This document shows, one piece after another, positions 1-64,000 of a DNA stretch of 64,000 nucleotides. The notes beneath the pieces were generated by a model, which had not been told where the DNA came from, made no database searches, and worked only from the letters and a program-made list of their open reading frames with translations. How positions within the stretch are numbered: position 1 is the first letter of the stretch; every line of letters begins with the position of its first letter. Where the stretch lies: sequence record PP968062.1, one strand, 5' to 3'. Source of the DNA: Pseudomonas phage HPP-Temi. The position numbers were made by a program, and so were the translations under genes.

Positions 1-62
1 CAGACCCGTGTCAAGAAGGTCAGGCTATGTTGGCTAACTATCTCGAAGAACGTAAGACCTAA
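1..62 (+). CDS. 3' end of an upstream plus-strand gene (partial; ...LANYLEERKT stop)
   Basis: Open frame 3 runs from the window edge to TAA at 60-62, followed by hairpin 69-84. Confidence 0.3.
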   Translation, partial: DPCQEGQAMLANYLEERKT

Positions 63-63
63 C

Positions 64-95
64 ATACTGCTCCCTACGGGGAGCTTTATGTCGTC
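64..95 (+). terminator. GC hairpin (gctccc-tacg-gggagc) plus TTTATGTCGTC flank; terminator / putative late-promoter composite 24 nt before the gene at 119
   Basis: Stem-loop 69-84 followed by the tttatgtcgtc motif shared with at least 20 other intergenic sites. Confidence 0.5.
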
Positions 96-118
96 ACAAT
101 CTTATAACACTAATTAAC

Positions 119-1135
119 ATGGAATTCATCATGTTCGGACAAGACGAAAATAATATCTGGTTAGAATACCCTAGTACTGGCTTTGAAGATATCGAAAACG
201 CGCGTAAAGTCGCTAACAGTTTGGATAGCCTGGCATTTAAGGTACGCAGTGCCCCTGTAGCGTCGCTGGAAGCATTTTGTATTGCTTTTAATGCCATCGT
301 AGGCGAAGACTTCAAACCCTCTAGAACGGTCTCTTTGGAGGGCTTTAGTGGGGCTCCGTCTCCTATGCATCATCTGGCTACTCGTATTACCCAACATAGT
401 AACAACATGCACGGAGCAATTAACCTTGCTTTAGAAGATTTCAACAAAGATGCTCTAGCTAAGTTTAAAGAAATCGTTGATGGTTATCGGAAAGCCCGTG
501 CTCAATTGGATCATGTGAAGACAGATCTTGAGCCTACTGATAGCGTCGTTAAGATCAATCACGAGCGCGTCTGGAAACTGTTTAACAAGAATAACAAATT
601 CGTTAAACCCGAATCCATTAAAGAAGATGTGATGGATGTTGGTAAGATCGTAGGTACTATCAAAGATGCAGCTGTTAGACTTAGCTCTGGTCGCCCTGTT
701 CAACTAGATCCCGCTAAGTACGAACTGATGATGAACACTTTCGTTGTGATTAAGGATAACTCCATTACGTTCGAGTCTCCTGAACCTCCGAAACCCAAAG
801 ACGAATACAGTGCTGGTGACATCGCTTGGATCGTTGGTTGGAGTGTCATGTTTAACGTTGTTGGTCTTATCGGTTCTCTGATTTTCAAGAAGAAGACTGC
901 TTCTGAAGCTGATCGGAAACGTGGCGTTAATGAAATGCTTGCTTTCATCAATACGATCAAAGGTTTCGATCGGAGTATCACTGAGATTGAAAGTGCAATC
1001 AAAGCACTACAGCAAACTGAAGAGAACAAAGAGATGTCAGCTATGCTGATCAATAGTGCTATCAAGCTTACCAAACATATCACAGACGTCACTTACGGTG
1101 CTGCTGTGTTGTTCACTAAGATTTCTAAGAGTTAA
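119..1135 (+). CDS. hypothetical protein, 338 aa, one predicted TM helix (IAWIVGWSVMFNVVGLIGSLIF)
   Basis: Long ORF, ATG start, followed by an intrinsic terminator. Confidence 0.6.
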   Translation: MEFIMFGQDENNIWLEYPSTGFEDIENARKVANSLDSLAFKVRSAPVASLEAFCIAFNAIVGEDFKPSRTVSLEGFSGAPSPMHHLATRITQHSNNMHGAINLALEDFNKDALAKFKEIVDGYRKARAQLDHVKTDLEPTDSVVKINHERVWKLFNKNNKFVKPESIKEDVMDVGKIVGTIKDAAVRLSSGRPVQLDPAKYELMMNTFVVIKDNSITFESPEPPKPKDEYSAGDIAWIVGWSVMFNVVGLIGSLIFKKKTASEADRKRGVNEMLAFINTIKGFDRSITEIESAIKALQQTEENKEMSAMLINSAIKLTKHITDVTYGAAVLFTKISKS

Positions 1136-1144
1136 AATATTAAT

Positions 1145-1175
1145 GGCGAGGTTTGGGCCTCGCCTTATTATTTCG
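1145..1175 (+). terminator. rho-independent terminator (ggcgagg...cctcgcc then TTATTATTT)
   Basis: Perfect 7-bp GC stem plus T-run directly after the stop at 1135. Confidence 0.7.
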
Positions 1176-1334
1176 TCATAGACTCTAAAGCAGGAATAAG
1201 GATTAAAGAGGTTTATAATTAGAATAAGGAAATACCTTCGGTATTGTTTATTACTAAATAAAACCCCCCTCCTCCGGAGGTACCTTTTCCTCGCTCTACA
1301 GATTTATTAAACACCCTAGTAAAACTTCTAAATC

Positions 1335-1385
1335 GATAAAAAAAAAATAAACTAAGTAAAGCCCTCTCCACAAGGAAGAGGGCAA
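1335..1385 (-). terminator. rho-independent terminator for gene 1392..1676 (gccctctcc-acaaggaa-gagagggc followed by a U10 run on the minus strand)
   Basis: Hairpin 1361-1383 with a long A-run on plus (U-run on minus), immediately after the stop. Confidence 0.7.
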
Positions 1386-1391
1386 TTGAGG

Positions 1392-1676
1392 TTAAGCTGC
1401 TCTAGTAAACAAAAGATTACTAGAGTTAGATTTAATATGATAGTTCGATGATCCATCAATCCATTTAGCTTCGGAAAGCTCGTTCACAAGTCTCCCATTG
1501 CCAATGTAACCTAGGAACATCTTACCATCGTATACAGCAACTTTGATTTGCTCATTTCGTCCGTAGACTAGTGGCTTACCATTGAATGCTGTTACCTCTA
1601 GACCTGTTAGATATCCACGGTTGGGATCAGGTCTGGACCTTGTTTCAAAGACTTTCATTAGAAGTCTCCTCTGCAA
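1392..1676 (-). CDS. hypothetical protein, 94 aa
   Basis: ORF with flanking terminator; long 5' UTR containing the TATATGTCGTC hairpin motif. Confidence 0.5.
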   Translation of the reverse strand: MQRRLLMKVFETRSRPDPNRGYLTGLEVTAFNGKPLVYGRNEQIKVAVYDGKMFLGYIGNGRLVNELSEAKWIDGSSNYHIKSNSSNLLFTRAA

Positions 1677-1712
1677 GAAAGCCCACTTGGGCGAAAAGTC
1701 AAGCTTAAACTT

Positions 1713-1752
1713 GACGACATATAGCCCTCCTGTGCAACCAGGAGGGCTAATC
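1713..1752 (-). terminator. hairpin (agccctcc...ggagggct) plus TATATGTCGTC on minus; terminator / late-promoter-like composite
   Basis: Same motif family; lies in the 5' leader of gene 1392..1676. Confidence 0.45.
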
Positions 1753-1877
1753 TTTTCAGAACGTACGGTGTTGTTATAATACTGCTAGCGAAAATGCCCA
1801 CGAGGGGTAAGTAGCTAATCCGCAGTTCTCTTGGACGACACCTACTGACAGTGTAGTCGCGAATGCACTGTTTGGAG

Positions 1878-1920
1878 CCCCATTGGTTTAGCGGCCAATG
1901 GGGATTTCCTTTTTATGCCG
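1878..1920 (-). terminator. hairpin (ccccattgg...ccaatgggg) with a GGCATAAAAAG flank on minus; terminator after gene 1931..2350
   Basis: 9-bp stem immediately downstream of the stop at 1931; flank matches the family. Confidence 0.5.
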
Positions 1921-1930
1921 CTTCGGACTT

Positions 1931-2350
1931 CTATTTAATAGGTTTCTTGTACTTCCATTTGTACAGTTGGTGCAGGATGAAACTCAGAACACCTAAAGCC
2001 AGTACACCTGCAATAGCCGTACCGACGATCTCTTGGGGAGTGATTGCATTGAACTCGGTACCGAAAACAACCCGAGTAATGATAATGAGCATCAAACCGA
2101 TCAGAGTGGTGACCCAGAGACGCGGGTGCAAGGAACGACTCAGACGAAGACCTGGAACAGAAACACGTTCCATCCGAGTGGACCAGGTGTGGTTACGGTA
2201 GTACATCATGTCAGTGAAGTAATCACTGTAGATGTGCAGTAGTTCCCCACGCTGATCGCCGGTACCATGAGCCAAGCCATGGTAGTAGTAAATACCACCA
2301 TCTTCTTTGTGGGTGTAAAGTTCAGCGTTGTCTTTGGTATACATCGACAT
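1931..2350 (-). CDS. membrane protein, 139 aa (C-terminal TM helices)
   Basis: ORF; hydrophobic stretches LIGLMLIIITRVVF and IAGVLALGVLSFIL. Confidence 0.55.
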   Translation of the reverse strand: MSMYTKDNAELYTHKEDGGIYYYHGLAHGTGDQRGELLHIYSDYFTDMMYYRNHTWSTRMERVSVPGLRLSRSLHPRLWVTTLIGLMLIIITRVVFGTEFNAITPQEIVGTAIAGVLALGVLSFILHQLYKWKYKKPIK

Positions 2351-2355
2351 TTTTA

Positions 2356-2622
2356 TTACTCCGGCATTCCAGTGTGCACAAGAGAATTGAAACGAACATC
2401 GAACGTGTCGTACATGTCGGCAGTCAGTTCTTCGAAGACTGGACTATCCATGAAGGATTCAAGTGCACGACGAGCCGCAAGACGCTTATCACCTTCACCA
2501 TTAGCTCCGGGATAAACCGAATTACCCTCACCTGGCTTAGCAAAGCCATCAAAAACATGTGACTCACCTTCACGGTCAGTCACAGTTGCTTTAACGGAAT
2601 AGCCTGCGTAACGGAGTCCCAT
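2356..2622 (-). CDS. hypothetical protein, 88 aa
   Basis: ORF in a translationally coupled operon (TAATG overlap at 2622). Confidence 0.5.
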   Translation of the reverse strand: MGLRYAGYSVKATVTDREGESHVFDGFAKPGEGNSVYPGANGEGDKRLAARRALESFMDSPVFEELTADMYDTFDVRFNSLVHTGMPE

Positions 2623-2864
2623 TAGTCATCCCATCCTTTTACTTCGTACCATAGACAGGCACGATTGTATTCAACAATGTAACCGTCTTTACGGAGAATT
2701 TCCGCTTGACGATCATTCATCTTCCCTTCAACAGGCGTGTTCTCGTTGCTGTAATCGAAGTTTACCTCTGAGTCGCCAGCGAGCGCCCGTTGCTTAATTT
2801 TAGCATGGATAGATTCCATACCGGCTTCTTTATAAAGAAGTTCACGCAGTTCTTGTAATGTCAT
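2622..2864 (-). CDS. hypothetical protein, about 80 aa (start moved to the internal ATG that forms an ATGA overlap with the upstream stop)
   Basis: ATGA stop/start overlap at 2861-2864. Confidence 0.4.
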   Translation of the reverse strand: MTLQELRELLYKEAGMESIHAKIKQRALAGDSEVNFDYSNENTPVEGKMNDRQAEILRKDGYIVEYNRACLWYEVKGWDD

Positions 2865-3070
2865 GTAACTACCCCTACAATAAAGACTCGACTGATTTCG
2901 TTGAGATAAGCGAGTACTAGAAGAATACCTGACCAGATAGCGATATTCATTGTAGTACGCTTTTCTTCCAATCCAGGACAAGTGGAATTAACTATTCGAT
3001 GACAGAAAGCACCGAATAGACCAAGTCCCATCGCGACAAAGATGATGGTAAACCAACCAAGATAGATCAT
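2861..3070 (-). CDS. small membrane protein, 69 aa (2 TM)
   Basis: ORF; ATGA coupling at both ends; hydrophobic. Confidence 0.5.
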   Translation of the reverse strand: MIYLGWFTIIFVAMGLGLFGAFCHRIVNSTCPGLEEKRTTMNIAIWSGILLVLAYLNEISRVFIVGVVT

Positions 3071-3621
3071 TGCTGTTGTACCGGTGTCAGTTGTTTGAGA
3101 GCATTGATGATACGGTGAACAGTATCACGTGCCAGTTCTCGGGTATGGAAGTTATTGGATATTTGGTAACGCAGTTCGACTTCCCCAGTTTCAGAGTTAC
3201 GGTCGAAATCTTTTACGATGTATTCACTATCCAGAATAGCTTCCACCATTTCTTTGTTGAGGTCGAACTCAGCGATAGTTGGTGAAACCAAACGACCCTG
3301 GAGATTTCTGATTACCTCATTGCGGAATGCAATGGCGCCTTCGGCAATCTCCAGTCGCTCTTCGATGGCGATAAACGGATTCTTCCAGAGTTCGGTTTCC
3401 ATGGTAGGACGAACAGAGGCTTTCTCCCATGCAATGCACCAGTAGTACCAACGTTCTTGGATTTCTTCGTTGGCTTTATCGAATGCAGCTATCGCGTTTT
3501 TATTACGATGGCAATCCAGAGGACGAGTATCCTTCGGAAGCCAGGTGTCAGTCTTCTCGTGGTAAACGAAACGATCAACACCGGGAGTTACGGCTTGGAA
3601 TTCCTTCAATTTTTTATCCAT
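3067..3621 (-). CDS. hypothetical protein, 184 aa
   Basis: ORF; first gene of the coupled operon 3621 to 2356. Confidence 0.6.
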   Translation of the reverse strand: MDKKLKEFQAVTPGVDRFVYHEKTDTWLPKDTRPLDCHRNKNAIAAFDKANEEIQERWYYWCIAWEKASVRPTMETELWKNPFIAIEERLEIAEGAIAFRNEVIRNLQGRLVSPTIAEFDLNKEMVEAILDSEYIVKDFDRNSETGEVELRYQISNNFHTRELARDTVHRIINALKQLTPVQQQ

Positions 3622-3747
3622 GTGAAATAATACCTATTGGTTGATAGTATGTAAGAAGATTACGCGTTATTTCTTATTCCTACTGCTGGGTGTTTGCCCG
3701 AAACGCGCAATGCTTGAGACGAACTCTTGGGCGAAAAGAGATGGTAT

Positions 3748-3786
3748 TTAGCCCCTACCTTCGGGTAGGGGCTTTATGCCGTTAAC
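3748..3786 (-). terminator. hairpin (gcccctacc-ttcg-ggtaggggc) with CATAAAG / CTTTATGCCGTT flanks
   Basis: Immediately after the stop of gene 3782..4066 (the stop lies inside the flank); family member. Confidence 0.55.
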
Positions 3787-4066
3787 CGACAATAAGACCC
3801 TCAAGCATTAGGGTTTCGGTGTCGGACGCAGGTTGAGTCAGACGAGTTACACGAATGTAGTTCGTCCAGTCACTCCTGTCATAACAACAGCTGCAACCAC
3901 GGACCTTGATGTTGACAGCTTCGATTTCGAAATCATCGAGCTTGATTTCTTTACCGAAGTGATCGACCATGCGTTGGAACAACTTACCGAAGGAGAACGT
4001 TTCGTACTCGCAATCGATGTGGAGGACATCGACAGTGTCCACCGGGGGATTGTAACTACTGCTCAT
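3782..4066 (-). CDS. hypothetical protein, 94 aa (start at the internal ATG with a strong SD, TAAGGAGATGGCTAATG)
   Basis: ORF; excellent RBS; overlaps the upstream stop by TAATGA. Confidence 0.5.
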   Translation of the reverse strand: MSSSYNPPVDTVDVLHIDCEYETFSFGKLFQRMVDHFGKEIKLDDFEIEAVNIKVRGCSCCYDRSDWTNYIRVTRLTQPASDTETLMLEGLIVG

Positions 4067-4394
4067 TAGCCATCTCCTTACGTTTGTTTTTGGCCCAGTT
4101 CTTTTCATACTTCGAACTGATGAATTTCGCAGCGCCTGCGTTCAGCCAGTAGCGTTCGCCTTTGAGATAGCGTTCACGTTTGGCACGGGTCAGGCGAAGA
4201 GGGTCGAACATGTCCTGCTGGTCACACATGTATCGATTCCGCAGGAAGCAGTTGTCGTTCAGAATGCGAACGCTGTACAACTGACCGAGTCGGCAATTCG
4301 CAAGAATTGCTTTCTCAGTACGCAGACGACGTTCGTATTCCTGGGCATCTGCTTTACGAGAACGAGGATGCTTTCTTCCGAGTTTCTGAGACAT
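4056..4394 (-). CDS. basic (K/R-rich) small protein, 112 aa
   Basis: ORF. Confidence 0.5.
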   Translation of the reverse strand: MSQKLGRKHPRSRKADAQEYERRLRTEKAILANCRLGQLYSVRILNDNCFLRNRYMCDQQDMFDPLRLTRAKRERYLKGERYWLNAGAAKFISSKYEKNWAKNKRKEMANEQ

Positions 4395-4405
4395 TGTGGT
4401 TTTTC

Positions 4406-4711
4406 CTATTCCGTTGGTTTACGAAAAATCTTATCATGGAAAGTCATCGCTAACACGACACCTACGGAGCCACCTAGTCCACTGGATATAATAGCGGGAA
4501 GACCCACTATTACAAATAGACCAATGGTGGTTAGCTCAAGGGTACTGATACCCCACGAGGTGAAGAAAGCTGCTTTTTTGTATCCATGAAAGATGTTTCT
4601 TTGTTGAAAGGTTTTTACAAAGGCGTAGATGAACGACGTGGCCGTACTTAACAGTAGTAATACCCAGACAGGTAGATCATGATTAATGTTAATCACTTCT
4701 CTTGTTCCCAC
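4406..4711 (-). CDS. membrane protein, 101 aa (about 3 TM)
   Basis: ORF; hydrophobic. Confidence 0.5.
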   Translation of the reverse strand: MGTREVININHDLPVWVLLLLSTATSFIYAFVKTFQQRNIFHGYKKAAFFTSWGISTLELTTIGLFVIVGLPAIISSGLGGSVGVVLAMTFHDKIFRKPTE

Positions 4712-5721
4712 TTGGTAGGTTCACGTTTACTACGTTGGACTTTATGGATACCTTCCAATTGGTAACCACGGCCAGTTGCTTTGTAGCTGTGTTCCTGATC
4801 CACACGTGCATGGAAAGCCAGGAGGGCTTCGATCGGAGCTTCCACCGGGAAGTACTCGGTGTTGTTGCAGTCCCAACCGAATTCCCACACACCTTCGCGA
4901 ACTTCGTAGCTGTTATCGGTGAGGTAGGTGATGTTGATCGTGTGTGTAGTAGCATTGGCACCGTTGAAGAAAAACGAACCTTCGGTAGCACGAACATCAA
5001 TGCGACCATCATCGATGGTATCCTGATAGTAGAAGCCACGCTTGAAGAAGAACTGAAGCATTGCATTGAAGTAACTGTTCAATACAGCCACTGCGTTAGC
5101 ATCTTCGACTACCCATTTACCATCAACAATCTTGTTCAGATAGTCGCGGTCATGTTGGATACCGAAGTCATTCACGATATCGGCATACAGCTTGTGGTGT
5201 TGAGCAACTTCATACAGACGCTCCAGGGTAGCCCAACGGAGCACACCAGTGGGATGGAGACCCAGCATGATGCGACCGATGTTCCACATGCCAGCACCGT
5301 TGGCTTTGTAGCTCTCGTCCAGGTAGCCTTTGACTTGGGCACCGGGAGAGAGTTCGTCAGCCGGGAAACCAGATGCAGTACGAATGCGGATAACGTTCAG
5401 TACCGCTTCGGGTTCTTTCATGTCCAGCAGGTCAACGCCGAAGGTAGTCCAGCTACCACGGATCTTGTGCTGATACGCAACGCGAACGGTCCCACCGAAC
5501 GGAGTAACGAACCAACGGGCGTCTTCATTGATGACCATGTGGACACCACAGTTCCACAGCGCAGCCAGAGGATCAGTGGATGCCAGGATACGCTTGGTAT
5601 CGTTCTCTTCGCTTTCGGTAGCTTCAGGGCTGGCGCGGAGATGAGTCAAGAGGAACAGGATGGCGGAGTCGTTGGTTTGGGTATTGAGCATTGCACGAGT
5701 CAGGGATGCATTGATGATCAT
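4693..5721 (-). CDS. hypothetical protein, 342 aa
   Basis: Long ORF; no motif recognised. Confidence 0.65.
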   Translation of the reverse strand: MIINASLTRAMLNTQTNDSAILFLLTHLRASPEATESEENDTKRILASTDPLAALWNCGVHMVINEDARWFVTPFGGTVRVAYQHKIRGSWTTFGVDLLDMKEPEAVLNVIRIRTASGFPADELSPGAQVKGYLDESYKANGAGMWNIGRIMLGLHPTGVLRWATLERLYEVAQHHKLYADIVNDFGIQHDRDYLNKIVDGKWVVEDANAVAVLNSYFNAMLQFFFKRGFYYQDTIDDGRIDVRATEGSFFFNGANATTHTINITYLTDNSYEVREGVWEFGWDCNNTEYFPVEAPIEALLAFHARVDQEHSYKATGRGYQLEGIHKVQRSKREPTKWEQEK

Positions 5722-5736
5722 TTCGTAATTTCCTTT

Positions 5737-5937
5737 TTACAGAGTGTTGAGGGTGATGAAGGTATACTGTCCCAGGGCGAAAGCACCGAAGAGGCAGAAT
5801 CCGAATTGGGCTATATCCCGACCACCATTTTTCTCATTGGAACTGAGATAGGTGAGGACCCCGCAGCAGAAGCAGAGGATACCAAGGATGACGAACAGGG
5901 CATAATGGAAAATTCCTACAGTTTCACACATTTTCAA
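5737..5937 (-). CDS. small membrane protein, 66 aa
   Basis: ORF; 2 TM; RBS aaaggaaa. Confidence 0.5.
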   Translation of the reverse strand: MKMCETVGIFHYALFVILGILCFCCGVLTYLSSNEKNGGRDIAQFGFCLFGAFALGQYTFITLNTL

Positions 5938-5964
5938 TTTCCTTTTTGCGTTATAAAAGAGACA

Positions 5965-6003
5965 CGGTATAAAAATAAAAAAGGGGACCCGAAGGTCCCC
6001 TGG
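5965..6003 (-). terminator. rho-independent terminator (ggggacc-cgaa-ggtcccc plus a U-run on minus)
   Basis: Hairpin followed by TTTTTTTATTTTTAT on minus, directly after the stop of gene 6006..6638. Confidence 0.7.
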
Positions 6004-6005
6004 TG

Positions 6006-6638
6006 TTACGCGGCTACCTGAGTGTAGGCCAAAGCATTACACTTCGGCTTACTCGGAGAGACCTCACTGAAGAACATCACGCGATCGTTGATGTACTCGC
6101 GGGCCAGTTCTTCAGATTCGAAGAACATACCCATGGACAGTTTATCTTTCGCATCTTCCATTGCAACCGGCGTACCACGTGCTTCGATCACCACAGACCA
6201 GACACGACCACCGGTATCCATTACGGTTACCAGATGGAAGAAGATCTTGGTCGGATTAGGTAGAGCAGCGGTAGCGGGTTTGGACCACTCCGTTACAGTA
6301 CCCAGGGCCTGGACGGTCATGTCAGCAGTATTGCGCTGATGCATCCAACCTTCCACAGTCGGTACACCGTTTTTCAGGACGATGATATCATACCAGCTCG
6401 CGTTGTTACGTACGACACATCGTTCGTATTTACCACCGGCATTGACGTTACCCATGATCAACACATCGTGAAGCGGAACTTCGATGTGAGTGATCTTGGA
6501 GGTGTAATCAGGAATCAGACGATCATCGACTTTCACCCAGTTAGCTGCACGAGGATGCGCCAGTGTAGCACGAACAACGCCTTTGACAGCTTGTTCTTTG
6601 AGAGCAGCCATTACCAGAACTGCTTGAACGACGTCCAT
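6006..6638 (-). CDS. hypothetical protein, 210 aa
   Basis: ORF; perfect SD, TAAGGAGTAATTATG. Confidence 0.6.
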   Translation of the reverse strand: MDVVQAVLVMAALKEQAVKGVVRATLAHPRAANWVKVDDRLIPDYTSKITHIEVPLHDVLIMGNVNAGGKYERCVVRNNASWYDIIVLKNGVPTVEGWMHQRNTADMTVQALGTVTEWSKPATAALPNPTKIFFHLVTVMDTGGRVWSVVIEARGTPVAMEDAKDKLSMGMFFESEELAREYINDRVMFFSEVSPSKPKCNALAYTQVAA

Positions 6639-6647
6639 AATTACTCC

Positions 6648-6787
6648 TTAATGCATGTTTTCTATTTTGACAATATCCCACTGTGACAATTCAGTGTCAC
6701 GGTAGAACATTTGAAGTGCATCATCGATTCCCATTTGAGAGGGAGCCTCCCAGACGGTACCATTGTAACACGTGATTTTCCAGAGCA
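6648..6787 (-). CDS. small protein, about 46 aa (MLWKITCYNGTVWEAPSQMGIDDALQMFYRDTELSQWDIVKIENMH), not in the ORF track
   Basis: Hand-translated; GGAG 7 nt upstream; its stop overlaps the SD of the next gene. Confidence 0.35.
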
Positions 6788-6822
6788 TGACTACTCCATG
6801 TTAAAAGTTCTTAGGGGGCGAA

Positions 6823-8004
6823 TTATTTGATAACAACCGCTTCCGAGAGAGTTTCCATACTACCGATAACCAGTTTGGATTTCTCTTCATCGGGTTCTTC
6901 CATTGCTTCACGCAGGAGTTCACCGATAGTTTTGGGTTGAACGTCATCGCTGATTTCACGAGAACATGCCGAGTCTTCGAACATGTCGGTCATCCCGAAG
7001 TCGTCATCAAAACCAGAGTCGTAGTACGAGTCTTCCATGGAGTAACTCGATTCATCGGAAGAGTCCGAAGACTCACCGTACATCTCGTCGAAGTCATGTT
7101 CCATTTCTTTCTCGTACATCTCGCTCATCGCTTTGTTATCTTCTTCCTGTGCTTTACGACGAGAAGTCTTGTAGAACGGCAGCAGGCGTTGCAGGACTTT
7201 ATGGAACTTCTTCTTGTTGATCAACCAGCTACTGGAATAACGAGACAGTTTTACTTCAGCTGCCTTGATAGTCGGATCAGCATACATCGCTGCTATCAAT
7301 TTCTCCAGATCGTACAGATGATCCTTCGAAGGGTTGGTATACGCGGGATGCTCTTGGAGAGCGAACATCACGAACGTACGCATGTCAGTGATGAAGTACT
7401 GGTTGTGGTGCTTGTTGATCTCGACGTAGACCGGATCGGTATGACGATGGTAGTCGAACTCTTCAGCCCATGTCAGGTTGCGAACCTTAGTGGGACGAGG
7501 ACCTTCTACCCAACGAACAGTCGGATGTTTCTCACGGATGTTCCAACCATGCATGCGGTCGTATTCAGTCGGTTCTTCTTTGAACCAGGTGAAGTTACCT
7601 TCGCCACGTTCGAGGATCTTTTTACACCAGCTAATGTTGATGCTGTACTTGCGTCCTTCGATCAAGTTGCAGGGTTTATCCAGAACAGCGACATAGCTGT
7701 CATGACCATTGGCCACGATACCAAGAACGGTAGCTTCGAAGGTTTCATAACGCTGACCGGGATACACGCGTTCATTTTCGTCCAGGAAACGGAGAGAACA
7801 GGACTCGAAGATTGCACGGGTACCAGCAGGGAAATGAGCGCGGCCGAAGGGGCTCTCGGCTTTACGTTCCTTGCGACGTTCGATAACCCATTCCAGTTTT
7901 TCTTTGGTCAGACGGGTGGTGGGTTCGCGATATTGTTTCATGGTAATTTCCTTTTTACATTTGGGTTTAGTTGAGTACATCTCAATGCATCCTTTCCAAG
8001 ACAC
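6823..8004 (-). CDS. hypothetical protein, about 385-393 aa, with a D/E/S/Y-rich acidic C-terminal tail
   Basis: Long ORF; start probably ATG at about 7980. Confidence 0.6.
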   Translation of the reverse strand: MSWKGCIEMYSTKPKCKKEITMKQYREPTTRLTKEKLEWVIERRKERKAESPFGRAHFPAGTRAIFESCSLRFLDENERVYPGQRYETFEATVLGIVANGHDSYVAVLDKPCNLIEGRKYSINISWCKKILERGEGNFTWFKEEPTEYDRMHGWNIREKHPTVRWVEGPRPTKVRNLTWAEEFDYHRHTDPVYVEINKHHNQYFITDMRTFVMFALQEHPAYTNPSKDHLYDLEKLIAAMYADPTIKAAEVKLSRYSSSWLINKKKFHKVLQRLLPFYKTSRRKAQEEDNKAMSEMYEKEMEHDFDEMYGESSDSSDESSYSMEDSYYDSGFDDDFGMTDMFEDSACSREISDDVQPKTIGELLREAMEEPDEEKSKLVIGSMETLSEAVVIK

Positions 8005-8009
8005 ATTGA

Positions 8010-8036
8010 GATGGGGTCTCCGAAGAGACCCATCTA
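8010..8036 (-). terminator. hairpin (gatggggtctc-cgaa-gagacccatc) between co-directional genes
   Basis: 11-bp stem right after the stop at 8037. Confidence 0.55.
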
Positions 8037-8639
8037 TTATTCCTGGGTCAGTTCCCCAAGACGACCTTCAGCTTTCATACGGCGGATCTCCGAAATGGAC
8101 TTACCGTATTTTGCAGCCAGTTCCTTTACGGTGCCTTCAGGGGCAGGTTTACTCATGTTGCGAAAGTTTTGCTTGGCGATGTTGTAGTTTTGAGCCTGAA
8201 GAGTTCTCAGCTCAGAACGAACCAAAGCATTGCCAATGCACTGAGAGGTGAAAGTGACCATGAAAGACTTCAGCTTATCACGGTACGTATTGACCCATGC
8301 ACAGGATTCATCCACGTGCGTGCACATGTACTCGGCGGCTTTGGCATATTCCAACAAGCCGACTGCATCTGGTCCAACATCCTGGTAAACCATTTTGTTG
8401 AAAAGGCCCAGTGCGATATCAGATGCACGTTCAGCTGTAATGAAATCGATTGCATCATTAATGATCAACGTTTCCAGATCTTTGAACTTAACCGCATCGT
8501 TTTTGATCAACGCCAGCATAGCGTCAACCTTTACGGTCAACATCATGTCTTCATTACGACGATTGACCAGTTCATTGGTCTGCTCTTGGGTGAACACATG
8601 GTCCACGTTTTGGAAGACTTTCGACAGACGACTATCCAT
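8037..8639 (-). CDS. hypothetical protein, 200 aa, with a C-terminal helix-turn-helix resembling sigma-70 region 4 (TVKELAAKYGKSISEIRRMKAEGRL)
   Basis: ORF; the C-terminal motif matches the T-x-x-E-L-A-x-x-x-G-x-S-x-x-x-I-R pattern of sigma region 4.2. Confidence 0.5.
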   Translation of the reverse strand: MDSRLSKVFQNVDHVFTQEQTNELVNRRNEDMMLTVKVDAMLALIKNDAVKFKDLETLIINDAIDFITAERASDIALGLFNKMVYQDVGPDAVGLLEYAKAAEYMCTHVDESCAWVNTYRDKLKSFMVTFTSQCIGNALVRSELRTLQAQNYNIAKQNFRNMSKPAPEGTVKELAAKYGKSISEIRRMKAEGRLGELTQE

Positions 8640-8640
8640 T

Positions 8641-8816
8641 TATTTATCCTCATTTACAGTGAATGCAAACATAGTACATTTCGGTTTAGCCGGATGTTGA
8701 CACCATTCCTTCGAAACCTTACCATCGGGTTTGGTCAGTTCATAATAGAACTCACCGCAAGCAGCAGCGAGTCCCATCAGAACTGCAAGAAAACCTACAC
8801 CTATTTTGGTTTTCAC
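8641..8816 (-). CDS. possible small lipoprotein, about 57 aa (GTG start; signal peptide with LAAAC lipobox), not in the ORF track
   Basis: Hand-translated ORF fills a 170-bp gap; GTGA overlap with the upstream stop; weak SD. Confidence 0.3.
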
Positions 8817-9199
8817 TTAGCGATGATCCGTTGTACGAAATGTTGGAGATTTGCAACCAGCCGATCGAACTCTTCCTCGGTCAGCTGATCACGATGAGAT
8901 TCCAGAAGTACTTCTACCTCCGGAAGAACGTTCAGAGCGATGTCCAGCTGGATACGCGAAATGAACTCTGCGACATCCAGTTCACGATCACGCCTGAGCC
9001 GATTCACCAACTTGCGATGTTGATCACTATTACGGTAGGCCGAGATCTTATCGATCAGGATGTCCGATATACTGCTTTCGATCTGCTGTACTTCGGTCGG
9101 ACCTTCTTCCTTGTAGGCTGCTTTTACCGCCAGAACAGCTGCTACTGCGGTAGAGGCAACAGCGACTGCAATGAGACCATACTTGATGTAGTTTTCCAT
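8813..9199 (-). CDS. membrane protein, 128 aa (N-terminal TM)
   Basis: ORF; hydrophobic N-terminus. Confidence 0.55.
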   Translation of the reverse strand: MENYIKYGLIAVAVASTAVAAVLAVKAAYKEEGPTEVQQIESSISDILIDKISAYRNSDQHRKLVNRLRRDRELDVAEFISRIQLDIALNVLPEVEVLLESHRDQLTEEEFDRLVANLQHFVQRIIAK

Positions 9200-9204
9200 G
9201 ATAT

Positions 9205-9531
9205 TTACTCCCAGCCCATTTCGGCTTTGAATTCATCAACGCGGGTATCAACGATGGCTTTATATTCGCCATCGCTATCACGCATCTCTAGTGCCATCTT
9301 GATACGAAGGCCCAGCAGGCGTCGTGAGAAATCCCTGCGCACCTTGAACTCTTGTTCACTTTCAGCGTTGATGCGAGTAATTTCGAAGAGAGCCTCCAGC
9401 TTCTTCGAGAACTCGTTGAAGTAGATCTTGTCCGTGACTTTCTGAGCCAGGATATCTACACCGATCATGATACCAGCTACGGCGAAACCAATGCCAACAC
9501 CGATCGCTACTTCTTTGAGAGTCTGGTTCAT
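9205..9531 (-). CDS. membrane protein, about 109 aa (start at the internal ATG with SD AGGAAAA)
   Basis: ORF; TM VAIGVGIGFAVAGIMIGVDILA. Confidence 0.5.
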   Translation of the reverse strand: MNQTLKEVAIGVGIGFAVAGIMIGVDILAQKVTDKIYFNEFSKKLEALFEITRINAESEQEFKVRRDFSRRLLGLRIKMALEMRDSDGEYKAIVDTRVDEFKAEMGWE

Positions 9532-9568
9532 TTTATATTTTCCTATTTTCGAATTTGGGGGATATTGC

Positions 9569-9721
9569 TTAACGCAGTTCAGCTTTGGGCTTTGCAGCTT
9601 CTTCCTTAGCTTTACGACGTTCTTCCAGCCAGTTGTTGTGGTACATGGCAACGCCAGCGAAGCCAACAACGGCGACGGCGATAAGGCCAAGTTCCAATGC
9701 GTTTTCTTTAATGAAGCTCAT
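9569..9721 (-). CDS. small TM protein, about 50 aa (MSFIKENALELGLIAVAVVGFAGVAMYHNNWLEERRKAKEEAAKPKAELR), not in the ORF track
   Basis: Hand-translated; tightly packed between neighbours. Confidence 0.4.
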   Translation of the reverse strand: MSFIKENALELGLIAVAVVGFAGVAMYHNNWLEERRKAKEEAAKPKAELR

Positions 9722-9726
9722 GGTGA

Positions 9727-10068
9727 TTATCCCTTCAGAGTGCTGTCGGCATTGAAGACATCGGGACCAACCGAGAGACTTCCCAGAAGATCCGGCGCGA
9801 GGTATACGGAGTTGAGAGTTTCGTAAACACCGGCAACGGCATCTACTTTGACCAGACTAGAACTACGCAGGGAAACCCACTCACCGTTGCGATAGGTTTC
9901 ACCGACCAGTACACGAACGTCATCGACGTCGTTACGGTGTGGCCACAGTACCTTGCCTTCCACCACTTCTACGTTACGTGCATGGTAGACCAGTTTACCG
10001 TTCATGCGCGCAACGATGTTCGGACGCTGAAGATCATCGATAACTTTAACAGCGACTGCCTTTTCCAT
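9727..10068 (-). CDS. hypothetical protein, 113 aa
   Basis: ORF. Confidence 0.5.
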   Translation of the reverse strand: MEKAVAVKVIDDLQRPNIVARMNGKLVYHARNVEVVEGKVLWPHRNDVDDVRVLVGETYRNGEWVSLRSSSLVKVDAVAGVYETLNSVYLAPDLLGSLSVGPDVFNADSTLKG

Positions 10069-10079
10069 TTTGTATCTCC

Positions 10080-10235
10080 TTATTTAGTTACAAGCATTTC
10101 TTGGCCATTCGGCCCGATACGATGACCGAGGATAACCTCGGATTCTTTTTCAACTTTCGGAGCTTCATAGGAACCACCGTAAACAACAGCAGCACCCAGA
10201 ACCATACCAACCAGAATCATTACGATAGCTTTCAT
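10080..10235 (-). CDS. small secreted/membrane peptide, 51 aa (MKAIVMILVGMVLGAAVVYGGSYEAPKVEKESEVILGHRIGPNGQEMLVTK), not in the ORF track
   Basis: Hand-translated and verified codon by codon; SD AAGGA; early-promoter-like motif 25 nt upstream. Confidence 0.45.
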   Translation of the reverse strand: MKAIVMILVGMVLGAAVVYGGSYEAPKVEKESEVILGHRIGPNGQEMLVTK

Positions 10236-10263
10236 GTTGAGTTTCCTTCTCAGAATAGGGGTT

Positions 10264-10295
10264 TATCACATTTGTAATATACGTTTCAAATGGAT
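10264..10295 (-). promoter_or_regulatory. putative phage early promoter, TTTGAAAcgTATATTACAAatg (minus strand)
   Basis: One of 4 near-identical copies of TTTAAA-N3-TATATTACAA, about 30-40 nt upstream of the first small gene of an operon. Confidence 0.5.
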
Positions 10296-10319
10296 TAAAA
10301 TGTACATTCGAATGAGATA

Positions 10320-10346
10320 AAGGAAAGGGCTCCTAAGAGCCCATCC
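10320..10346 (-). terminator. rho-independent terminator (gggctc-ctaa-gagccc plus a U-rich tail on minus)
   Basis: After the stop of gene 10349..10630. Confidence 0.55.
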
Positions 10347-10348
10347 AG

Positions 10349-10630
10349 TTACAGCTTGTTGAGGAACTTGCGGATCTCTTCACGCAGCTCGCGCAGAGTT
10401 GCGGTCATGAGGATCTTTTCTTCTGCATCGCTGATCAGCCTTTCAGCCAGCCCTTCCAGTTCGATCTTGCGTTCGTCACTGGTGTAATGAGTCGGCAGAC
10501 GATCGTTTGCATCGCGCAGTTGTTGCAGAATTTCTTCCGCGGTGTTTTCGTCGGTCCAGGTGATAGCGATCATAGAGAGAACGCCACCGATGAGAACGCA
10601 GCCGAGACCTTTAGCGATATTGGAAAACAT
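10349..10630 (-). CDS. membrane protein, 93 aa
   Basis: ORF; N-terminal TM. Confidence 0.5.
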   Translation of the reverse strand: MFSNIAKGLGCVLIGGVLSMIAITWTDENTAEEILQQLRDANDRLPTHYTSDERKIELEGLAERLISDAEEKILMTATLRELREEIRKFLNKL

Positions 10631-10658
10631 GGTAAATCCTTACAGTTGGAAGTATATG

Positions 10659-10859
10659 TTAAGAGGTTGCTTCTTCGGGAGTAGCTTCGGTCGGTTCCGA
10701 TTCCGGAGTAGCGGGCGCTTCGGTTTCAGCCTCGGGTTCTGTGGCGGGGGTTTCAGCTTCCACCGGTTCCGCAGACAGGGTATCATACAACTTGTAAGCA
10801 GCGGTACCCAGAGCGAGGACAGCTGCAACAGCACCAGAGGCGATCAGAATCTTTTTCAT
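10659..10859 (-). CDS. small protein, 66 aa, with an N-terminal signal/TM segment and a P/E/A/T-rich acidic tail
   Basis: ORF. Confidence 0.5.
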   Translation of the reverse strand: MKKILIASGAVAAVLALGTAAYKLYDTLSAEPVEAETPATEPEAETEAPATPESEPTEATPEEATS

Positions 10860-10873
10860 GGGCGGTTTTCCTT

Positions 10874-11203
10874 TTAAGGCAGGTCTTTGTATATGACCTG
10901 TTTGATGTAATGGTCGATCCGCGGTTCAGCGGTCTTCCTGATTGGTTCGTATTCCTTGGAGAGGATTACGGTTACTTCCTCCCAACAAGCATCACGTAAT
11001 AACTCGTAACGCTTCTCGGGAGTTCCAACAAGGTACTGGCTCCTACGGAGCAAGACACAGTGATAGCTATCAATAATCTTACCAGCATCATTAACAACCT
11101 TGTTCACCATGTCGATATGGCGCTGCATCAGATAGGCAGTTCCAGCACAACAGGCTACAACCACGCCAGTCACTACAGCGCCGATGACGTAGACGGTTCT
11201 CAC
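10874..11203 (-). CDS. membrane protein, 109 aa (GTG start)
   Basis: ORF; N-terminal TM; GTGA coupling. Confidence 0.5.
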   Translation of the reverse strand: MRTVYVIGAVVTGVVVACCAGTAYLMQRHIDMVNKVVNDAGKIIDSYHCVLLRRSQYLVGTPEKRYELLRDACWEEVTVILSKEYEPIRKTAEPRIDHYIKQVIYKDLP

Positions 11204-11295
11204 GAACCTACTACTTCGTCGTAGATGGCACCTGCAATGTTCATTGCCATGATACCAACGGTTACCACGAAGACGGTCTTGAAGAGAGTGTTCAT
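11200..11295 (-). CDS. tiny hydrophobic peptide, about 31 aa (MNTLFKTVFVVTVGIMAMNIAGAIYDEVVGS), not in the ORF track
   Basis: Hand-translated; ATGA-coupled to its neighbours. Confidence 0.3.
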   Translation of the reverse strand: MNTLFKTVFVVTVGIMAMNIAGAIYDEVVGS

Positions 11296-11402
11296 ACTTG
11301 TTCTCCTTGAGCAGCGTTGAAGACTTCGTCTACAGCCCAGCAGGCAGCGTTGACGACGATGATGCAAGCAGCGAGTTTAACACAGAAACGTGCAAGGTCC
11401 AT
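11292..11402 (-). CDS. tiny hydrophobic peptide, about 36 aa (MDLARFCVKLAACIIVVNAACWAVDEVFNAAQGEQV), not in the ORF track
   Basis: Hand-translated; SD AAGGAG; first gene after an early-promoter-like motif. Confidence 0.3.
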   Translation of the reverse strand: MDLARFCVKLAACIIVVNAACWAVDEVFNAAQGEQV

Positions 11403-11429
11403 GGTGAATCTCCTTGATTTGATTGGCTA

Positions 11430-11460
11430 TTATCACACTTGTAATATAGCCTTTAAATTG
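11430..11460 (-). promoter_or_regulatory. putative early promoter, TTTAAAggcTATATTACAAgtg (minus)
   Basis: Second copy of the motif. Confidence 0.5.
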
Positions 11461-11476
11461 GTTTGAATGTAATCGG

Positions 11477-11911
11477 TTAAACTACCGACTTGCGGGTAAT
11501 GCGTTCGATCAGGTTCTGATCAGTGATGAAGTGACCCAGTACACGACCGATGATATCATCGGCCATGTGTTCGTTGTGGATGTTCACATCAGTGCACAGG
11601 TTGTTGATCAGGCCAGCTTGGCGCTGAAGACCTTGAGTGTTAGCGATGGACTTCTTGCGATATTCCTTGATCACTTCAACGAACTGACGTTCACCGGTAA
11701 TGAAGCGACTGTTCAGACTGGAATAACGCAGGATGTTTTCCATCTTGCCGATCATGTTGTCCATGGTCGACATGTGCCACTTCCAGATATCGGACTTGAT
11801 ATCCTTGGCCAGTTCACGTTGATGGTTCATGTAGATGGCATAAGACATGTAAGCGATGAAGGCGATTACACTCAGGGCTACGATTACGTTGATTGCGATA
11901 TTCATTTTCAA
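11477..11911 (-). CDS. membrane protein, 144 aa (N-terminal TM)
   Basis: ORF; preceded by a hairpin plus TTTATGTCGCT. Confidence 0.55.
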   Translation of the reverse strand: MKMNIAINVIVALSVIAFIAYMSYAIYMNHQRELAKDIKSDIWKWHMSTMDNMIGKMENILRYSSLNSRFITGERQFVEVIKEYRKKSIANTQGLQRQAGLINNLCTDVNIHNEHMADDIIGRVLGHFITDQNLIERITRKSVV

Positions 11912-11934
11912 TTTCCTTTTGGGTTGGAGTGAAG

Positions 11935-11972
11935 CGACATAAAGCCCTGATCGGAATGACCAGGACTTTTAA
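11935..11972 (-). terminator. imperfect hairpin with a CATAAAG ... CTTTATGTCGCT flank, downstream of the macro-domain gene
   Basis: Motif family member; weaker stem. Confidence 0.35.
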
Positions 11973-11978
11973 GTTTGG

Positions 11979-12452
11979 TTAAGCAAGGGCCGCCATCCAG
12001 GGCGGTACAACGACCACCATCTCGTTTGGGATATGACCGCTGAATAGTTCTAATGCTTGTTTCACATCAGGCCATTTCAACATGCCGTTTCCGCAACCGA
12101 GCGGGGGTACAACGATCTTCCACTTAGGGTCGATCCCATCTTCTACATCAATGTTGTCGACGATCCATTGAAGACCGTCATTGATGTAGCTTAACTGTGA
12201 ATCATCTTGCCACCGATCTTTAGTCGGGAACATCATGTAACGTTTACCATCATCACCTAGATAGATGGCTGGGTTACCGATTGTGATGATACGGTACTTG
12301 CAGTCATGCTTGTACTTCTGATACAGCTCGGGGAACTTATCGCGAAACCTCTCGGCTAGACCAGTTCCCATTACGCCTCGGGTGTTAACAGTGATAAGGT
12401 AAAGATCCCCAGGCTCTTTAAAGATGTCTTTACCTATTACGAATTCAGCCAT
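11979..12452 (-). CDS. macro-domain protein (ADP-ribose binding/processing fold), 157 aa
   Basis: ITVNTRGVMGTGLAERF matches the macro motif N-x-x-N-x-x-L-x-GGGV, and VVPPLGCGNGML matches the second glycine-rich macro motif. Confidence 0.55.
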   Translation of the reverse strand: MAEFVIGKDIFKEPGDLYLITVNTRGVMGTGLAERFRDKFPELYQKYKHDCKYRIITIGNPAIYLGDDGKRYMMFPTKDRWQDDSQLSYINDGLQWIVDNIDVEDGIDPKWKIVVPPLGCGNGMLKWPDVKQALELFSGHIPNEMVVVVPPWMAALA

Positions 12453-12521
12453 AGTGAATGGCTCCTTTGCCCTACAAAAATCTAATGGTCATGAGACCAC
12501 AACTCATCAGATTGTGCAAGA

Positions 12522-12686
12522 TTAGGCGAACTCGTTTACCGCCTTTTTTACTGCTATAGTTAGGGTAATTGCAGCGGTTATCATCGCGAGTCCAGCGGTT
12601 GCATATTGGAGCAGTTCACGGTTGTGCGCATACTCGCGTCTGGATTTCTCGTTGTCTTCGTGGGACTTTTTGTGATCGTAGAACAT
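12522..12686 (-). CDS. small TM protein, 54 aa (MFYDHKKSHEDNEKSRREYAHNRELLQYATAGLAMITAAITLTIAVKKAVNEFA), not in the ORF track
   Basis: Hand-translated and verified; SD AAGGA. Confidence 0.45.
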   Translation of the reverse strand: MFYDHKKSHEDNEKSRREYAHNRELLQYATAGLAMITAAITLTIAVKKAVNEFA

Positions 12687-12695
12687 GATGTATCC

Positions 12696-12838
12696 TTAGA
12701 GACCGTTAAAGATCAAAGTGAGAATCAAAGCAACTGCAAAGGTAGCGATTACGCCTTCGAGTGTAATCCAGCTCGGAGGTGTGTTGGGGTCATTACGCTT
12801 TTCACGGGGGAACATTTCTTCCTTAGCTTGTTCTTGCA
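12696..12838 (-). pseudogene. small ORF (29 aa) that may be a frameshifted small TM protein
   Basis: ATG with an AGGTG SD right after an early-promoter-like motif. The frame stops after 29 codons, but the +2 frame continues into a clean TM segment (SWITLEGVIATFAVALILTLIFNGL) that has no start of its own. Confidence 0.25.
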
Positions 12839-12846
12839 TAAAGCAC

Positions 12847-13278
12847 CTAATAGAACTGGTTTATTCCCTCTTGTGATATAGGGTTTAAAATGCTTTGAAT
12901 GCAAGGTGGACATTCACGCAGTTCTATAATCAACGCTTCTATGTTACCTTCTTCATTACAATACGTTTGTACATTAGTTATTTCCCCATTTAGACTATTG
13001 AATGCTAGCCTGTGGTGATGATACAGATCTCTGAAGTGCCCTTCAAAGTAACTAGCCGATACCGGATAACGCTGGAGTTCCATTAGGATGTATTGATAAC
13101 CCTTATTGAACTCTTGGGCATTATGGTTGTAAATGAAGTTGTGTTGCAGTTTGATGTATTCAGTTGCCAAAGAGTACAGATGGTTTATTACATCCATGTT
13201 GAGGTCAATGAACCCCTTTAAAGATCCAATATAGTTGTATGACCATACGTGGTCAATACGAAAGAGCACGTTCTGCAT
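12847..13278 (-). CDS. hypothetical protein, 143 aa
   Basis: ORF; overlaps the promoter-like motif region at its 3' end. Confidence 0.5.
   Translation of the reverse strand: MQNVLFRIDHVWSYNYIGSLKGFIDLNMDVINHLYSLATEYIKLQHNFIYNHNAQEFNKGYQYILMELQRYPVSASYFEGHFRDLYHHHRLAFNSLNGEITNVQTYCNEEGNIEALIIELRECPPCIQSILNPISQEGINQFY
12862..12892 (-). promoter_or_regulatory. putative early promoter variant, TTTAAAcccTATATCACAAgag (minus)
   Basis: Third copy, with one mismatch. Confidence 0.45.
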
Positions 13279-13287
13279 ATGGTCCTA

Positions 13288-13322
13288 CCTAAATAAAAAC
13301 CCACCCCAATTAAGGGGTGGGA
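13288..13322 (-). terminator. rho-independent terminator (cccacccc-aattaa-ggggtggg plus UUUUUAUUU on minus)
   Basis: Classic intrinsic terminator ending the 4-gene operon 18368 to 13310. Confidence 0.75.
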
Positions 13323-14695
13323 TCTATACCGTCTTCTGTTACTTCGAAACGGTTAATGAAAACGCCCAGCGTTACAATACCGACGTGGCGATTGACTGTG
13401 GCCCCAGCGTCAGCACTCTTACGTTGTTCGTTTACACCTAATAACACACCGTGGTATGTTTTAACCTTGTTATCAGAGATCGTCTGAAATTTGACAGGCA
13501 TCCCAGGATACAGAAGATCCGGATTACCATAAGTCCATTCGAGTTTAATCTCTTGTCCCTGTTTCCTAGCCATATCGCTGTATTGCTTGAACGGGTTAGA
13601 AGTCAACCGATCCTTAGCCCAGCGTACATTATTGAAACCGGTATCCAGATCCTTCATCTTGACTTCAAATAAGTTAGTAGCCCGATCAACGAGCATCTTA
13701 TTATCTTTATCAATAGCAAAGTCCTGGAAAATTTTACGTGCATCACCAAAGCGGAACGAGTTACCGTTCTGAATCTGCTCTGCAAGGCCACTATCAAGCG
13801 AACTAGCGTCACCCGTGGCCAAGACAGTAATGTGTCGCATCGTGTTTCTAAACGTCTTTTCGGCGCCTTTATAGCGGTCGTTAGGAACGTTGATCAGGTT
13901 GAGTACTTTCGTATTCTTACCGTATCGAGTTGTATCGTAAAGAGGATAGAAATAGATGATCTGGTTCTGGATATATCGACCCATTCCAGTTGCATAGATT
14001 CCACCTTCTTTATCTTGAAGGAACCTGTGAACATCCTTCAGAGGCATCCCATCGGGAATGATAATTTGGTTACGTTCTTCTTGGCTATAACCATCGGCTA
14101 CATCCATAGCAATTAAACGTTGATCATCTGCCCCACCTACCAATTGACCAAACTGAGTCCAGATAGACTGCAAGGCATTCATGGTAGTTGTAATGCGATA
14201 CGTGGTACCGCAGGTAACCATCATCATTTTGTACGTCAGTTCATCTACTAACTGCATCTGAACTTTAATCATACCGATTTGGTTCATCGCCTCACGAGAT
14301 TTCAGGTTAGAGTGTTTACCGGATAGTGCCGGGTTATCATCACCACTAACAGAAATAAATCCACGATAACGCTTTGTAACAGCCTTACGTTCAACATCAC
14401 GTGTAGAGATAGTATCGAGCAGAGGAAGCTCGGACAAATCCACCTGTAGATTATCACGGTAAGGAACGATGTCATGAACGTAGTCACCATAACCGATCAG
14501 AAATTGCACTTCACGAAAATCACCTAACTGGCCACTCCCATAGTCCCTCTGTAAATACAGAAAATCGAGACGGATGGGAGTAATCCATTTTTTGTTAGCG
14601 AGGATCTTAATCTCATTACGGAAGTTAGCGTAGCTTTCGCCGATCTCAGTTACCTGCTCTACTTCACGCATTAATAGCGTGCTATCGACAGACAT
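13310..14695 (-). CDS. hypothetical protein, 461 aa (probable late/virion protein)
   Basis: Long ORF; last gene of the late operon. Confidence 0.65.
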   Translation of the reverse strand: MSVDSTLLMREVEQVTEIGESYANFRNEIKILANKKWITPIRLDFLYLQRDYGSGQLGDFREVQFLIGYGDYVHDIVPYRDNLQVDLSELPLLDTISTRDVERKAVTKRYRGFISVSGDDNPALSGKHSNLKSREAMNQIGMIKVQMQLVDELTYKMMMVTCGTTYRITTTMNALQSIWTQFGQLVGGADDQRLIAMDVADGYSQEERNQIIIPDGMPLKDVHRFLQDKEGGIYATGMGRYIQNQIIYFYPLYDTTRYGKNTKVLNLINVPNDRYKGAEKTFRNTMRHITVLATGDASSLDSGLAEQIQNGNSFRFGDARKIFQDFAIDKDNKMLVDRATNLFEVKMKDLDTGFNNVRWAKDRLTSNPFKQYSDMARKQGQEIKLEWTYGNPDLLYPGMPVKFQTISDNKVKTYHGVLLGVNEQRKSADAGATVNRHVGIVTLGVFINRFEVTEDGIDPTP

Positions 14696-15267
14696 TATTC
14701 GGCCTCCACAACGTAACGCTCAATCTGATCAACGATAGATACGTAAGGTTTCAACTTACCATCAACTTCAGCACGACCTTGCAACCACTTGTTAGTAGAT
14801 GCCAGGTTCCGACGACGGTTCATTGCTACCAGAGAGTCAAAGATTTGACTACGTACGTCTTCACGCGGTTCCAGCTTCTTAGCCAGTTCGTATACCTCAA
14901 TTGCCAAAGCTTCGAATAAACGAAGATCTTCAATTGGAGGGAATCCATCTGGATGTGCATGGAATAGAGTTTGTTCACGCCAGTCACCCAGATGCTTCTG
15001 AATATCAGAATAGATCTGAGCGCAGTCTTTATAGTTAACCAGGCCAACCGTGTAACCTTCACCTAGTAACATTGCCATGCCAGCCGCAGTCTGTTGACCG
15101 CGGGACATGTGCATTGCCCGTTCCCGGTCGACTTGTTTGTCGCCAGTTACGTTGATGTGGTTATTACGGAGGTAGTTGGTACTATAAGCTGCAAGGTCTG
15201 GGACAACAACTTCATAGCGGAGATGGAACAAACGCCATGCCGCAGTGTATCGTTCACAGAGTTGCAT
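14695..15267 (-). CDS. hypothetical protein, 190 aa
   Basis: ORF; stop/start overlap. Confidence 0.6.
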   Translation of the reverse strand: MQLCERYTAAWRLFHLRYEVVVPDLAAYSTNYLRNNHINVTGDKQVDRERAMHMSRGQQTAAGMAMLLGEGYTVGLVNYKDCAQIYSDIQKHLGDWREQTLFHAHPDGFPPIEDLRLFEALAIEVYELAKKLEPREDVRSQIFDSLVAMNRRRNLASTNKWLQGRAEVDGKLKPYVSIVDQIERYVVEAE

Positions 15268-15273
15268 TGGAGA

Positions 15274-16680
15274 TTACCTCGTTGCGTATTTAAGTAGAGC
15301 AATCAGGACAGGGTGATAATAGAAGCGTTCCAAGTTATCCCAAGAGAGGCAGCACTTAGTAACTTTCCTCAACTGGTTCATGTCCATCGGTTTGCGGTTG
15401 ATCATTTGCCAAGCTAGCATTTCCAACTTTGTTTGTAGCTTAGCGTCTTCGGTGTAGAATGCTTCGGTGAATACGTAGAAGTTATCACGTACTACTGGAG
15501 CGATATCAGCTGGTCGATCCCAAGCACTATCTTGTTTGATAGTGTTCGGGTCAGCACGCTTGAACCATTCAAGATCTCGTTCTTCCTGAGTCTTGTATGG
15601 CGTCTGTGGACGACGGGGTTGTCCTTCATGGAAAGGAATACCTTCCGGACGAGCACGGTCTTCACCATCGTACTGGGAGTCTACATCAGTAGGAGCATCC
15701 ATCGGGAATACGAAACGTGGGATACCGGTATAACCGATAGCTTGAAGTTCAGGACGCCAGCGAGAGATTCGTGTAGCTACAAGATGAGCGCGCTCAGTAG
15801 AACCACACAGACGTGTAGCGTCTTGCCGGAGAATAGCATCCCACACAGTAGGCTGTTTCATTACCGGTTCAGACATCACGTTCAGAAGCTTAACGTTCAT
15901 CATCCGACGGTCAGCTTTCATATCAACCATCATTATCATTGCTTTAGTAACGAAGTGGTCGTATGTCTTCATCAGCTGATCCGGTACAAGGAACGTACTG
16001 TGCTCAACAGAGAAGAAGTCACTGATATAACGACGGATGATTTCTTTACGGAGAGCAACGAAGTCTTTCTGATCTTGTTGTTCTTGTTCCGTAACGAAAG
16101 GACCGCAACCACTGGTCAGAGAACTGGCCGAGTAGTAATAGGTCAGAATGGTTTTGCGTTCAAGGTCAGCAATCTGTTGTTCAGTCAGTTTGCTAACCAT
16201 CTTCCATTCAATGGCGTAAGTCGAATCACGCAGGAAGGTTTCACGACGAGCAGCCGTGATAGTAAACAGACCCAGTACGCCGTCACCGATGTTACCGATG
16301 AACATGTCTCCGACGTTAGGTACTAGGAACGGATACGTGTGACCAGCACCAGTTACCGAGAACGTACGAATGCGTTCATCCTGAGAGATATCCAGAGACT
16401 GGTTTACTTTCAGGTCCATTCCTTTAATGCAGCGATACTGCTGATAAGGAGGCTGACGGTGCAGGGCTAGCGGAGTCGGTTCTTGAGTCGTGTCCAGAAC
16501 CTGAGAGAAGTACGTGACGTTCCAGTTAGAGCCGTTGATCCATGCAAGCATAGAACTCTTCGGTACGAACTTGGTGTCAATGGCAATACCCCTATAAACA
16601 TCGGGACGTGCTTTAACTTCGATCGGGTTAACTTCTGGACTCTGAGGAGCGACTTCTTCCTCGTCTACAAAAAGAGACAT
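15274..16680 (-). CDS. hypothetical protein, 468 aa
   Basis: Long ORF. Confidence 0.65.
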
Positions 16681-16682
16681 CG

Positions 16683-18368
16683 TTAACTCCTAATGTCGGA
16701 AATGATGTGTGCAAACAATACGTTCAATGGACCGACTTTATGTTGATCTATATAACCACCACCTGGTCCAACTTCTGCAATGATCTTGTCTTGCTCTTCA
16801 CGAGCTTTAGCAATATCACCCCATTTCACGATACCACGTTTAAACGTATTAGGTAATTCAGACGTGATAGGTGTAGTACCTTCACCTGGAGCTTCTGGGT
16901 TTTCTGGACGAGGGCCACTTAGGCCCAGTAGTTTCATCTTCTCGATCGGGTTACGACCAATACTAACACGGAACAACCGGAACAGACTCCAACAAGTAGT
17001 TGGATAACGGCGAATCATCTCCCAGTACTTATCATGGATACCATAGAAGTTCTTAGAGAGACTGATTTGGATGTGGTAATACTTCAGCGGATCTAATGGG
17101 AATGTTGTTCTCAGAAGAGTAGTTCCAGGATCAATCGTCATCGGTACACGTAACCGTTCGTTATTTTGGTACAGACGGATTTCAAAGAAAGAACCATCTG
17201 CAATTGCAGCTGTTCCTAATGTCTTAATAAACTCAAGCCAATACGGGTTGAATGTAAACCGACCTAGGTTCTTGAAGTCCATCAGAGATGTCAGGTCATC
17301 CTTACTCAAACACAGCAGTCCGTTAAAGAACGTGAAGCGGTGAATAGGAATCTGATCGGTATGCCAATCATCGACATCTGGATGTTGAATGTAGGGCAGC
17401 CCCATGTCACGCATCAGAAGGAACTGATGGTCAAGGGTACCACGCAGAGAAGTTGTCTTACGATCAACAGCCTGATAGTTCTGATAACGATATTCAGGAC
17501 GGAAGATCTTCGGGATCACACACTGGTTCATCAGCATCGGGTAAGATACCCGCATGTGAGTTGGCCGCTCGTAACGACAGAGATAACTGAAGTTAACAGT
17601 GTAGCCACCAGCATTGTCAGAAGACTTCTGTGGAGTATCAGGAGACGAACTGAAATCGAACCAACCTACCACGTCAACTTGTCGTTCGTAGATAGTCAGC
17701 GTCGGATGGGTATCGATAAGAGTAGCCATCTCAGTCTGCGGTTGGCACCAATGAGCTTCCATCCATTCTTGGAAGGATTGATCACTTGGCCAATTAGACT
17801 TCTGCATCGTATCGTACAGACCTTTCATAAGGCCCAGTAGAGACGGAGGAACGTTGTAGTGATAAGTCAACGACATAGTCATCTCAGCACCACCAGCAGA
17901 ACAACGAATACGTTGATCGTCTAACCAGCGTTGAGCCAGTACTACGTTAGGTGCCTGATACTCGATGTCAATCCTGAAATCAACAAAGCGTCGAATAGGA
18001 CGAATTGTAATATCGTGAGTCTCGTCTACAAATAGAGGGAAGTTCTCGTTATTGTAAACAGAGGTGGAAAGAGTAAAGTTCTCTTCCGCTATTTCTTCAT
18101 AGGACACTACAATCCTTTCTTCTGGATCGAAGTGTACTGCGTCAGCTGCATCACAGCAGTTACCGAACATACCGTCGTTCATTGGAACTGTATCGATACG
18201 ACCTGGGAGTAGAACTCTGGTTGCACCGGGTAACTGCATCATGGTAGCAATCTGTCGAACAGCATCAACAGACACCTTCCGCATTACGGTTTCGTATACG
18301 TCTGGCAAGGGGATAGTTGCATGGGGCATGGTAACCACCTCATGGTTTAAGATCATAAGATCCGGCAT
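16683..18368 (-). CDS. hypothetical protein, 561 aa
   Basis: Long ORF; preceded by a hairpin plus TTTATGCCGG. Confidence 0.65.
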
Positions 18369-18400
18369 AAAGCCCTGCCTTTTTGGGCAGGGCGATATGT
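18363..18400 (-). terminator. hairpin (gccctgcc-tttttg-ggcagggc) with GGCATAAAG / CGATATG flanks
   Basis: Motif family member, right after the stop at 18407. Confidence 0.55.
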
Positions 18401-18406
18401 TGTTAC

Positions 18407-20983
18407 TTACAGAGCTTTGCGAACAGCGCCAACGATACCATCAGCCATGTCGAGTGCGTGTTGAGTTGTGAACTTGTACGCATCAACGTGAGCGTGGGAT
18501 ACCTTCAGCATTGCAGAAGCCAGATCGTCGAGATCAGCTTGCTCGTTCCAACCCGATGCACGAGAAGTAGTATCGAATTCACTGGAACCCGTACTCAGAG
18601 CACGGTTACGAGTAACATCAAGATTAATGATGTCATCGATCGCTTTGGAACCAACCGAGTCAGCGAGTTTATCAGCCAGAGCAACGTAAGCCTTAGCCAT
18701 CTTCAGCATGTTAGCCAGATCAGCTTTTGTTACATCGAAGGAAGTAACACGATCAGCTACTTTGACTTTCTTGAACACAGGAACAAGAGTGTAGCCAATA
18801 GCTTCGATACCACTGTCACGACCACGTGCACCTTTCTCGTACTCAATAGCCCAACCACCCATGAGGGCGTTAGCCATGTTTTCCGGATACTTGGCAGGTT
18901 TGATGTTCAGAGCAGTCTTAACCAGCGGACCAGTCTTCTCGTAACCACCTTCGGTAACAGCCTTGTTGATTACACCTACTACTTCTTGCAGAGCACGTTC
19001 AGAGTCTTTGATACCCTTAACAGCGATCTCGGAAGTAACACGCAGGTCTTTAGCAACAGCCTGTACCAGGTTACCATCTTTGGTAGCCAGATCAGCGGAG
19101 ATACCTTTAATGGTTTCACGACCGATGTTGGATTGACTGAGTTTGGTCAGGGCCAGGTCTACATCTTTGTTAAGAGCGTTCGCACGTTTCTTAACTTTAG
19201 TGACCAGAGGACCTTCCCACCATTTGATCAACTTCTCGTTCAGAGCACGCTTCAGGCCAGTAATACGACTAAGGAAACCACGGAAGGATTCCAGCGAGGC
19301 ATTGTAGTACTTGTCGAGATCGTCTTTACCATAGTTTTCCATGGAAGGAATGGCAGGAGCTGCATTACCGAATGCCTTAGCGAGTTCATCCAGTTTAGAC
19401 TGAGTCAGAACCAAAGTCTGAACACTGTAGCTTTCGTTAGACAGACCATACTTCAGGATCTCCATGAAGCCTTCAACAGACTCTTTCTCTCTCTGAAGAT
19501 CTTCGATGGTACGAGAAGCATCAACGGCTTCTTCTTCATCAGCGTTAGCATCTTCTTCAGCTTCGTCTGCTTCTTTTGTGGCTTCGGCTACATCGTCCTC
19601 AGTGACATCAGTGTCAACGTCTTCGATATCCAGTTCACCTTCGTCAAAGTCAGCTTCGCCATCTGCGTCGATTTCTCCATCGGGAGCGTCTTCTTCGATT
19701 TCTTGGAGGACGGGCTCTTCTTCGGTGGATTCACTCTCAGACTCATTTGGAGTCTCATCGGTAGACTCGGGTTCTTCAGCTGGTGCATCTTCAACCTCCG
19801 TCTCAGTTTCGGCAGGAGTCTCTTCTTCGATAACAGGTTCGTCCGCAGGTGTCTCTTCGACTTCTTCAGTCTCAGTAGCACTGGGTTCTTCCAGTTCAAC
19901 CGGCGGTTCTTCCGCAGTAGACTCCTCAACAGGAGTTTCGCTTTCTTCTACAACGGGCTCTTCGAGTTCAGCTTCAGTCTCTGGGACTTGTTCTTCAACC
20001 GGAGTTTCCTCAGCAGGAATATCGGTGCCAGTATCTTCCGCAACTTCCTCAGTGGTCTCTTCAGTCTCAACTACGTCGGCAGCAACTTCTTCCTCGGTAG
20101 TTTCCGCAATTGATTCCTCTACCTGAGGTTCAGATACTTCGCCAGCTTCTTCTTCCAGTTCAGGAGTAGATACACCGTCTACGGGAGCATTAGCGTCGTC
20201 AGTAGCCTCGGGTTCCAGTTCCGGCATTTCTTCCTCTTCGCCACCTAGAGTCTCACCACCTTCAACAGCAGCAGGTTCTTCATTGGTAGCTTCAGGAGCA
20301 GCGTCACCAACATCGCCTACTTCAGACAGATCTGCCGAGGAGGTTTCATCGGTAGCTTCAACCGGAGCCTCAGGAGCTTCACCTATAGTTTCAGCTTCAG
20401 CGGTTTCACCAGCGTCATCAACTGTAGTTTCAGTATTCAAGGATTCGATGTCACCAGTCTGTTCGGAAGCACCGGTTTCACCGGAGTTCTCGATATCAAC
20501 ACCGGAATCACCTTGTTCGTCAGTAGCCGGAGTATTACCGTTTACATCGACATCACCGGACTCGATAGCTTGGGCATCGGAAGCAGCTGCATCAACAGTT
20601 TCTTGTTGAGTGGCTTGGATCTGCTCAGCTTGTTCGGTGAGTTGCTGTACTTCAGCAGCCTGAGCTTGTTCAGCTTGGCTAGCCGCAGCTTCAGCAGCGG
20701 TTTCGTTAGTAGTAGCCATCGGTTCAGGAATGCCAGTAGACTCATCGTTGGTCTCGCCAACGACAGGTTCTTCTACTACTTCCAGATCGCCATCAGGTTT
20801 TACTTCTTCGGTAGGGGTAGCTTGAGCCAGTTCATCACCAGCTTCAACCACATCATTTTCCGGAGTTGCAGATGCTTCTACGTTAGTAGCATCTACAGTT
20901 TCAACAGTCTCGGGCTTGTCTTCGGTGGAGCTCTCATCGAAGTCTTCGAGACTGGTGATATATTTGTGGATGTTCTTCAACAT
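18407..20983 (-). CDS. paralog-family protein, 858 aa, with an about 480-aa hyper-acidic E/T/P/V/A-rich N-terminal region and a conserved C-terminal core
   Basis: The core shares the motif block SMENY...L.KL with 5-6 neighbouring proteins; the N-terminus MLKNIHKYITSLEDF is shared with gene 22249..23676. Confidence 0.7.
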   Translation of the reverse strand: MLKNIHKYITSLEDFDESSTEDKPETVETVDATNVEASATPENDVVEAGDELAQATPTEEVKPDGDLEVVEEPVVGETNDESTGIPEPMATTNETAAEAAASQAEQAQAAEVQQLTEQAEQIQATQQETVDAAASDAQAIESGDVDVNGNTPATDEQGDSGVDIENSGETGASEQTGDIESLNTETTVDDAGETAEAETIGEAPEAPVEATDETSSADLSEVGDVGDAAPEATNEEPAAVEGGETLGGEEEEMPELEPEATDDANAPVDGVSTPELEEEAGEVSEPQVEESIAETTEEEVAADVVETEETTEEVAEDTGTDIPAEETPVEEQVPETEAELEEPVVEESETPVEESTAEEPPVELEEPSATETEEVEETPADEPVIEEETPAETETEVEDAPAEEPESTDETPNESESESTEEEPVLQEIEEDAPDGEIDADGEADFDEGELDIEDVDTDVTEDDVAEATKEADEAEEDANADEEEAVDASRTIEDLQREKESVEGFMEILKYGLSNESYSVQTLVLTQSKLDELAKAFGNAAPAIPSMENYGKDDLDKYYNASLESFRGFLSRITGLKRALNEKLIKWWEGPLVTKVKKRANALNKDVDLALTKLSQSNIGRETIKGISADLATKDGNLVQAVAKDLRVTSEIAVKGIKDSERALQEVVGVINKAVTEGGYEKTGPLVKTALNIKPAKYPENMANALMGGWAIEYEKGARGRDSGIEAIGYTLVPVFKKVKVADRVTSFDVTKADLANMLKMAKAYVALADKLADSVGSKAIDDIINLDVTRNRALSTGSSEFDTTSRASGWNEQADLDDLASAMLKVSHAHVDAYKFTTQHALDMADGIVGAVRKAL

Positions 20984-21007
20984 GTTGTTTACCTTTCTGT
21001 ACAGAAT

Positions 21008-21040
21008 ACGAGTAGCGCTGTTCGTCCTAAACGCTACTCA
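21008..21040 (-). terminator. hairpin (gagtagcg...cgctactc)
   Basis: 8-bp stem after the stop of gene 21079..22200. Confidence 0.45.
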
Positions 21041-21078
21041 TGGACGAAACACTGTTTCAGATTATTGAACGCCATGGC

Positions 21079-22200
21079 TTACTTAATGTTGGCACTGCAT
21101 ACATTAAGAGTAGCGTTAAGATTACGCCCGGCAAGAGCCAAGACACCCAAATAAGGATTAGCAAGCCAATCAATGTAGCGCTCAAGCACTTCAACAAACT
21201 GACGTAGAACTGTTTCATCTACTCCCTCGATTTGGTCATTGGCAACCTGATTACGGATTCCTTTAACAATTGCAAGCATTGCACGGATCCGTTCCTTACG
21301 ACGATGACGAATGTTCATGCCACTAGCACGTCCAAACATTTCAGCCATCTTCTCTACTTGGCGCAATACAGAGATCTGTACAGGACCGCCAAAATGTTGG
21401 AACTTGATCACACTAGGAATCGGAAGCGGGTCACGCTCGGAGTTATCTAGCTTAACGCTGATACCCATCATTCGTTCGTAACCAGTAGCCTCTGGTGCCT
21501 TATCAAGGACGACCATTTGGTAATTACCCATTAGGTGTAGAGACTCATGGCGGTAACCGCGATGGTTGTACAGCGGATTGGATGCAACCATCTTAACAGG
21601 GTTATTCAACATGATGGTTTCAATGAGCTTCTTCAGTTCCTCAGTCGACTTGATAGTGGTAGGGATATGGAATGCAGCTCGAATGAGTTCTTCGTTGTTA
21701 TAGTCAAAGAACTGTTTACCGATTTGTTCTAGGTTCTTTAGGTTTGCAATTAAAGCCTGAACTTCGTTAATAGCCTTATACCGAACACACAGGTTCTGGA
21801 TACGTGTAGCTACTTCGAAGGTAGGTTCCTTAGAACGACGTGCAGTAGTACGAGTGAGCGTACTTAGTTCTTCTACACGGAGAAGGATCTTATCGAAGGC
21901 AAGAGACAATGCAAGACTACCATCAAACATGTCTTCCATGATTCGAGTAAGGAAAGCAATGATCTTATCCAGAATACCGACTACGGTACCTTTAAAGTCT
22001 TCACAACCTAGATCCAGTAGATGAGCTTCTCTTTGGAAAACGGGATAGTTCTCAAATCCACCAATGAGATCGAGAATCCGATTAGCAGTTGCTTCATCTT
22101 TTTCCAGTAGTGCACTAAGAGCCGCAGGAGAATCATCGAATACTACGGTTTCCTCTTGCGGTGGGATTTCCACTTCGAGAGGGATAGTTTGTGTTTCCAT
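21079..22200 (-). CDS. hypothetical protein, 373 aa, possibly a divergent member of the paralog family (FENY...DKIIAFLTRIMEDM)
   Basis: ORF; weak motif resemblance. Confidence 0.6.
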   Translation of the reverse strand: METQTIPLEVEIPPQEETVVFDDSPAALSALLEKDEATANRILDLIGGFENYPVFQREAHLLDLGCEDFKGTVVGILDKIIAFLTRIMEDMFDGSLALSLAFDKILLRVEELSTLTRTTARRSKEPTFEVATRIQNLCVRYKAINEVQALIANLKNLEQIGKQFFDYNNEELIRAAFHIPTTIKSTEELKKLIETIMLNNPVKMVASNPLYNHRGYRHESLHLMGNYQMVVLDKAPEATGYERMMGISVKLDNSERDPLPIPSVIKFQHFGGPVQISVLRQVEKMAEMFGRASGMNIRHRRKERIRAMLAIVKGIRNQVANDQIEGVDETVLRQFVEVLERYIDWLANPYLGVLALAGRNLNATLNVCSANIK

Positions 22201-22213
22201 ATTAACTCCTGAA

Positions 22214-22250
22214 CATAAGACGGGACTCCGAAGAGCCCCGTCGATGTCTT
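22214..22250 (-). terminator. hairpin (gacgggactc-cgaa-gagccccgtc) plus CTTATG
   Basis: Family member between co-directional genes. Confidence 0.55.
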
Positions 22251-23676
22251 AGTCTTTTGCCGGCGCTTTATGCATGGCGACTTCTTGCATGTAGACAGAA
22301 GCGTAGGCTGCAACAGTGCGGGTAACGTACCGAATGATTTCACGAGAACGCGGGTTGGATTCGCGAATCATTTCCAGAGCGGTTTGAGTTACTTTGCGAG
22401 CAGCTGCTTTAGAAGCTTCGTCCAGATCAGCGGAGGTCAGTTGACCTTCGATCTTCTCAACGGCTTTCTTAATAGCTTCGGCACCTTCTTTGATCTTACC
22501 GTGTTCGTCACGAGCCTTCTTCAGGATCTCGATAACGTTACGCAGATTCTTGGTGTTCTTACGCAGAGTGCTCGGATCAGATACCTTCACTTCGAATTCA
22601 GCTGGAGCTTCTTTCGCAGAAGCAGCTGGACCGATACCGTAGACGATACCATCAGCATGCAGTTCTACACGCATATTGCCAGGGAACACATCGTGGTTAG
22701 CACCATAGATATCATCCAGCGGAGCGATAGCGTGACGGAGTTTATCCGACATTTCATCGCCATCACCTTTGACAACACTGTAGCTGTTCAGCAGCTTAGC
22801 CAGGTTCTCGTAATACTTCTTAACTGCGCTCGGATAAACGTAAGCAGAGAAGTGAGCCAGACCCGAGAGAGCTTTGGTATCGTTCAGTTTGGATTTACCG
22901 TTAGCAAACACAGGACCCGGATTACTCAGGATAAAGGTCTTACCGGTACCACTCCAAACATTACCACCCGCTTCAAGAGCTTCTTCTACTTTAGCAACAG
23001 CGTTATCTGCTTTGGTGATACCAGTCATCAGATTCTCAACGCCATCAAGGATAGCGGTAACAATCTTAGCGATGATCTCTTTCAGTTTCTCGAACGCCTT
23101 GTTAGCGTACTCTTTGATATCTTCAACAGAGATCTCAGCACGCAGGATAGCAGAACGATCACCGGCATCATACGATTCGAGACCAGTGGAAATTTTATTG
23201 GTACCCAGGACACGTTCAACTTGTTTGATACCTACACGGAGGAAGGCAGCAGTTTGTTGAGAGATATCACCACGAGCTTGACGCAGGAGACCAGTATAAG
23301 CTTCCAGAGCGTGTTGTGTTTCGATCAGTTCGTCAGCACGTTGTTCCAAGATCTCTTTCTCAACATGAGCATGAGAAACAGCATCGAGAACGCCAGCGGC
23401 TTCAGTTACATCGATAGGACCTTCAACCGGAACGATCTCGACAGGGACTTCAGTCGGAACAGGTTCAACAACATCTGCACCTACGGCACCGATTTCAGGA
23501 ACCGGAGTAGGAACAGGGAGTTCTTCAGGAACAGTGGTACCAACCACCGGAGTCTCTACGACTTCAACGGGTTGGGTTTCGATAGGAGCTTCTGCAACGG
23601 CAGCAACTTCTGGAGTAACCGGAGCTTCTTGGAACTCTTCCAGGCTACTGGTATACTTATGGATGGATCGTAGCAT
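22249..23676 (-). CDS. paralog-family protein, 475 aa (P/V/E-rich N-terminal extension)
   Basis: Motif ALEAYTGLLRQARGDISQQTAAFLRVGIKQVERVLG...GLESYD is shared with the other paralogs. Confidence 0.7.
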   Translation of the reverse strand: MLRSIHKYTSSLEEFQEAPVTPEVAAVAEAPIETQPVEVVETPVVGTTVPEELPVPTPVPEIGAVGADVVEPVPTEVPVEIVPVEGPIDVTEAAGVLDAVSHAHVEKEILEQRADELIETQHALEAYTGLLRQARGDISQQTAAFLRVGIKQVERVLGTNKISTGLESYDAGDRSAILRAEISVEDIKEYANKAFEKLKEIIAKIVTAILDGVENLMTGITKADNAVAKVEEALEAGGNVWSGTGKTFILSNPGPVFANGKSKLNDTKALSGLAHFSAYVYPSAVKKYYENLAKLLNSYSVVKGDGDEMSDKLRHAIAPLDDIYGANHDVFPGNMRVELHADGIVYGIGPAASAKEAPAEFEVKVSDPSTLRKNTKNLRNVIEILKKARDEHGKIKEGAEAIKKAVEKIEGQLTSADLDEASKAAARKVTQTALEMIRESNPRSREIIRYVTRTVAAYASVYMQEVAMHKAPAKD

Positions 23677-23736
23677 TACATTTTCCTCAGAGGAGAATCA
23701 TCGCGCGATGATGATTGTTGATAACCATAGAATTGG

Positions 23737-24897
23737 TTAAGATGCGGCACTGAGCTCCATCTCACAGACCTTGTTACGGATGTCTGTAATCGAGTTGATG
23801 CGTGCAACAATAGGACCGTAGCTAGGACGGAGTTTAGGGATGAAGTCCATCACGATGCTGGATACCTGATCCAGAGCTTCACGAGACTTCTTCCAAACGG
23901 TTTCCCCACGGCGATCTTCAAGCTTGATAAGATCCTGAGTCAGACACTTCATCTGGTCATAAATCTTAGCCTCTTCCTTAAACAGCTCACCCAGATTGTT
24001 AGTAACCTGCAAGTTGTGTTTAAGAGTGCGTTCAATTTCAAGACGGCTACGTACGTGATGTTCGTACTCATGTGGACCTTCAGTCATCTCATCGTCATGT
24101 ATAACGTAAGGACCTAGGGAGTCATGGCGGAAACGAATCAGGTAGTTACCAGGAAGGACAATGTCTTTCATGGGGTAGACGATACTGGTATGCTTACCAA
24201 TGAACTCTGAGTTTGCTTCAAAGGTCGTAATGTCACCAGTTTCTACATCATAGCTCTTGAGCGATTTGCATAGGCGATTGATGTTATCAATGACGTACTT
24301 CGGATACGTTTGCACGAAGAACTTCATTACAGCGGTTTCAGCTTTGAAATCGTCCAGGCAGAACTCAGAGCCTGCAAAAAGTTTTGTTGCTCCACTGATA
24401 GTGATCGTAGTGTCACCATTGTGGAATTCCATGCTCGTCTTCCGAGAAGGAGATTGACGAGTCAGTTTCAAGAGTTCTTCTGTTTTCTTTTCAGTACGAG
24501 TAAGACCGCTCGTTACTCGTTGAGCAAGTTGCTTAGCTTCTTCGATGATCTTTTCGATCAACTCAAGAATCTTCTTACCGATTTCTTTTAACTTATCAAC
24601 AAGAGACTCTTGCGATACAGTCGGATCAGTTAACAGGGCTTCAAGCGATACACGTTCTTTCTTACCCAGTACGTGATCAATGTGTTCAAGGCCAACAGCC
24701 ATGAACTTACGGGTTTGTAAACTAAGACCATCTCGACCAGCATCAGTCAGTTGGTCGAGATAGTTTTCAACAGCAATGTGCGCTTCAAACAGTTCTCGGA
24801 ATTCATGTTCGTGATCATTGATGATCATGTCAGGATATTCTTCTTGGGGACTGTCTTTCAACTGAGGGCGGTTAGCCGGGTTTTGACGGGTGTCCAT
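23737..24897 (-). CDS. paralog-family protein, 386 aa
   Basis: Motif AVENYLDQLTDAGRDGLSLQTRKFMAVGLEHIDHVLG...SLEAL. Confidence 0.65.
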   Translation of the reverse strand: MDTRQNPANRPQLKDSPQEEYPDMIINDHEHEFRELFEAHIAVENYLDQLTDAGRDGLSLQTRKFMAVGLEHIDHVLGKKERVSLEALLTDPTVSQESLVDKLKEIGKKILELIEKIIEEAKQLAQRVTSGLTRTEKKTEELLKLTRQSPSRKTSMEFHNGDTTITISGATKLFAGSEFCLDDFKAETAVMKFFVQTYPKYVIDNINRLCKSLKSYDVETGDITTFEANSEFIGKHTSIVYPMKDIVLPGNYLIRFRHDSLGPYVIHDDEMTEGPHEYEHHVRSRLEIERTLKHNLQVTNNLGELFKEEAKIYDQMKCLTQDLIKLEDRRGETVWKKSREALDQVSSIVMDFIPKLRPSYGPIVARINSITDIRNKVCEMELSAAS

Positions 24898-24939
24898 TGT
24901 ACGGTCTCATTGAGTTAAACATAGAATTTGGCAAGACAG

Positions 24940-24973
24940 TCATAAAGCCCTCCTTCGGGAGGGCTTTTATGTT
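24940..24973 (-). terminator. hairpin (gccctcc-ttcg-ggagggc) with CATAAAG / CTTTTATG flanks
   Basis: Family member. Confidence 0.55.
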
Positions 24974-26234
24974 AGTACTTAGTAAGCTCGTGTTTAGCGA
25001 TAGTCAGCTTGGCGTAAACAGAGGTTACGATCTGACGTTCAACTTGAGCGATTACATCCAGCGAACGGATCTTAGTGATCAGATTGGAGATAGCACCGAA
25101 TACAGCAGGATCATCCAGTTCAACGGTCAACTTAGCGCCGAGGTCATTGGATAGTTGTTGCAGTTCAGCATTGTGGCGATTCACAGCTGCATCATCAGTC
25201 ATGATACTCAGAACGCTTTCGCATTCTTGAGCAAACTTGGTGATAGCACTGGCAGGACGCAGTTCAACTTCGATAGGACCTTCAGCATCTGTACCTTTGA
25301 TGATCTTGAAGCCGAGGTTATCCATATCCCAGGACAGACGAATACTACCCGGAAGGAAGTCTTGACCAACAGAAGCTTGAGTGACGTTAGTCATCTCAGT
25401 GTGGGTATGATCCAGAACACTTTCGATGTATTCTTGAGCACTACCTTTACCAACGTTGTTAGTAGCGAATTTCATTACCGACATCAGAGCTTTCGGTAGA
25501 CGATCGTACAGGAATACAACATAAGCTTTCTCGTTAGCAATCGTATCATAGGTGTTCTCACCATCGGCTACGATGTTACGGGTATCTTCGATCTTGACTT
25601 TGGTAGACTCTTCATCAACATCGCCCTTACGAGCTTGAATCTCTTCAGCTTTCTTACGTAGATCTTCCGAAACATTGTCCGGTACTGAACCACGCATCTT
25701 ACCGCCAGGATAAGCGGGGAATGCACGAGAAGCCAACATAAGTTGTTGAGCAGCTTGTTTGGTTTTAGCCTTAGGACCAGCCAGTTTCTGATAAACAGCC
25801 TTAGCACGTTCGATCAGTTTAGCAATGAACTCCATGATACGCTTGCCAAGGGCCTGTACACGCTCTTTAACGTCCTCAATCGACACAGTGGTAGTCTGCA
25901 AGCCGTCACGCAGAGAACACGTCTTAAACGCTTCCAGAGACAGTGCTTCGCGCTGGATACCAAGACTAGCATCGATCTGTTTCATACCAATCCGCATCAT
26001 GGCAGCGGACTGTTTGGTGATACCTTTATCACCAGCTTGTTTCAGGAGTTGAGAATATGCTTCGAGGGATTCAGCGACACCTTCGAGTTCTTCGGATTCA
26101 ACTACTTCTTGTTCTGCAACTTCATTTTGGAAGTCGGATACGTCTTCAATCTCGACCTGGATATCCTCAGCAGGTTCGATGATCGTGTCAGCGGGTTCTG
26201 TATTTACGTTACAGGGCATTTCGGTGTCTAACAT
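24972..26234 (-). CDS. paralog-family protein, 420 aa
   Basis: Motif SLEAYSQLLKQAGDKGITKQSAAMMRIGMKQIDASLG...SLEAF. Confidence 0.7.
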   Translation of the reverse strand: MLDTEMPCNVNTEPADTIIEPAEDIQVEIEDVSDFQNEVAEQEVVESEELEGVAESLEAYSQLLKQAGDKGITKQSAAMMRIGMKQIDASLGIQREALSLEAFKTCSLRDGLQTTTVSIEDVKERVQALGKRIMEFIAKLIERAKAVYQKLAGPKAKTKQAAQQLMLASRAFPAYPGGKMRGSVPDNVSEDLRKKAEEIQARKGDVDEESTKVKIEDTRNIVADGENTYDTIANEKAYVVFLYDRLPKALMSVMKFATNNVGKGSAQEYIESVLDHTHTEMTNVTQASVGQDFLPGSIRLSWDMDNLGFKIIKGTDAEGPIEVELRPASAITKFAQECESVLSIMTDDAAVNRHNAELQQLSNDLGAKLTVELDDPAVFGAISNLITKIRSLDVIAQVERQIVTSVYAKLTIAKHELTKY

Positions 26235-26261
26235 GATTGCCTCGAAAAGGGAGTTGGATTA

Positions 26262-26298
26262 CATAGCATAAAGGGAGCCGAAGCTCCCCATGCTTTTA
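26262..26298 (-). terminator. hairpin (gggagc-cgaa-gctccc) with CATAGCATAAAG flank; on minus, CCCTTTATGCTATG
   Basis: Family member. Confidence 0.55.
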
Positions 26299-28983
26299 AC
26301 GAGTGGATGCATCCATCCAGTTCATCAGACCACGGATGTAAGTGAAGTAGAACTCCCACTGCCCACCACCGGCCTTGAAGAATGTAGCTTCGCCATCGTT
26401 ACCAAACTCGGCAATCTTACTTGCCAGTTTGACACACCATTTCTGAGTGTCATCTTTGGTATACTGAGCGATGTTACGGATGACATCAGTGTACTTACCA
26501 GTGCCAGCCATGTGAGCAGGAACGAAACGACTAAACAGACCGTGTTCGTTTACGACGTTGAAGGTTTCCCACCAAGTCTTACCCATAGAAGCTTCCCAAT
26601 AACCTTCTACGTAATCGATAGCTTTAATGATTTCAGCAGCAGCTTCAGCAACCTGTTCTTGGGTCATTGCAGGGAGAGTAACTTCAGCGTAAGAGTGAGC
26701 CATACCGGAGTTGTACTTAACCGGTTTGAACTTCTCAGCATCGAAGCTCGGCATTGCGTCGTACATCTTCTGCGCTTTCTCAGGATGGGTGCGATACTCC
26801 ATCTTGATCAGATAGTCGGTATACGGTTTAACAGATGCCGCTGCACGAGTGAATACAGATGCGTTACCACGAAGGGTTTGATTCAGGTGGCCAACCGCTT
26901 TAGCAATAACCTGTTTGAAATTATCATCCAGAGACGGGTCACCTTTGAACTTAACCTCACCTTCTACGAAGCGACGATTCTTCAGCCAGTTCGGATCAGC
27001 AAAAGTCTTAGCGATCTTTTCTTTGGCGGCAAGGTAACGTTCAGGTTGTAAATCTTCTTTGCGACCATGAATCATCGCATTGAAGAAATGACCTACTTCG
27101 TCGAAGAAACCTTCGTTAGAGAATACCAGGGGGTCATGGGACTCCATACCGGCACCTTTAACTTTCAGGTTGTTCAGGCATGCTTCCAGATACATCGCTT
27201 TACCGGACGAAGTATAGGTGACAAGAGTTGTAACCATTTGCAGGTTCATTTCTTGGATCATCTTAGTGATAGTACTAACGTACAGTTGTTGCAGTTCTTG
27301 AGTGTAACGTTCATCACCACCAGTACGGGCAGCTTTGATAGCTTCCTGAGACTTCTTCTGAGCGGAATCAACAATGCGAGTAATACGATCAGACTTACCA
27401 GCATTCTGATAGAACTTCTGGAGTGCCTTCAATTGAGTTTCAATCTGACCACGTTCAAGAGCATCGAGTTCTTCGCCAACGCGATCATCAGTAGCACGCT
27501 CAAGAATCAGTGCATGCCCTTCACGGATAATCTTACCACCACCAGGCAGAGCTTTCTCAACTTTGTCTTTGTTGGATTCGAGGCGTTGTTCAATGATAGC
27601 TTTGAACTCAGCTACGCCTTCACTCGAAGCTTCCATCTTAGCCAGTTGCTGACCAAGGAAGACAACGTTGGATTGCATAGCCATCGCGGCAGATACAGCC
27701 AGATCGATTACAGCTACTTCAGCAGAGGTATCAGTACCTACGAACTTACCGTCGGCATAGAAAAAGCGAGCTTTAGAAACTTTGATCTTCTCGTTTTCGG
27801 CGTAAGCGTTACGAGGCGTCTCAGCGATTGCGGTCAATGCCTTCTGTACACGGTCTTCAGCGCGGCTACGTTCGAAATCGAAGTTCTTCAGGTACTCAAC
27901 GAGCTTAGCCCAAAGTTCTTGGATCTTCTTGTAAATAGCACCACCGATTTGTTTCATACGACCAGTGATGGTATCTTCATTGACGTCTACCGATTCCATA
28001 GCGGAACGAGGAGTAGTGTCGAAAGATTCCAGACCAGTTGCTTTAGTCTTCAGACCAAATGTACGATCGATGTGCATCAGACTCGAATGCAGTACAGCAG
28101 CCGATTGCTTGGAGATACGACCGGACTTAACGATATCGTGATAAGCTTCTAGTGCAGTCTGTGCATCATGGAGCGAATCAATACTGGAAGATACTTGTTC
28201 GATACGATCGTGCGCCAGTTGAGTGGATTCATCCATTTCAACATCAGCAGCAGTCATCGGTTCAGCAGGAGCAATTTCTTCGATCGGATGAGCTAGAGGT
28301 TCGCCTTCAATGTTTTCATTCGAGGGCTTCTCTTCTTCCGAGGTTTCGCTTTCTTGAATTTCTTCACTGGCAGCTGCTTCATGGGCTTCTACCTGCTCAT
28401 GAGCTGTGGGTTCTTCAGCAGGAGTCTCGGACTCTACTTCAGATTCAGCTTCTGTTTCAGAAACGGGGGTTTCCATTTGAGTGCTGGGAGCAGCGGGATT
28501 CTCAATTGGCTCAGGAAGAGCATTCTCTTCAACCACTTCGGTGTCCGTGGATTCTTCGCTAACTTCCTCACTAGGAGTTTCGTTAACAGCGGGTTCAGTA
28601 GCCGCACCAACATCTTCAGGAGTAATAGCAGGTTCATCGCTGTTCTCGCGTACTACTTCAGACTCGGAACGTTGAGCTTCGATATTCGGCTTCTCACCGG
28701 TACCGTCCCATAGGGGTTCATGAGCATCACCGAAGTCTTCATGACCATAGATGCCTTGACGAGTAACCCACTCACCTTTAACGAATACCCAGTCAACACC
28801 GTTAACGTGGTATACCGCACCTTCTTCCGGATTCTCGGGAAGGTCTTTGGTAGTGGTCAGTGCTTTTACAGACGTCTCTACGGATTCAACCGGAACATCA
28901 TGGGCGACACCGTCGCCAATCGATTCGTTAGAAAGAGTGGCTTTACCACCACCCAGGTGCTTTTGCAGATTATGAATAGACAT
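26296..28983 (-). CDS. paralog-family protein, 895 aa (about 250-aa acidic N-terminal region)
   Basis: Motif ALEAYHDIVKSGRISKQSAAVLHSSLMHIDRTFG...GLESFD. Confidence 0.7.
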   Translation of the reverse strand: MSIHNLQKHLGGGKATLSNESIGDGVAHDVPVESVETSVKALTTTKDLPENPEEGAVYHVNGVDWVFVKGEWVTRQGIYGHEDFGDAHEPLWDGTGEKPNIEAQRSESEVVRENSDEPAITPEDVGAATEPAVNETPSEEVSEESTDTEVVEENALPEPIENPAAPSTQMETPVSETEAESEVESETPAEEPTAHEQVEAHEAAASEEIQESETSEEEKPSNENIEGEPLAHPIEEIAPAEPMTAADVEMDESTQLAHDRIEQVSSSIDSLHDAQTALEAYHDIVKSGRISKQSAAVLHSSLMHIDRTFGLKTKATGLESFDTTPRSAMESVDVNEDTITGRMKQIGGAIYKKIQELWAKLVEYLKNFDFERSRAEDRVQKALTAIAETPRNAYAENEKIKVSKARFFYADGKFVGTDTSAEVAVIDLAVSAAMAMQSNVVFLGQQLAKMEASSEGVAEFKAIIEQRLESNKDKVEKALPGGGKIIREGHALILERATDDRVGEELDALERGQIETQLKALQKFYQNAGKSDRITRIVDSAQKKSQEAIKAARTGGDERYTQELQQLYVSTITKMIQEMNLQMVTTLVTYTSSGKAMYLEACLNNLKVKGAGMESHDPLVFSNEGFFDEVGHFFNAMIHGRKEDLQPERYLAAKEKIAKTFADPNWLKNRRFVEGEVKFKGDPSLDDNFKQVIAKAVGHLNQTLRGNASVFTRAAASVKPYTDYLIKMEYRTHPEKAQKMYDAMPSFDAEKFKPVKYNSGMAHSYAEVTLPAMTQEQVAEAAAEIIKAIDYVEGYWEASMGKTWWETFNVVNEHGLFSRFVPAHMAGTGKYTDVIRNIAQYTKDDTQKWCVKLASKIAEFGNDGEATFFKAGGGQWEFYFTYIRGLMNWMDASTR

Positions 28984-29011
28984 ATCGATTCTCTGACTTG
29001 TGAATTGGATA

Positions 29012-29052
29012 ACATAGCATAAAGGGGAACCGCGTGGTTCCCCGATATGACG
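29012..29052 (-). terminator. hairpin (ggggaacc-gcgt-ggttcccc) with CATAGCATAAAG flank; on minus, CCCCTTTATGCTATG
   Basis: Family member, nearly identical in its flanks to the 26262 copy. Confidence 0.55.
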
Positions 29053-30351
29053 TCAACGCAGACGCTTCTGTTCTTCTTCCGTAGGTTTACGAAGAGGAGC
29101 TTGATAAGCCTTAAGTTCCAAGTCAGCTACAAGAGCAAGACTTGCGATCAGGCGAATCATTCCAGCGAGTGTGTTGTTATAGTCGATGATCATCCGCATG
29201 ACGTTATTGAGAATCATGGTTAGATCGTTAACAACGTTGGATACGGCTGGGCGAGCTTCATCACGCTCCTCTTCACCCGGTTTCTTACGACCTTGGCTCT
29301 GGCGGAGTTGGCCAGCTTTAACACGGATCTTCTCGGCAGATTGTTCCAGCTTCCGTAGTTGCACGGAGATCTTCTGGTCATAACCTTTACGGGATTGGAG
29401 ACGCTTAGCCAGTCCAAGCAATACACCTAGACGTTGACGGATAGCGTTTACAGGAGATACCTGAATAACATTATCACCATCGTTCATTGGCTTCTGTTCA
29501 GGGACCGTGTAATACTTAAAACGGAAGTCACGGATAGAGTTAACCATGAACTGCCAGTCTTTAAGTTTCTCGGTTTTGGTCTCGCTAGGTCCAGAGAAAT
29601 AAATGGCCTTGTTACCCTGAGTAAGTCCAGAACGGAATAACGTTGCATTAACCCGGAATCGGTCGTCTTGTTCTACTTCAATAGCACCCTTCATCCAGCG
29701 CTTGGCGTTGAAGATCTCAAACCGGATGGTAGAGTCATCAGTCCACTCTTCGTCTAGAGTAAGTGTATTGAAGGTCTTATCAATTGCAACAAGATAAGGA
29801 ATAAAGACTTTGTCATAGAAGTCGATGGTGTTCTGGGTTTGTTCCAGAGCAGGACGAATCTCTGTCGGAGAGAACTCGCCATTGATATTGAACTTCTTCG
29901 CTTTCCTCAGTTCGATCTCAGGTTTGAATGGTTTCGTCTCATTCAAGTTAGAGGCCATTTCGTAAAGCATATTGATGCGCTCTACGGTTCGATCGATACC
30001 AGCCATCAGTACTTTAGCATAGCCGTATAGATCACTGTTCGCTCTTTTAATTTCTACTTTTGTGCGTTCCCAAACCTGCCTGCTAGAATCACTAATATCC
30101 TCGGTAGAAATAACATTAGTGAAGCCGAATTTATCAACTGCATAAGCAAGCATCTCAGGGCTAGTGGTCTCGTAGTTATTCTGAATAAAAGTATCCAGAC
30201 GTTCTAGAGATTCCATCCCAGTGAAAAGCTTATCCAGTTTTTCTGCGCAAACATCGAACTCGTTGAAGTCAGCTTCAATCGAGACGGACAGATCGACGGG
30301 TGTTACCCCGTCGACTGCGTTAGGTTGGGAATGGTCAACTGAGTCAACCAT
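29053..30351 (-). CDS. hypothetical protein, 432 aa (probable late/virion protein)
   Basis: Long ORF. Confidence 0.65.
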   Translation of the reverse strand: MVDSVDHSQPNAVDGVTPVDLSVSIEADFNEFDVCAEKLDKLFTGMESLERLDTFIQNNYETTSPEMLAYAVDKFGFTNVISTEDISDSSRQVWERTKVEIKRANSDLYGYAKVLMAGIDRTVERINMLYEMASNLNETKPFKPEIELRKAKKFNINGEFSPTEIRPALEQTQNTIDFYDKVFIPYLVAIDKTFNTLTLDEEWTDDSTIRFEIFNAKRWMKGAIEVEQDDRFRVNATLFRSGLTQGNKAIYFSGPSETKTEKLKDWQFMVNSIRDFRFKYYTVPEQKPMNDGDNVIQVSPVNAIRQRLGVLLGLAKRLQSRKGYDQKISVQLRKLEQSAEKIRVKAGQLRQSQGRKKPGEEERDEARPAVSNVVNDLTMILNNVMRMIIDYNNTLAGMIRLIASLALVADLELKAYQAPLRKPTEEEQKRLR

Positions 30352-30361
30352 GGACCCCTCC

Positions 30362-30901
30362 TCAGTTATTTATCTTTTCAGGGACACTACCAAACAACAT
30401 GTTCAGTGTGTACATGAGATCGTCAAAGCCACCTTTCCGTTTCAGCCATGCTTGAAGCATTGCATCTACATCCGGAGACAGACCGTAGCTCAGGAACAGC
30501 TCAGCGATATCACGACGGTCTTCGATCAGTTGAAGACCAGCCGGCGGCTCAGCAGTAAGAAGCATCGGCCAGGAATGAATGCTCATCCGACGTGTACCAG
30601 TTGCAATGAAGCGAACGGTATCTTTCAGGAAAGCGTAGTTGTGATCAGCGATCAGTGCGTTGTTGTCTTGACGGATGAACCAGTTATAGTTACCATCAAA
30701 CTTAACACGTGCTAGGTCGATTACACGCTTACGGAATTCCCAATAGACGGTACGACGAGGGAAGTTGGTATACTCGATCATCAGCTCAACTACCCGAGGA
30801 TCACCTTGACGCATGGTGAAACGTTGAGTAGCTTTAGCTTGACCACCGGAATACTCACGGCTAGCATCGAAAGGTTTGACTGCATTAGTAGGCATGGTCA
30901 A
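30362..30901 (-). CDS. hypothetical protein, 179 aa
   Basis: ORF. Confidence 0.6.
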   Translation of the reverse strand: MTMPTNAVKPFDASREYSGGQAKATQRFTMRQGDPRVVELMIEYTNFPRRTVYWEFRKRVIDLARVKFDGNYNWFIRQDNNALIADHNYAFLKDTVRFIATGTRRMSIHSWPMLLTAEPPAGLQLIEDRRDIAELFLSYGLSPDVDAMLQAWLKRKGGFDDLMYTLNMLFGSVPEKINN

Positions 30902-30905
30902 CTCC

Positions 30906-31799
30906 TTAGTTTACGCCGGCACGTTCTTCGATCTTAGCGATCTCGTATTCGTAGGCGGAGATACGACGCTCGTAAGCTTCGATTTGTTTCTGAAGTACAG
31001 GGCTGGTCGGTTCTTTAGCCAGAAGAGCACGCAGTTCTTCCAGACGAAGCTGGAGACCGTAGTATTCTTCTTGAGCTACGTTGTAACGTTCAGCTTGCAT
31101 TTCAGCAATCAGCTTGCCGATAATCAGGAACGGGTTTTGACGAGGCGAGAAGCCAGCCATACCCAGCGGGTCAGTCTTAGTCAGACCGAGGTTCTGTTGA
31201 GCGACTTGGAAAGTAGCTTCGTCAACAGTAGCATTAGAAGCAGCATTCAGCTTAGACTTCAGAGCTTGAGGTTGCAGAACCATTGCCGGGTACAGAGCAG
31301 CAAACTGCTCCATGTTGGTTTCGATCCAATCGGATTCCGCCGAGGTCCAAGCGGCACGGGTAGCTTTACCATGAAGGGCAGCTTCTTGGGCAACAAGGAA
31401 CAGAAGGTACTTACGACCGAAGCGAATGTAGAAAGCCAGACCTTCAATGAACTTGAGCATGTTAGCCCGGTCGAAGGTCAGGTTGGTGTTGGTGAACTGG
31501 ATAGAGAACAAGCTACGGATTTCTTTACGGATAACTTCGAAGTTACCACGGATGTTGTCCAGAGAACCGAGCATCAGATCGATAGCCGGAGAGTTAAAGT
31601 TAATCCCACGGCGCAGTACCATTTCCATCCGCTTAGCGAGATTGGATTTCAGGGGAATACCCTGGAAGGCCTCCCGAACGTCTGCAACGATCGGGGCCAG
31701 TGTATCGTCATATTCAGTCTGGAGTTGATCCAGAACGTTCAGCAGTTGACGACGCTCCATTACAGGTGCAAGCTGCTGGACATAGTTAAGAATACTCAT
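30906..31799 (-). CDS. hypothetical protein, 297 aa
   Basis: ORF. Confidence 0.6.
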   Translation of the reverse strand: MSILNYVQQLAPVMERRQLLNVLDQLQTEYDDTLAPIVADVREAFQGIPLKSNLAKRMEMVLRRGINFNSPAIDLMLGSLDNIRGNFEVIRKEIRSLFSIQFTNTNLTFDRANMLKFIEGLAFYIRFGRKYLLFLVAQEAALHGKATRAAWTSAESDWIETNMEQFAALYPAMVLQPQALKSKLNAASNATVDEATFQVAQQNLGLTKTDPLGMAGFSPRQNPFLIIGKLIAEMQAERYNVAQEEYYGLQLRLEELRALLAKEPTSPVLQKQIEAYERRISAYEYEIAKIEERAGVN

Positions 31800-31814
31800 C
31801 TGTCATGTCCTTAG

Positions 31815-32993
31815 TTAAATGTTGGTTTGCATCTGTTTGCTGAACATCTTGAAGATTTCAGTGATGTCCTGACCTTTGGATTTCTCGGCCATCTTGATTT
31901 CGTCGATACGGAAGCTCGAAGAGATATCCACACCACGATGATAGATGGTCACACGCTGCCAGCGCTCGTCAACAACGATCAGCATCAACAGGTAGCTGTT
32001 GTCGAATATTTTGCGACGGGTATTAGCGTCTTCCAGCTTGCCATACAGAGCGTTAGCAGTTTCTTTCATAGTCGAAGCGGAAACTACAGCAATGTTGGAT
32101 GCATCAGCCATGGATACACGGCCAGTCTGAACAGACTTGCTCAGGTTGTTACGACGGCGATCAGTGATTTCCTTGTAGACACCAGACTTGTCACTTACCA
32201 GAGCAGCGAAGTGAGCATCGATCATATCCTGACCGAGAACGAAGTCGCGCCAGAAACGAATCTGACCAGTCTTAACCAGGAAGAGGCGATGACCCCAAGT
32301 ATCACGTCCGCCGGCACTAAAGATATGAGTAAGAGTCTGCGACGGAACTGCTGCCGGAATCAGACGAATGAGCACAGGTAGTTTTGCCTTGGCGTCACCA
32401 TCGGTGATTTCAACGTTCAGCAGCTTACCAACAGCGAGGTTCTCAGTTTCGTATACTTTCTGGGTATCGCCCGAAGACATACGAGGAGAAGCTTCTTTCT
32501 TATCACCTTTCTTACGATCATCGTCTTTCGATTGTTCGAATGCTTCTTGCGAGTATTCGGCAATCAGTTCAGGACGGATCTTTTGGTTGAACGATTCCAG
32601 AGACGGGAAACCGTTCTGGTAGTTCTCTTTGGAGAACACAGCGCCACTAACATCAGCACCGATCGAACGGTACGGGTTCAGGCTGTCGAATACTTTGAGA
32701 GTATCGATCTTACCAACACCAAGTACCATGTTAACAGCTTGCAGATAATATCCAGCGAACTGGCTCAGTGCCATCTTCAGGATATCTTGCATGTACGGTT
32801 GGTCGACCAGAACGCTATCAATGATAGCGAGAGGCTCAACCCGACACGGGCGAGTCAAATCGGCAAGAGAGTTGATCTCCATGCTATTTTTGGTCGCATT
32901 AAGGACTGTGGTCATAAGACCTTTAAAAGCTTGGCTACCGGCAGCAGCACCCGCTGCGCCAGCCATAGCACCAGCTACGATTGGTAGTGGCAT
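31815..32993 (-). CDS. hypothetical protein, 392 aa (G/A-rich N-terminus)
   Basis: ORF. Confidence 0.65.
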   Translation of the reverse strand: MPLPIVAGAMAGAAGAAAGSQAFKGLMTTVLNATKNSMEINSLADLTRPCRVEPLAIIDSVLVDQPYMQDILKMALSQFAGYYLQAVNMVLGVGKIDTLKVFDSLNPYRSIGADVSGAVFSKENYQNGFPSLESFNQKIRPELIAEYSQEAFEQSKDDDRKKGDKKEASPRMSSGDTQKVYETENLAVGKLLNVEITDGDAKAKLPVLIRLIPAAVPSQTLTHIFSAGGRDTWGHRLFLVKTGQIRFWRDFVLGQDMIDAHFAALVSDKSGVYKEITDRRRNNLSKSVQTGRVSMADASNIAVVSASTMKETANALYGKLEDANTRRKIFDNSYLLMLIVVDERWQRVTIYHRGVDISSSFRIDEIKMAEKSKGQDITEIFKMFSKQMQTNI

Positions 32994-33034
32994 CGTTCTC
33001 TTCCTTCATTGGTTCGCAGAGATTTGAAAAAATG

Positions 33035-34075
33035 GCATTAAGTGATTATCTAACGCAAATTACACAGAACATTGGGATGTCGCCGCGCGATCGTTCCATT
33101 GAAGATTCCTTCAAAGGCCTGAACATCACAGGTCGTAACAATGCGATTTCGTTAAATACAGAAAACCATGGTTATACTTTCTTTACCCGCCCATTGCTGA
33201 ACTTGGCTGAGGATAACTGCATGGTGGACAGACGTCTGTCCATGATCCTGAATCCTAACCCACAAAGTATCGAGCGTATGGTTAGGGCATATTTGGATCC
33301 ACGAGCTCATAGTGAGGGTGGCACAACATGGTGCGCTGGAGTAGATCCTCTTAACCCTTTCATCCCTTTGCTCAGTAACAACTTGATTAGTCTTACTGGC
33401 TGGGAAGATTTCACTATCAACTTGGGAACCACAACTCCCGGTGTGTACCGTGACGTAATGTCCTACGTGGACGACGTGCCATATCAGTACAACACCTACG
33501 ATTTACAGGCGACGTTCCGCAATATTGCTGGAGATCCTATAACATGGATGTTCAAGATCTGGCTAGTCTATATGGGTCTCAATCGTGAGGGTCGTATCCT
33601 ACCTTATCCAGATTTGCTGATGTTAAACGAATACGATGCGAACACTCGTATCTATCGCTTAGTGATGGACTCTACTAAGACGTTTGTTACCCGAATTGCA
33701 GCTTGTGGTGCAGCGCTTCCAATGAACGCTCCTACAGGTCAGATCATCAACTTTACAGGCGATGGCGCAGAGACTCCGTTCCAAACTGCTAGTGATCAAC
33801 TCAACTTTAGTTTCCGTTGTATGGGAATGACAATTTACGATCATATCTTGATCTATGAGTTTAATGATCTTGTTGAAACATTTAACCCGCTAATGCGTGA
33901 CAACAATAGGGGTCGTCTGACTCAGAAGTTGAAACAGCATGAAAAGAAATGGTTTAACTTCCAAGCCTATCCATATATCAACGGTACTACCATGGAACTC
34001 GAATGGCATGTACCGAAATCTATCTACGAACAGTTGGCTGGTGGGAACCTGACCCGCGGATTCAATCCAAGTTGA
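33035..34075 (+). CDS. hypothetical protein, about 346 aa (ATG MALSDYL preferred over the track's TTG at 32981)
   Basis: The track ORF starts at TTG 32981, inside a divergent overlap; the first ATG is at 33035. Confidence 0.55.
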   Translation, partial: ALSDYLTQITQNIGMSPRDRSIEDSFKGLNITGRNNAISLNTENHGYTFFTRPLLNLAEDNCMVDRRLSMILNPNPQSIERMVRAYLDPRAHSEGGTTWCAGVDPLNPFIPLLSNNLISLTGWEDFTINLGTTTPGVYRDVMSYVDDVPYQYNTYDLQATFRNIAGDPITWMFKIWLVYMGLNREGRILPYPDLLMLNEYDANTRIYRLVMDSTKTFVTRIAACGAALPMNAPTGQIINFTGDGAETPFQTASDQLNFSFRCMGMTIYDHILIYEFNDLVETFNPLMRDNNRGRLTQKLKQHEKKWFNFQAYPYINGTTMELEWHVPKSIYEQLAGGNLTRGFNPS

Positions 34076-34085
34076 GGAAATTTTA

Positions 34086-37001
34086 ATGAGTCAGTTTAAA
34101 GAACGGATGTATAGTGCACGACGCAACCCCGCGTTGATGCAGACCATCGCTCTTAATGAACTGGATGCGCAAATAAACGGCTCTGGTAACGGAGCCGTTG
34201 TTGCAGATATTCCAGATGCTTCCATTCCGTTCGTATTCTCTCTTGAATGCGGATCGATGGAAACCGCCATGGCTATCAGCGAGATGGAAGCTCTTGGTCG
34301 TCAGCTATATCCTCGTCTGTCCCTGAACAACGAAGAAATCTACAAGCACATGTCCGATGACGATTACATTGGACGTTTCGCTTCTCCGGCTAAGACACCG
34401 TTTAACTTCTTGATCGCTTATGATGAAATTATCGCTAAAGCCGTCCCCGTCGGTAACACCGGTATCCGTAAACTTATTATCCCTCGTCTGACCGAGTTCG
34501 ATGCTGCTGGTATTAAGTTCACTATGCAGTACCCGATTGAAATTCGTGTAATGCGTCATGGTGGCATCACGATTGAATATGTACTCGATAAGACTTCTCC
34601 CGTTGAGACCCTTTCTACTAACATTGTCCCTTGGACCATGTTGGTTATCGATCGTCGTAAAGTCGTGTCACTCCAGATTCCGGTTTATCAGTTTGCAGTT
34701 AAGACCCATACTGAATCCCTGAACCCATCGAGCTTGTTCCAACAGTCTTATCCATTCACTGATAAGTTCTTCTATGCTCGGGCTTATATTAGCCGTGCAG
34801 AGAATGATCAATGGGAGGAAGTTAAGACTACCCACTCCGATCTCGTTTATGACCCGATGAATCTGACCGTAGTGTTTAAGGTAGTGGGTAATAAACTCCA
34901 GGTGAGTATCCCGACTATCTACACCAATACACGGATGGCTCAAGGCGATATTCGAATCGACATCTATACCACTCAAGGTAAGATGGATCGTGATCTGGGT
35001 TCGTACAAAGCTAACCAGTTTAAATTCTGGCTGAATGACATCGATGATGATCGCACCTTTGTATCCCCTCTTACTACCTTTAACTTGATTCAAGCTTTGG
35101 CTCGTGGTCGTGTAGAGGGTGGCGCAGATTCGGTAGACTTCAACGTACTCCGTAACCAAGTTATCAATAACACCCTGGGTGCTAACCAGGTACCAATCAC
35201 TAACGTACAGATCGAAGATGCTGTTCAACGTCGTGGTTATACCTTAGTATCCAACATCGATAACATTACCAATCGTCAGTTCCTCGCCTCAAGACGTCTA
35301 GGAGAGCCTAGAGCGCTCGATGTTATTTCTGGTGCTGGCGTTGCTATGTCTCAGCTAAAGGTTGATATGGAGTCCCTAGCGGGCTCTGTACACGTGTTTG
35401 ACAATGGTGATCGTCTCACTATCAAACCGAGCATGCTTTATACGTTCAACAAAGGACGTGTGAACACTGTAGCCGATGCTGAGATTACTCGACTGACTGG
35501 CAGCACTGCCGAACAGATCGCTCGTGAAGTAAACAACGGTCGTTACGTATATTCTCCTTTCCACAACGTACTCGATGCATCGCGTGAGAACTTTGAGGTT
35601 CGTCCTTATTACTTGGATAACCCGACTATCACTGAGAAGATCTTCGTTGGCGAGAACGATACAGCTAACCTACAAGCAGCTATCGATGTATTCAATATCG
35701 AGAAGACTGAAGATGGTTATCGGATTACTGTTCGTTTGGAATCCGGAGAGCAGTTCAAGAAACTGGCCGATGAGCAGATCGTATTGCAAATTGGTTATCA
35801 ACCTCCAGGTGAGAATCGTTGGGCTTCCGTTAACGGTAAGTTCATCGGCATTGAAGATGAAGAACGCGTATTCGCTTTCGATATCAAGACAAGGCATGAC
35901 ATCAACTCGAAGAATGAACTGTATACGACTAACATGTCGATGTTCTCTGACGTACAGAACAACTTCGCTACTCCGTTGAACACTCTGCTTGACGTTACCA
36001 TCATGGTAGTCAATACTACAACTCCAGGTTATCAACCTAACGTGATCGATGAGATGGTTCAGGTTCACCTGCTCCCTCAGCAATTCATGGTTGTAAACCG
36101 TGAACGCCTCGTAACTGTATTGGGTTACGACATGACCAAGATGTGGCGGCGTAGCCGTACTGTTCTGGGTGATGAATCGTATCAACATTGGGACCACGAT
36201 GTAATGTGGTTCTATGAGGAGAATGAGTATCAGCGTGACGAACAAGGTAACATTATTGTTGAGATTCTTCCTAACGGTCAACTCGACTACAAGATCCTCC
36301 ACAAGAAAGGAGATCCTGTTCTGGATGCCAATGACGTTCAAGTTAAGAAGCATCAACGTGGTGATGTTATTCTAGACACTAATGGTCGACCTGTATTGGT
36401 TGCTCCTCGTAAGCGTCTTCGTGAAATCACTCTGATGATGGTCGATGGTTTGTTCTACTTCGCTAACGAGAAATCCGCTCTTGACTACAAAATCGAGATT
36501 CCGATGGAGTTCGTTACTTGGCTGGCAAACGACATCTCTATTCTTGATGCACAACTTCTTGAGATGTGCGAGATGTATCTCTATCCGACTACTACTTACG
36601 GTGACACTACTGTTACTGTTCGTGAAGGTCAGAAGGCTACCATCTCCGTAGACCAAGCGTTCACTCTTAGCTTCTATTTGAAGCCTGCTGAATACACCAA
36701 CACTACAATCCGTCCGAGCCTGATGTCTAATGGTAAGTCGGTATTAAACGAGTATATCAGTCGTAAGACTGTGTCGATGTCCGAGACAGTTGCACAACTG
36801 GAAGCTACCTCGGGTGATGGCGTACAAGCACTTGAAGTGTTCGGTCTGGGTGGCACTGACAACTACGCAATCCTTACAGTAGAAGACGATGCAGTTCGTT
36901 TGGCTATTCGTAAGAAGCTGGTTGTACTGGCTAACCAAGAACTGACTGTGGAGGATGACGTGCAGTTCAACTTCCTCAAACATGAAGTGCTTTCGAACTA
37001 A
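34086..37001 (+). CDS. large hypothetical protein, 971 aa (candidate major structural protein)
   Basis: Longest ORF in the window; ends at a bidirectional hairpin. Confidence 0.7.
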   Translation: MSQFKERMYSARRNPALMQTIALNELDAQINGSGNGAVVADIPDASIPFVFSLECGSMETAMAISEMEALGRQLYPRLSLNNEEIYKHMSDDDYIGRFASPAKTPFNFLIAYDEIIAKAVPVGNTGIRKLIIPRLTEFDAAGIKFTMQYPIEIRVMRHGGITIEYVLDKTSPVETLSTNIVPWTMLVIDRRKVVSLQIPVYQFAVKTHTESLNPSSLFQQSYPFTDKFFYARAYISRAENDQWEEVKTTHSDLVYDPMNLTVVFKVVGNKLQVSIPTIYTNTRMAQGDIRIDIYTTQGKMDRDLGSYKANQFKFWLNDIDDDRTFVSPLTTFNLIQALARGRVEGGADSVDFNVLRNQVINNTLGANQVPITNVQIEDAVQRRGYTLVSNIDNITNRQFLASRRLGEPRALDVISGAGVAMSQLKVDMESLAGSVHVFDNGDRLTIKPSMLYTFNKGRVNTVADAEITRLTGSTAEQIAREVNNGRYVYSPFHNVLDASRENFEVRPYYLDNPTITEKIFVGENDTANLQAAIDVFNIEKTEDGYRITVRLESGEQFKKLADEQIVLQIGYQPPGENRWASVNGKFIGIEDEERVFAFDIKTRHDINSKNELYTTNMSMFSDVQNNFATPLNTLLDVTIMVVNTTTPGYQPNVIDEMVQVHLLPQQFMVVNRERLVTVLGYDMTKMWRRSRTVLGDESYQHWDHDVMWFYEENEYQRDEQGNIIVEILPNGQLDYKILHKKGDPVLDANDVQVKKHQRGDVILDTNGRPVLVAPRKRLREITLMMVDGLFYFANEKSALDYKIEIPMEFVTWLANDISILDAQLLEMCEMYLYPTTTYGDTTVTVREGQKATISVDQAFTLSFYLKPAEYTNTTIRPSLMSNGKSVLNEYISRKTVSMSETVAQLEATSGDGVQALEVFGLGGTDNYAILTVEDDAVRLAIRKKLVVLANQELTVEDDVQFNFLKHEVLSN

Positions 37002-37002
37002 G

Positions 37003-37040
37003 CGGCATAAAGCCCGGCCTTGAGCCGGGCAATATGTCGT
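37003..37040. terminator. bidirectional hairpin (gcccggcc-ttga-gccgggc) with CATAAAG / CAATATGTCGTT flanks between convergent genes
   Basis: Family member at a convergence point. Confidence 0.6.
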
Positions 37041-38278
37041 TAAACACCGAGTTCGCGTTTGATCTCTTCAAACTTCTTATTCAGTGCTTCCCAGCCCGCG
37101 TCAGCTACATCGCTAACAACGTGTGCGTAGAAGTCTTCACGAACGATATCGTGAGCCTTGATGAAGAAGTTAGCGTAGGTCGCACCGGCTTTGTACTGAT
37201 ACAACGGCAGCTTATGGAAGATGTTAACCATGTCATTCAATGCTTCGATGCCAGTATTGATACTCTCAACAGTGGCTTGTAGCTGTGACATAGGTACAAC
37301 CGATTCTTCGAAATCATAACGACGGATCTTGCGAAGTTCATCTGCACACTGACCGTAGATATCGTAGATGAAACGGTACGAGAAAGCTTCACGCTTCAGC
37401 ATACGCTTAGAATCTTCGAAGAAACGAACACCAACACGTTTGTGCTTGATGTAGAAGTTAGGATCGTCAGATTGAGTATCCATGTTCTTCAGAGTTTCAG
37501 CCAAAGACTTAAGACGCGGACCAACGTGAGAATCGAAACCAAGTTCCAGACGGGAACGGTCCATTACCTGACGTACTTGACGGACTTGTTCAAGTAGCTG
37601 AGCGCCATACTTCTGAGCTTCTTGTTGGAGGTTACGTACACGACGAAGATCGTCATCTACACCAAAAGCCAGAAGACCCAGATCAGAACGAGGGAGCTTA
37701 GGATCAAGCAGAACAACTTCAGCAGCTTCGTAGTACTTACGATCTAGATTACGAGTACCAAGCTTGTTCATGGCTTGCATCGCTTTCCAGTTCGATTCCA
37801 GTTTGACGATCTGGCCGTTGATGCTATCAATACGACCTTGGATGAGTTCATCAGTCATCGTGAGAGACTTAACCCAACGCCAGGCTTTAGCTACGAAGTC
37901 AATCAGAGCACGGAACCATTCCTTGATAGTAGCAAGGATAGCTGCACCGATAGCTTCATTAGAAACTTTCATGTTAAGGCTGGTACGCGTCGGAGTGAAC
38001 AGTGAGTTATAGTTCTCAAGGGAAGGATATACCGGAACATTCAGACCGATCGATTCCATGGAACTATGGATGTTACGAAGAGCAGTGATGTCGTGCGAGG
38101 ATACACCTTCTGCTTTGATAGTAGCACGCAGCTCAGTCAGAGTAGTTAGATGCTCCAGTGCAGCGTGTACTTTGGTTTGCAGTTCGGGGTCAAGTTGAAC
38201 ACCGGCTACGGGTTCTGCTTCAACCTCTCGATCAAGCAGTCGTTGTTCTTCAAAAAGAACATCTTCATGTTCATGCAT
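37040..38278 (-). CDS. paralog-family protein, about 412 aa (start moved to the ATG with an AAGGT SD)
   Basis: Motif SLENYNSLFTPTRTSLNMKVSNEAIGAAILATIKEWFRALIDFV parallels the GLESYD block. Confidence 0.65.
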   Translation of the reverse strand: MHEHEDVLFEEQRLLDREVEAEPVAGVQLDPELQTKVHAALEHLTTLTELRATIKAEGVSSHDITALRNIHSSMESIGLNVPVYPSLENYNSLFTPTRTSLNMKVSNEAIGAAILATIKEWFRALIDFVAKAWRWVKSLTMTDELIQGRIDSINGQIVKLESNWKAMQAMNKLGTRNLDRKYYEAAEVVLLDPKLPRSDLGLLAFGVDDDLRRVRNLQQEAQKYGAQLLEQVRQVRQVMDRSRLELGFDSHVGPRLKSLAETLKNMDTQSDDPNFYIKHKRVGVRFFEDSKRMLKREAFSYRFIYDIYGQCADELRKIRRYDFEESVVPMSQLQATVESINTGIEALNDMVNIFHKLPLYQYKAGATYANFFIKAHDIVREDFYAHVVSDVADAGWEALNKKFEEIKRELGV

Positions 38279-38573
38279 TTTCATTACCTTTAGAATGCTC
38301 GTGGAGCTTGTCACGTAGGAGGTACAACTCTAAACGAATAATCTCCTCAATCGCCTTACGTCGTGCAACAATAACACCACGCTTAGAATCGAAGGCAGTT
38401 TTATTCGCAACAATTGCATCGGTGACTATCCGATGTCCATTACTTAGTTTAGTAATGCAGACAGTCACCAACATTTCAGGGTCAGAGATGATCTTCTCTT
38501 TAACAATTAACGACTTGGCGTATGCTTTAGTAATCCTAGGATGCACCAAATCGTCATGGGTATGGTCGACCAT
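38271..38573 (-). CDS. hypothetical protein, 100 aa
   Basis: ORF. Confidence 0.5.
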   Translation of the reverse strand: MVDHTHDDLVHPRITKAYAKSLIVKEKIISDPEMLVTVCITKLSNGHRIVTDAIVANKTAFDSKRGVIVARRKAIEEIIRLELYLLRDKLHEHSKGNENA

Positions 38574-38590
38574 GACGACCCCTCCCTGAC

Positions 38591-39031
38591 TTAGCCTTCT
38601 ACTTCAAGCTGGCGCAGAACGTTAGTCACTTCGTTTTGGCACTTGGCGAATTCGTAGCGGCTAGCGAGCATTTGTGCGGTAGCGGTTTCATCGCTGGTCT
38701 GATATTCTTCAGCGGTAACAGATTTCATCGCAGCTTCAACGATAGCCGGATCAGTTACACAGTTAATCAGTTCCAGACGAATACGGACGATCTGCTTGAA
38801 CAGTTCAGTAGCAAGTTTCAGATCGAGAGCAATGTTCTCGTTAACCTGACCAGCTACTTTACGGAGCATGGGCATATGCGCATCGATCAGCTCTTCACAG
38901 GAAAGGCTCGGATCGAGTTGAACATAGAAACCAACAGCGTTAGCTACGAACATAGCGCGAGCTTGACGATCATTGTTGGTCGGAGATTTGATTTCTTTCA
39001 GGATGCGGGCAATTTCAAAACCAGTACGCAT
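38591..39031 (-). CDS. hypothetical protein, 146 aa
   Basis: ORF. Confidence 0.55.
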   Translation of the reverse strand: MRTGFEIARILKEIKSPTNNDRQARAMFVANAVGFYVQLDPSLSCEELIDAHMPMLRKVAGQVNENIALDLKLATELFKQIVRIRLELINCVTDPAIVEAAMKSVTAEEYQTSDETATAQMLASRYEFAKCQNEVTNVLRQLEVEG

Positions 39032-39046
39032 TTCGGTCTACCTTGT

Positions 39047-40294
39047 TTATTGAGTTAAGCGGAAAGCTTGTAAGAACAAATCATTGTTCAGCAATGTCTC
39101 TAGATTCTCTTCTGCTTGCTTGTGATGTAACTCACGCCGGCGTGCAGGGCGGAAGAATTCTAAGACAGAATCAAACATACCACGATTGTTCGAGAAATCT
39201 TTAATGATGTCATCAATAGCTTTTATGTCGTCACTCATAGCAGCTTTATCTTTAGCTGTATCAGAACGGCGAAGCTGAGCGATAAGATCACGACGCACTT
39301 TCATAATGCGTTCACGGGGATCATCGTAACGGGCAGAGAAGTTAAACTCGTCTACTTCGGCATTTATTATGATCACAAGCATAACTAGTGGGGAGAACCA
39401 CAACATAGCTAGTGCGTGGATAATCATCATGAAGTAACCGGTTTCCCGATGTTCGAGTCCGTAGTACTTATCAAACTTATGCAAACATGTGGCGAGGTCA
39501 CGACTATAACCCAAACGACTGGCAAACATATCTGCCATTTGTTCTTCACGACGCATTGCCGTAACGGGGTTATTCATCAGGTGGTGTCGTGGGGCTTTCT
39601 TATAAGCAGAAAGGATGGCACGACGCACATTGCCAACATCTGAACGATCGTTGATATAGGCTTCGTATTCTTCTGGCTTCAGGTTATCTTTGAGCCATTT
39701 GTCGGTGAAGATCTCCAACTTGAATACGTTCTGTTTCTTACCTTGCAGGATCTCGATCCCGTCAGTCAGGTAATAGTTGAGCCAAACGTAATCACCCATG
39801 TACATGAAGACGTTGAAGGTGTGACCGATTTCGTGAATCAGTGCAGCTGCTACTTCACGAATTGTAAAGCCCAGTTTCTCACTAATGAATCCCAGGGAGA
39901 TATAGACTTTAAATTTGAGTTCGTCAGCAAGACCACCTTTAACATGGACGTTCTTTACATCGATAACTGTTTCCAGTTTACGAGGGTCGTTATAGCTGTT
40001 CTCAGCGCGAAGCCGTTTGTGAGCATTATACCAAGTACCGCTGTGACCCAAGGCCATCATTTCAATACTGACGCCAGCATCCAGACCAGTATCGCCAGAA
40101 ATGGTGAAGTCGTAATTGATACCAGTTTCAGCTTTCAGTTCCGCTGTAAAATCTGTAAGGAGTTTGACCGGAATGATTTTGTCTTTTGCGTATGCTTCCC
40201 GAATCAGAGTAATGTATTTCTCCGTGATCGGGCCAATGTTGGACTTAGCTCCAACAGCTAGCATCTCTTGAGAGATAGTGAATCGGTTATACAT
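39047..40294 (-). CDS. putative membrane-anchored zinc metallopeptidase (HEIGH motif), 415 aa
   Basis: VAAALIHEIGHTFNV HExxH motif plus a TM segment, FMMIIHALAMLWFSPLVMLVIIINA. Confidence 0.5.
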   Translation of the reverse strand: MYNRFTISQEMLAVGAKSNIGPITEKYITLIREAYAKDKIIPVKLLTDFTAELKAETGINYDFTISGDTGLDAGVSIEMMALGHSGTWYNAHKRLRAENSYNDPRKLETVIDVKNVHVKGGLADELKFKVYISLGFISEKLGFTIREVAAALIHEIGHTFNVFMYMGDYVWLNYYLTDGIEILQGKKQNVFKLEIFTDKWLKDNLKPEEYEAYINDRSDVGNVRRAILSAYKKAPRHHLMNNPVTAMRREEQMADMFASRLGYSRDLATCLHKFDKYYGLEHRETGYFMMIIHALAMLWFSPLVMLVIIINAEVDEFNFSARYDDPRERIMKVRRDLIAQLRRSDTAKDKAAMSDDIKAIDDIIKDFSNNRGMFDSVLEFFRPARRRELHHKQAEENLETLLNNDLFLQAFRLTQ

Positions 40295-40354
40295 GAGAGT
40301 GGCCTACTCGTCAGTTTTATTAATCATAAAGTAAAGCTCGAATGAGAGATTACT

Positions 40355-40400
40355 GGGGTGATTAATACTACGTGTTTTAAGATTTAAAAAGGAACTCGAA
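40355..40400 (+). promoter_or_regulatory. possible early-type promoter variant (TTAATACTAC) in the divergent intergenic region
   Basis: AT-rich; about 30 nt before the ATG at 40401; one-off from TATATTAC. Confidence 0.3.
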
Positions 40401-42113
40401 ATGAGTGATGATATTTCTTTTAGTAAAGAAGATGTAGTTGGTATCGAAGCTAAACATATTACTTACGTTACCGACCGTAACCATCGCAAGCATGACTTGC
40501 ACGTTGTTAAAGAGGTCATCCATCTTAAGGACAAGCGTCGGATTCCTCGTCTCCGTTTTATTGAGGATTATGAACGTCCTTGGTGGTTGGACCCTGAGGC
40601 CAACAAGAAAGAAGGGCAACGTTCTTACACTGAGAAGAAAGACTACGAATATGAGAAGAAACTCCTCAAACGTAAGTCTACTCAAATTAACATGCCGCAC
40701 GCTATCGCTAAAGCTCTTGGTGATTACAGCATGGGTCCTAACCCACGGATGCGTCAACTGAGTCGTAGTCCTTATCTGTACGGTTCTGACGTTAGCTCTG
40801 TTTGCTATCTGAAGAACGACTATCGAATGGCTGCTCCTGATCTGATCTCTCGTAACACTGTCGCTGGTGGCGACATTGAGACCAACGTTTACGAAGATGG
40901 TAAAGATGGTGAGATCATCTGCATGTCCGTATCGTTTAAAGATAAAGTCTATCTGGCTTATCTGAAACGTTGGGTAAGTGACCTCAAAGATCCTATACAA
41001 GAAACCTTTGATGAACTGGAACGTATCCCTGAGTTGGTTGCTCTTCGTAAGGGACGTAATCTGAACATCGAGATCGAAGTAGTTGATCAACCGGTTCACA
41101 TCGTAATTAACTGCATAAAGCGTCTCCACAAATGGAAGCCTGACTTCTTCTCCTTCTGGAACATCAGCTTCGACATGAGTCGAATCCTGAAAACTCTGGA
41201 AGACGCTGGTGTTGATCCGGCGGTTGTATTTAGTGATCCGTCTGTACCGGCTAACTACAAGTACTTCCACTTCCGTCAAGATCAAGCGATGACCACTACG
41301 GCATCGGGTGTAACCAAGTCTAAAGGTCCAGAAGACCAATGGCACTGGATTACTTGCCCTGCATCTTTCCAACCGATCGATGCGATGTCTACTTACCGTG
41401 TAACTCGTCTGGCTAAAGGTAAGGAACCGTCTTACGCGCTTGATTACATTCTGAAGAAAGAACTCAACGTCGATGAAGATGCTGAGATTCTGGGTGAAGG
41501 TGATCTGGTTAAGTTCCAGAAAGGTCTCGACAAACTGTTAGCTGAACGTCCGGGTAGTTATCCTTATCTGTTCGTTAACTACAGCGGTAAAGAAGATGAC
41601 TGGACTCCGGTTGAACACTTCACTTGGGGTGACACTGTAAACCTGGGTAACCATGTTCGTTACACCATGAACTTTGGTAAGCTTAAGTTCCCTGAAACTG
41701 ATCACCTCGGAGGGATCGAATGGCACATTGAGATGCAGAAGAACCACAAGGTTCGTTATGGTCTTTACAACATCATCGACTCCATTCGTCTGGAGCAACT
41801 CGATGAGAAGATCAATGACCTTGCCAGTTCTATTACTCTGTTCTCGAAGTCTTCCGACTATAAGAACTTTAGCTCTAACCCGAAGCGTCTTTGTGACGAC
41901 ATGCACTTCTGGTATCTGAACCGTCCTGAGCCGTGTGTCATTGGTACTAGCTCTGACCAAATGGTTCACGAGCTCGATCAGTACGTAGTGGGTCACGATA
42001 GCTGGATTGTTACACTGCCTTCTTACATGGCTGGTCCGAACGGATTGAAGTGTGTTAAGGACTTACCTGATTACAAGACTTTGATCTTTAGCCACGTAGC
42101 TGATTTGGATTAA
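40401..42113 (+). CDS. DEDDy 3'-5' exonuclease-domain protein of the family-B DNA polymerase type, 570 aa
   Basis: Exo I GGDIETN, Exo II FWNISFDMSRIL and Exo III SYALDYIL at T4-like spacing. Downstream SYPYLF and WGDT weakly resemble pol motifs A and C, but the protein is too short for a full polymerase. Confidence 0.6.
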   Translation: MSDDISFSKEDVVGIEAKHITYVTDRNHRKHDLHVVKEVIHLKDKRRIPRLRFIEDYERPWWLDPEANKKEGQRSYTEKKDYEYEKKLLKRKSTQINMPHAIAKALGDYSMGPNPRMRQLSRSPYLYGSDVSSVCYLKNDYRMAAPDLISRNTVAGGDIETNVYEDGKDGEIICMSVSFKDKVYLAYLKRWVSDLKDPIQETFDELERIPELVALRKGRNLNIEIEVVDQPVHIVINCIKRLHKWKPDFFSFWNISFDMSRILKTLEDAGVDPAVVFSDPSVPANYKYFHFRQDQAMTTTASGVTKSKGPEDQWHWITCPASFQPIDAMSTYRVTRLAKGKEPSYALDYILKKELNVDEDAEILGEGDLVKFQKGLDKLLAERPGSYPYLFVNYSGKEDDWTPVEHFTWGDTVNLGNHVRYTMNFGKLKFPETDHLGGIEWHIEMQKNHKVRYGLYNIIDSIRLEQLDEKINDLASSITLFSKSSDYKNFSSNPKRLCDDMHFWYLNRPEPCVIGTSSDQMVHELDQYVVGHDSWIVTLPSYMAGPNGLKCVKDLPDYKTLIFSHVADLD

Positions 42114-42141
42114 ATATACGTAAAGATGATATTTCCTGTTA

Positions 42142-43497
42142 TTGTATACAGGAGATATTAACATGATAAATAATGACATGCGTTACTTACCTCACTCTGG
42201 TCGACGGTATATGGTCAGTCGTTGTGGTAAGGTGTATGATACGAGTGGTATTGAGATAAAGCCTAATGGTGGTAACGTCAGATTAACTTGGTTAAATGGC
42301 GACGATAGTTATTCGGTGGGCATGTTAGTAATTGTAACATACCAGCCTATATACCTACCTGATCACCTTTGGATAAAAATCGAACCTCTTCATCTAGATT
42401 GTGACCCTAACAATAATCATGTCGATAATTTGCGGTATCGTTTCGTAAATGGTAAATTGGAGTATGAAGCAATTCCAGGCTTCTACTATATTCCACATTA
42501 CACCAAATATGTAATCGATATTTACGGAAATATGCTCACTGCTGAAAATGGCAGAGATAAGACTTGGGGTTATGTAAAGTCAGATCTAGAACGTAATTCG
42601 AAAGGTGGATACAGATTTACACGAGTCGTTAATGAACCCGGTGTTAATTCTGTGCTACTTAGACATAGAGCGTTGTGTTTTGTGTTTAAACCAGTTGAGC
42701 GTGCAAGTGATTATGACTTGCTCGTAAACCACATTGATGGCGTACCAGGTAACGATAACTTAGACAATTTGGAATGGGCGACGTATGCAGAGAATAACAA
42801 GCATGCTCACGCCAACGGTCTAAGTGGTGGTAAAGCTAAAGGTGTACTGATGCGTAATATTGAAACCGGTGAACTGAGTAAATTCGCAACCACTAAAGAG
42901 GCGGCGAAAAGTCTTGGGCATGGTTCCAATGCACAAATACGACATCGCTTAAGACATGGTCAAACCATCCACTATCTCGATAATTTACAATTCAAATGGG
43001 ATGATGGTACCGACTGGCTGGATGTGGATATAACCACACCTGCTATTGAATGTAAAATCGGTACAATGATGGCTTCTCGAAATGTCTTAACTGGTGAAGT
43101 CAGAACTTTCGGATCATTTGAAGAAGGTGAGAAATTAACTGGTATTGACAAACAGACGATTGCAATTCATATTCGTGATAATCAGATTGTTCCTTTCCAA
43201 GGTTTTAATTTTGGTTGGTACAAAGAAGGCATGGAATGGCCTATTCATTCTGATATTAACATGAAGGCCTACAAGAAATATCCGACACGTACGCCTGACC
43301 CAATTATTGTGGAAGACATGATACTTGGGGATAAAGTAATCGTGGAAAGTAGGAATGAATTAGCTACTCTTCTTAAGATCAGTCCCAGTTATGCTACTCA
43401 ACTTGTGTCAAACGCAATGATTTATCAGGATAGGTACAAAATGACCTATCATCGTTTACGTGACAACATTTTAGTCCCATCAAGTTGGAATACTTGA
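42142..43497 (+). mobile_element. HNH homing-endonuclease-like gene, 451 aa
   Basis: LLVNHIDGVPGNDNLDNLEWATYAENNKHAHANG is a canonical HNH motif, and a second HNH-like block, LHLDCDPNNNHVDNLRY, is present. The gene sits free-standing right after the exonuclease/polymerase-like gene. Confidence 0.65.
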
Positions 43498-43712
43498 TGC
43501 AAACTTCTTTAATTGCCGGGGAAATCCTTAGAGACATGTACACCAAATCCATGTAGTGATACATGGACGGCCAGATTAACTACCTGGGTATGGTAAAAGA
43601 GACATGTATTGGGTGATCCGCAGCGAAGCTTCTCTCTGAGAAGAACGTTCAACGACTATCGAAACCACTGCGCAAGCAGACAAGGGAGTAGAGTAGGATC
43701 AAGTGATCCGAA

Positions 43713-44066
43713 ATGGGAAGCATCCGATCCTCGCAAGAGAAGGATGGTGATATAGTCTCCACATCCAGGGAAAGCCTGGAGCAGCACGTTATAGTGCGGA
43801 TAGAGCGTAACGAACTCTATCGAAGATACTGGATTGTCAGTACTTATCCGAACGTTAGCCAGATTCTCAACATTGCTCGGGAAACAACTGTCATGGAATT
43901 CTCCATGATGAAAGATATCTCTGAGCATCATCGTCGAGAAGTAGGGGTGAACTTAACTGGTGGTCGTGTCAACGCTATTGAGATCTGCCAGAAGATCATG
44001 AAAGCTCCGAAGTTGGATGAGATGTTGAAGCTCTACATGGAGAAGAAGGCTAACTCCCCAAAGTAA
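43713..44066 (+). CDS. hypothetical protein, 117 aa
   Basis: ORF after a 215-bp non-coding stretch. Confidence 0.4.
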   Translation: MGSIRSSQEKDGDIVSTSRESLEQHVIVRIERNELYRRYWIVSTYPNVSQILNIARETTVMEFSMMKDISEHHRREVGVNLTGGRVNAIEICQKIMKAPKLDEMLKLYMEKKANSPK

Positions 44067-44143
44067 CATATCGATGGAAACGCCGCGGAGGATACGAATG
44101 TTCCTCCGTTGGTGATAAGCGGTTCTCTGCTCTTAATGCTCAA

Positions 44144-44431
44144 ATGCCAGATGGTCGTACAATCGAGATGCACTATCAATGTGACATCAAAGGTTATGAA
44201 CCAGGTGGTACTAATTGGAAGCTTGGTAAAGGTAAACCTCCATTAGCTTCTATAAACTCCTGGGAGGCCTATTACGGGCTTTGGGAGACTTGGGCTAAGG
44301 CAAACCCTGACTTGATGAAAGAACTTCGTATAGGAGCCGATAAGAACGAAGGATATCTTTCTGATGTCTTTGCATCGACTAGTATTTCACAGGCTCGTGC
44401 TCTAGCAGAACTTTTGAACAAAGGCTATTGA
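44144..44431 (+). CDS. hypothetical protein, 95 aa
   Basis: ORF ending at a bidirectional hairpin. Confidence 0.45.
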   Translation: MPDGRTIEMHYQCDIKGYEPGGTNWKLGKGKPPLASINSWEAYYGLWETWAKANPDLMKELRIGADKNEGYLSDVFASTSISQARALAELLNKGY

Positions 44432-44469
44432 CAACATATTGCCCGGCTTAAGGCCGGGCTTTATGTCGT
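44432..44469. terminator. bidirectional hairpin (gcccggc-ttaa-ggccgggc) with CATATTG / CTTTATGTCGTT flanks
   Basis: Mirror image of the 37003 copy; at a convergence point. Confidence 0.6.
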
Positions 44470-45122
44470 TAAGCTTTACCAATCAAATCTAGAACAGGTC
44501 GCCAACCATAGTTAGCCATACCTGAATCAGCTATTTCGGTCGTGGTACCGATTAGCTGGTTATACCCGCGTGCGCGGTGAAACTGTGGATCAGCAGCGGA
44601 TTCTTCTTGGACCCAGCAAGCACTTCCTACTACAGAGGGAGCACACCCCAATTCAACATTCGTGAAACTAGCTAATACTGGATTATAGTTAGCTGACCTA
44701 CCCACGCCTAGTGGATACATCCAACGCTCCCACTCGCCACCCCAACTTATCGTGTTAGATACAACATTCTTAGTTGTACCGGTCATAACTCGAACACGAA
44801 ACTGATGTCTACCGATTTGGATGATCTTACCAAAGATAAGATCTTTCGCATTTAGTTCAGTCCATCGAATGTTGTTTCTCAATTGCTGTTTAGCAATGTA
44901 GATAAGTTTCCCGTTTTCCACCATTTTTAACCAACCGCCCGCGGTTGCAATAGGCGTACCTTCGGTGATACCAACGAGGTTAGCAAAAGCCAAAGGTCCA
45001 GGTAAGCCTTCTACAAACTCACCATAAAAGCCATGGAGAGAACTACCAGAGATAAGTTCTTGCGGGCCAGGTGGTAATGTGTCATCGTACATCTTAAGTA
45101 CGGAAAGCAATGACTCGAACAT
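44469..45122 (-). CDS. hypothetical protein, 217 aa
   Basis: ORF. Confidence 0.55.
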   Translation of the reverse strand: MFESLLSVLKMYDDTLPPGPQELISGSSLHGFYGEFVEGLPGPLAFANLVGITEGTPIATAGGWLKMVENGKLIYIAKQQLRNNIRWTELNAKDLIFGKIIQIGRHQFRVRVMTGTTKNVVSNTISWGGEWERWMYPLGVGRSANYNPVLASFTNVELGCAPSVVGSACWVQEESAADPQFHRARGYNQLIGTTTEIADSGMANYGWRPVLDLIGKA

Positions 45123-45156
45123 ATGTAATCCTGCTCTTCTAAAAACCTATACCGTT

Positions 45157-45193
45157 GACGGCATAAGCCCTCCCCGAAGGGAGGGCGTTATGT
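45157..45193 (-). terminator. hairpin (gccctcccc-gaa-gggagggc) with GGCATAAG / GTTATG flanks
   Basis: Family member. Confidence 0.55.
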
Positions 45194-46639
45194 TTATTGT
45201 ACTTGTTGGAAGTACTGGAGCAGCAGAGGCTGGCGCTTGGTCGGGAATAGGGATACCAGACTCGGAACGTCGTACTGGGTACGAGCTTCTTTGTTCTCAT
45301 CAGCGAAGATGAAGAACAGAGTCAGAATCTGGATATGGGATTCCTGCACACCACCTTGTACGCTAAGGCCGTCGGTGAAACGGAAAGCGTGGCTGTCATC
45401 AAACAGACCAGGAGATTGGCGGTTCTCGGTAATGAACTTACGAACGATCTCCATGCCATTCTTGAAGCCAATCGGATCTTCAAGGTTGATAACATAACGA
45501 ATAACGTTGTCGAGTTGCTTCTGGGCCATGACACCAGTTTGGGGAGTCAAGGGTTTGCCAGGAGCACAGATCTCTTTGTATTTCTTGAGAGTTTCTTCGA
45601 TGTAGGATTGGTTCACTTCGGTAAGTCCTTCGTAGGAGAGTTGGATACGAACAGCTTCGACGTCTACTTTCGGAGCAGCCGCAGTCGGAATAGCACCGGT
45701 CAGATGAATGGTTTCAGTGGTTTGACCAGTTTGAGCTTTGTAAGCCAGGATAACGTCTTCAGGAGCATTGCTCTTGCTAACCAGAATCAGACGCTCTTTC
45801 AGTTCAACTGCAAGAGACGGTTCACTGGTAGCACCTTCAGGCCGGATCTCACCAAGAGCCCAGCTTTCGAGTTCTTGAGTAGTCCACTGAGTTGCCTTAC
45901 GAGCAAAACGAGTGATGTCAGATTTCCAAGCACCTTTAGAAGTTTTGTCGGGAACAATACCGCTAACAAGGAACTCTTTGCACTGCTGTGGATTCCAAGC
46001 GAGGTCGAGAGTAGCTTCACGGCGTTGATGTTCAACAATAACTTCTTTCAGAACATTGTAACGAACATCTTCAACAAGCTCACCTTTGATATACTGTTCG
46101 AGTTCTTCTTTAGTCCAACCCGATACCGGAGTATCAACTAGAGGTTTGACTTCCTCAACTACCTCTGGTTCAGAAATAGCTGTGGTAGCTTCTTCTCGAA
46201 GAAGATCGACTAGAGCAGGAGTAGGTTCTGGATCAGCCAGCTCTTCTTCTGTTTCACCTTCGGGAGGAAAATCAGTAGTCTCTTCGAGATCACTTTCTTC
46301 TTCGCCTTTGGGATCATCGCCATCTTCGGCTTCAAGACGAGCTAGCTCCATCTCGGATTCCGTGTCGGTATCGAACTTATCAACAACTTCACTGCAAGTC
46401 AACATCCGACCGTCGTCATCATAGAACGCCTCACGGTGGAGTGCAGCTAGAACAGGAGCTACGACCGCTGCTACTTCGTTGTCATCATGATCTTCGAAGG
46501 CAGCTTGTAGATCTTCAAAAGAAAGGGGACCGTATTCAGCCGGAGGCTCTTGGGGAGTTTCCGGAATAACGGAGGTAACAGGCTCTACAGGTTTAGTAAC
46601 GGTAGGGATAGAGAAACCACGATTGCGATTTTTAGCCAT
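45194..46639 (-). CDS. acidic hypothetical protein, 481 aa (D/E-rich N-terminal half)
   Basis: Long ORF. Confidence 0.6.
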   Translation of the reverse strand: MAKNRNRGFSIPTVTKPVEPVTSVIPETPQEPPAEYGPLSFEDLQAAFEDHDDNEVAAVVAPVLAALHREAFYDDDGRMLTCSEVVDKFDTDTESEMELARLEAEDGDDPKGEEESDLEETTDFPPEGETEEELADPEPTPALVDLLREEATTAISEPEVVEEVKPLVDTPVSGWTKEELEQYIKGELVEDVRYNVLKEVIVEHQRREATLDLAWNPQQCKEFLVSGIVPDKTSKGAWKSDITRFARKATQWTTQELESWALGEIRPEGATSEPSLAVELKERLILVSKSNAPEDVILAYKAQTGQTTETIHLTGAIPTAAAPKVDVEAVRIQLSYEGLTEVNQSYIEETLKKYKEICAPGKPLTPQTGVMAQKQLDNVIRYVINLEDPIGFKNGMEIVRKFITENRQSPGLFDDSHAFRFTDGLSVQGGVQESHIQILTLFFIFADENKEARTQYDVPSLVSLFPTKRQPLLLQYFQQVQ

Positions 46640-46659
46640 GGGTATTTCCTAGTTTGTGA

Positions 46660-46700
46660 ATAGTCAAAGAATTAGGGGAATTGGTAAGATTCCCCTTAGT
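46660..46700 (-). terminator. rho-independent terminator (aggggaat...attcccct plus a U-rich tail on minus)
   Basis: After the stop of gene 46702..48045. Confidence 0.55.
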
Positions 46701-46701
46701 C

Positions 46702-48045
46702 TTAAGAGAGTCGGCGGACAGGGTCCCATTTAACAGTCTTCAGGGTAGCACTGTGCATCTTCTTCAGAAAGATACTCAGGAAGCGACCACCCACCCCAGC
46801 GGCAGCTGCGGGAATACCGTTTGGGTTCTCAGCAAGAGCTTTACCTGCACAAGTAGCACAGATGTTTTTGTCTCGACCAAGAATACCTTTCTCAACGTCG
46901 CGACCGGTCTTACAAGTCATTGGCCCACGAACATCGATAATATCCCCCATCAGTCCATCAATGTTTTCAGATGTAATCAGAATGGATTCCCCATTCTTAA
47001 CCATCGTGTAACCGACAAGTTCTTTTGCATTGAACTTATCAACACGGGTCGGAACACCGATATGAGTTTTGCAGTCCGGTTCGATAATCCGTACAGTACC
47101 AACCATTCGATAAATCGTCTTAGTCGATTCACCACCCAGAGCAGTCTGAGCACCACGGCTATAGGAACCATAACGCAGAGAGTTGTTCATTACAGGCATG
47201 TGGTCTGTATCGATACCTTCTTCGAGAGATTTAGAGATCAACTCAACAGAAGTACCATCAGAGAACGGAGATTCACCACCAAATAAATAGTGAACTTTCT
47301 TACGGACACCACCGAAGAGCTTAGCGTGTTTAGCATCGTAGAATTCATACGACTCGTCATCAGCCAAATACCCTTCATCCAGCTTGATCAGTTCGTTACC
47401 GATCTTAGCCACGATGGCTGGATCAGTAAGCTGGTCTTTATACTGTTCCAGAAGAGCAGCACGGACCTTATCGCGATCAGGGTGGGCAGTCATCGACTTA
47501 CGAGTTACCGACGTCACAAGGCTGTCTGCATACGCAGGAATAGCCAAGCAATGGTCAGCGAACATTAGATACTGCCAAACATAGATCTTACCGTCAGGAG
47601 CACGTTCAGTAACGTTACCATCCTCACGGTCATCGATCATTCGGTCCAGGAGTTCGTTCTCAATCTTGGACGGACTGAAATAGCCAGTCTGGAATGGGAA
47701 GATATCTCCGAAAGGAATTACCAAGCAAAGGTAGTTAACGAATACGTTACCATAGGTAGTGCGTACAGGCTCGGTACCTTTATAGTTCTCGATTTCACCC
47801 GGTTGAAGGATGAATTCATCGCGGAAGTGCAGAGGTGCACGTCCTTCAATGTAATCTTCGATGTAGATCTTTTCATCGCCATTAGGCATGTAGAACCACA
47901 TCCGCCCTTCACCGAAGTGGGGCTTGTACGGCATGTCGGGAACGTCGTCATTATTAAGAACAACGTTGAACAAACTGTTCATCCAAGCACGCTTCTTACA
48001 GAGACCAGCTTTGATCCCTAAAAGGAAATAGTCACGCAGTTTCAT
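46702..48045 (-). CDS. RNA polymerase beta-prime-like fragment (bridge-helix to trigger-loop region), 447 aa
   Basis: [20 protein letters not shown] resembles the RpoC bridge helix [31 protein letters not shown] resembles [41 protein letters not shown]...AAAGVGGRF resembles [21 protein letters not shown]...[11 protein letters not shown]. Confidence 0.65.
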   Translation of the reverse strand: [447 protein letters not shown]

Positions 48046-48916
48046 TTAGCTGCCCCATTTTGATTTCGATCTCACGGATCTCACGTTCCATAATCATTCG
48101 TTCCATGTCGTTCTCAGTGTATTCATCGAGAGACATCTTGACAGTACGGAAGATACCATCCAGGGGAAGATCGGAGAAGAATGCCAGGCCAACCATTTCA
48201 TAGGCTGCTGCTTGAGCACCTTTATTATCGAGTGAGTCCATGCTACTGGTCAGGAGTTCTAGCCAAGGACGACCGATACGCATACCTGCATTAGAGAGTT
48301 CCAGAACCATACTGAACTTATCACGACCCAGAGTAGATAGGAGACGGTTCAGTACACGGATACGAGATACAGGTGCGGTATATTCATCGACATGACCACG
48401 AGTCATCATTGTATCCTGAACGAGTCCTTTCAAAGCCTCAACAAACGATACAGATACTTCTTGAATCAATGGCCACATCTCATCAAAAGATTGACGTTCA
48501 AACATTGGTACAAGATGAGCAAGGATCTCTTCATTATCGAAGTCTCCTTGTAGGATCAATTCAATCTGATCCGGAAGAATATAGTGAGGTATGCCCAAGA
48601 TGGTACGAACTACAGCAAGACGTTGTTCTTGAGTAGCTTCATCCGATACCTTAATTTCATGGGCAGCCAGGACTTGATCATGTGCCACACGAATGATGTC
48701 GTCGATACGACCGAGTAACATCATTGTGTCAGCATAGTCATCCGCAATCGAACAGACTGTATGCAGTTCATCCAGAGCTGCCGAGTAATCCATTTCCTCT
48801 AGGGAAGCTACACAGTCGAGCATGATTTCTTTACGTTCTTCCATCACCAGAGGAGTGAGGATACTATCAAGCATTTCTTTCATTGGAATTATCCTGTATA
48901 AATGAATATCTAACAT
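48032..48916 (-). CDS. possible RNA polymerase beta-prime fragment carrying a degenerate catalytic-loop motif (GDFDNEEILAHLVP, against NADFDGDQMAVHVP), 294 aa
   Basis: Directly upstream of, and overlapping, the beta-prime fragment; only a short motif match. Confidence 0.4.
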   Translation of the reverse strand: MLDIHLYRIIPMKEMLDSILTPLVMEERKEIMLDCVASLEEMDYSAALDELHTVCSIADDYADTMMLLGRIDDIIRVAHDQVLAAHEIKVSDEATQEQRLAVVRTILGIPHYILPDQIELILQGDFDNEEILAHLVPMFERQSFDEMWPLIQEVSVSFVEALKGLVQDTMMTRGHVDEYTAPVSRIRVLNRLLSTLGRDKFSMVLELSNAGMRIGRPWLELLTSSMDSLDNKGAQAAAYEMVGLAFFSDLPLDGIFRTVKMSLDEYTENDMERMIMEREIREIEIKMGQLNETA

Positions 48917-48969
48917 ACGGTTAGGTTGCTGGTATTCTTTATAAACCGTGAAAAGTTACGTTTCCTGTT

Positions 48970-49007
48970 ACATCTATGTTACTACACTATTTCCCAATGG
49001 AGCTTCA
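48970..49007 (+). promoter_or_regulatory. possible early-type promoter variant (TATGTTACTAC), 35 nt before the gene at 49008
   Basis: One mismatch to TATATTAC; divergent AT-rich intergenic region. Confidence 0.3.
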
Positions 49008-49604
49008 ATGACTAAGTTTAGTGAAATGCCGTTTAATCTGATGGACACTGCACATCATCCAAAGCCTACTCCTGAAGATGAAGCGAGACTCTCTGAAGCC
49101 CTTGATAAAATCTTTTCCCGTAATCCGCAAATGGAGCACAATCAAATGACCGCACTAACCCCGAAAGAACAACTGGACCAAGCAGTAGAAGCCTCCGCAG
49201 TTGCTGCTCAACAACTGATAAAAGAAGATGGCTGGGCTATCCTTCGTGAACTGTATCGCGAGACGGCTATTGCCCTCAACGCTACCTCTATTGTTGTTCT
49301 CCCGGCTTTGGACCGTCGTGAAGAAATCCTGGGCAAACTCAGTGATCCTGAAGGCTTCTCGAAAGACCTGCAAAACTGCATGGCTGACGTTGAGCAGATG
49401 ATCAACGCCCTGGGAGCTCTTCGTGTTCTTCATGTAGACAAAACTGGTATTCCGGAACTGGCTGATCTCGATCTGATCGGTAAGCTAACTCTGGGCTATG
49501 CAAATCTCCAACACAAGATCGAAACAGGTGTTCAGCCTCTGCTGCTGGCTCTGGTCGCCAAAATGCAAGAAGCTGGTGTAGACACTGTTTCCTTCGTGAA
49601 ATAA
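49008..49604 (+). CDS. hypothetical protein, about 198 aa (ATG at 49008 preferred over the track start at 48948)
   Basis: SD GGAG; the track start lies inside the divergent promoter region. Confidence 0.55.
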   Translation: MTKFSEMPFNLMDTAHHPKPTPEDEARLSEALDKIFSRNPQMEHNQMTALTPKEQLDQAVEASAVAAQQLIKEDGWAILRELYRETAIALNATSIVVLPALDRREEILGKLSDPEGFSKDLQNCMADVEQMINALGALRVLHVDKTGIPELADLDLIGKLTLGYANLQHKIETGVQPLLLALVAKMQEAGVDTVSFVK

Positions 49605-49615
49605 GGTAATACAAA

Positions 49616-51217
49616 ATGCAAGAGCTTGATATGGATAAAGAAGACAATTACCCAGCTGAGGGTAATTGGGAACAACAAGCTGGTGCAGCAGAACAGGGAC
49701 CTACGGGTCCCACTCTGCCAGATGCCCCTGCTTCGGAAGAAGTAGCCTCTACTCCTCCTCCGGAACTTCCTCCTCTGGATATCGATCAGAAGGAAGTAAG
49801 TTTTACTGAATCTCGTAAGTGCTTCAGTGAGGCAATTCCTGGTTCCGCCTCTCTGATGAGTTTCATCCTTGAAAATCCCATCACCTTCAACAAAGTTCTG
49901 GAACGCCACAGTGCTCTCCTGAACGGAATGCAACAAGGTGATCTTACCACTACTAATAGCGATCGCGATTGGCTGATCTCTCTGGTGTCTGGTATGAACC
50001 ACACCAACCTTGACCCGACTCCTATCGGCGGCACTGAACGTCAAGGTTCTCACTGGCAACAAGGTATCTCGGCTCACGATGGTGACAATCTGATTCGTCC
50101 GGGTCGTCCTTCTCAGAAGATCGATCGTAATAAACGTCACAGCAAAGAAGAGCTCCTGGCTTACCTAGCTAAGAAGTCTGGTCTGGGTGCTACCTACGAA
50201 GCATTTATGCCTCGTTCTGGTATCTGGCTGCGCCTGCGTGCTCCGACTCTCTCTGAAGTCGTAGCTCTGCAAACCGAGATGCAACAAGTTAAACTGCGTC
50301 TGGGTATGCAAACCAAAGGCATGTCGTTCTCGAACGCTGGTTCCGTAATGATGGACGCAATGACTAACCTGGCTCTGTCCTGTGTTATTGCTTCTAACAA
50401 GTCTTACGTAACTCCGTCTGACCTGGAACACGAACTGTCGATCTTCGACGAAGCACTGTTGCACCACGCACTAGCTTCTACCATGTACATCGATGGTTTC
50501 AACTACGACGTACCGTGTATCGCTGATCCGGATAACTGTACCGCTCGCATCACTGCTAAGCTGAACATGTCTTCGATCGTTTGGTTCGATAACACTGTAT
50601 TCAGTACTGAACAACGTAAGTTCATCGCTAAGAAATTTGCACCTGCTACTGATGAAGACTTCAAAGCTTATCGTGAAGGCTTTGGTATCGGTGGTAAGCG
50701 AGTGTTCTGGTTCGGTGACATCGGTGTTCGTCTGGCTATCCCGACCATCGCTCAACGTAAGATGGCTGCTTCCCAGTGGTCTCAGACTCTGATCGAAATG
50801 TCTCAAGGTACTTTCAACGAGCCACCTCATGGCATACAGCGTTCTGCTTACATTGATAAGCTGAGCAAAGCTACCATCGCTATGCAATACGCTCACTGGG
50901 TCGATGCTATCTACGAGAAAGACGATGAAGTAGAAGACTTTGACGACCAACTGATTTCCGATGATGAAGAGATCATTAGTGACTATCTGGCGAATACCTT
51001 GAGTGACCCTCAGTACTCCGATGACTTCTTTGAATCGGTTCATGAATACACTAACTCCTGTGTACTCGCAATCGTTGCTCTGCCTTCGCATAACTGCAAG
51101 CAGTGCAAAGGTCCTCAAGGCCAGGCATTCAACGAACGATTCCCGCACCTTGTACCGCTCGATCTGATGGCAATATTTTTCACGTTGGCGGGCCAGAAAG
51201 CCAAGCACCTGGAGTAA
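49616..51217 (+). CDS. hypothetical protein, 533 aa (P/E-rich N-terminus, acidic C-terminal segment, C-terminal CKQCKG)
   Basis: Long ORF with an AAGGTAA SD. Confidence 0.65.
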   Translation: MQELDMDKEDNYPAEGNWEQQAGAAEQGPTGPTLPDAPASEEVASTPPPELPPLDIDQKEVSFTESRKCFSEAIPGSASLMSFILENPITFNKVLERHSALLNGMQQGDLTTTNSDRDWLISLVSGMNHTNLDPTPIGGTERQGSHWQQGISAHDGDNLIRPGRPSQKIDRNKRHSKEELLAYLAKKSGLGATYEAFMPRSGIWLRLRAPTLSEVVALQTEMQQVKLRLGMQTKGMSFSNAGSVMMDAMTNLALSCVIASNKSYVTPSDLEHELSIFDEALLHHALASTMYIDGFNYDVPCIADPDNCTARITAKLNMSSIVWFDNTVFSTEQRKFIAKKFAPATDEDFKAYREGFGIGGKRVFWFGDIGVRLAIPTIAQRKMAASQWSQTLIEMSQGTFNEPPHGIQRSAYIDKLSKATIAMQYAHWVDAIYEKDDEVEDFDDQLISDDEEIISDYLANTLSDPQYSDDFFESVHEYTNSCVLAIVALPSHNCKQCKGPQGQAFNERFPHLVPLDLMAIFFTLAGQKAKHLE

Positions 51218-51282
51218 TCAACGAGGACCCCCGTCATAGTCGTCTGACAATTAACTTGGATGACTATAACGGGCACGTCACA

Positions 51283-51678
51283 ATGAACTCTTTCGGTCGT
51301 AGGACATCTAACGGTAAGAGTGCATTCGATGAACTCGTGCGGACGCTAGGAGCCGTAAGGCCAGTTATCGCTGAGATGATGACGCGCAAGGCTTATCATA
51401 AAGACTATGGTATTTTCGATCACGATTCAGATGAAGCAGATCCTTTGGACTTGGTTCGCCTGCATCCTAAAGAAAACATCATTGAAGGTGGACCTGAGCG
51501 TACTTGGATTCGTAAATTCGTTAACTACAAGATCAATGAGATCTACGGAGTGTCGTTATTAGACTTCTTCGAGATTCCATTTAACCATTGCCTGTTTATG
51601 GTTGAACTCGCTGAGTCAAAAGCTCTGCAAGGTAGTATTCAGGCTAGACAGCTTGAGAAAGATCTTGGACTGAAATAA
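51283..51678 (+). CDS. hypothetical protein, about 131 aa (start uncertain)
   Basis: The track ORF 51103..51678 overlaps the previous gene; the first ATG after its stop is at 51283, with a weak SD. Confidence 0.4.
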   Translation: MNSFGRRTSNGKSAFDELVRTLGAVRPVIAEMMTRKAYHKDYGIFDHDSDEADPLDLVRLHPKENIIEGGPERTWIRKFVNYKINEIYGVSLLDFFEIPFNHCLFMVELAESKALQGSIQARQLEKDLGLK

Positions 51679-51731
51679 AAAAAAAATAAGGCATACGCCC
51701 TCTCCCGAAGGAGAGGGCTATATGTCGTCTT
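51676..51731. terminator. A10 run plus hairpin (gccctctcc-cgaa-ggagagggc) plus TATATGTCGTC; bidirectional terminator at a convergence point
   Basis: Family member; shares the aaaaaaaaaataa-gccctctcc architecture with the 1335-1385 element. Confidence 0.6.
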
Positions 51732-51969
51732 ACACTTGCGCTTCGATCATCATGAAAAGACCACCCAAGAAGAGGGTTAACAACGCAACGATTGCAGCGC
51801 CCCACATGAGGACAGTGCAGATTGTGTTGATACGGTCCAACATGATTCGATCTTTCTTGGGTAGACGAGTACGACGGATATCGTCATCGTCTTTCACCAG
51901 TTTGGCTACAAACAAAGAGCCTGCAATAACTGCAAGCGCGATCCACCAGACGAGCATGATGGCTTCCAT
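51730..51969 (-). CDS. small membrane protein, 79 aa
   Basis: ORF; 2 TM. Confidence 0.5.
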   Translation of the reverse strand: MEAIMLVWWIALAVIAGSLFVAKLVKDDDDIRRTRLPKKDRIMLDRINTICTVLMWGAAIVALLTLFLGGLFMMIEAQV

Positions 51970-51982
51970 GATGAACTCCTTG

Positions 51983-52243
51983 TTACTTCATAAACATCCA
52001 GGGTGGCATCTGTAGCGTCGTGTAGACACTAACCAAAGCCGTGAGGAGAAGCACTAGGTAAATAGCAAAGCTAATAGCCCAGCTAACACAGAGGAACATA
52101 CAGAAGTACTTCCAATTGGGAAGCCACTTGCATACGCCCATTACGAACAGCCATGACACGATATAACCAATCAGGAACATCAGTCCTGGGAAGCTAATCG
52201 TAGCGTAGATAAAGGCAATTGGGTTGGTGAACATCAGATCCAT
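51983..52243 (-). CDS. small membrane protein, 86 aa
   Basis: ORF; 3 TM. Confidence 0.5.
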   Translation of the reverse strand: MDLMFTNPIAFIYATISFPGLMFLIGYIVSWLFVMGVCKWLPNWKYFCMFLCVSWAISFAIYLVLLLTALVSVYTTLQMPPWMFMK

Positions 52244-52251
52244 GTTGGTCC

Positions 52252-52440
52252 CTATTTAGGAAGCATGTCAAAGAGATGGTATCCTGCGTAGCCTGTAACA
52301 GCGATTATGACCATTCCAATAAGAACCGTTACGATTCTATCCGACGGGGTCTTACCGCTTGCTACAAGCCCGTAGAACGTCGTTAAGCCTCCTATCAACA
52401 ACAGGGTGAAGAAGGCAAAGACTATTACGGTCCAACTCAT
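52252..52440 (-). CDS. small membrane protein, 62 aa
   Basis: ORF; 2 TM. Confidence 0.5.
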   Translation of the reverse strand: MSWTVIVFAFFTLLLIGGLTTFYGLVASGKTPSDRIVTVLIGMVIIAVTGYAGYHLFDMLPK

Positions 52441-52443
52441 AGG

Positions 52444-52644
52444 TCAACTCAGGAAGATGATGTAGAAGGCAGCGATCACCAGCAAGATTACCGCCAGGAT
52501 TGCCGCCAGTGGACCGGAGATATTGAAAGCTTTCGCCAACTCGATCGGCATGTGGGATGTTTTAACACCCAATGCGTGCTTCAGGCAATACACGGCGAAC
52601 AGGATAATGATCAGAAAGCAGAAAACGTTAGACAGAAATGCCAT
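52444..52644 (-). CDS. small membrane protein, 66 aa
   Basis: ORF; 2 TM; SD AAAGGAG; early-promoter-like motif upstream. Confidence 0.5.
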   Translation of the reverse strand: MAFLSNVFCFLIIILFAVYCLKHALGVKTSHMPIELAKAFNISGPLAAILAVILLVIAAFYIIFLS

Positions 52645-52669
52645 GGTATTACTCCTTTAGAGGGGCTAT

Positions 52670-52698
52670 ATTCATTGTTGTAATATAGGCTTTAAACC
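52670..52698 (-). promoter_or_regulatory. putative early promoter, TTTAAAgccTATATTACAAcaa (minus)
   Basis: Fourth copy of the motif. Confidence 0.5.
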
Positions 52699-53021
52699 AG
52701 TTTAAGTACATACGACAGGTTAGCCATAGCAAACAGGGCTACTGTAAAGAACCCAAACCAACCGATGAAGTAGTAACGATAATCACGCCACCACTTGGGA
52801 GTATCATAACCATTCGGATTGATTACAGCATTACCGATACCCAATACACAGGTCCAGATAGCTGCAACACCAGTAAGGATACTCAGCGTAGTGAACGGTA
52901 GATAAATATACGCTGCGATAGGGATAGCAATAACCGCAACAAGAATGCAGAACATCAGGTTGGGGAAAGGAAGAGCACCGTGGGGAGCGTTTTCATAAGC
53001 GTGTTGAGAGAAAGTAGTCAT
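52692..53021 (-). CDS. membrane protein, about 109 aa (start at the ATG with an AAGGAAAA SD)
   Basis: ORF; 3-4 TM. Confidence 0.5.
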   Translation of the reverse strand: MTTFSQHAYENAPHGALPFPNLMFCILVAVIAIPIAAYIYLPFTTLSILTGVAAIWTCVLGIGNAVINPNGYDTPKWWRDYRYYFIGWFGFFTVALFAMANLSYVLKLV

Positions 53022-53031
53022 TTCATTTTCC

Positions 53032-53304
53032 TTAGATGTTGGTAACAGCAATTACAAACAGGATCAGCGTAAAGTAAGTTAATACCAGGTAACATTTCTT
53101 TACGAACGTATGGATCAATCGGGTCAACGCAATCTCAGAATACTCTATAGACTGCTTTATTAACGTCGGTTTGATGTTCTGTCCGGCTAAACGTAACATG
53201 TGTTTATAGTGCGCGGTTCTGTACTCCTCGCGGAGCTTCAGTTCCAATACATACATCATGACGGCTAATATCGGTGAAACAATAAGCAGGATCACAGGTG
53301 ACAT
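53032..53304 (-). CDS. membrane protein, about 90 aa (start at the internal ATG with a GAGGAAA SD)
   Basis: ORF; TM. Confidence 0.45.
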   Translation of the reverse strand: MSPVILLIVSPILAVMMYVLELKLREEYRTAHYKHMLRLAGQNIKPTLIKQSIEYSEIALTRLIHTFVKKCYLVLTYFTLILFVIAVTNI

Positions 53305-53323
53305 TTCTCTATTTCCTCTTCGT

Positions 53324-53358
53324 GGCATAAAGCCCACCCGGAGGTGGGCTATGTTTAG
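53324..53358 (-). terminator. hairpin (gcccacc-cgga-ggtgggc) with GGCATAAAG / TATG flanks
   Basis: Family member after the helicase gene stop. Confidence 0.55.
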
Positions 53359-54890
53359 TGCATGGATATACGCCGTAGCACCATCGACAATGTCTTCCCA
53401 GCGAAATGTTCTCCTTTATTACGTGCATATCTCACGTGATGCGGTATGTTCTCGCAGACCATGTAGGTCAAACGTGGGACTACGTCAAGGAAATCTTTCA
53501 GCTTACGGAGACGACCCAGAATTTGGATGTTGTCTTTCTTCGAGTCAGTTGCTTGGAGAAGCACTACCTCACGAAGGTTAGGAATGTCTACACCTGTACC
53601 GGATGACTTAATAGTAGACACCGTAATGTCGTTATTAAGTAGCTGATCGTAACTACACCCAGAGACATGTCCGTTAACAGTCAAGTCAGGGAACTTAGTC
53701 TTCAGGTATTTAACCAGCTTTTCAATGAAGGCTACAGTTGCACACAGGAGGAGTAGCTTCTGACCAGGTAAGCGGTCTTTCACATACACGCCTTCTGCAA
53801 TACGACCAACCATCTTGAAGTATTCATCCATCCGCTTAGGATCTTTCATCATTACTGTTTCGTAACGCGCATGGTTATACGTGTTCTTAAACGGAGTCAG
53901 ATAATCCTTAGGCTTGATCTTAGGTTCGGTGTAGAGTAACCCCATGCAGTTGATGTAGACGTCGTAGTTAGGCAACCGACACATCGTCTCGGCAGGCAAC
54001 ATCTTGTCAATCATCTTCGTCACGTAGGCATTCCCTGTGTAGGGAGTAGCCGACAGATATATCTGCTTATTAATGTTCGAGTAAATATCGATCCGGAAGG
54101 TTAGACCTGGATCCTCTTGAATCTCGTCATTGATTTGGCAGCCTGCTTGGATTGCTTCGTGGAACCGGGGCGGTGGTACATTATACCCGAGCTCATGGAG
54201 TCGGTTTCCGTACTTCTCGAAGTTATCAAGATATGCCCGGTAGGTAGTAGAAGAGATTACAATAACGTCAATCCCTTCAAGATCGTTTTCAACGCCACGA
54301 TCAATCAGTTTCTGAAGCTCGGCGGAACCAGAGATTGTGATGTATCTCTGAGCAATGTCTTTGTACGTGTTCTGGAGAGCCTCAATCCAAATACCGAAGT
54401 ACTTGGGAGGAACCATCACAACGCAACGACACATCATCGAGGCAAGGGATGCTAGACTTGTTAGGGTCTTTCCTTTACCTGTTTGTAGGTCAACTCGTGC
54501 AGAGTGTAACCAGTCCCGCAAAATGTCTTCACGGATGATTTCCTGATAATCCCGCAGTACGTATTTTTCGTACATCTCGTAGGTAGCTGCTGCTGCCTTT
54601 GGGACAGGGATATCCTCAATCTCGACTCGTTCTCTTGGGATACCTTTGTTCTCCAGATAACCGATCAGGTCTTCTAGTGAATTTCGGTGGATATAAGTCT
54701 CTGATAGATCTTCGAAACAACCATAGTACTTTTTCTTGAGTTCCATGATGATTCGATTACCAGGGATCTTCTTAGGTTCTTTCAAAGAAAGCCCTTCAAG
54801 AAACCCCTGCATTTTAGCGAACGTTTCCCGAGTATACCCAGATAGTCGGACACCATGCGTATAGCGCTCAGCCTTGAGTATCGGTACCAT
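53355..54890 (-). CDS. SF2 (DExx-box) helicase, 511 aa
   Basis: Walker A TGKGKTL, motif II DEIQED, motif III SAT, motif VI QILGRLRK. Confidence 0.7.
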   Translation of the reverse strand: MVPILKAERYTHGVRLSGYTRETFAKMQGFLEGLSLKEPKKIPGNRIIMELKKKYYGCFEDLSETYIHRNSLEDLIGYLENKGIPRERVEIEDIPVPKAAAATYEMYEKYVLRDYQEIIREDILRDWLHSARVDLQTGKGKTLTSLASLASMMCRCVVMVPPKYFGIWIEALQNTYKDIAQRYITISGSAELQKLIDRGVENDLEGIDVIVISSTTYRAYLDNFEKYGNRLHELGYNVPPPRFHEAIQAGCQINDEIQEDPGLTFRIDIYSNINKQIYLSATPYTGNAYVTKMIDKMLPAETMCRLPNYDVYINCMGLLYTEPKIKPKDYLTPFKNTYNHARYETVMMKDPKRMDEYFKMVGRIAEGVYVKDRLPGQKLLLLCATVAFIEKLVKYLKTKFPDLTVNGHVSGCSYDQLLNNDITVSTIKSSGTGVDIPNLREVVLLQATDSKKDNIQILGRLRKLKDFLDVVPRLTYMVCENIPHHVRYARNKGEHFAGKTLSMVLRRISMH

Positions 54891-54891
54891 A

Positions 54892-54930
54892 AAAAATCAA
54901 CGAGGGGAATGGGAGAGCCGAAGCTCTCCC
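54892..54930 (-). terminator. hairpin (gggagagc-cgaa-gctctccc) between the beta-prime and helicase genes
   Basis: 8-bp stem; on minus it is followed by ATTCCCCTCGTTGATTTTTT. Confidence 0.5.
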
Positions 54931-54946
54931 AACCTCGGCCTCCAGC

Positions 54947-56920
54947 TTAGAGCAGTTTGCCTCCCATGACCGCGAGATCGTAGGGATGGTCGTTCCTCAG
55001 TGTGTAGAGGAAACTGCCAGGATTGTTCAACGGCTCATGTTGCTTCTCGAACGACATCGCACCTGCCAACGAACGGGACATCATCAGTTTGTTGTATTTC
55101 TCAAACTGACCCGTTATACCCGGCTTAGGCAGACGGTAATCGCGATCAGCGATAGAGCGCACCATCATAGCATAAACCAGAACCTCACAGTGAATTGCGT
55201 TCAGAGAGAACTTCTCGTTCAGCAGAGCCACAGTAGCCGCCAATGCATCAACGGGGTCTTTGTAGTTCTTAAGATAAGTCTTGCTAGTAAAACCTACCTT
55301 ATCTGAACTCAGTTTCGAACCTTCGGTATCACTACCGGAGTGCAGGAACGACTGGATACGCTTCATCACTTCGTACATGTTTACGTGCTTGTTCGGCAGC
55401 GTCAGGAACGGCAGAGTAAAGTCAAACCCAGCCATATCGATCACGATGTTATCGCGAGCATCCAGTTCCCAACGTACACGTTTGATGTGTTGTAGCATTT
55501 CAGTCGACAGACTAGCTCGACGGTTATACAGCGATACCGTCAGAACGTCACCTTCATCCACCCCTTCCACAGTACGAACCAAACCGATGCGTGTCAGTTC
55601 AGAAGCACTAGGCGCTGGATATGCACTCAGGTCATCAATCATCAGAATGTCGGCGAGGTTTTGTGCCTCGTTACGACCAATCATCAGACGGAAGCCTTTA
55701 CCCGATAGTTCTTTCTTCAGGTACAGCGTTTCAGCAGCAGAGCCTGTACGCAGATACTTCGCTTCGATACCACCGATCTGATACTGTTCAACCGCGGAGG
55801 TTGCGTCAGTGTGTTTAGTCGACAATACCGCAGAGGTGATCTTGTCACCCATGGATACAGCAGACACCTGACCAATGACAGTTCCTTTCGGAATGGAGAA
55901 GCTCAGTCGACCATAGCAACGGGAACATACGCCCTGAGGATCCGGATGCATACAACCCAGGATGGAACGCATCTTGATCTTCTTACCGATCAGATGTTTC
56001 TCATCACCTTTCAGCCAATCCAGTTGCCCAGTCTGTTCATTCAGATAGTACTTACCACGCAGTGCTTTCAACGTACCCTGCATTACAGGGAAGTCGATCA
56101 GATGACCATTACAGTCACCAGTGTGCAGGTTCTGTACGTACTGAGCAATCAGCTGAGATTTCCGGTTGAAGTACTCGGTTACTCGCAGAAGCTCTTTGTT
56201 ATACAGCAGAGCTTTTGTACCGGAGCGGGATTCGATCATGTTTTCATACAGACCCCAGATACCGTCAATGTAACCAGTGGTACACGGTTCACTGAAGATG
56301 TCAGAGTTAATGTCTGTCGGAAAACCACGAGGACCATATGCCTGGAGCAGCTGTTCCATTTTCTGCGTACCCGAACGCAGGCCTTCGATGATGCTGTTAC
56401 CACGGAACTGAGTTTCGTCGTTGAATGCCTCCTTAATCATGCCATAGGAAATATTCTCGATACCATGGGTAGTAGGCTGAACGTTTTCGTTTGCCTTTCG
56501 TACGGCCGGGTGGTTGTACACTTCCATGATATCGAAGATCGACAGAGTTGCGATGTAGGCACTCAGTCGAGTAGTGGTTTCGTTATACAGCCAGTTTTTA
56601 CCTTCGATGGCCAGCTTAGCCAGAATCTCAGGATCAATCTGTTCACCACTCCAACCGTGAATACCCCAGATCACTTTGTTCAGATACTTCACCAGGGACT
56701 TAGAGGTAACCCGAGTGGACGCCAGGTGATAGTCTTTCAGAACTGGTGCATCGGGGAAAGCTTTCAGTGGATACCAGAGCAGAACCGATAGCTTGGTGAT
56801 CCGATCTTTTGCATAGAGTTTCTCTCCGTCATCAAAGACGATCTCATGCCATTCACTCGGAATGGACCACAGTTCGTCATAGCTCATGTTGAGAAGATCG
56901 CGTGCTTTATACTGCTTCAT
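54947..56920 (-). CDS. RNA polymerase beta-prime-like subunit fragment (trigger-loop region), 657 aa
   Basis: RSILGCMHPDPQGVCSRCYGRLSFSIPKGTVIGQVSAVSMGDKITSAVLSTKHTDATSA resembles E. coli RpoC [56 protein letters not shown]. Confidence 0.7.
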   Translation of the reverse strand: MKQYKARDLLNMSYDELWSIPSEWHEIVFDDGEKLYAKDRITKLSVLLWYPLKAFPDAPVLKDYHLASTRVTSKSLVKYLNKVIWGIHGWSGEQIDPEILAKLAIEGKNWLYNETTTRLSAYIATLSIFDIMEVYNHPAVRKANENVQPTTHGIENISYGMIKEAFNDETQFRGNSIIEGLRSGTQKMEQLLQAYGPRGFPTDINSDIFSEPCTTGYIDGIWGLYENMIESRSGTKALLYNKELLRVTEYFNRKSQLIAQYVQNLHTGDCNGHLIDFPVMQGTLKALRGKYYLNEQTGQLDWLKGDEKHLIGKKIKMRSILGCMHPDPQGVCSRCYGRLSFSIPKGTVIGQVSAVSMGDKITSAVLSTKHTDATSAVEQYQIGGIEAKYLRTGSAAETLYLKKELSGKGFRLMIGRNEAQNLADILMIDDLSAYPAPSASELTRIGLVRTVEGVDEGDVLTVSLYNRRASLSTEMLQHIKRVRWELDARDNIVIDMAGFDFTLPFLTLPNKHVNMYEVMKRIQSFLHSGSDTEGSKLSSDKVGFTSKTYLKNYKDPVDALAATVALLNEKFSLNAIHCEVLVYAMMVRSIADRDYRLPKPGITGQFEKYNKLMMSRSLAGAMSFEKQHEPLNNPGSFLYTLRNDHPYDLAVMGGKLL

Positions 56921-56946
56921 TATTTACCTCTTGGCCTACGGCCTGG

Positions 56947-64000: not shown

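Follow-up and report, generated by a model that had tools for sequence, protein, structure and literature searches.

The group I introns in the td, nrdB and sunY genes of phage T4 belong to subgroup IA2 in the classification of Michel and Westhof. T4 intron endonucleases are of the GIY-YIG or other types and are encoded in P6 or P9 loops, and thus differ from that of the element described here. Among SPO1-family phages, the same intron is found with very different open reading frames (ORFs) or with none, to which an ORF-less intron of phage PhiPA3 is a parallel.

Nucleus-forming phages (chimalliviruses) are currently a model for intron–endonuclease competition (PMC11620839), and the replicative polymerase would be a second essential target. 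The phiKZ-type DNA polymerase is naturally composed of two chains (PMC3201878, PMC5105663). The separate 3'-5' exonuclease chain was described by Kazlauskas and Venclovas (2011; PMC3201878), and both catalytic aspartates, including that of motif A, were assigned to the polymerase chain. In a long-read transcriptome of phiKZ, under the conditions of that study, the predicted phiKZ introns showed no sign of being spliced (PMC10914365), so intron activity in chimalliviruses is not to be assumed.

Here we analysed a 64,000-nt stretch of Pseudomonas phage HPP-Temi (PP968062.1), hereafter called the window. The gene under study belongs to a nucleus-forming jumbo phage of Pseudomonas that resembles PhiPA3 and PS119XW. 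As judged from the sequence, 40401-44066 is one gene with a group I intron inside, in the order exon 1, intron and exon 2. Our main reading, held at a probability of about 0.92, is that the gene for the polymerase exonuclease chain is split by a mobile group I intron carrying an I-HmuI-like HNH endonuclease gene in the P1 loop. An HNH-bearing group I intron is a well-known kind of selfish element; the literature searched contained no description of a group I intron at this polymerase site.

Organization of the interrupted gene

Two ORFs described in a first-pass annotation, at 40401-42113 (570 aa) and at 42142-43497 (451 aa from a TTG start), were found as reported. They belong to the following features.

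40401..42110, + strand: exon 1, N-terminal/exonuclease-chain gene of a family B polymerase (PolB), 570 codons
42107..42113, + strand: P1 5' strand, GGAU/UAA, pairing with UUAGUCC, the internal guide sequence (43471-43477)
42111..43832, + strand: predicted group I intron, 1722 nt, opening with an in-frame TAA and closing with G43832 (omega-G)
42118..43471, + strand: insertion in the P1 loop with the endonuclease gene, 1354 nt relative to the ORF-less PhiPA3 intron
42127..42160, + strand: 13-bp hairpin, -15.8 kcal/mol (RNAfold), including the Shine-Dalgarno sequence AGGAG at 42150-42154
42163..43497, + strand: HNH homing endonuclease gene, I-HmuI type, 444 aa from ATG 42163 (451 aa from TTG 42142)
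43833..44066, + strand: exon 2, 77 codons plus stop, starting with ATT GTC AGT ACT TAT CCG (I V S T Y P)

The intron boundaries are unambiguous, being set by the intronless allele of a relative, HHBS36_1. Exon 1 ends with GCT GAT TTG GAT (A D L D), and its final base, U42110, marks the predicted 5' splice site. Exon 1 was alignable to the HHBS36_1 gene until 42103 and to PhiPA3 exon 1 across the splice site, and the alignment of exon 2 with HHBS36_1 starts at 43842, with a DNA identity of 91% to this intronless relative. Excision of 42111-43832 renders the reading frame continuous, and the product equals that of the intronless allele across the junction. The uninterrupted allele of HHBS36_1 reads VADLDIVSTYPNV, and the flanks in the window minus 42111-43832 are identical to it; at the protein level, the junction of HHBS36_1, VADLD/IVSTYPNV (slash at the intron site), is reproduced by the spliced gene. 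A motif-A-like segment, DLD/IVSTYPNVSQILNIARET, thus spans both sides of the intron, with its remainder supplied by exon 2. The spliced product of 647 aa matched positions 3-570 of the 576 of phrog_3011, "DNA polymerase" (PHROGs, E 3e-235), and is 94% identical to P0094, likewise 647 aa long.

The first-pass annotation had placed the end of the element at 43712, short of both the intron end at 43832 and the exon 2 end at 44066. A 117-aa ORF at 43713-44066 (ATG 43713) is an artefact of the intron joined to exon 2; its first 40 codons are the intron 3' helices, from the P3 3' strand to P9.2, without protein conservation. The correct annotation is join(40401..42110,43833..44066), the 117-aa ORF being spurious. 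A like correction is needed for PhiPA3 gp085, which is truncated at the intron stop codon and is all that the RefSeq record has annotated, and for many gene calls of the PolB exonuclease chain, a core gene, in metagenomes. An intein was also considered and rejected: the insertion opens with an in-frame TAA (42111-42113), and the endonuclease gene lies in another frame with its own Shine-Dalgarno sequence and start codon.

Structure and covariation of the ribozyme core

A group I intron search with Rfam, proposed as a check in the first-pass annotation, gave a match to RF00028 at 43446-43781 (59.2 bits, E 1.7e-13, gathering score 50). All 253 model positions were matched, and RF00028 was the sole match reaching a gathering score in the whole 64-kb window. 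The first 50 model positions match poorly and fell within the last part of the endonuclease ORF. The ribozyme part measures 368 nt once the endonuclease insertion is left out of the count. The core was laid out from the Rfam alignment, the located helices and RNAalifold, as follows.

43471..43832, + strand: ribozyme core
43471-43477: internal guide sequence
43478-85 / 43492-99: P2
43504-09 / 43715-20: P3
43514-20 / 43617-22: P4
43526-43612: P5 with extension
43623-43648: P6
43654-59 / 43752-57: P7
43668-79: P7.1, CUGC-GCAA-GCAG
43696-43709: P7.2, GGAUC-AAGU-GAUCC
43721-46: P8
43764-80: P9
43784-97: P9.1
43799-43821: P9.2
43832: omega-G

Placement of the hairpins P7.1 and P7.2 after the P7 5' strand and before the P3 3' strand, together with P9.1 and P9.2, is an IA2-like feature, and the intron is presumably of an IA2-like subgroup, as assigned by inspection. 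The stop codon of the endonuclease gene (TGA, 43495-43497) falls in the P2 3' strand.

U precedes the 5' splice site and G precedes the 3' splice site. P1 is short, with 4 bp of exon pairing and 3 bp of intron, and contains the splice-site wobble pair U42110-G43474 within GGAUUAA/UUAGUCC. Both the U-G wobble and the terminal G before exon 2 are also present in PhiPA3 and in the contigs L003, L004, L011 and L012. GGAT directly before the splice site and GTCC are conserved in all six introns at the site (6/6), other synonymous positions being variable; the intronless allele carries CTTGAC at the P1 exon position. No P10 pairing was conserved among the six introns, and a candidate P10 (GACAA at 43462-66 with UUGUC of exon 2) was discarded because the other introns are without a conserved pairing.

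Covariation was determined over 68 named pairs in the six introns at the exact same site, those of the window, PhiPA3 and four metagenomic chimallivirus contigs. For the structure from P2 to P9.2, 87.2% of the cells were paired, as compared with 37-45% in slid controls, and 26 pairs were changed on both sides (3-9 in slid controls). The observed covariation values were attained by none of 500 shuffles, and RNAalifold detected compensatory pairs in 25 of 58. Both-side changes were observed for 4 of the 5 pairs of P7.2, and P9.1 and P9.2 covary too. P7 is invariant save for one unpaired cell and is therefore uninformative for covariation, and variation in P4 is one-sided.

The stretch 43498-43712, described in the first-pass annotation as non-coding and structured, has indeed no credible ORF and forms the middle of the ribozyme core. 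As to its reported repeated GATCCG cores, this sequence occurs exactly twice in the stretch, at 43615 and 43705, with GATCC also at 43726; a repeat family was rejected, the copies being the 3' strands of P4 and P7.2 and part of P8. The earlier suggestion that the HNH ORF and the non-coding stretch form one intervening element was borne out by the RF00028 score, the intronless allele and the covariation. Intron-like sequences resembling the core were detected in 251 phage records, including the annotated Intron_gpI of phage Goslar.

The HNH endonuclease gene and introns at the same site

The identification of the second ORF as an HNH gene was confirmed by a Pfam match to HNH_3 (30.1 bits, cut-off 24.8) and by phrog_59, HNH endonuclease (E 1.3e-28). 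A NUMOD1 match in the endonuclease stayed slightly below the Pfam cut-off (21.9 against 22.8 bits), and homologues bear precomputed PF07453 and PF22083 matches. Across 34 homologues, residues N189, H190, N202, N211 and H214 do not vary. In a Foldseek search against PDB with the AF2 model (pLDDT 90.9), the only significant match was I-HmuI, 1u3e_M (E 1e-9, probability 1.00, target-normalised TM-score 0.49), the next-best having an E-value of 0.12. A phmmer search against PDB sequences returned nothing useful for the endonuclease, the spliced protein or the partner polymerase chain; the polymerase kinship and the endonuclease fold were found via the family profile and fold searches.

ATG 42163 is a better start than TTG 42142, with AGGAG upstream at 42150-42154, and the hairpin over this Shine-Dalgarno sequence may play a regulatory role. 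The P1-loop insertion is evident from comparison of TAAATAT/TAGTCCC in PhiPA3 with TAAATAT-ACG...ACATTT-TAGTCCC in the window. At 42001-43000, GC content (0.398) and GC skew (+0.13) reach the extremes of the whole window.

The PhiPA3 intron at the same site is 344 nt long, has no ORF and scores 71.7 bits with Rfam; homologous same-site introns range from 45.8 to 94.3 bits against RF00028. Four metagenomic chimallivirus contigs carry both intron and endonuclease at the identical codon, with the junctions TTGGAT/ on the 5' side and G/AT(T/C)GT on the 3' side. In five other chimallivirus contigs, in which exon 1 ends here, endonuclease homologues of 38-59% identity occupy the corresponding position, and homologues of this identity are always at this same site. 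Among the 120 homologues listed for the host protein, 73 are uninterrupted across the intron site.

The host protein as exonuclease chain of a two-chain polymerase

The two exons encode the host protein, the N-terminal/exonuclease chain of a two-chain, divergent phiKZ-type family B polymerase. In agreement with the intact Exo I, II and III motifs noted earlier in the 570-aa protein, D158/E160 of Exo I, N254/F257 of Exo II and Y456/D460 of Exo III are invariant in 37 homologues, and D258 is nearly so. The family-B type was likewise supported by Foldseek, for which the top 38 matches were RB69 gp43 chains and one T4 polymerase (best E 1.5e-12). Pfam contains no model for the exonuclease chain; the family profile matched RB69 gp43 with an E-value of 1.6e-4 over the Exo III region. 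A second collinear stretch, FahvaDlDivSTYPnvsqilNIarET on RB69 404-433, is alone not significant (domain E-value 56-260). The intron lies directly after the Asp codon D570, aligned by the profile with D411 of RB69 motif A. The AF2 model of the host protein is poor at residues 518-616. The segment completed by exon 2 is the most conserved part of the protein, nearly invariant across very divergent chimalliviruses. In residues 348-426, which contain SYPYL and WGDT, no column is invariant or conserved at 90% or more; these two sequences, taken in the first-pass annotation for degenerate motifs A and C, are chance look-alikes inside an unconserved insertion.

Fingers (motif B), palm motif C and thumb are absent from the host polypeptide, so that the protein described earlier as too short for a full PolB is still not one at its spliced length of 647 aa. 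It ends 77 residues past the junction; intact homologues listed end 77-110 residues past the start of the DxD motif. The first-pass alternatives, a stand-alone exonuclease or part of a split polymerase, are both partly true: the gene is interrupted, and its product is the natural exonuclease chain of a two-chain polymerase. The polymerase palm and thumb, which the first-pass annotation proposed to seek in the rest of the genome, were not found in the 64-kb window: a PHROGs scan of 30 proteins (the spliced product, the endonuclease, a 95-aa neighbour and 27 of the larger ORFs) gave no second DNA polymerase, and motif B/C patterns and a TRLISDFY-like C-terminus were not in real genes of the window. 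HHBS36_1 has such a chain, a separate 716-aa gene for palm, fingers and thumb matching Pfam PF20286, 'Divergent Family B DNA polymerase', about 35 kb downstream and beyond the span of the window. By eye, this chain has a motif-B-like KINNNSYSG followed by a motif-C-like ISDTDS, with no motif-A-like segment before KINNNSYSG, and its C-terminus is TRLISDFY, as described in PMC3201878. Another HHBS36_1 coding sequence annotated 'polymerase' (record 185844-187469) was rejected, having neither PolB motifs nor a Pfam polymerase match.

The insertion site points to the motif-A-like segment and bears on the assembly of the active site in the two-chain phiKZ-type polymerase. We tentatively propose, at somewhat less than even odds, that the intron marks the true catalytic motif A, with D570 supplying motif A and the PF20286 chain motif B, motif C and thumb, the active site being formed from two polypeptides; that the split-palm junction is a hot spot where group I introns have inserted at three or more different sites; and that the endonucleases may act in inter-phage competition. 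If true, the two-polypeptide active site would revise the view of 2011, in which both aspartates belong to a single chain.

Proposed mechanism and alternative explanations

In the mechanism that we propose, the transcript would fold such that P1 forms between the guide UUAGUCC and the exon sequence GGAU together with the initial three bases of the intron. In the predicted guanosine-dependent self-splicing, free guanosine would attack after U42110; G43832 would then dock in P7, and the exons would be ligated, removing the intron precisely. The ligated message would encode the 647-aa protein with the invariant HVADLD-IVSTYPNVSQILNIARET restored, and the in-frame TAA at the intron start would halt ribosomes on unspliced RNA. 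The endonuclease is predicted to nick or cut intronless alleles of co-infecting relatives near the site, the putative target in HHBS36_1/PS119XW being ...GCTGACCTTGACATCGTTTCGACT..., and recombinational repair would copy the intron into the cut allele (homing).

The first-pass annotation offered, as an alternative, that a free-standing HNH gene split the polymerase; the 570-aa protein and a small C-terminal peptide would then reassemble as proteins with no splicing. Gene callers do give separate ORFs, with ATG 43713 opening the 117-aa ORF, PhiPA3 is annotated with the truncated gp085 only, and the polymerase is already two-chain (PMC3201878). However, a complete, covarying ribozyme core lies between the pieces, the junctions are as expected of a group I intron and give back the invariant motif to the letter, and PhiPA3 has the ribozyme at the same site without the endonuclease. 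The helix-encoded, unconserved start of the 117-aa ORF and the 73 uninterrupted homologues also argue against such a split, which we consider highly improbable. The same annotation held that a complete separate polymerase elsewhere, together with no intron structure, would reduce the locus to a simple exonuclease plus free-standing HNH gene. The separate polymerase chain exists, and the intron reading stands because intron structure is present despite it. A decaying, splicing-defective relic, which would leave a pseudogene or a truncated exonuclease only, would be compatible with the short P1, with splicing so far inferred from sequence and with the one transcriptome study in which phiKZ introns were unspliced (PMC10914365). 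Against this, P3, P4, P6, P7, P8 and J6/7 of the catalytic core are intact, with compensatory substitutions between diverged phages, the endonuclease ORF is unbroken and its catalytic residues are invariant, and exon 2 is intact, in frame and as close to the intronless relative as noted above, completing the segment of this core replication protein that is conserved best. A relic is accordingly very improbable.

The same anatomy might also serve another end, the endonuclease being mainly a weapon against the polymerase gene of co-infecting, recombinationally isolated chimalliviruses, more than a means of intron spread. Its relative PhiPA3 gp210 acts so against phiKZ from an intron of the RNA polymerase gene (PMC11620839), and heterologous genomes would bear cleavable sites because the target segment is nearly invariant in very divergent chimalliviruses. 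Yet the same-site pairing of intron and endonuclease, with endonucleases 38-59% identical, fits long-term vertical descent and homing, and a weapon role and homing are not mutually exclusive; as the main role we regard it as possible but rather unlikely. The mobile, splicing intron remains our preferred reading, and the retention of a diverged endonuclease family at a single codon offers a ready-made test case for phage competition.

Comparison with known systems

The T4 td, nrdB and sunY introns share with the window intron P7.1 and P7.2 between the P7 5' and P3 3' strands, the P9.1 and P9.2 extensions, an in-frame stop at or near the intron start, and an endonuclease ORF outside the core with its ribosome-binding site in a hairpin. 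Compared with the phiKZ-type polymerase as described in PMC3201878, where both aspartates are in the polymerase chain, motif-A-like D570 is here at the C-terminus of the exonuclease chain.

The I-HmuI intron of SPO1/SP82 (also Bastille, I-BasI) is, like that of the window, a subgroup-IA-style intron in a highly conserved motif of a DNA polymerase gene with an HNH endonuclease aboard, and no fold other than that of I-HmuI itself matched the window endonuclease significantly. In contrast, the SPO1 host gene encodes a family A polymerase, whereas the window gene, from a jumbo phage of a Gram-negative host, encodes an exonuclease chain of family B (T4/RB69-like). I-HmuI is 174 aa long, as against 444 aa for the window endonuclease, in which about 140 aa are added at the N-terminus and the HNH domain is followed by several additional small modules of helix and strand. 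Unlike in the SPO1/SP82 system, the ORF is in the P1 loop, and nicking by the window endonuclease is a prediction.

The closest case in a nucleus-forming chimallivirus is the PhiPA3 gp210 intron (Birkholz et al. 2024, PMC11620839), likewise a group I intron that encodes an HNH endonuclease. It is placed directly after the codon of a conserved catalytic aspartate in an essential polymerase gene, just as that of the window follows the codon of the conserved and putatively catalytic D570. The two endonucleases are homologous, with 26.5% identity over 73% of the query. The gp210 host gene encodes an RNA polymerase beta-subunit, whereas the element in the window, known from sequence alone, resides in a DNA polymerase exonuclease chain, the same position at which the DNA polymerase intron of PhiPA3 itself is without an endonuclease.

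Identification of a group I intron in the polymerase exonuclease-chain gene

By the Rfam scan of 39500-46000, a group I intron was detected at 43446-43781 (59.2 bits against a gathering score of 50; E 1.7e-13). This RF00028-type match bears out the intron reading proposed in the first-pass annotation; no other match at or above a gathering score, and hence no second group I match, was found in the whole 64-kb window. In the related phage HHBS36_1 the corresponding gene is uninterrupted and encodes 647 aa. The window pieces aligned with this gene up to 42103 and from 43842 on, with 91% identity each, and across the gap the HHBS36_1 allele reads GCT GAC CTT GAC ATC GTT TCG ACT (ADLDIVST); the intronless sequence of HHBS36_1 and PS119XW, the presumed endonuclease target, includes CACGTAGCTGACCTTGACATCGTTTCGACTTATCC. 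Excision of 42111-43832 alone yields the peptide of the intronless allele from the window, and none of the alternative junctions does so. Exon 1 then ends with ...TTGGAT and exon 2 starts with ATTGTCAGT; the intron between them opens with an in-frame TAA and closes with ...ACTGG. The chosen junction is canonical, with U preceding the 5' splice site and G as the last intron base. The features, all on the strand presented, are as follows.

40401-42110, exon 1
42111-43832, group I intron
42163-43497, HNH endonuclease gene within the intron
43833-44066, exon 2

The spliced 647-aa product covers positions 3-570 of the 576 of phrog_3011 'DNA polymerase' (E 3e-235), and is 94% identical to a 647-aa protein of the PS119XW group. 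The element belongs to the mobile group I introns, carries an I-HmuI-type HNH homing endonuclease and interrupts the chimallivirus gene for the exonuclease chain of a family B polymerase. From its anatomy and conservation we infer that it splices and homes. For predicted phiKZ introns no splicing was seen in one transcriptome study (PMC10914365).

The 570-aa ORF (40401-42113) and the 451-aa ORF (42142-43497) of the first-pass annotation were both recovered as described, and its non-coding stretch at 43498-43712 contained no credible ORF. HNH identity of the second ORF was supported by a Pfam HNH_3 domain, NUMOD1 being borderline. The GATCCG cores pointed out there do exist, as two copies at 43615 and 43705, both of which are strands of RNA helices, as is GATCC at 43726.

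RNA structure of the intron

The structure was named on the window sequence, with six introns of this site aligned.

P2, P3, P4, P5 and P6
P7, forming a pseudoknot with P3, and P7.2
P8, P9, P9.1 and P9.2

Standard pairing was observed in 87.2% of all cells for the six introns, against 37-45% when partners were slid by 1-3 columns, and both sides had changed in 26 of 68 pairs (3-9 after sliding); the observed values were reached in none of 500 shuffles. Independently, RNAalifold recovered most of the named helices, with 25 of 58 pairs compensatory. P1 pairs GGAU/UAA (42107-42113), split by the splice site, with UUAGUCC (43471-43477). GGAT 5' of the splice site is kept in all six intron-bearing alleles, and the intronless allele reads TGAC there (within CTTGAC), which fits the pairing requirement of P1. 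Hairpins P7.1 and P7.2, which separate the 5' strand of P7 from the 3' strand of P3, together with P9.1 and P9.2 give the intron, by our own inspection, the appearance of subgroup IA2, the usual phage type. Its core is similar to intron-like sequences in 251 phage records.

The P7.1-P7.2 segment (43640-43714) shares 97% identity over 75 nt with a stretch of the phiKZ-like phage KEN49 (L007 2501-2633), and 93% identity with one in PA7, fnug and OMKO1. The KEN49 stretch is unannotated, and an RNA polymerase beta-subunit gene lies about 2 kb upstream of it. Similarity of the remainder of the intron to these phages is much lower, and the PhiPA3 intron of the same site carries a different and shorter P7.1-P7.2. 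This pattern suggests that introns at different loci have swapped peripheral modules.

Distribution of the intron and its insertion sites

The source is a Pseudomonas jumbo phage, kin to PhiPA3 and the PS119XW group (Pawinskivirus). DNA matches to 40401-44500 reached about 85% identity at best, and no record covered more than 58% of the query. Genes for virion proteins, internal head proteins and split RNA polymerase beta subunits surround the polymerase locus, a neighbourhood that, judged from gene content, is typical of phiKZ-like, nucleus-forming phages. Just 3' of the exon 2 stop codon, a hairpin GGAGGA-TACGAATG-TTCCTCC (44088-44108) is almost base-for-base identical in HHBS36_1 and PhiPA3, and is not followed by a T-run.

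PhiPA3 carries a 344-nt intron without ORF at the identical position (71.7 bits in Rfam; L002 5540-5883, or NC_028999.1 complement 74542..74885). In RefSeq, the CDS of gp085, the interrupted DNA polymerase gene, ends at the intron TAA (608 aa), leaving intron and exon 2 unannotated. Compared with PhiPA3, the window has 1354 nt extra in the P1 loop, inserted between the halves of the PhiPA3 sequence TAAATAT/TAGTCCC.

Endonuclease homologues of 38-59% identity were found in metagenomic assemblies. In all eight contigs examined (L003-L006 and L011-L014) a 479-586-aa ORF directly precedes the endonuclease gene, and in every contig extending far enough this gene is followed by an Rfam group I match. 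The upstream flank is visible in six: L003-L005 agree with the window in gene order (a gp86-like and a gp85-like gene followed by one for a 416-439-aa protein), and L006, L013 and L014 have ORFs of comparable size without family annotation. Exon 1 ends with ...ADLD in L003-L005, L011 and L012; the ...HVYD end in L006 appears to be the same codon, and the ends in L013 and L014 are too divergent for placement. Where present in the contigs, exon 2 starts with IVSTYPNV directly after G. The polymerase intron is absent from the closest sequenced relatives, which have an intron-like core elsewhere, flanked by hypothetical genes (PS119XW 44766-44899; L008 2501-2634).

Truncated gene calls of the polymerase chain form clusters at three sites close to the motif-A-like segment. 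The insertion positions, and the Rfam group I introns of three comparison loci, are listed below.

After ADLD, the window site
After HVAD, two codons upstream
After HD(S/G)WI, about 35 codons upstream
L015, introns at 5592-5868 and 7072-7268
L013, introns at 3786-4095 and 4152-4411
L016, intron at 5480-5822

With two introns close together in both L015 and L013, the motif-A-like region is apparently a hot spot for introns.

Host protein and polymerase architecture

Residues D158/E160, N254/F257/D258 and Y456/D460 of the Exo I/II/III motifs, which were noted in the first-pass annotation, are invariant or nearly so among 37 homologues. The model of the spliced protein is good for residues 1-517, and its best predicted fold matches were all RB69 or T4 gp43 (E 1.5e-12). 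The family profile also matched RB69 gp43 among PDB sequences, in the Exo III region (E 1.6e-4). A second collinear stretch, FahvaDlDivSTYPnvsqilNIarET, aligned with RB69 404-433, YKYVMSFDLTSLYPSIIRQVNISPET, which is motif A, so that the intron follows the codon aligned with catalytic D411. Among 73 intact homologues this motif-A-like segment hardly varies, and every one of them ends about 80-110 residues beyond it, indicating that the protein falls short of a complete polymerase. A split polymerase had been suspected; the gene is indeed interrupted, but even the spliced product is not a full enzyme, its partner chain being encoded elsewhere.

Polymerases of phiKZ type have been described as two-chain enzymes, with exonuclease and polymerase apart (PMC3201878), and called 'split subunit' (PMC5105663). 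In HHBS36_1 the partner chain is encoded about 35 kb downstream, beyond the window end (L010 31243-33393, record 270242-272392). This 716-aa protein matches PF20286 'Divergent Family B DNA polymerase' (E = 0) and contains motif-B-like KINNNSYSG, then motif-C-like ISDTDS, and C-terminal TRLISDFY; no motif-A-like segment was found upstream of its motif-B-like segment. The exonuclease chain, compared here over residues 560-647 of the spliced protein, ends with the segment aligned to RB69 motif A. The alignment thus suggests that motif A may reside in the exonuclease chain, in conflict with PMC3201878, where the two catalytic aspartates are both assigned to the polymerase chain. The model tail (518-616) is of low confidence on its own.

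The intron-encoded endonuclease

A better start of the endonuclease is ATG at 42163, eight bases after AGGAG, giving 444 aa. The AlphaFold model (34 homologues) had a pLDDT of 90.9, and its sole significant match among solved structures was I-HmuI (E 1e-9). Residues N189, H190, N202, N211 and H214 are invariant. The AGGAG Shine-Dalgarno sequence 5' of the start codon is enclosed in a 13-bp hairpin (42127-42160; -15.8 kcal/mol), which may limit translation, as has been reported for some T4 intron endonucleases. Roughly the final nine codons of the gene overlap P2 and the guide sequence, and the stop codon TGA (43495-43497) is within the P2 3' strand; 55%-identical homologues (L003, L004) share this arrangement.

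GC content and GC skew of 42001-43000 are the extremes of the window, which fits a foreign origin. No close relative of the endonuclease was found among deposited phages, the closest being that of Goslar (31% identity); identity was 26.5% to PhiPA3 gp210 and 28% to phiKZ gp179.

Comparison with known polymerase introns

Neither the element nor its site was annotated in the database records examined, and no description of either was found in the literature searched. Its kind is classical, as represented by the polymerase introns of SPO1, Bastille, T7-like phages and LUZ24. PhiPA3 gp210, an intron endonuclease in an RNA polymerase gene, is of the same classical kind (PMC11620839). The window endonuclease is predicted to share the fold of I-HmuI, which is the HNH nicking endonuclease encoded in the polymerase intron of SPO1. 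The window protein is much larger, being extended by about 140 residues at its N-terminus and carrying several small helix-strand modules C-terminal to the HNH domain.
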